From assembly GCA_036479435.1 (NCBI GenBank), contig JAZGFI010000046.1, positions 1 through 18,747 on the forward strand: a stretch of DNA of 18,747 bases, written 5' to 3'. Origin of the DNA: Planctomycetota bacterium. Its GTDB lineage: Bacteria; Planctomycetota; GCA-002687715; DRQF01. Positions 1 through 18,747 of the stretch are shown piece after piece (the first letter of the stretch is position 1; every line of letters starts with the position of its first letter). The translations under genes and the position numbers were made by a program. The notes beneath the pieces were generated by a model that was given only the letters and a program-made list of their open reading frames with translations, was not told the DNA's origin and did not search any database.

Positions 1-2
1 TT

Positions 3-1070
3 CGCCGCGAGAATGGTGAGCAGCAAAAAGTTCTCGGAGGCTTTGTCTTCGTGGCGGTAGACATGGTCCGCATGCCAGTTGGTGACGAGGTTGTTGAAGC
101 CTTCGTTCTCAATCGTCCAGCGCTTACGGGCAAGATCGACAAAGGCTGCCACTTCGATATCCTCAGCCGAAAATGAGCTGACCCAAAACCAGTTGAGGCC
201 TTCGACTTGTTCCGTCTTGCCGTCTAATTGACGTTTGATGGTTTTCGTTTCTAGGCAGGATACGACCCGCACTTTGACTTCATGATCCCACCAGCTTGAG
301 CAGCCAGCTAGGTCGCGGATCTGTTGATATCCCTGCTTGATTGGCCGATGAGCCACCGTCCCCTGCACATCCATCAGCAGCTTGGCTTCATGGAGTAGCG
401 TCGGGCAGTTTTCCTTGAGCACGGTGATGACCTGCTTGCCCTTGGCAAGCACGGATTTCCAAAAGCTTTGGCAGCTATAGAGCGCGTCACCTAAAACGAC
501 TTCGTAGGCCCGAGAGAAATTTTTGTGTACCCGTTCGTAGAGCACGAGGGCTGCGGTGATCTCCCCGTCGCTTTGTCGTTGAGGCTCGATGTCCACCATG
601 AAAGTAAAGTCGCGGCCGACAAGGTGAGCGGCGACGTAGCGATGATAGTACTGGGTCCGTGGCCCCGACTTGGTTTCCACCTGCCGTTTCAAACAGCCCT
701 TGCAGCAGCGCAGATAGCTTGTGTGGCTTTCATGGCCGTCAATGACCAAGGCCACTCGATTCTGCGACAAAGGCAAAAAACCCTTGTTGCGCTTCAGCTT
801 GAGAAACACCGACTGCAAAATGCCTCGTAATTCATCGGCGTCTACACCGGACATGACTCTAGCGATCGTGTCGGCACTCGGTGGCTCGCCGCCAAGCCAG
901 CGGAGAGCTGGGGCGCTTAGTTTGCTTTGCTCAAAAGCATGCAGACTCCCCAAGCGCGTCTGCAGCATCAAAAATGCGCTGCGGACGACGCGACCCATCG
1001 GAAAGCTCGGGCCTTTGCGGTGCTCCGTCATGAGATCGAAGTGACCGCTTAAACACCAAAGCTTTTCCAA
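3..1070 (-). CDS. DDE transposase (IS4-like fold; ISNCY/ISAs1-like), cut off by the window edge
   Basis: Not in the ORF track. Manual translation is open from the TAA at 1119-1121 to the window edge: LEKLW...VALVIDGHESH...CCKGCL...YYHRYV...DIEP...GEITAA...VVLGDALYS...VITVLKEN...RKRWTIENEGFNNL...HVYRH. D (IDG), D (GDALY) and E (RWxIEN) form a DDE triad. Start uncertain (TTG 1070 or ATG 1031). Confidence 0.9.
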   Translation of the reverse strand, partial: MEKLWCLSGHFDLMTEHRKGPSFPMGRVVRSAFLMLQTRLGSLHAFEQSKLSAPALRWLGGEPPSADTIARVMSGVDADELRGILQSVFLKLKRNKGFLPLSQNRVALVIDGHESHTSYLRCCKGCLKRQVETKSGPRTQYYHRYVAAHLVGRDFTFMVDIEPQRQSDGEITAALVLYERVHKNFSRAYEVVLGDALYSCQSFWKSVLAKGKQVITVLKENCPTLLHEAKLLMDVQGTVAHRPIKQGYQQIRDLAGCSSWWDHEVKVRVVSCLETKTIKRQLDGKTEQVEGLNWFWVSSFSAEDIEVAAFVDLARKRWTIENEGFNNLVTNWHADHVYRHEDKASENFLLLTILAA

Positions 1071-1108
1071 CGATGAAAAAAGCCGAGGGAGGATGATCCG
1101 ACCTGGGG

Positions 1109-1453
1109 CTATCGAGCGTTAACTCGGTCCAGGTAAAGCAGCCCAATCTCGTCAAGAAGCTTGCGAAGCTCTTGGTAATTGTCGACCCAAGCCAACACCT
1201 CTTCACGCATCGCTTTGGGGACATGGAATTGTTGAGATCGGCCGTCCACGCTGACTTGAATCGCAAGCGATTCATGGCGCTCGTCTTTGACCCAGCACTT
1301 GCAGCCCTTGTTGCCGCATCGGTTGCGGCGAACGAGCGGCGAGCCTCGCAAAAGACCAGACCCTGTGACGAGTTGTTTAATACGCGAGCGAAGCTCGCGT
1401 TCCTGTGCGGACATCGAAGCCCGGGGCATATTGCCTCTTGTTCTTGCATTCAT
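1109..1453 (-). CDS. Small IS-associated protein, DUF6788-like
   Basis: 114 aa with LLRGS...RCGNKGCKC...H motif and a helical C-terminus (EEVLAWVDNYQELRKLLDEI), directly upstream of the transposase. Alternative start at 1429 (AGAGG upstream). Confidence 0.8.
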   Translation of the reverse strand: MNARTRGNMPRASMSAQERELRSRIKQLVTGSGLLRGSPLVRRNRCGNKGCKCWVKDERHESLAIQVSVDGRSQQFHVPKAMREEVLAWVDNYQELRKLLDEIGLLYLDRVNAR

Positions 1454-1596
1454 ATATACTTTCTTACAAGAACTGTATGGAAAATCTAGATCAAAGTGGA
1501 TGCGAATTTGCTTTTTGTCTACGACAAAACAAAAGTCGTTGAAAACGGCCTCGAAATGAGGGTTACGGGAGGTTCGCCTCAGTCACTTTTTCTCGA

Positions 1597-1609
1597 TGCG
1601 GAATCGCTG
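1597..1609 (-). repeat. Candidate terminal inverted repeat of the IS (CAGCGATTCCGCA on the minus strand)
   Basis: Lies at the junction with the interrupted gene. The partner repeat is outside the window, so it cannot be confirmed. Confidence 0.4.
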
Positions 1610-1830
1610 CCTATGGCAGGAGTGGGATGAGCAACCAACTGGTCGTCAAAAGCCTGGCAAGGTTTTCAGGGAATTCAGCGAAACTCGAGCAGAATTGGCT
1701 TGCCGCTCTTCTTCGCCTCCGCCTTCGCGCTGGCAAGGCTCTTGTGCCAAGAACTTCTATCTTGCTGTGCCACCGCCATGAGCGGGATGCTCAACACGAA
1801 GCCCAAGGCCAATGCGCTCGCGATTCTCAT
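1610..1830 (-). pseudogene. 5' part of a secreted thioredoxin-fold (Thioredoxin_7-like) selenoprotein with a UxxUxxC motif, apparently interrupted by the IS
   Basis: Minus strand from ATG 1830 (AGGA 11 nt upstream): MRIASALALGFVLSIPLMAVAQQDRSSWHKSLASAKAEAKKSGKPILLEFR-TGA(1677-1675)-IP-TGA(1668-1666)-KPCQAFDDQLVAHPTPAI, then IS sequence. It has a signal peptide and a W..SL..A..EAKKSGKPILL.F thioredoxin-like segment, and both UGAs fall at the CxxC positions. Confidence 0.8.
1628..1666 (-). promoter_or_regulatory. Candidate bacterial SECIS hairpin(s) after the UxxU codons
   Basis: Hairpin B (1648-1628): UGA-CGACC-[AGUU]-GGUUG-C-UCA, loop 25 nt after the second UGA and 34 nt after the first, with GU at loop positions 2-3. 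Weaker hairpin A (1666-1648): AAAACCU-[UGCC]-AGG-C-UUUU, loop 15 nt after the first UGA. Confidence 0.55.
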
Positions 1831-1884
1831 CTGTTGACCATTCCTATCAGAACGAAGGTTCTGTGAATCGTAGCAGCTTGGTGC

Positions 1885-1943
1885 GTCGTTGCATCCTCAA
1901 CGACAGGCGCGTAGCGCGAAACCGAGGTCTCACGCTACGCGCC
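1885..1943 (-). repeat. Two adjacent intergenic hairpins (REP-like or terminator/processing structure)
   Basis: Perfect 11-bp inverted repeat GGCGCGTAGCG (1906-1916)/CGCTACGCGCC (1933-1943), extending to 17 bp with G-U pairs on the minus-strand RNA. Second inverted repeat GTCGTTG (1885-1891)/CAACGAC (1898-1904). Confidence 0.7.
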
Positions 1944-1952
1944 ATCTGATTC

Positions 1953-2444
1953 TCAGAACAGAAGCTCTTGAGCGTTCGAAAGGTAGACGAAGTTTGGGGC
2001 GTTGGGAGCCACGACGACCGCTTGGAGAATGACATGAAGGCCCGAGATGATTGACGGCGGAAGTTGCCAAGCAAAAGTTATCCCGCCTAAGGGAAGGGTG
2101 GGCGGACCGAGGAGCACGGTGCTGTCAAAAATGGCAATCGTCGAACCGGACCCGCTGGCGACCCAGGCTCCCGGGGCAGGTCCCATGGCGCTGGTTGGCG
2201 TGTTGAATCGGAGCTCCGCGACCAAAAAGAAGGCGAAACCGATCGGGTTCAGGTTGAGATGGTCAATTTCGACGGTGAGCAAATCGCCGCCGGAAATCGG
2301 TTTCGTATCCGGGAAGAGCGTCGCGACGCCGTTGACGCCAGTCGACAATTGAAGCTCAGGCCCATTGCCCGGAAAAGTCTGCGACACTGCGGGGAAGATC
2401 AAAAATGCTGAGAAGGCCATTGAGTAAATGAGAACGCGGATCAT
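1953..2444 (-). CDS. Secreted hypothetical protein; stand-alone copy of the C-terminal domain of the upstream protein
   Basis: 163 aa, AAGGA RBS, signal peptide (MIRVLIYSMAFSAFLIFPAVSQ). The mature part FPGNGPELQLSTGVNG...GGDLLTV...LQAVVV...LSNAQELLF parallels the C-terminus of the 4171-2467 protein. Confidence 0.8.
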   Translation of the reverse strand: MIRVLIYSMAFSAFLIFPAVSQTFPGNGPELQLSTGVNGVATLFPDTKPISGGDLLTVEIDHLNLNPIGFAFFLVAELRFNTPTSAMGPAPGAWVASGSGSTIAIFDSTVLLGPPTLPLGGITFAWQLPPSIISGLHVILQAVVVAPNAPNFVYLSNAQELLF

Positions 2445-2466
2445 GATTCATTGTCCTTTTTTGGGT

Positions 2467-4171
2467 TTAGAAACGGAGTTCGTGGCCGTCAGAAGCCATG
2501 ACATTGGAGATGACAGTTCCTAACGGCGACGGATTGCAGCATTACGCTGACGCCGGCTGGTAGTGATGGCAAAAGGAAGGAACGCAGGTTGCTGGCTGGC
2601 AGCAGGACGGGAACTCCAAAAAGAGAGTTATCGTCTTGAATGATGACGCCAGCGCTATCGATGTAGATAAAGTTGGGATACATGGCGTGCATGGGCGTGG
2701 GCGTTCCGGTCAGATAGGCGCGAGCAAAAATGAAGAACGGCGAGTTGTTTATCGTCCCGTTTGGCGAGAGAAAGTTCAGGTTCAAGATGTCGCCTGCCTG
2801 AACCGTGGAAAAACCTGAGATGCTTGGAGTCATCGGCGCAGAGTTGATGCCCACATCCATACGGAAGTCCTCGCCGGTTCCCGGGTAGGCCACGCTGGGA
2901 AGAACCGGGACAACGTTGAATGCCAAGGATTGAGAAGTCCCGGCCCCCGGCGTCATGACGGTGATTTGTATCGTCGTTGGGGAAGCGAGATCCGAAGCCA
3001 GCAGAGTGACGCCGAGCGCTGTTGGCCCGACGAAAGTCGTCGTATAGGGGTTATTGTCGACCTGTACGACCGAGTTCGGGCAGAAGCCTGTCCCCAGAAC
3101 CTGAATAGCCGTTGCGGGGGCACCGGCAGTGAGTGTGCTCGGGCTAAACGAAACGATGGAAGCCGGGCCCTGGGGATCGATTGCCAAAGGGACGATGCAG
3201 GATTGAGCGCCAGCCAAGTTGTTGGTGAAAGTGAGCGAGATTGGCCCGCCGCAGGTCGATACTGGACTTCCAGGAATCGTGACATTGAGACCGCCACTAG
3301 CCGAAGGAGTCGAAGTGAGAATCTGGCCGCTCGAATCCATCACGCTCGTACCCGCCCAAAGGCCTATGCCAGTGAAATGGACGACGGATGGATTTGGCGA
3401 CCAGGGAGCAGCGGGCGGTGTGTTCGCCAGAGGGGGCGCACTCAGGACTTGAAGGTCGAGGTTGTAGAACACATTGGGCGGTGTGATCGGCTGATTGTCC
3501 TTAAAAACTACGACGCAATACCAGCCAGGAGTTGTAACGTTGAAACTGATTGCGCCGGATGAGAACAACCCGTTTGCACCTGGAGCGCTCTGGCTGCGGG
3601 TACGCCAGTTCGAGTTTGAGCCCGGATCGAAAAGGCGAAAACGCAGCGCTGTAGTTGCAGCGGAGGTGACGGTCATGGTGAGCTGGTAGGTCCCCGCGAC
3701 CGGGAAGTGCATCTCAAACCCGCGGGCGACGGAACATGGAGACCAAGAGAAGGCGCCTGAATAGGGTGGTGTGTTTCCGGGGCTGGTCGGCCCACCCGTA
3801 GCGTCCATGAATGTTGTGATATTGGCGTGCTTGACTAGTGCGTTACCGCCGCTCGTTGTTTTTGAAGCAGTGCCATTGAGTGGTGCAATGGGGCCCAAAG
3901 CCCCGTTAGCGACCACAAACTCAGTGCGGGTGACACCAGCAGTGGAGCTGGCGGCCCCCATGGTCATCGTTACGTCGGTCGTTGAACCTGCAGCTCGTGC
4001 GATCGCTACGACGTTAAACCTCGGATCAGGGCTGATCGTAAAGGTACCTGTTGTTTGGGTTAGTGTGTCTTTGGGATTGAGGTTGAGTGTTTGCTGAGCG
4101 AGCAAAGGCGACGCCCCGAAACCGAGCGCCAGCGCCAAAATGAGTCCACAAATCTTGCCAAGGCCGTTCAT
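2467..4171 (-). CDS. Secreted beta-rich protein with an IPT/TIG (Ig-like) domain; apparent frameshift near 2524
   Basis: Likely start ATG 4171 (AGGAGACAGGAA upstream; signal peptide MNGLGKICGLILALALGFGASPLLAQ). Thr/Gly/Pro-rich, with an IPT/TIG-like segment SIVSFSPSTLTAGAPATAIQVLGTGF...TTTFVGPTALGVTL. The track ORF stops at 2489, but a shifted frame gives LGTVISNVMASDGHELRF-TAA (2467). Confidence 0.8.
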
Positions 4172-4324
4172 TTCCTGTCTCCTGTCGAGAGGCTTGTATG
4201 CGCTCGACGAGTTCGGTCTCATCGAGAGGGACGGACGCCGCGGCGCCGTTCAAGCTTCCAAGCGACAAGGGGTGGCGAACCCCGTAAGAAATTCCCAGCG
4301 CTTTTTTTGATGGCGGAGTAGGGC

Positions 4325-4810
4325 ATGAAGAACACCGAGTTCAGTTATGGCGAACTCCGGGACATCGCGGTTCAGTGCATGAGTGGCGAAAACTCAGGCT
4401 GGACCTGGACCCCAACCGACGTCGCCAACGAAGTCGTGTTGGGCCTGCTCCACTCTGGCCGAGGACTCTCAGATCTAAGGACTCGTGCCTTCACGAAGAT
4501 GTTGGTGACTCGGGTGGTCATCGATCGAGCGCGGTCCCGCCGGCGCCTCAAAAGAGGAGGCGACCTTAAGCGTGTCGAATTCCATGATCCTCTGGCCACC
4601 GGGGATTGGGAACGACGGGTGCAACTGGACGATGCATTTCGAGAACTCGATAGTCGTGGACATGCTCAGCTGTCGGAAGTCTTGAGCCTGCGCTATCTCG
4701 GCGAGTTAACGGTGAGCGAGGTAGCGAAAGTACTCGGCCTGTCACTCAGCTCGGTCGAGAAGCGCCTACAGATCGGGAAAGCGACTCTGAAGGGACTGCT
4801 GGATGAGTAG
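4325..4810 (+). CDS. ECF-type RNA polymerase sigma factor (planctomycete kinase-associated type)
   Basis: YGELRDIA...TWTPTDVANE (region 2), IDRARSRRRLKRGG, and region 4 HTH VLSLRYLGELTVSEVAKVLGLSLSSVEKRL. GGAG RBS. Overlaps the kinase start by 8 nt. Confidence 0.9.
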   Translation: MKNTEFSYGELRDIAVQCMSGENSGWTWTPTDVANEVVLGLLHSGRGLSDLRTRAFTKMLVTRVVIDRARSRRRLKRGGDLKRVEFHDPLATGDWERRVQLDDAFRELDSRGHAQLSEVLSLRYLGELTVSEVAKVLGLSLSSVEKRLQIGKATLKGLLDE

Positions 4811-7421
4811 CCCCGAGAAAAACTCTCCGAGTCTAGACCCGATTGCGCAGGCCGGTATTCTCGACGGGCTCATCGATCTCAGTTTGGCGGAAGCGCGAGT
4901 CAAAGTGGCTAGCATGCCAATCTCTGACGCCGACCGAAGAGTCCTGGAAGGCATGTTGATTTCGGTGTTTGCGGCTGGCGATGAATCGGCCGAGCGTGAT
5001 GACAGCGGGCCTGTAACGGAGGACCTTCGTGTCGGTCCCTACCGCTGCTTAAGTCTCTTAGGCGAGGGCGGCCAATCACGAGTCTACCTCGCTGAACATC
5101 AAGAAAGTGGGATGCGGGTCGCCCTCAAGGTTCTGCATTTGCGCCGGATCTTAGACCTCGCTCGCTCGCGGTTGCGACGCGAAGCGGACGTTCTTGCGGG
5201 TCTTGATAACTCAAGCATCGCGAAGTTCGTGGAGGTGAACCTCGACGGGGAGCAGCCTTGGTTAGCGATCGAGTACATCGAAGGAGTCAGTTTTGAATCC
5301 GTCGTCGCGAAACCTCCCCAATCTGAGGCGGAACTTCGCGAGCGCATGGCCGTTGTCGCAAGTTGCTGCGAAGCAATGGTCGCTGCCCACACCGCTGGTG
5401 TCGTACATCGGGATCTCAAGCCCGCTAACATCATGCTTCGGGCCAATGGGTCTCCGGTTATCGTCGATTTTGGAATCGCGATCATCCTTGAAGCACAGTC
5501 CGAGAAATTAACCCAGGGTGCTTACGTCGTTGGGACCCATCCCTTCGTTTCTCCAGAAAGGCTAGCGCTGCGGCACCAGACATCGTCGCAAGATGATTTG
5601 TGGTCGCTCGGCGTCGTCTTGCATCAAGCGGTTTTCGGCTGCTTGCCGTTCCATGGGCGTTCTGAAAACGAAGTCATCGACGCTGTCTTGGGCGATCGAC
5701 TTTTCTCTGATGAGATCTGTGCAATGCCGGGCCGAGGCTCCGAGCGCAATCTCATTCGCAAAGCCCTGATGCCAGATCTGCGCGACCGCTATCGATCCGT
5801 TCGCGATTTAGCGGATGATCTTGAACGTTTGAGGCGCGGGGAGTCGATCCTGGCACGTGAGTTTGCGTTCTCCGTGAGGCTTGGCCGATGGGCGCGCCAA
5901 CATGCCATTACTTTGGGATTCGTGTGTTTGATCAGCACCCTTGCCACGCTCGCTGTTGTTTCGATCTCGCGCCAAGCCAATCGTGCCGAGCGCGCCACCG
6001 AGCAAGCCGCGGGTACGCTGAGTGCCGCCTTGCAGATTTCGACGACGGCGCTTGAGCTATACGATGAAGTCAAGGGATCGGCGGCACCGACGCCGAAAAT
6101 TCAGCGCTATGTTGAACAGTTGGATGCCGGAATCGAGGCGCTCGAGTTTGGCGATGCCGAAGGCGTTTACAGCCTGGATCTACGGGCCCGGGTCCTGCGA
6201 GAGCGCGGGAACATTGCGCATCGAAGGGGCCTTTGGCCCGATGCCTATGGCTTTAGAGTTCGTGAGCTCGCATTGCGGAAAGAGGCGCTGCATGGCCGTC
6301 GAGATTTGCGGACCCGCATCGACTATTCGATCGCTTCGGTTTTGGTGGGCGATGCGCTGCGTCGTCTCGGCGACAGAAAGGCAGGATTTGAGCGCTACCG
6401 CCTCTCGATGGAGATTGATCGACAGCTAGCGGAGGACTTCCCCAAGGATGTGGAAGCACTCGACAACCTGAGCCGCAGCCTTCTTCGCCTCAGCGATTTT
6501 CATTGGAATGCGGGTCGCGAATTGGAAGCGATCGAGTTGGCGCTAGACCACCACGCATCCGCACGAGCGCTTTACCGGATCGATCCCAAACGCTCGGCTT
6601 CTCTAGACAACCTCGTGATCAGTAATCTTCAGATCAACAAGTTTCTTCACCAGTGTGAATCAAAGCATGAACTACGGTCGAGGCTTTTCGAACAGACGGC
6701 ACAGTTTCTAAAAGAGCTGCGAGAGAGTGGTGCGTCGAAGGACAGGATCATGAGGCGAGCTTGGGCTTTCGAGCTATCGCTGGCGATATTCGAGCAAACG
6801 CAGGGCAACTTTGAAGCGGCGCGTCTCGCTATTTCGACGCGTCTCGTCTTTTTCAAGAGAAGGCATGAACTCGACCCAGAGCGGAAGGAATACCGTGATG
6901 GAATTCTCGTAGGCTTGGAGAAGCTCATTCAATTGGCCATCTTGCAGAAACGTGGGAGCGAAGCGGCGCGCCTCAATGTGGAGCTTACTTTGATGCTGCA
7001 GTCCATCGAGTCGCGAGCACAAGGACTTGGGGCTGCGCGGCTCAGATTTCTCCTGGACGATGCTGTGGATCGAGGTGATCTTGAGGCCGTCCAACGTTTG
7101 TCGGCAAAGCGACGGAGCATGGCGAAGAAGTTCGCCGAGCCGGACCTCGGCGACCCGCAAGCCCTTGTCGCCGCCGCTCGATACCTGTGGCCAGATCCGA
7201 CCCAGCGTACCCCGGTACTTCGTTTTCTTAGAAGAGCGCTTTCCTCTCCGAAGCCGCTAACGATGTACAACGACCAGTGGGCAGCCAATCGCCTCCTGGA
7301 GATCGGTGATCCAATCGAAGCGAGACAGTATCTGGATCGGGCCGAGGAGCGCCGCGGGCGCGCGCGTGAGATCCTCGAAGGCGCTCTAGAGGTTGGCGAC
7401 CTGTTTCTTTCCCGACCTTGA
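4803..7421 (+). CDS. Hanks-type Ser/Thr protein kinase with a transmembrane helix and C-terminal TPR-like helical repeats
   Basis: LLGEGGQSRVY, VALKVL, HRDLKPANI, DFG, GTHPFVSPE and DLWSLG motifs; hydrophobic AITLGFVCLISTLATLAVVSI; repeats such as VGDALRRLGDRKAGFERYRLSMEIDRQLAEDFP. Confidence 0.93.
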   Translation: MSSPEKNSPSLDPIAQAGILDGLIDLSLAEARVKVASMPISDADRRVLEGMLISVFAAGDESAERDDSGPVTEDLRVGPYRCLSLLGEGGQSRVYLAEHQESGMRVALKVLHLRRILDLARSRLRREADVLAGLDNSSIAKFVEVNLDGEQPWLAIEYIEGVSFESVVAKPPQSEAELRERMAVVASCCEAMVAAHTAGVVHRDLKPANIMLRANGSPVIVDFGIAIILEAQSEKLTQGAYVVGTHPFVSPERLALRHQTSSQDDLWSLGVVLHQAVFGCLPFHGRSENEVIDAVLGDRLFSDEICAMPGRGSERNLIRKALMPDLRDRYRSVRDLADDLERLRRGESILAREFAFSVRLGRWARQHAITLGFVCLISTLATLAVVSISRQANRAERATEQAAGTLSAALQISTTALELYDEVKGSAAPTPKIQRYVEQLDAGIEALEFGDAEGVYSLDLRARVLRERGNIAHRRGLWPDAYGFRVRELALRKEALHGRRDLRTRIDYSIASVLVGDALRRLGDRKAGFERYRLSMEIDRQLAEDFPKDVEALDNLSRSLLRLSDFHWNAGRELEAIELALDHHASARALYRIDPKRSASLDNLVISNLQINKFLHQCESKHELRSRLFEQTAQFLKELRESGASKDRIMRRAWAFELSLAIFEQTQGNFEAARLAISTRLVFFKRRHELDPERKEYRDGILVGLEKLIQLAILQKRGSEAARLNVELTLMLQSIESRAQGLGAARLRFLLDDAVDRGDLEAVQRLSAKRRSMAKKFAEPDLGDPQALVAAARYLWPDPTQRTPVLRFLRRALSSPKPLTMYNDQWAANRLLEIGDPIEARQYLDRAEERRGRAREILEGALEVGDLFLSRP

Positions 7422-7528
7422 CGACCCTGAGGGAGCCAAAGCGGCGTCGGCGAGCATTGTGACAAGGCCGTTACTCAATCATCTGCTGTTTGCGGTCATA
7501 GTGGTTTATGACCAGTGGAGGTGATTTC

Positions 7529-8683
7529 ATGCAGATCGTTCGAGTTTATGGTCCCGGTTTCGGGGCTTTGGCTTTGTCTGTTCTTCTTTTGACCTTGGTG
7601 GCCTGCGAGTGTCGCGTTTGCGCGGAACACGATGGCAAGCAGCCGGCAAACCCAAATGGTGAACAGGCCCTAGGTCTAGTTCTTCCCGAGTTCCGGGGGA
7701 ACGCGGAGACCACTCGGGAAGCTGTGGCGGGCTGGGTGTCGAAGGGCGAGGCGGCCATACCGTCTTTGAAGGAAGGCCTTGAGGACGAAAATGCCAAAGT
7801 GCGGCGAGCTTGCCGGGAAGCGCTGGCGAAGATCACGGGGCAGTGGGGTTGGGATGAGGGGTTGAAGTGGCGGCGCTCGATGGCGGAGGCGAAGGTGGAT
7901 GCCGAAAAGTCCGGCTTGCCGATCATGTTGCTTCAGCTGTTCGGACGCTTTGACGAGGAGTTTTGCTGAGCGAACGGCAAGCTCGCGAGAACCGTGACGT
8001 TCTCGGATCGCCGTATTATTGCTTTTGTGGAGCAGAACTTTATTCCGGTTTGGGAGACGGTCTCGCCGGTGCGCGTCGCGGTGTTTAAGCTTGGCGATGG
8101 CAAGGAAGTAAAGGGCACCGTGGGCGGCGAGATCGCCTTGTCTTTTTGCCGCCACGACGGCTTGGTTTATGACATCCTGCCAGCTTTGCAGTCGCCGGCG
8201 GTTACCTATCGCGCGATTGTCGAGGCGCGAGGCATCTACGAAAAACAGGCGCGTACGCTTCCTGGCGAGACATCGACAAAGAGGATGCAGGCGCGCGTCA
8301 TTCAGTATCACTTACGCGCTCTCAGCAATTTGAAGAAAACGCGCGGGCTAGTGCCGAAGCTTGCGGCGCAGAAAGTGGGGGATGCTCACGGAAAGCTCAT
8401 CTCCCGGCTGCAGATGGGGTCGAAGGCGGATCGGGATGTGACGCGGCAGCTCTTGTCGAAAACCATGGTGGTGACGCCGGCAGAAACGATCACGGTGGTC
8501 GAACCCGGTGGGCTTTGGCTCTACAAAGCGCTTATCCACGATGAGTTGAGGCGCGGAAACTTGAGGACGCCGGCGGAACTCAAAATAAAGCTGTTCGAGG
8601 AGATCCTCGATCAGCCTTTGAAAGGTGGCACCGAGATCTACGACATCGACGATGTGATGCCGCTCTCTTTGTTCAGCGAGTAG
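7529..8683 (+). CDS. Predicted selenoprotein (384 aa, Sec147): lipoprotein signal, HEAT repeat and SelN-like thioredoxin-fold domain with a CU motif; joins track ORFs 7508..7969 and 7994..8683
   Basis: GGAGGTGA RBS (7517-7524) before ATG 7529; lipobox LVAC; HEAT-like AIPSLKEGLEDENAKVRRACREALAKI. The two ORFs are in the same frame, separated only by TGA 7967-7969, giving LLQLFGRFDEEFC-U-ANGKLARTVTFSDRRIIAFVEQNFIPVW. A SECIS-like hairpin follows. Confidence 0.85.
7974..8014 (+). promoter_or_regulatory. Candidate bacterial SECIS element
   Basis: Perfect 7-bp upper stem CGAGAAC (7986-7992)/GTTCTCG (7999-8005); loop CGTGAC (G at position 2 followed by U) begins 23 nt after the UGA; lower stem ACGGC (7974-7978)/GCCGT (8010-8014). 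Confidence 0.75.
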
Positions 8684-8737
8684 CGATGCCAGGGGAATCC
8701 ACCTCGCCAGTCTCTATTCTTTTCCAAATTTGTCGGG

Positions 8738-8765
8738 TTCTCAGCGTCCCTCCAGGGCTTATAAT
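8738..8765 (+). promoter_or_regulatory. Candidate sigma70-type promoter for uvrA
   Basis: Exact TATAAT at 8760-8765, with TTCTCA (4/6 match to TTGACA) 16 nt upstream, 65 nt before the uvrA start. Confidence 0.4.
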
Positions 8766-8830
8766 TCTGGATTCGCAACTGTCCACCGGAAACGGTTTTC
8801 GAGGGACCGCTGCGAGGGCCGGAGACCGGG

Positions 8831-11800
8831 ATGGGGCAAAAGGACATCGTCGTCAGTGGGGCGCGGACCCACAACCTCGACAATGTCGGGGTGCGGATTC
8901 CCCGCGGCTCGTTGACCACCATTACCGGCGTGTCCGGGTCCGGAAAATCGTCGCTCGCGTTCGACACGATTCACAACGAAGGCCAGCGGCGGTTTTTGGA
9001 GTCTCTGTCGTCCTACGCGCGTCAGTTTTTGGGTCAGATCGAAAAACCCGACGTCGATCACATTGAAGGTCTGTCGCCGACAGTTTCCATTGACCAAAAG
9101 ACCGTTAACCGCAATCCGCGGTCGACGGTGGGCACGGTCACTGAAGTCTACGACTTCATGCGGCTCCTTTTTGCCCGCTTGGGCCAACCGTCTTGTCCCG
9201 ACTGCGGAGAGGAGATCCGTCCCCAAACGGTGGATGAGATCCGCGACGCTCTGCTTACCGAGCGCAAGGGCCACAACCTCATCGTCATGGCGCCGATCGT
9301 TAAGGATCGAAAGGGCGAGTATCGCAAGGAGCTCGAAGACCTTCGGCTTCAAGGTTACGCCCGCGCCCGTATCGACGGGGAACTCAGAAGGCTTGACGAA
9401 GACATTGAGCTGAAGCGCTACGTCCGTCACACCATCGAGATCGTACTAGACCGGATCAAGGCCACGCCGGAAAAGGCGGGGCGGCTGGTGGAATCGCTCG
9501 AGCAAGGGCTTAAACTCGGCGACGGTGTCGTCAACGTTCTGGACGGCGACGAACACATTTCCTTTTCGTCTCGATTTGCCTGCAAAAGCTGCGGCGCGGG
9601 CTTTCCCGAGATTGAGCCGCGGACTTTTTCCTTCAACTCCCCGCACGGCGCCTGCAAACCCTGTGGCGGCATCGGCATCCTTGGTGACGTCGACGAAAAC
9701 CTCATCGTTTCCGATCCGAACAAAAGCCCCAATGAGGGCTGCCTAGATCCGCTGGGTAAGTCCAAGCTTCGGGACTACGGCGGCATCTCTACTTTGTCTC
9801 TGCCGAGTATTGCCAAGCACTTCAAAGTCGACCTCGACAAACCCTGGAAGTCACTACCCAAAAAGTTCAAAGACGCCATCCTCTACGGCAGCGGCGAGAC
9901 CAAGTTGGAAGTTGCTACCTCCTACGAGGGCAAGAGCTGGAAGATGAAGTCGAAGCGCCTGCGCACTTTGGCGGGGATGATCGCGGGCATGCGGAAGTCC
10001 TGGGAAGAGCGTGCCCCCAGCCACATGGCACACTTTTTTACGGACCATCAATGTCGCGATTGCGAAGGCTCACGCGTCGGGAAGCTCGCCCGCTCGGTTA
10101 GTTTTCGCAATAAGAGCATTGCCGACCTCGCGCAGTTGGCCATTGATGATCTGTGCGAGTTTTTCGGCAAGGTCAAGCTCTCCAAGAAGGAAATTGCGAT
10201 CGGCGAGCCGATCTTCAAAGAAATCCACGCGCGGCTCGAGTTCCTAACTGCGGTGGGATTGGGGTACATCCAGCTCGATCGCAGCGCTGCGACTTTATCC
10301 GGAGGCGAATCGCAGAGAATCCGCCTCGCGACCCAAGTCGGCTCGCGATTGAAGGGTATCCTCTACGTTTTGGATGAGCCGAGTATCGGCCTGCATCATC
10401 GCGATAACTTGCGTCTAATCGAAACGCTTAAGGGTCTGCGCGATCTCGGCAACACCGTATTAGTCGTCGAGCACGACCAAGAGATGATGGAGTGCTCCGA
10501 TCACGTTATCGACATTGGCCCTGGCGCGGGGGTTCACGGGGGGCGCATCGTCGGAGAAGGACGGGTCGCGGATCTCATGTCCGCGCCGGAATCCAAAACC
10601 GGAGCTTACCTTTCGGGTGGCCGGGCGATCGCGGTGCCCACTAAGCGCCGGAACGCCAGCCAAGACTACATCGAAGTCAAAGGCGCTTGCGAAAACAACC
10701 TACGCAACATCGACGTCGCCTTTCCGCTTGCCTGCCTCAGCGCGGTGACGGGGGTTTCAGGTTCTGGCAAGAGCACTCTGATCGACAGCATTTTGAAGAA
10801 GGCTTTGGCCCAACATTTTCACGGAGCATTGAGTCGCCCCGGAAAACATCGCCGCATCAATGGCTTGCAGCACATCGACAAAGTCATCGAGATCGACCAA
10901 AGCCCCATCGGGCGAACGCCGCGGTCGAACCCCGCGACCTACACCAAGGTCTTCGACCTTATCCGCGACCTTTTTGCCTTGGTCCCCGACGCCAAGGCGC
11001 GAGGTTACAAAAAGGGTCGCTTTTCCTTCAACGTTACGGGCGGTCGCTGCGAAACCTGTCAAGGGGCGGGCGTGAAGATCGTCTCGATGCAGTTTTTGCC
11101 CGATGTCGCGGTGACTTGCGACGATTGCAACGGGCGGCGTTTTAACGGCGAGACCCTAGAGATTCTCTACCGCGAAAAAAGCATCTACGACGTTTTGGCG
11201 ATGACTTTTGAAGAGGCGGGGGAGTTCTTCGCCAACCACCCGAAGATCGCGCGCATTCTGAATGCGCTCAACGACGTTGGTTTGGGCTACGTGCGACTCG
11301 GGCAACCCGCGACGACCTTGTCGGGCGGTGAAGCCCAGCGCGTCAAGCTTGCCTCGGAGTTGCGGCGCCCGGCGACCGGCAAAACTCTGTACTTGTTGGA
11401 CGAGCCGACAACGGGCTTGCACTTTGAGGACATTGAGCGTTTGATTGCGGCTTTGAACGGCTTGGTCGATTCCGGCAACACCGTCGTCGTTATTGAGCAC
11501 AATCTCGATGTCGTGAAAGTCGCCGACTGGATTGTTGATTTGGGCCCGAAGGGTGGCTCGGGCGGTGGCGAGGTGATCTACGCCGGGCCTTTCGACGGGA
11601 TCTTAAAGAAGAAGAAATCCGCTACCGGGGTGGCACTCGTCGAGCTTTTGAGCCCGCGGAAACGAAAGAAATCCACGGCCAAGCCAAAGGCCATCGAGGA
11701 TCTTTCGGCCGAAGGCAAGATCGTGATCAAAGGCGCGCGGACCCACAATCTTAAGAGCGTTGACGTTGAGATCCCCTCGGGCCAGTTCACCGTGGTGACG

Positions 11801-14674
11801 GGTCCTTCAGGTTCTGGAAAGTCGTCCTTGGCTTTCGACACGATTTTTGCCGAAGGGCAACGTCGCTTTGTAGAGTCCTTGTCGTCTTACGCGCGCCAGT
11901 TTTTGGGTCGACTTGATAAAGCACCCGCCGATGCGATTGAGGGTTTAGGCCCGGCGATTGCGATCAATCAAAAAAACGCGTCTCGCAATCCGCGGTCAAC
12001 CGTCGCCACAACGACTGAAATCTATGACTACCTGCGTTTGCTTTTCGCCCGAGTTGGCAAACCGCACTGCCCGCAGTGTGATCGCGAGTTGTTGTCGTTT
12101 GCTCCCGCGGATGTCTGGAAGAAACTGAGAAAACGCGAGGGTGAAAAAGGCCGTTTGGTCGCCCCCTTGTTCCGTCGCGAGTTTGGCACGCCCTTGCGCC
12201 TCGCCAAGCCCACGGAACTAAAGACCGTAGTGCGCGAGTTGCGCGAAGACGGCTGGGTTCGTGTGCTATTGGATGGCGAGGAGTTTCGTTTGGACGGCAG
12301 CGGCGGGAAGCTCCCGGCCTTGTCGAAGATCAAGAGCGTCGATCTGGTCATTGATCGCATCGCGATCGCTCCCAAGGTTCGAGCGCGGGTGTTGGAAGCG
12401 GTGGAAAGCGCATACGCCGCGGGCCGCGGCATCTGCGCTTGGTTGCCCGCGGGCAGCGATGACGCGGCTAAAGTCGAGTGGTTTACCCGCGAGCGCCTTT
12501 GCGTCGAGCACGGCACCGAGATTGAGCGTGATCTTCCGCCGCGCATGTTCTCATTCAACAGCCTTTTGGGCTCCTGCCCGACTTGCCTCGGGGTCGGGCG
12601 CGTGCGGCGTTGTGATCCCGATCTGTTGATCGACCGGCCAGAACGGGCTCTCCTCAAAGGAGCGATGAACAAAAAGGTCGGTGGCTTCTTCAACCGCCGT
12701 TCTTACTTTCGCAAGGCGCTGAAAGGCCTATCGAAACAAGGCGATTTTGATTTGAACGCGCCTTTTGGCGAATTGTCGGCCACAGCCAAGACCCTGATTC
12801 TCGACGGCTCAAGCGAGAAAGTCCCCTTCAAGCACACCAGCCGGCGCAAGGGCCGCAGCAGCCAATGGGAGATGAATGTCACCTGGCCGGGACTGCGCGG
12901 GTACCTTGAGAAGTGGTTCCATGAGACCGAATCTGAAAACTGGCGAGAAGCCATCACCGAAGTTATGCGCGATGACGACTGCGGCGCTTGCCAGGGCAAA
13001 CGTCTGAAGCCGGTGGCGCTTGCCGTGACGCTGGCAAAAAAGAGCATCTCAGATGTGACGTCGATGACGATCGAGGCCGCGACGAGATTTTTTGCGGGGC
13101 TCAAGTTGAAAGCGTCCGACAAAAAAATTGCCGAGCGTTTGTTGAAGGAAGTTCAGGACCGCCTGAGTTTTTTGAACAAAGTGGGATTGGAGTACCTCAC
13201 CCTAGATCGCAGCGCCGGGACTTTGTCTGGCGGTGAGTCACAACGCATTAGGCTGGCGACGCAAATCGGCAGCCGGCTGTCGGGCGTTATCTACGTCTTG
13301 GACGAGCCGAGCATTGGCCTGCACCAGCGCGATGTCGCGAACTTGCTCACAACTTTGCACGAACTCGTCAAACTCGGGAACACGGTGATCGTTGTCGAAC
13401 ACGATGAAGAAACGATCGAGGCCGCGGATTGGATTGTCGACATCGGGCCGGGTGCTGGACACCACGGGGGCGAGGTCGTCTTCCAAGGGCCTCGGCCTCA
13501 GATTTTGGATCATCCAACGTCTTTGACCGCGGCTTACTTGACCGGGCGTGCCCGCGTCGAGATGCCGCCGAAGCGTCGCTCCGGCAATGGCAAAGAGCTT
13601 CGTATCGACGGGGTCACCACCAATAACTTGAAGGGCATCTCGGTAGGCTTTCCGCTCGGTTGTTTTACCTGCGTGACGGGAGTTAGTGGCAGTGGCAAGA
13701 GCAGTCTCGTGGTGGAGACCTTGGTGCCAGCCTTAGAAAAGACCTTCAACCGCAAAGAATCGGGCCGCAACCGCGCCGCCTACAAAAAGCTCCTCGGCGC
13801 CCGGCATGTCTCGGACATTGTGGTCATCGACCAAGCGTCAATTGGTCGCACCCCCAAATCGAACCCGGCGACGTACACTGGAGTTTTCGACATCATTCGC
13901 GCCGTCTTCGCGAAGAGTCCCCAGGCGAAACTCCGCGGCTACAAGCCGGGGCGCTTTAGCTTCAATGCTCCCGGGGGGCGCTGCGAGGCCTGCTCGGGCC
14001 GGGGGTCCATTAAGATCGAGATGAACTTTCTCGCCGACGTCTGGATTGAGTGTGACGTCTGCCGTGGCCGCCGCTATGACCGCGAGACTCTGCGCGCGAC
14101 CTGGCGAGGCAAAAGTATCGCTGACGTCCTCGAAATGGAAGTGAGCGAAGCCTTGGAATTCTTTGGGAATCACCGGCGGATCGTCGCCGTGCTTTCGACC
14201 TTAGAAGACGTGGGTTTGGGGTACCTAAAACTTGGTCAACCGAGCAACACCCTTTCTGGGGGCGAGGCGCAACGCATCAAGCTGGCGCGCGAATTATCGC
14301 GAAAGCCCCGCGGCGAAGTCCTCTACCTACTCGACGAGCCGACCACCGGATTGCACTTCGACGATGTGGCGAAATTGACCGCGGTGTTGCACCGGCTTGT
14401 GGATGCCGGACACAGCGTCGTTGTCATCGAGCATAATCTCGAGGTTGTAGGTGCCAGTGACCATGTCATCGACTTGGGTCCGGAGGGCGGGGAGGCCGGG
14501 GGCCAAGTCCTCGTCGCCGGAACCCCTGAAGAGTTGATGTCGAGCAAGGCCTCTCATACGGGGCGCTATTTGGCCGCAGCTCAGCGGCGGCGATCTGGCC
14601 GAGGAAAAGTCGCGAAGAAAAAGCGCGGCTTGAGTTCTAAGGAAAAAGGAGCGGAAGATGGGATCCCGGCGTGA
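8831..14674 (+). CDS. uvrA: Excinuclease ABC subunit A, double-length (two fused UvrA units)
   Basis: 1947 aa with four Walker A motifs ([36 protein letters not shown]), four LSGGE signatures, two copies each of [24 protein letters not shown] and IGRTP.SNPATYT, and Zn-finger CxxC pairs in both halves. GGAG RBS. Confidence 0.97.
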
Positions 14675-16457
14675 CGGCCCGCTGATCGTCCAAGGCGACA
14701 AGACGGTTCTTCTCGACGTTCACCACCCCGGTGCCGAAGCGGTGCGCGAGGGTCTGGGATCGTTTGCGGAATTGTTGAAGACTCCCGATCACATGCACAC
14801 CTATCGTATCTCTTCGCTTTCGCTGTGGAACGCGGCGAGTTCGGGCATGAGTTGCCGTGATGTGCTCGATATTTTGGAAAACTACGCGCGCAATCCGATC
14901 TCCAAGGCCATCAAGGCCGAGATCTCTTCGATCATGGATCGATTCGGCCGGCTCATCATGCGACGCCGCGGTGAACACCTCGTCGTCGTGGTATCGGAAG
15001 ATTTGTGGGACGACGTCTGCGCCTTGGCGTCGATCAAAGACCTGGTCGACGAGTTCGACGACGAGAATCGCGAACTTGTCATCGGCGAAGGGGCTCGCGG
15101 AGAGATCAAGCGCGCGCTCACTCGTATGGGCTACCCCGTCGAAGATATGGCGGGATTTGTTGAGGGCGACCATCTCGCTTTGGCCCTATTGACCACGGAC
15201 AACATCGGCGAAGCGGGCGCGTTCAGCCTTCGGCCCTACCAGCGCGCCGCGTCCGAGGCCTTTTACCAAGATGGCGATAGCCGGGGCGGCAGCGGAGTCG
15301 TGGTCTTACCCTGCGGGGCTGGGAAAACTCTTACCGCGATGGCGGTGATGGAGCTTTATCAAACCAAGACCCTCATCTTAACGAACAGCACCACAGCGGT
15401 ACGCCAGTGGGTGCGCGAGCTCTTGGAAAAGACAGATCTAAAAGCTAGTGACGTCGCCGAGTATTCGTCGGAGTCGAAGTCGATCGCGCCCGTCACTGTT
15501 TCGACTTATCAAATGATCACCTACCGTCACAGCAAGACGGAGGGCTTTCCGCATTTCGATGCCTTCATGGCCGTGAACTGGGGCTTGGTGGTTTACGACG
15601 AAGTTCACCTTTTACCCGCCCCAGTGTTTCGCATGACCGCCGAGTTGCAAGCGCGCCGGCGCCTCGGCTTGACGGCCACGCTCATTCGCGAGGACGGTCG
15701 CGAAGACGAGGTCTTTTCTCTAATCGGACCCAAACGCTTCGACATGCCTTGGCGCCGGTTAGAAAAAGGCGGCTACATCGCCGAGGCCAAGATTGTCGAG
15801 ATGCGGGTGCCGCTATCGGGTTCCATCGCCGACACCTACGAACTGGTAGGGAGGCGCGAGCAGTATCGAATCGCGGCTGAAAACGGCTTGAAGCTGCGCG
15901 CCCTGAGGGCGCTTTTGGCTCGGCACCGTGGCGACCGCATCTTGATCATTGGGATGTATCTGCGGCAGCTCGCGAGGATTCGTGCTCTCATCGGGGCGGA
16001 GATCATCACCAGCCGTACCGCCCAAGAAGATCGCGAGCGCCTTTATGCGGACTTCCGCGAGGGGCGCATCACAACCTTGATTGTGTCGAAAGTCGCCAAC
16101 TTCGCGGTGGATCTGCCCGATGCGAACATCGCGATCCAAGTCTCGGGAACATTTGGTTCCCGGCAAGAAGAAGCCCAACGCTTAGGCCGCGTGTTGCGGC
16201 CTAAAAGCCACAATCGCGAGACAGTTTTCTACACCCTCGTTACCGAAGACACGACGGAAATACGATTCGCTGAGAACCGTCGCCTCTTTTTGACCGAACA
16301 GGGCTATGATTACGAGATTGTCGAGGCCCGCCGCGAGTTCGCAGAACTCGACTGGGCGGACAGCAACGACTTGGAACGAGCGGGGATCGAAGAAGAGTTT
16401 GATTCCGCGATCGAAAAGGCACGAGCAAAGTTCGGCGCAGGAGAGAAAAGTCGGTGA
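14658..16457 (+). CDS. xpb: Bacterial XPB/Ssl2-like superfamily 2 DNA helicase
   Basis: PLIVQGDKTVLLDV N-terminus, LRPYQ, GVVVLPCGAGKT, DEVH, LGLTATLIREDG and QVSGTFGSRQEEAQRLGRVLRPK. AAGGAG RBS inside the 3' end of uvrA (17-nt overlap). Confidence 0.95.
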   Translation: MGSRRDGPLIVQGDKTVLLDVHHPGAEAVREGLGSFAELLKTPDHMHTYRISSLSLWNAASSGMSCRDVLDILENYARNPISKAIKAEISSIMDRFGRLIMRRRGEHLVVVVSEDLWDDVCALASIKDLVDEFDDENRELVIGEGARGEIKRALTRMGYPVEDMAGFVEGDHLALALLTTDNIGEAGAFSLRPYQRAASEAFYQDGDSRGGSGVVVLPCGAGKTLTAMAVMELYQTKTLILTNSTTAVRQWVRELLEKTDLKASDVAEYSSESKSIAPVTVSTYQMITYRHSKTEGFPHFDAFMAVNWGLVVYDEVHLLPAPVFRMTAELQARRRLGLTATLIREDGREDEVFSLIGPKRFDMPWRRLEKGGYIAEAKIVEMRVPLSGSIADTYELVGRREQYRIAAENGLKLRALRALLARHRGDRILIIGMYLRQLARIRALIGAEIITSRTAQEDRERLYADFREGRITTLIVSKVANFAVDLPDANIAIQVSGTFGSRQEEAQRLGRVLRPKSHNRETVFYTLVTEDTTEIRFAENRRLFLTEQGYDYEIVEARREFAELDWADSNDLERAGIEEEFDSAIEKARAKFGAGEKSR

Positions 16458-18478
16458 AGATTGACTTGGCATTGACCCACTGGGAAGGCAAGGAACTGGA
16501 ATCCGTCATGGAGTTCTGGTTGGAGAACCGCCACGAGTGGCCTTTGGGGGACGGCGCGCGCCGCGAAGCCCTCATTGTGCGCATGCAAGATCAGAAGGTC
16601 GTCGAGGATAAACTCGAGGAGCTCCCGGCTCGGCTTCGCGATCTTCTACGGTTCTCCATCGACGTCTTCGACTGGAGAAAGCCCTTCGACCTGGACACAG
16701 TGGACCCCACTGAGATGCCGATCGAGGCCTTCGAAATCGCTCCGGTTACCCAGGCTCTCATTGATCGCGGATACTTTTTGCCGCGGCGCTTGCGAGGCGC
16801 GCGCAAGCCCACCGCTTTCTCCATTCCCAGCGAACTCGCTGAGGCTTTGTGCGCGGTATTTGAGCTCGGTCGTCGCCCGGCCGAGGCCTCGCTTTCGCTC
16901 ACTCTTTACTTGCGAAGCCTCGACCGTCAGACCGTTCAAACTCGACTCTCCGCCTTAGGCCTCGAAAGCTATCGAGGCCGCCCCCGCGCCGAGTTGCGCG
17001 AGGAACTGCTGAAACCGGTCTCGATCCGTGCGCGCTTGGATGGGCTAGCAGACCAAGAGTTCGCCGAGCTCATCGCCGCCGTCGACGATCACGGCGGGGT
17101 CTTGGACAGTTCAACGCGCAAGCGACTGGGCCACGATTTTTCTGCCGATGAGTGTCGAGCTTTCGGAGTCATGCTCGAAGAAGCTTTGCTCGGTTCTTTT
17201 GAAGCGAGTCAACTCGCCAATCAAGGCGTCCAAGTCGGTGACGGTTGGCTTTTGCTCTTTCGAGAGGTCGCCGACGAACTGCTTGAGGAGCTCAGCGTCG
17301 ACGAGGGGCTCGCCGAAGAGGGGATGCGTACCGGCGCCGATGGTTTCGCGGATTTGCGCGGCATTGCTCGCTCCTTAGAAGAGACCCCCTTCAAGATCAA
17401 AAAGAACGGCGACTACTACAAAAACGCGGTCAAGCGCGTGGCCAAAGAGGCCCTATCTCCCGCCGCGCGTCCGCACGGCGAAGAAGAAGACCTACTCTTT
17501 TATCTCAACCTGATGCAGCGGCTCGAGTTCGTGAAGGTGACCCCCGCGGCACAACTTGAACTCACCGCGAACTGGCGCAGTTGGCAAAAACAAACCGCCG
17601 TTGAGCGTGGCGAAGACTTGCTTTCTTTTTGTCGGCGGCGCGGCAAAGAACCCATTTCGTCCCTGCACATCAGCATCTTGCGGCGCAATTTCTTCAACTA
17701 TCTAAAGCGCAGCGGCTTCGAGACTTGGCTCCCCATCGAGCGGGTGACTTTCATCGCGCGCAACGAGTACCTGCGAGAATGCGTGCGACCCGAGCACGTC
17801 CTGAAGTACCAAGACCGCCACAAGCGCCTGCCGTTTCCGCCGCTCGCATCGCCCGATGACATGCGCCGCGCCATCGAGCCCTGGATTGTCGCAACCCCCG
17901 CTCGCTTAGGCATCGTCGAACTCGCCTACCGCGACGGCGAAAAGCGCCCCTTCGCGGTGCGCCTCAGCCGCTTCGGCGCGAAACTGTTGGGATTGAAAGT
18001 CAAAGACCGCCCCGCGGGCGGGGCAGGTCTGGTGCTGAACTCAGACTACGAGATCATCCTTTTTCCCGAGAACGCGGGCTTCGAAGTGATCCAAGAAGTC
18101 GGCCGCTTCGCCGAACGCGTGAAGGCGGACTACGCCATTCACTTTGTGCTCACCCGCGAATCCGTCCAGGCCGCCGCCGCCGCCGGATTTGGCGAAGACG
18201 AAATCCTCAAACTCCTCGAAAGCCACGCCTCGCACGGCGTGCCAAAGAACGTCGTCTACTCGATCAAAGAATGGTGCCGCAAAACCGTGCGCCTCAAGAC
18301 CACCCGCGTCTACTTGTTGGAAGCCCCCGACGCCGCCACCGCCACGCGCCTCGCAGCGACCCCCGAACTAAAGAAACTCGTCTCAAGACGCCTCGGCGAA
18401 ACCGTCTTAGAACTCAACGAAGACCCCGCCGCCTCCGGCCTCGCCTCCGTCCTCCGCGAACGCGGCTTTTATCTCTGA
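16454..18478 (+). CDS. XPB-associated protein with a C-terminal helicase-associated (Helicase_C_3/XPB N-terminal-like) domain
   Basis: 674 aa; GTG start overlaps the XPB stop (GTGA), AGGAG RBS. The C-terminal LVLNSDYEIILFP...RFAE...FVLTRESVQAA...ILKLLESHASHGVPKNVVYSIKEW resembles the XPB N-terminal domain (LIVQGDKTVLL...SFAE...YRISSLSLWNAA...VLDILENYARNPI). No Walker motifs seen. Confidence 0.8.
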   Translation: MKIDLALTHWEGKELESVMEFWLENRHEWPLGDGARREALIVRMQDQKVVEDKLEELPARLRDLLRFSIDVFDWRKPFDLDTVDPTEMPIEAFEIAPVTQALIDRGYFLPRRLRGARKPTAFSIPSELAEALCAVFELGRRPAEASLSLTLYLRSLDRQTVQTRLSALGLESYRGRPRAELREELLKPVSIRARLDGLADQEFAELIAAVDDHGGVLDSSTRKRLGHDFSADECRAFGVMLEEALLGSFEASQLANQGVQVGDGWLLLFREVADELLEELSVDEGLAEEGMRTGADGFADLRGIARSLEETPFKIKKNGDYYKNAVKRVAKEALSPAARPHGEEEDLLFYLNLMQRLEFVKVTPAAQLELTANWRSWQKQTAVERGEDLLSFCRRRGKEPISSLHISILRRNFFNYLKRSGFETWLPIERVTFIARNEYLRECVRPEHVLKYQDRHKRLPFPPLASPDDMRRAIEPWIVATPARLGIVELAYRDGEKRPFAVRLSRFGAKLLGLKVKDRPAGGAGLVLNSDYEIILFPENAGFEVIQEVGRFAERVKADYAIHFVLTRESVQAAAAAGFGEDEILKLLESHASHGVPKNVVYSIKEWCRKTVRLKTTRVYLLEAPDAATATRLAATPELKKLVSRRLGETVLELNEDPAASGLASVLRERGFYL

Positions 18479-18480
18479 GA

Positions 18481-18507
18481 AAGAGGCCGAAGCCGGTTTC
18501 GGGTCTT
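18481..18507 (+). terminator. Possible terminator-like hairpin after the repair genes
   Basis: CCGAAG-[CCGG]-TTTCGG with outer AAGA/TCTT pairing, 3 nt after the stop codon. No strong U-tract. Confidence 0.35.
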
Positions 18508-18671
18508 ATCGGCGGGCTGCGGCCTTGACGACGTCGCCGACCCAATGCCATGTCTCACCGTCGTGGCGATTTTCATTGCAACTTAAGATTTCGGCGGAAT
18601 CCCACGCTCTCAGTGACCGGCCCCCCGGTGTCAGAATAGTTGTCCCTGATCTAAGGTCGGTGGGCCCCGGT

Positions 18672-18735
18672 GAAGAGCGAAGCTCTTTGCAGGGCTCTTC
18701 CTTCGCCGCCGTAGGCGGCTTCCCCCATGGGGGAA
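18672..18735. repeat. Cluster of short palindromes (REP-like or structured RNA)
   Basis: AAGAGC-GAA-GCTCTT, GCCGCC-GTA-GGCGGC (18705-18719) and the perfect 16-bp palindrome TTCCCCCATGGGGGAA (18720-18735). Confidence 0.5.
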
Positions 18736-18747
18736 CGATGCTTGATC

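Follow-up and report, generated by a model that had tools for sequence, protein, structure and literature searches.

To our knowledge, bacterial proteins with two selenocysteine (Sec) residues in one redox loop have been catalogued for only a few small families, and one protein with such a loop, SelL, is said to form a diselenide. In the account given in PMC2398784, SelL/Prx-like 2 comes from marine bacteria in the GOS data and has two Sec residues two residues apart in the redox loop of a thioredoxin-superfamily protein, as does the gene described here, but it is peroxiredoxin-like, with low similarity to pfam04592. In the Trx7/PDZ proteins treated here, unlike SelL, the extra Sec position lies upstream of the canonical CxxC and is followed by a third Cys. 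The UXXU variants of the Group 4 [NiFe] hydrogenases, as presented in PMC13582414, are also alike in that two UGA codons 9 nt apart are followed by a conserved bacterial SECIS, and in that CXXU/UXXU transitions take place within one family, as they do in Trx7/PDZ. In that account the UXXU residues of the hydrogenases are Ni ligands and the SECIS architecture is the same in both types, whereas in Trx7/PDZ genes with the second UGA an extra hairpin is usually present as well.

The closest described family is NF041199 (NCBIfam, Trx7/PDZ (seleno)protein), which shares with the gene studied here the Trx_7 domain, two PDZ domains and the FR-C/U-xx-C/U-xx-C motif. It was first described as 'Putative secreted serine protease MucD', a CxxU family of 2 sequences, in the GOS selenoproteome (PMC2398784), and Table 1 of a 2026 review gives it as 'CxxU, 1 Sec' (PMC13188914). 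The family, its fold and its use of Sec are already known. The copy found in the window (the whole stretch of DNA analysed, 18,747 nucleotides from a Planctomycetota bacterium) differs from the family as it is catalogued in those entries in that the first Cys is also Sec, and it is split by an insertion sequence (IS). The UxxU form of NF041199 was not found in the searchable literature, as distinct from subscription journals, NCBIfam curator notes and the GOS supplements, where it may be recorded. The locus as a whole is very probably a Trx7/PDZ gene of the UxxU selenoprotein type, in which both UGA codons encode Sec, with a redox role and split here by the IS.

A Trx7/PDZ gene split by an insertion sequence

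The preliminary description had proposed the start of a secreted thioredoxin-fold protein with UGAs at codons 52 and 55 and a Cys at codon 58. The same peptide was obtained by translation of the minus strand from 1830 to 1400 with TGA read through. The frame begins with an ATG at 1830 and reaches codon 73 at 1612 (codons 1-73, 1612..1830, minus strand), and it encodes a signal-peptide-like N-terminus and the first half of a Thioredoxin_7 domain. The signal-like character was judged by eye (MR, a hydrophobic run and then AVAQ-Q). The domain was recognized by Pfam (PF13899) over residues 28-70 of the fragment with an E-value of 4.6e-11 and 43.1 bits (cut-off 27), and the FR-[C/U]-x-x-[C/U]-x-x-C loop is present in it. 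The first UGA, codon 52 (1675..1677, minus strand), occupies the first candidate Sec position, an extra residue upstream of the canonical CxxC; the second, codon 55 (1666..1668, minus strand), takes the place, in alignment, of the N-terminal Cys in the CxxC of thioredoxins, and the TGC at codon 58 (1657..1659, minus strand) provides the third Cys of U-x-x-U-x-x-C. Thioredox_DsbH was also matched, together with NiFe_hyd_3_EhaA at chance level (E 0.076), and no peroxiredoxin-like family was matched by the fragment in Pfam, which leaves it outside SelL/Prx-like 2. That the gene escapes the ORF track was correctly foreseen, since with table 11 the window yields here just a 51-aa ORF (1675..1830, minus strand). 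Two further ORFs of 163 aa and 577 aa lie upstream of the gene on the same strand (1953-4222, minus strand), both with signal-like starts; no Pfam match was found for either of them.

The protein-like frame stops at codon 73/74 because the end of the IS abuts it at 1609/1610. Positions 1..1609 of the window are the right-hand 1609 bp of a 1950-bp IS, within which the contig starts, and are 95% identical to C103:221085-222695, part of the full copy at C103:220746-222695 on another contig of the same assembly. The ORFs of the IS in the window encode a DDE_Tnp_1 transposase (3-1070, minus strand) and a DUF6788 protein (1109-1453, minus strand), according to Pfam. Next to the IS lies its 9-bp target-site duplication (1610..1618), and the same 9 bases occur at C56:126-134. 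The preliminary description expected the rest of the gene beyond the other end of the IS, and it was located there: on C56, which flanks a left end of the IS, the 9 shared bases are followed by an in-frame continuation of the protein of 342 codons up to the stop. The rejoined gene has 415 codons (73 in the window plus 342 on C56), with a frame that is otherwise open.

The assignment to the Trx7/PDZ type in the preliminary description was borne out by both halves. NF041199 is matched by the window fragment at profile positions 2-45 (59.2 bits) and by the C56 half at positions 51-389 of 390 (291.3 bits). The halves were scored separately; each one stays below the family cut-off of 300, and their simple sum of 350.5 is above it. 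The C56 half contains PDZ_6 and PDZ_2 domains (Pfam) and the sequence CVHCH, and the motif FRCxPCxxCxxFD, also given in the preliminary description, was seen in relatives. The CxxCH motif, which is a haem c attachment signature, is present on C56 (L027:133-1158). The intact gene of about 415 codons would thus encode an exported Trx7/PDZ (seleno)protein of NF041199, with the predicted order signal peptide, DsbD-gamma/Trx_7-type domain, short helical linker with the invariant CxxCH, and two PDZ domains.

The IS is abundant in this genome. The final 125 bp of the element (some 80 in a single instance) were found at 13 further places besides C103, 12 of them contig ends, and its left end is repeated at about 14 further contig ends, as seen with the C103 copy as query. 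The depth of the IS contig was about 19-32 times that of the flanks in four public runs, which corresponds to roughly 20-30 copies, and the element breaks the assembly at the 12 contig ends with its right end and at the about 14 with its left end. Position 1526 of the window, which is an A, was a G in all four runs.

The gene is inactivated in this organism, with a 1.95-kb IS after codon 73, and the full protein cannot be made. No uninterrupted gene junction was found in the assembly, which is 92% complete and in which no second copy of the family was found at E ≤ 1e-20. An intact allele was not seen either in the contigs of the four public runs (three studies), although rare variants are lost from contigs and the assembly may itself derive from two of these runs; an intact allele may therefore be present in the organism as a minority variant that the contigs have missed. 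In all four runs the gene-side contig stops 29 nt inside the end of the IS, and no loose contig end leading into the rest of the gene was found in them. The rejoined reading keeps 6 of the 6 invariant and 16 of the 19 nearly invariant residues of the family and has no other defect. Hence, the insertion looks recent and the gene was probably functional until it took place. For this organism the point is a smaller one: a single copy of the family was found, and one member of an IS present about 20-30 times has destroyed it.

Cysteine and TGA states across the phylum

A scan of 401 genomes of the phylum with NF041199 gave a match in 137 of them, and the counts that follow come from the best 150 of 183 hits. 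Two TGAs were present in 73 of these 150 hits, one TGA in 44 and none in 33. All 73 of the two-TGA genes, 40 of the 44 one-TGA genes and 20 of the 33 genes without TGA were retrieved, 133 homologues altogether, and the state at codons 52 and 55 followed the class without exception: U-x-x-U in 73/73, C-x-x-U in 40/40 and C-x-x-C in 20/20. The column of codon 52 holds TGA in 73 of the 133 homologues and Cys in 60, whereas that of codon 55 holds TGA in 113 and Cys in 20, and nothing else than Cys or TGA occurs in either column. The tabulation proposed in the preliminary description thus returned CxxC, CxxU and UxxU and no other residues, and its statement that two independent nonsense mutations are unlikely was upheld, chance being excluded by these columns. 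Its remark that UxxU sites are rare does not hold for this family, in which UxxU is the commonest state of the phylum sample (73 of the best 150 hits). The UxxU state, traced on a tree of 134 proteins, must have changed at least 20 times, and well-supported branches force 13 of these changes.

The sel genes to which the preliminary description had referred are present in this genome, where selA (526 bits), selB (357 bits) and selD (372 bits) were detected together with one tRNA-Sec. The tRNA-Sec, selD and selA adjoin on C117:33644-36236 (minus strand), whereas selB stands apart at C237:11306-13195. The selD gene has an in-frame TGA of its own, in a G-G-U-A-A-K site. TGA is also the commonest stop of the genome, ending 800 of 1792 frames of at least 400 aa. 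Across the 118 genomes behind the best 150 hits, selA was found in 90 of the 93 with a TGA form, as against 9 of the 25 with Cys forms alone. The three TGA-form genomes in which selA was not found (G164, G256 and G340) are all drafts, 67-92% complete.

Both TGAs are almost certainly selenocysteine codons, judging from the sel genes and the tRNA-Sec, the Cys or TGA columns in 133/133 homologues, the presence of selA in 90/93 genomes and a SECIS-like hairpin downstream. In one phylum, roughly half of the members of a known family appear to use UxxU, as counted among the best 150 hits. Selenol/selenol, Sec/Cys and Cys/Cys pairs become comparable in one scaffold, with three natural states and frequent switching, and the decoding of two UGAs only nine bases apart by the bacterial SelB/SECIS system becomes a testable question.

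Two other genes of this genome encode Trx_7-type proteins with in-frame TGAs. One (C274:3989-5113, minus strand) is a second exported Trx_7 selenoprotein gene, a paralogue of the VPGUxxT type; it has one in-frame TGA in VPG-U-KTC and another in an MsrA-like G-M-S-U-Y-W. The VPGUxxT (seleno)proteins (NF041383/NF041382) resemble the split gene in being exported and of the Trx_7 type, and they occur in the same genome and phylum; they differ in the motif VPG-U-xx-C/T, in a single Sec in the Trx loop and in having no PDZ domain. The fragment of the window scores 30.6 bits against NF041383, far below its cut-off of 275 bits. The other (C289:38436-38627, minus strand) is a third gene of the Trx_7-like kind, in which a single in-frame TGA (A-Y-U-G-T-F-C) is combined with a long tail of helical repeats.

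Hairpins downstream of the two UGA codons

Folding of the region downstream of the UGAs gave a main hairpin, H2, at 1628..1648 (minus strand), which is SECIS-like and has 8 pairs, one bulge and the apical loop AGUU at 1637-1640. The distance to this loop is 34 nt from the first UGA (UGA1) and 25 nt from the second (UGA2), and the minimum free energy (MFE) of the hairpin is -7.3 kcal/mol. In the bacterial SECIS model set out in section 5 of PMC13188914, the apical loop has 3-9 nt with a G within its first two nucleotides, the distance from the UGA is 16-37 nt and the MFE is -7.5 kcal/mol or lower. By that section's figures, the loop and both spacings of H2 fit and its MFE is 0.2 kcal/mol short of the limit. 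Among the homologues, H2 reaches -7.5 kcal/mol or lower in 68 of the 74 UxxU rows, 33 of the 40 CxxU rows and 3 of the 20 Cys rows, with GGU or AGUU loops. Both UGAs would be decoded by SelB and the tRNA-Sec with the aid of H2.

Between UGA2 and H2 lies a second region able to pair, H1 (1649..1665, minus strand), whose loop in most UxxU genes falls on the codon of the third Cys, 16 nt after UGA1. In the window the TGC of codon 58 is likewise in the H1 loop, and the hairpin is a weak 3-bp stem with A/U pairs; its MFE of -1.0 kcal/mol (18 nt) or -2.1 kcal/mol (23 nt), against a mean of -5.55 for the 74 UxxU rows, places it among the 9 weakest of the 74. The pair counts of H1 and H2 in a fixed register show compensatory changes; these counts understate both hairpins, the registers of the subfamilies being shifted, and folding of each sequence was relied on instead.

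One question is whether H2 alone directs Sec insertion at UGA1 and UGA2, H1 being a by-product of the encoded residues or of shared descent. This is plausible without being probable. The spacings of 34 and 25 nt are both within the 16-37 nt of the published model, and a single SECIS for two such codons has been proposed, in the account of PMC13582414, for the UXXU hydrogenases. The stability of H2 did not differ between UxxU and CxxU sister clades either (7 contrasts against 5, p 0.47); for H2 and Sec status just 3 independent pairs were available, too few for a test. Moreover, a stable H1 is missing in 9 of the 74 UxxU genes, that of the window included, and is present in 11 of the 40 CxxU genes. 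Against a by-product stands the distribution of H1, which has an MFE of -3 kcal/mol or lower in 65/74 UxxU rows but only in 11/40 CxxU and 2/20 Cys rows. Of 12 sister-clade contrasts, 10 had the more stable H1 on the side of UxxU (Wilcoxon p 0.035), and the hairpin occurs in three registers with differing sequences, each of them placed around the Cys58 codon.

With kinship taken into account, the link between H1 and UxxU in these alignments appears moderate. In an independent-pairs test, 7.9 of 14 pairs went the same way, 1.5 the opposite way and 4.6 showed no difference, with a median p of 0.07 at the threshold of -3 and of 0.29 at -4. With somewhat less than even confidence we propose that the two UGAs may be decoded by two tandem SECIS elements, H1, 16 nt after UGA1, serving UGA1 and H2, 25 nt after UGA2, serving UGA2, and that Trx7/PDZ may be the most widespread bacterial UxxU diselenide-type oxidoreductase. 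If the tandem arrangement were true, the genes would have a one-SECIS-per-codon architecture that evolved repeatedly (at least 13 supported CxxU/UxxU switches).

Fold and putative role of the protein

An AF2 model (pLDDT 96.0, pTM 0.92) was made of the closest UxxU relative of full length, which shares 49% identity with the rejoined reading. The best structural match of model residues 1-124, obtained with VIA-align, was 3f9u_B, a Trx_7-type cytochrome c biogenesis domain (Z 10.4, rmsd 2.2, 114 aligned). The DsbD-gamma domain 1vrs_D (Z 7.6, rmsd 2.5, 104 aligned) and DsbH, 2ju5 (Z 8.7, rmsd 2.6, 109 aligned), were also matched; these three proteins differ from the model in having a plain CxxC and neither PDZ domains nor Sec. 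The C-terminal half matches the PDZ domains of HtrA/DegQ in structural alignment, and the old 'serine protease' name is accounted for by this likeness, although the protein contains no protease domain. In a Foldseek search of the PDB with the model, the top matches listed were PDZ-bearing proteins (HtrA/DegP/DegQ, RseP) and were uninformative for the Trx part.

The two UGAs had been taken for the CxxC catalytic pair itself. This stood as far as both fall on columns that are always Cys or Sec, and gave way in that the canonical CxxC was placed on U55/C58 by a phmmer search of the PDB with the fragment, a weak alignment (E about 0.5) according to which U52 is an extra upstream residue. The third Cys is replaced in 9/73 UxxU and 4/40 CxxU genes (0/20 Cys genes), and its position is Gly in all three verrucomicrobial Cys forms that were looked at. 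As columns 52 and 55 are always Cys or Sec and the third Cys is replaceable, the first two positions are the constant pair. The active-site loop would be U52-x-x-U55-x-x-C58, with both UGAs as Sec codons and positions 52 and 55, the sole two never held by a residue other than Cys or Sec, as the redox pair, possibly joined as a diselenide in the UxxU form, while the PDZ domains might hold client proteins. The intact protein is most likely a putative periplasmic or exported selenol/thiol oxidoreductase, a role suggested by the modelled fold and the motif.

In the linker that joins the Trx domain to the first PDZ domain stands C-x-x-C-H (usually C-x-H-C-H), which is invariant in all 133 relatives. 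The Sec/Cys pair might belong to a metal- or haem-linked site, either with positions 52/55 and CxxCH binding a metal or with CxxCH carrying a covalent haem serviced by the Sec pair. We regard this as unlikely, although C155, C158 and H159 (numbered as in the modelled relative) do not vary among the 133 sequences and are better kept than the third Cys, a putative metal-binding protein stands among the bacterial UxxU families in Table 1 of PMC13188914, and MamP, which combines PDZ with CxxCH, was among the structural matches (4jj0_A, Z 8.8, rmsd 5.9, 89 aligned). The N-terminal domain has, however, the regular fold of a thioredoxin, with domains of thiol:disulfide oxidoreductases as its best matches, and no cytochrome or metal-site family was matched by the fragment or the C56 half in Pfam or NCBIfam.

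The oxidoreductase reading presupposes that the UGAs are translated as Sec. They might instead be read as Cys by a tRNA-ReC-like Cys-tRNA, a caveat raised for UXXU motifs in PMC13582414, or be avoided by a translation start downstream, as the public records would have it: among the best 120 public matches listed, most are proteins of 324-358 aa that start after the TGAs, under the names PDZ domain-containing protein, serine protease Do or hypothetical protein. Of five public proteins that were retrieved, three were full-length (580-617 aa), and all of these were Cys forms. Either kind of non-Sec reading is very improbable here. A single tRNA with the anticodon UCA was found in the genome; it scores as tRNA-Sec (Rfam 67 bits, cut-off 47; also found by aragorn), and the next Rfam matches fall below that cut-off. 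The TGA forms track selA, the region before the TGAs is conserved within the family profile, with a signal peptide and half of the Trx fold, and a downstream start would leave an unexported half-domain. As the public gene calls mostly start behind the TGAs, the UxxU form is hidden and the active site is missing from those records. That a decaying gene has acquired the two TGAs as ordinary nonsense mutations is scarcely credible, even though disruption of the gene by the IS is certain here and its hairpins are weaker than those of its relatives, given the same two TGAs in the same columns of 73 other genes from 62 genomes, the at least 13 well-supported state changes on the tree and a frame otherwise open over 415 codons with 6/6 invariant residues kept.

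The remainder of the window holds genes of other kinds. At 4325-7421 (plus strand) the gene of an ECF sigma factor shares an overlap with the beginning of one that encodes a Ser/Thr protein kinase of 872 aa, which has a long C-terminal helical part. The region 8831-18478 (plus strand) begins with a 1947-aa ORF in which the UvrA signatures are doubled (UvrA_inter, UvrA DNA-binding and ABC stretches, each matched twice). After it come an XPB/ERCC3-like helicase of 599 aa and a protein of 674 aa that shares the Helicase_C_3 domain with the helicase.

Follow-up and report, generated by a model that had tools for sequence, protein, structure and literature searches.

The window analysed here, a stretch of 18,747 nucleotides from a genome of the phylum Planctomycetota, carries on its forward strand two open reading frames (ORFs) of the same frame, 7529..7969 and 7994..8683, at whose in-frame junction TGC-TGA (7964-7969) the codon for Cys146 (TGC, 7964-7966) stands immediately 5' of a TGA (7967-7969). 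The frame of the first ORF is also open from an ATG at 7508 (listed ORF 7508/7529..7969); the position of the Shine-Dalgarno-like GGAGGTGA (7516..7523, +), read directly from the sequence 5 nt upstream of the ATG at 7529, favours the start at 7529. No purine-rich stretch was seen on inspection of the sequence 5' of the GTG at 7994, and no terminator or promoter pattern was found between the two ORFs. Translation through the TGA yields a 384-aa protein in which residue 147 is U and the peptide quoted earlier was recovered letter for letter. These results bear out the initial annotation, which had described two same-frame ORFs parted only by a TGA after a Cys codon, the second of them without an evident ribosome-binding site.

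Among the eight large ORFs of the window that were checked, six are stopped by TGA and the remaining two, including the 7529-8683 gene, by TAG; an internal in-frame TGA occurs only in the 7529-8683 gene. Database entries for the selenocysteine (Sec) forms are fragmentary, each stopping at residue 146 or starting at residue 156, as expected from the earlier claim that standard annotation splits the gene. What appears to be two small genes is almost certainly one gene whose internal "stop" encodes Sec, i.e., a single coding sequence (7529..8683, +) in which UGA-147 specifies Sec and 384 codons precede a TAG stop. In 27 loci, homology extends to both flanks of the TGA. This gene, like hundreds of its relatives, is broken by standard annotation into paired "hypothetical proteins", and recognition of the UGA would restore a complete exported redox enzyme.

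Conservation of the UGA and its decoding signal

Of 30 related loci that were fetched from the phylum, 27 have a single TGA at this alignment column and the other three (L038, L047, and L048) a Cys codon, a recurrence of the TGA that makes it more than a chance event. The codon is kept in 26 other genomes at protein identities of 21-56%, and 82 of the 106 matches listed across 401 genomes of the phylum (counted from the match table) have an in-frame TGA. The residue before Sec in the 27 TGA loci is mostly Cys (C-U in 24, T-U in 3). A total of 172 database relatives were collected, 101 of which span the Sec site; the Sec column holds Cys in 98 of these and Asp, Trp (relative P0065), and Ser in one each. 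The earlier suggestion that homologues should have Cys or TGA at position 147 therefore agrees with both sets. In the orthologue alignment A5, frameshifts are absent and both sides of the TGA are well conserved, and a locus search with this alignment returned 10 loci, all from Planctomycetota metagenome-assembled genomes (MAGs).

The hairpin that had been noted 3' of the TGA could be placed at 7986..8005 (+), with a 7-bp stem (7986-7992 / 7999-8005) and a 6-nt loop CGUGAC (7993-7998). It begins 16 nt 3' of the UGA, with a UGA-to-loop spacing of 23 nt, and has a folding energy of -8.1 kcal/mol when taken alone. The bSECIS model, as set out in the legend to Fig. 2A of its description, comprises a loop of 3-9 nt, a stem of 4-16 bp, a G in the first two loop positions, a spacing of 16-37 nt, and a minimum free energy (MFE) of -7.5 kcal/mol or lower (PMC13188914). 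The 7986-8005 hairpin, with G and then U at loop positions 2-3, fits the model published there. Covariation, not stability, supports the hairpin: 96.8% of the cells are paired, five of the seven pairs have changed on both sides, the covariation score was reached by 0 of 500 shuffles, and slid registers all scored far lower, whereas the MFE z-score of the 81-nt region alone is only -1.55. The hairpin is absent from three Cys loci, in which no more than 3-4 of the 7 pairs are left. A search of Rfam gave no match to the hairpin region, the best hit being a snoRNA at 9.2 bits (E 3.4). The GUG of the loop (7994-7996) is the very codon that gene callers have taken as the start of "ORF 2", and a SECIS loop that yields a conserved GUG "start codon" can mislead such programs systematically.

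The genome encodes selA, selB, selD, and tRNA-Sec, as it should according to the initial annotation, and all four score above curated cut-offs (tRNA-Sec at 67 bits); selD itself contains a TGA. The selA gene was found in five of five genomes with TGA orthologues, compared to two of five genomes with a Cys form as the best match. Together, the 27 TGA loci, the hairpin, and the Sec machinery support the proposed single 384-aa gene, and TGA 7967-7969 is almost certainly a Sec codon. The comparative evidence suggests that SelB and Sec-tRNA(Sec) would decode this UGA, with the hairpin inside the coding sequence as the signal.

The conventional reading, in which the TGA is a true stop that terminates a 146-residue lipoprotein and a 229-residue protein then starts from GTG 7994, is the call made by every gene caller behind the databases, and a start-type codon (GTG, ATG, or equivalent) lies at that spot in all homologues. 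However, the conserved GUG is accounted for by the CGUG of the SECIS loop, there is no Shine-Dalgarno sequence 5' of 7994, and ORF 2 alone would lack a signal peptide. Two genes appear very improbable, as the split would sever the thioredoxin fold of the structure model between strand 1 and helix 1, and the 98 Cys-type relatives run unbroken through the site. In a draft genome of 299 contigs with a truncated selenoprotein remnant elsewhere in the window, the TGA might be suspected to reflect an error in sequencing or assembly or recent pseudogene formation, but this is extremely unlikely given the intact halves and the retention of the TGA at low protein identity described above; moreover, the TGA is identical in contigs from runs of three studies, with 0 differences over 7450-8750, although two of these runs may themselves be the source sample. 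Insertion of an amino acid other than Sec, i.e., Trp or Cys through near-cognate decoding or through a code in which TGA is a sense codon, could be argued from the W in relative P0065. Such decoding is nevertheless highly unlikely in view of the use of TGA as a stop in the window, where the other seven large ORFs have no internal in-frame TGA, the full Sec machinery, the covarying hairpin that matches a SelB-type signal, and the replacement of Sec by Cys in 98 of 101 relatives, as expected for Sec.

Protein architecture and family context

The coding sequence starts with a predicted lipoprotein signal peptide (7529..7606, +) that ends in a lipobox, L23-V24-A25-C26, identified by eye. The bacterial lipobox consensus at the end of the signal peptide is [LVI][ASTVI][GAS]C, which L-V-A-C26 fits in its position after a hydrophobic stretch. 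The lipobox-type signal reported earlier is thus present as a pattern, and it is kept in five close orthologues (LMTGC, LAAC, VSAC, LCAC, and IVGC; by eye). Inspection by eye also revealed a signal peptide or lipobox in 29 of 29 related read-through proteins. The 384-aa selenoprotein is probably exported and lipid-anchored at Cys26.

In the structure model (pLDDT 81.9), residues 12-27 are helical and residues 27-104 form a linker and HEAT-like helices, the helical hairpins proper spanning residues 53-103 (7685..7837, +). The HEAT-repeat architecture claimed in the initial annotation holds to the extent that the model has a short HEAT-like stretch of only about two hairpins; the Pfam families HEAT and HEAT_2 scored below their gathering cut-offs (17.5 vs 23.5 bits and 16.6 vs 27.7 bits). 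A predicted thioredoxin-fold domain follows at residues about 105-245 (7841..8263, +), in which strand 132-138 is succeeded by helix 148-155. The vicinal Cys146-Sec147 pair (TGC-TGA, 7964..7969, +) lies directly before this helix, at the position of the CxxC nucleophile, and the thioredoxin-like unit with adjacent Cys and Sec that had been read from the sequence is therefore also seen in the model. The C-terminal helical domain (residues 249-384; 8273..8680, +) has the conserved motifs VVEPGG and TP.EWK..VFE.IL.Q.L.GG and gave no clear structural match. Foldseek found no match at E<=0.001 for the whole model, and the thioredoxin domain was resolved by VIA-align only. In the ESM Atlas, the matches to a natural Cys homologue (P0060) were limited to bacterial clusters without names and to thioredoxin-domain folds.

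By sequence comparison, the 384-aa protein is one of a large, unnamed bacterial family whose members have predicted export signals. No Pfam model matches it at the cut-off, and NCBIfam release 20.0 gave 0 families at E<=10; as a positive control for the latter, the 79-aa fragment at 1594-1830 (-) of the window hit NF041199 at 2.3e-16. The family is also absent from the 119 families of the May 2026 inventory of bacterial selenoproteins, as far as its available text goes, and the accessible parts of the literature on bacterial selenoprotein N, Planctomycetes selenoproteomes, Poribacteria selenoproteins, and SEPN1 with a UAS domain do not describe it. Text matches to "SELENON" in prokaryote reviews were rejected, as they reflect the word "selenonucleoside". 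Within the limits of these sources, the earlier remark that the protein may be undescribed stands, and the bacterial selenoproteome would gain a family absent from Pfam, NCBIfam release 20.0, and the accessible inventory.

Several known families resemble the protein in part. NF041199, the Trx7/PDZ domain-containing (seleno)proteins, likewise comprises exported thioredoxin_7-like selenoproteins and is common in this phylum, but its members have PDZ domains, a U/C-x-P-U/C motif, one or two Sec residues, and the classic CxxC spacing. The 1594-1830 (-) fragment is a truncated copy of NF041199, and it was matched in 168 of 401 genomes of the phylum. Thioredoxin_7 (PF13899) does not match the 384-aa protein, and 3 of 13 relatives reached 16.7-19.6 bits against a cut-off of 27. 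The protein differs from the class of Thioredoxin_7, DsbD-gamma, DsbH, and AGR2-AGR3 in that the loop preceding its active site is long and rich in insertions and a vicinal Cys and Sec replace the CxxC pair.

Active site and proposed chemistry

The active-site motif of the 384-aa protein is F-C-U-A-N-G, with the redox residue 147 just before helix 1 of the thioredoxin fold in the predicted structure. A profile (A4) of the sister S-C-U-G-S-G subfamily, and not the 384-aa protein itself, aligned weakly (E 0.085) with a solved CPYC thioredoxin, such that the Sec column corresponded to the first Cys. The Cys-type relatives have C-A-N-S at the site, a monothiol CxxS motif, and the residue before the Sec-column Cys is Ser in 92 of the 101 spanning relatives; other Sec subfamilies have L-U or T-U. 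Cys207 is invariant among close orthologues. Mammalian thioredoxin reductase has a G-C-U-G motif in which adjacent Cys and Sec can form an eight-membered selenenylsulfide ring. The adjacent Cys-Sec of the 384-aa protein may be analogous to this centre, but the thioredoxin reductase pair is located on the flexible C-terminal tail of a flavoenzyme and the pair described here at the start of the first thioredoxin-fold helix.

Fold and motif suggest a mechanism in which Sec147, standing before the first helix where CxxC motifs have their attacking Cys, would attack as a selenolate the oxidized sulfur (disulfide or sulfenic acid) of a cell-envelope protein, or a peroxide. Cys146 could then resolve the intermediate by forming a vicinal selenenylsulfide of the kind found at the G-C-U-G end of thioredoxin reductase, and a putative envelope reductant would regenerate the Cys146-Sec147 pair. 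The selenenylsulfide step may be inessential to the family as a whole because of the T-U in 3 of 27 Sec forms, the L-U and T-U subfamilies, and the Ser-Cys in 92 of 101 relatives; Cys207 could be an alternative resolving residue. A Cys-Sec pair in a thioredoxin-fold active site would be an unusual redox centre.

A genuine selenoprotein that is not a thiol-disulfide reductase would be a different matter: it could be a peroxidase, could bind or carry metal, selenium, or sulfur, or could sense redox state for the extracytoplasmic function (ECF) sigma factor and Ser/Thr kinase whose genes lie just 5' of its own in the same orientation. In the Cys forms the site is a monothiol (C-A-N-S), as it is in AGR2 and ERp44, proteins that form mixed disulfides instead of undergoing catalytic turnover, and the large C-terminal domain is without a known fold, features that would suit such a role. 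The neighbourhood link is weak, however: a kinase or sigma gene lies within about 1.5 kb in 5 of 29 related loci by our own tally, and Ser/Thr kinases and ECF sigma factors are very numerous in Planctomycetota. A conserved gene neighbourhood was discarded as a claim, since such genes occur near too few of the loci. A function of this kind seems unlikely, and we consider it probable that 7529-8683 is one gene for an exported, UGA-decoded selenoprotein of thioredoxin fold, with an envelope redox mechanism inferred from fold and motif, that belongs to a large unnamed family.

Relation to selenoprotein N

The S-C-U-G-S-G proteins are a separate Sec subfamily of the same phylum. In an hhalign comparison, our family alignment A3 matched their alignment A4 at a probability of 98.4% (E 8e-15) over 132 columns that place C-U opposite C-U, and the match is confined to the thioredoxin-like part (query residues 103-235). 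The 384-aa protein and this subfamily thus have homologous thioredoxin-like domains in which a vicinal Cys-Sec occupies the equivalent column. In the ESM Atlas, the N-terminal part of the S-C-U-G-S-G protein adjoins a cluster named "Putative selenoprotein n 1 (Fragment)" (score 0.91, TM 0.64) and a Chordata-only cluster (TM 0.65 over 236 residues). The S-C-U-G motif defines SELENON, and the S-C-U-G-S-G subfamily looks like a bacterial selenoprotein N. The source genome gave 0 matches to this subfamily at E<=1e-8. Word-index searches with the 384-aa protein, the S-C-U-G-S-G protein, and its domain profile (the last against longer proteins) returned bacterial proteins and fragments only, and profile searches of the PDB retrieved no SELENON entry.

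The "SelN-like" label of the initial annotation therefore applies, by an indirect route, to the redox domain, which is homologous to that of the S-C-U-G-S-G subfamily, and fails for the remainder of the protein. Its motif is F-C-U-A-N-G and not S-C-U-G; the roughly 250-residue N-terminal domain that the S-C-U-G-S-G proteins have in common with the "selenoprotein n" and Chordata clusters of the Atlas is absent; and a HEAT-like stretch and a helical C-terminal domain stand in place of the EF-hand and type II membrane anchor of SELENON. Both proteins would be located outside the cytoplasm, SELENON in the ER lumen according to the available text of PMC10650576 and the 384-aa protein by its predicted signal peptide. 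The connection with selenoprotein N is thus an indirect one that runs via the bacterial S-C-U-G-S-G subfamily, an automatic Atlas cluster name, and predicted folds. The S-C-U-G-S-G homology would nevertheless tie a big bacterial family to a human muscle-disease protein with a poorly defined catalytic mechanism, and bacterial members could be far easier to express, mutate, and crystallize.

A more speculative and rather doubtful extension would unite the Planctomycetota Sec subfamilies (C-U-A-N, C-U-A-A-G, L-U-S-A-G, and S-C-U-G-S-G) and the much larger Cys-type S-C-A-N-S family in one ancient exported monothiol/selenol thioredoxin-fold superfamily, ancestral to the redox domain of animal selenoprotein N. 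If so, the 384-aa protein would be a lipid-anchored envelope thiol-repair selenoenzyme and a genetically tractable bacterial model for the active-site chemistry of SELENON.

Gene layout and conservation of the in-frame TGA

The TGA column kept in 27 of 30 loci, a SECIS hairpin and the selenocysteine (Sec) machinery of the genome bear out the core reading of the initial annotation, a hidden selenoprotein gene, and 7529–8683 (+) is a genuine and well-supported selenoprotein gene whose family is uncatalogued. ORFs 7508..7969 and 7994..8683 share one frame, with TGC-TGA at 7964–7969, and translation of 7529–8683 with TGA as U gives 384 residues with U147, in which the peptide quoted by the initial annotation is present exactly. 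The motif GGAGGTGA lies 5 nt upstream of the ATG at 7529; no purine-rich stretch was found upstream of the GTG at 7994 by sequence inspection, and a pattern search between the two ORFs gave nothing resembling a terminator or promoter. TGA is a normal stop codon in the window DNA, ending six of the eight large ORFs checked (the remaining two, including the selenoprotein gene, stop at TAG), and only the selenoprotein gene among these eight has an internal in-frame TGA. That the TGA might be a read error is not borne out by Logan contigs over 7450–8750, which showed 0 differences in three full-length coverings (four runs from three studies, of which two runs are possibly the source sample and the third study is separate).

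The read-through protein (P0001) was searched against 401 genomes of the same phylum and matched in 74. An in-frame TGA occurs in 82 of the 106 matches listed, while 22 have no stop and two have TAA only. As anticipated for homologues at position 147, the 30 best loci have either a single TGA in that column of the alignment, flanked on each side by similar protein sequence (27 loci), or Cys (three loci); the TGA loci read Cys-Sec in 24 cases and Thr-Sec in three. An exhaustive search of 1.84 billion representatives returned 1221 matches at E≤0.001, from which 172 database proteins were aligned. The 101 that span residue 147 carry S-C (92), C-C (4), T-C (1) or P-C (1) at residues 146–147, or a non-Cys residue at 147 (C-D, C-W and C-S, one each). 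The others are fragments, including some that end exactly at residue 146 (among them P0027, P0049, P0069, P0073, P0114, P0131, P0135, and P0152) and many more that begin at residue 156; gene callers split the family in two everywhere. One database relative of 314 aa, P0065, has Trp recorded at the Sec position (…DKFC-W-TNARLAR…), either because the gene was called with TGA read as Trp or because the codon really is TGG.

The SECIS hairpin and the selenocysteine machinery

All 27 Sec loci fold a hairpin between positions +19 and +39, counted from the UGA's U. Its 7-bp helix pairs 7986–7992 with 7999–8005 (+), and on an ungapped nucleotide alignment of the region 96.8% of cells are paired, with two-sided changes in five of the seven pairs (e.g., A-U to C-G in seven sequences and A-U to U-A in seven). 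The covariation score of the helix was reached by 0 of 500 shuffles, a count that is not a probability because the sequences are akin; registers slid by 1–3 columns, a control that keeps this relatedness, paired in only 18–56% of cells. The base changes span amino-acid replacements (A-R-T-V-T-F-S versus M-R-T-V-L-Y-A, with differing Arg codons), and three Cys-form loci retain no more than 3–4 of the seven pairs in that register. With a 6-nt loop on a 7-bp stem, G then U at loop positions 2–3, a UGA-to-loop spacing of 23 nt and a folding energy of −8.1 kcal/mol, the hairpin agrees with all four constraints of the bacterial SECIS model as given in section 5 and the Fig. 2A legend of PMC13188914. 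The loop reads CGUGAC, and its GUG (7994–7996) is the codon that gene callers use to start “ORF 2”; the database fragments all begin at the same residue because this SECIS-loop GUG is taken as a start codon.

In the window's genome (92% complete, 299 contigs) all four machinery components sought were found: selA (526 bits), selB (323 bits, or 357 including a C-terminal piece), selD (372 bits, carrying its own in-frame TGA), and tRNA-Sec (67 bits). The tRNA-Sec, selD, and selA genes adjoin on one strand of contig C117 (G000:C117:33648-36236), and selB lies on the separate contig C237. In a small sample of akin genomes, selA was present in five of five with TGA-type orthologues versus two of five whose best match is a Cys form, the three selA-negative genomes being 91–100% complete.

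Active site and relation to selenoprotein N

Comparative evidence shows SelB-type recoding in an exported thioredoxin fold with Sec at the nucleophile position. The signal helix spans residues 12–27 and ends in L-V-A-C26, and a signal peptide or lipobox was recognized by eye at the start of all 29 related read-through proteins inspected. Right after the lipobox Cys, 7604–7621 (+) encodes a small Cys cluster, C26-E-C28-R-V-C31, that is absent from orthologues. In an AlphaFold model (mean pLDDT 81.9; built on the family protein alignment of 46 sequences), strand 132–138 is followed by a loop ending in C146-U147 and then by helix 148–155. When the profile of the sister S-C-U-G-S-G subfamily was used as query, its Sec column aligned with the first Cys of the solved CPYC thioredoxin 2lst in a weak HMM alignment (E 0.085). 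At the active site the Cys-type relatives have C-A-N-S, a CxxS motif of the monothiol type, and Cys207 is invariant among orthologues. The HEAT-repeat label initially attached to the protein was overstated, as Pfam gave only sub-threshold HEAT matches at residues 72–103; an NCBIfam search returned nothing at E≤10.

The selenolate would attack an oxidized sulfur or peroxide in the cell envelope, after which Cys146 could resolve the intermediate through a vicinal selenenylsulfide, or Cys207 could do so, and a reductant would then recycle Sec147. The vicinal Cys appears dispensable in parts of the family, judging from the T-U and L-U forms and from the Cys forms, most of which are S-C.

The S-C-U-G-S-G subfamily, bacterial proteins resembling animal selenoprotein N (SelN), occurs in 11 of the 401 phylum genomes, with one TGA in every case, and was not found by the same search in the window's own genome. 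The thioredoxin-like domains of this subfamily and of the P0001 family are homologous: their alignments matched with 98.4% hhalign probability (E 8e-15, 132 columns, C-U columns superposed). In the ESM Atlas, P0174, the annotated N-terminal fragment of one S-C-U-G-S-G gene, neighbors a cluster to which the name “Putative selenoprotein n 1 (Fragment)” was assigned automatically (score 0.91, 187/256 features, TM 0.64/0.69). Another neighbor is a cluster of 431-residue proteins confined to Chordata (query TM 0.65 across 236 residues). This proximity is a good lead but short of proof, because Atlas scores near 0.9 arise in 4–10 per 100 shuffled proteins. P0001 very probably shares common ancestry with the bacterial SelN-like proteins, and it is predicted to work like the SelN active-site domain. 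However, it lacks the N-terminal domain of the S-C-U-G-S-G proteins and the Atlas SelN cluster and reads F-C-U-A-N-G in place of S-C-U-G-S-G, so it falls outside the SelN family proper; the SELENON label of the initial annotation is thus overstated, holding only indirectly, by way of the bacterial subfamily, for the redox domain and not for the N-terminal domain or the motif.

Family distribution and neighboring loci

Close orthologues (37–56% identity) were found only among MAGs of Planctomycetota, at 10 loci of one species-per-genome collection. The Cys-type family extends much further: the Atlas clusters of its member P0060 occur most often in Acidobacteriota, Myxococcota, Planctomycetota, and Cyanobacteriota, and all are named “hypothetical protein” without a common Pfam family. 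At least four further Sec subfamilies in the phylum (L049–L068) share the domain and Sec column with other motifs, namely …KEGC-U-AAGD…, …KEGT-U-AAGH…, …GGL-U-SAGH…, and the SelN-like …DDESC-U-GSGK…, and some genomes hold several copies (e.g., G335, G305, G229, and G213, four matches each in the 401-genome search).

A May 2026 review (PMC13188914) catalogued 119 prokaryotic selenoprotein families; neither the motif nor the architecture of the P0001 family is among those of its Table 1, where the Trx7/PDZ protein NF041199, with motif CxxU, comes closest. No description of the family was found in the literature searched. Two NCBIfam controls both matched NF041199: a 79-residue fragment elsewhere in the window, 1594–1830 (−), at 2.3e-16, and a full-length relative at 3e-132; P0001 gave no match. 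This 79-codon remnant, which comprises a signal peptide and the start of a thioredoxin_7-like domain, covers only model positions 2–46 of 390 and has two in-frame TGA (…LLEFR-U-I-P-U-KPCQAFDDQ…). Its full-length relatives occur in 168 of the 401 phylum genomes as open frames of ~420–500 aa with two, one or no TGA. The truncated copy lies near a DDE transposase at 3–1070 (−).

A second, distant thioredoxin-like ORF with TGA, a 416-aa open frame without NCBIfam match, is present in the window's genome (G000:C262:49459-50706 (−), equal to L096:667-1914). It reads …MDGHPMGCV-U-NNGVVDR…, its downstream hairpin loop is also CGUGC, and it may be a further selenoprotein that is uncatalogued.

Directly upstream of the selenoprotein gene are an ECF sigma factor gene (PF07638) at 4325–4810 (+) and a gene for an 872-aa Ser/Thr kinase with TPR at 4803–7421 (+), whose start overlaps the sigma gene by 8 nt. 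Kinase/sigma neighbors were tallied at five of 29 related loci (L021, L024, L031, L033, and L039), and they hint at a connection with envelope stress, though this is not established. Downstream, 8831–18478 (+) holds an unusual cluster that appears to have to do with DNA repair or defence. It begins with a two-unit UvrA-like protein of 1947 aa, which has several ABC domains besides two each of UvrA_inter and UvrA_DNA-bind; then come, with overlapping starts, an XPB/ERCC3-type helicase at 14658–16457 (+) and a Helicase_C_3 protein at 16454–18478 (+).
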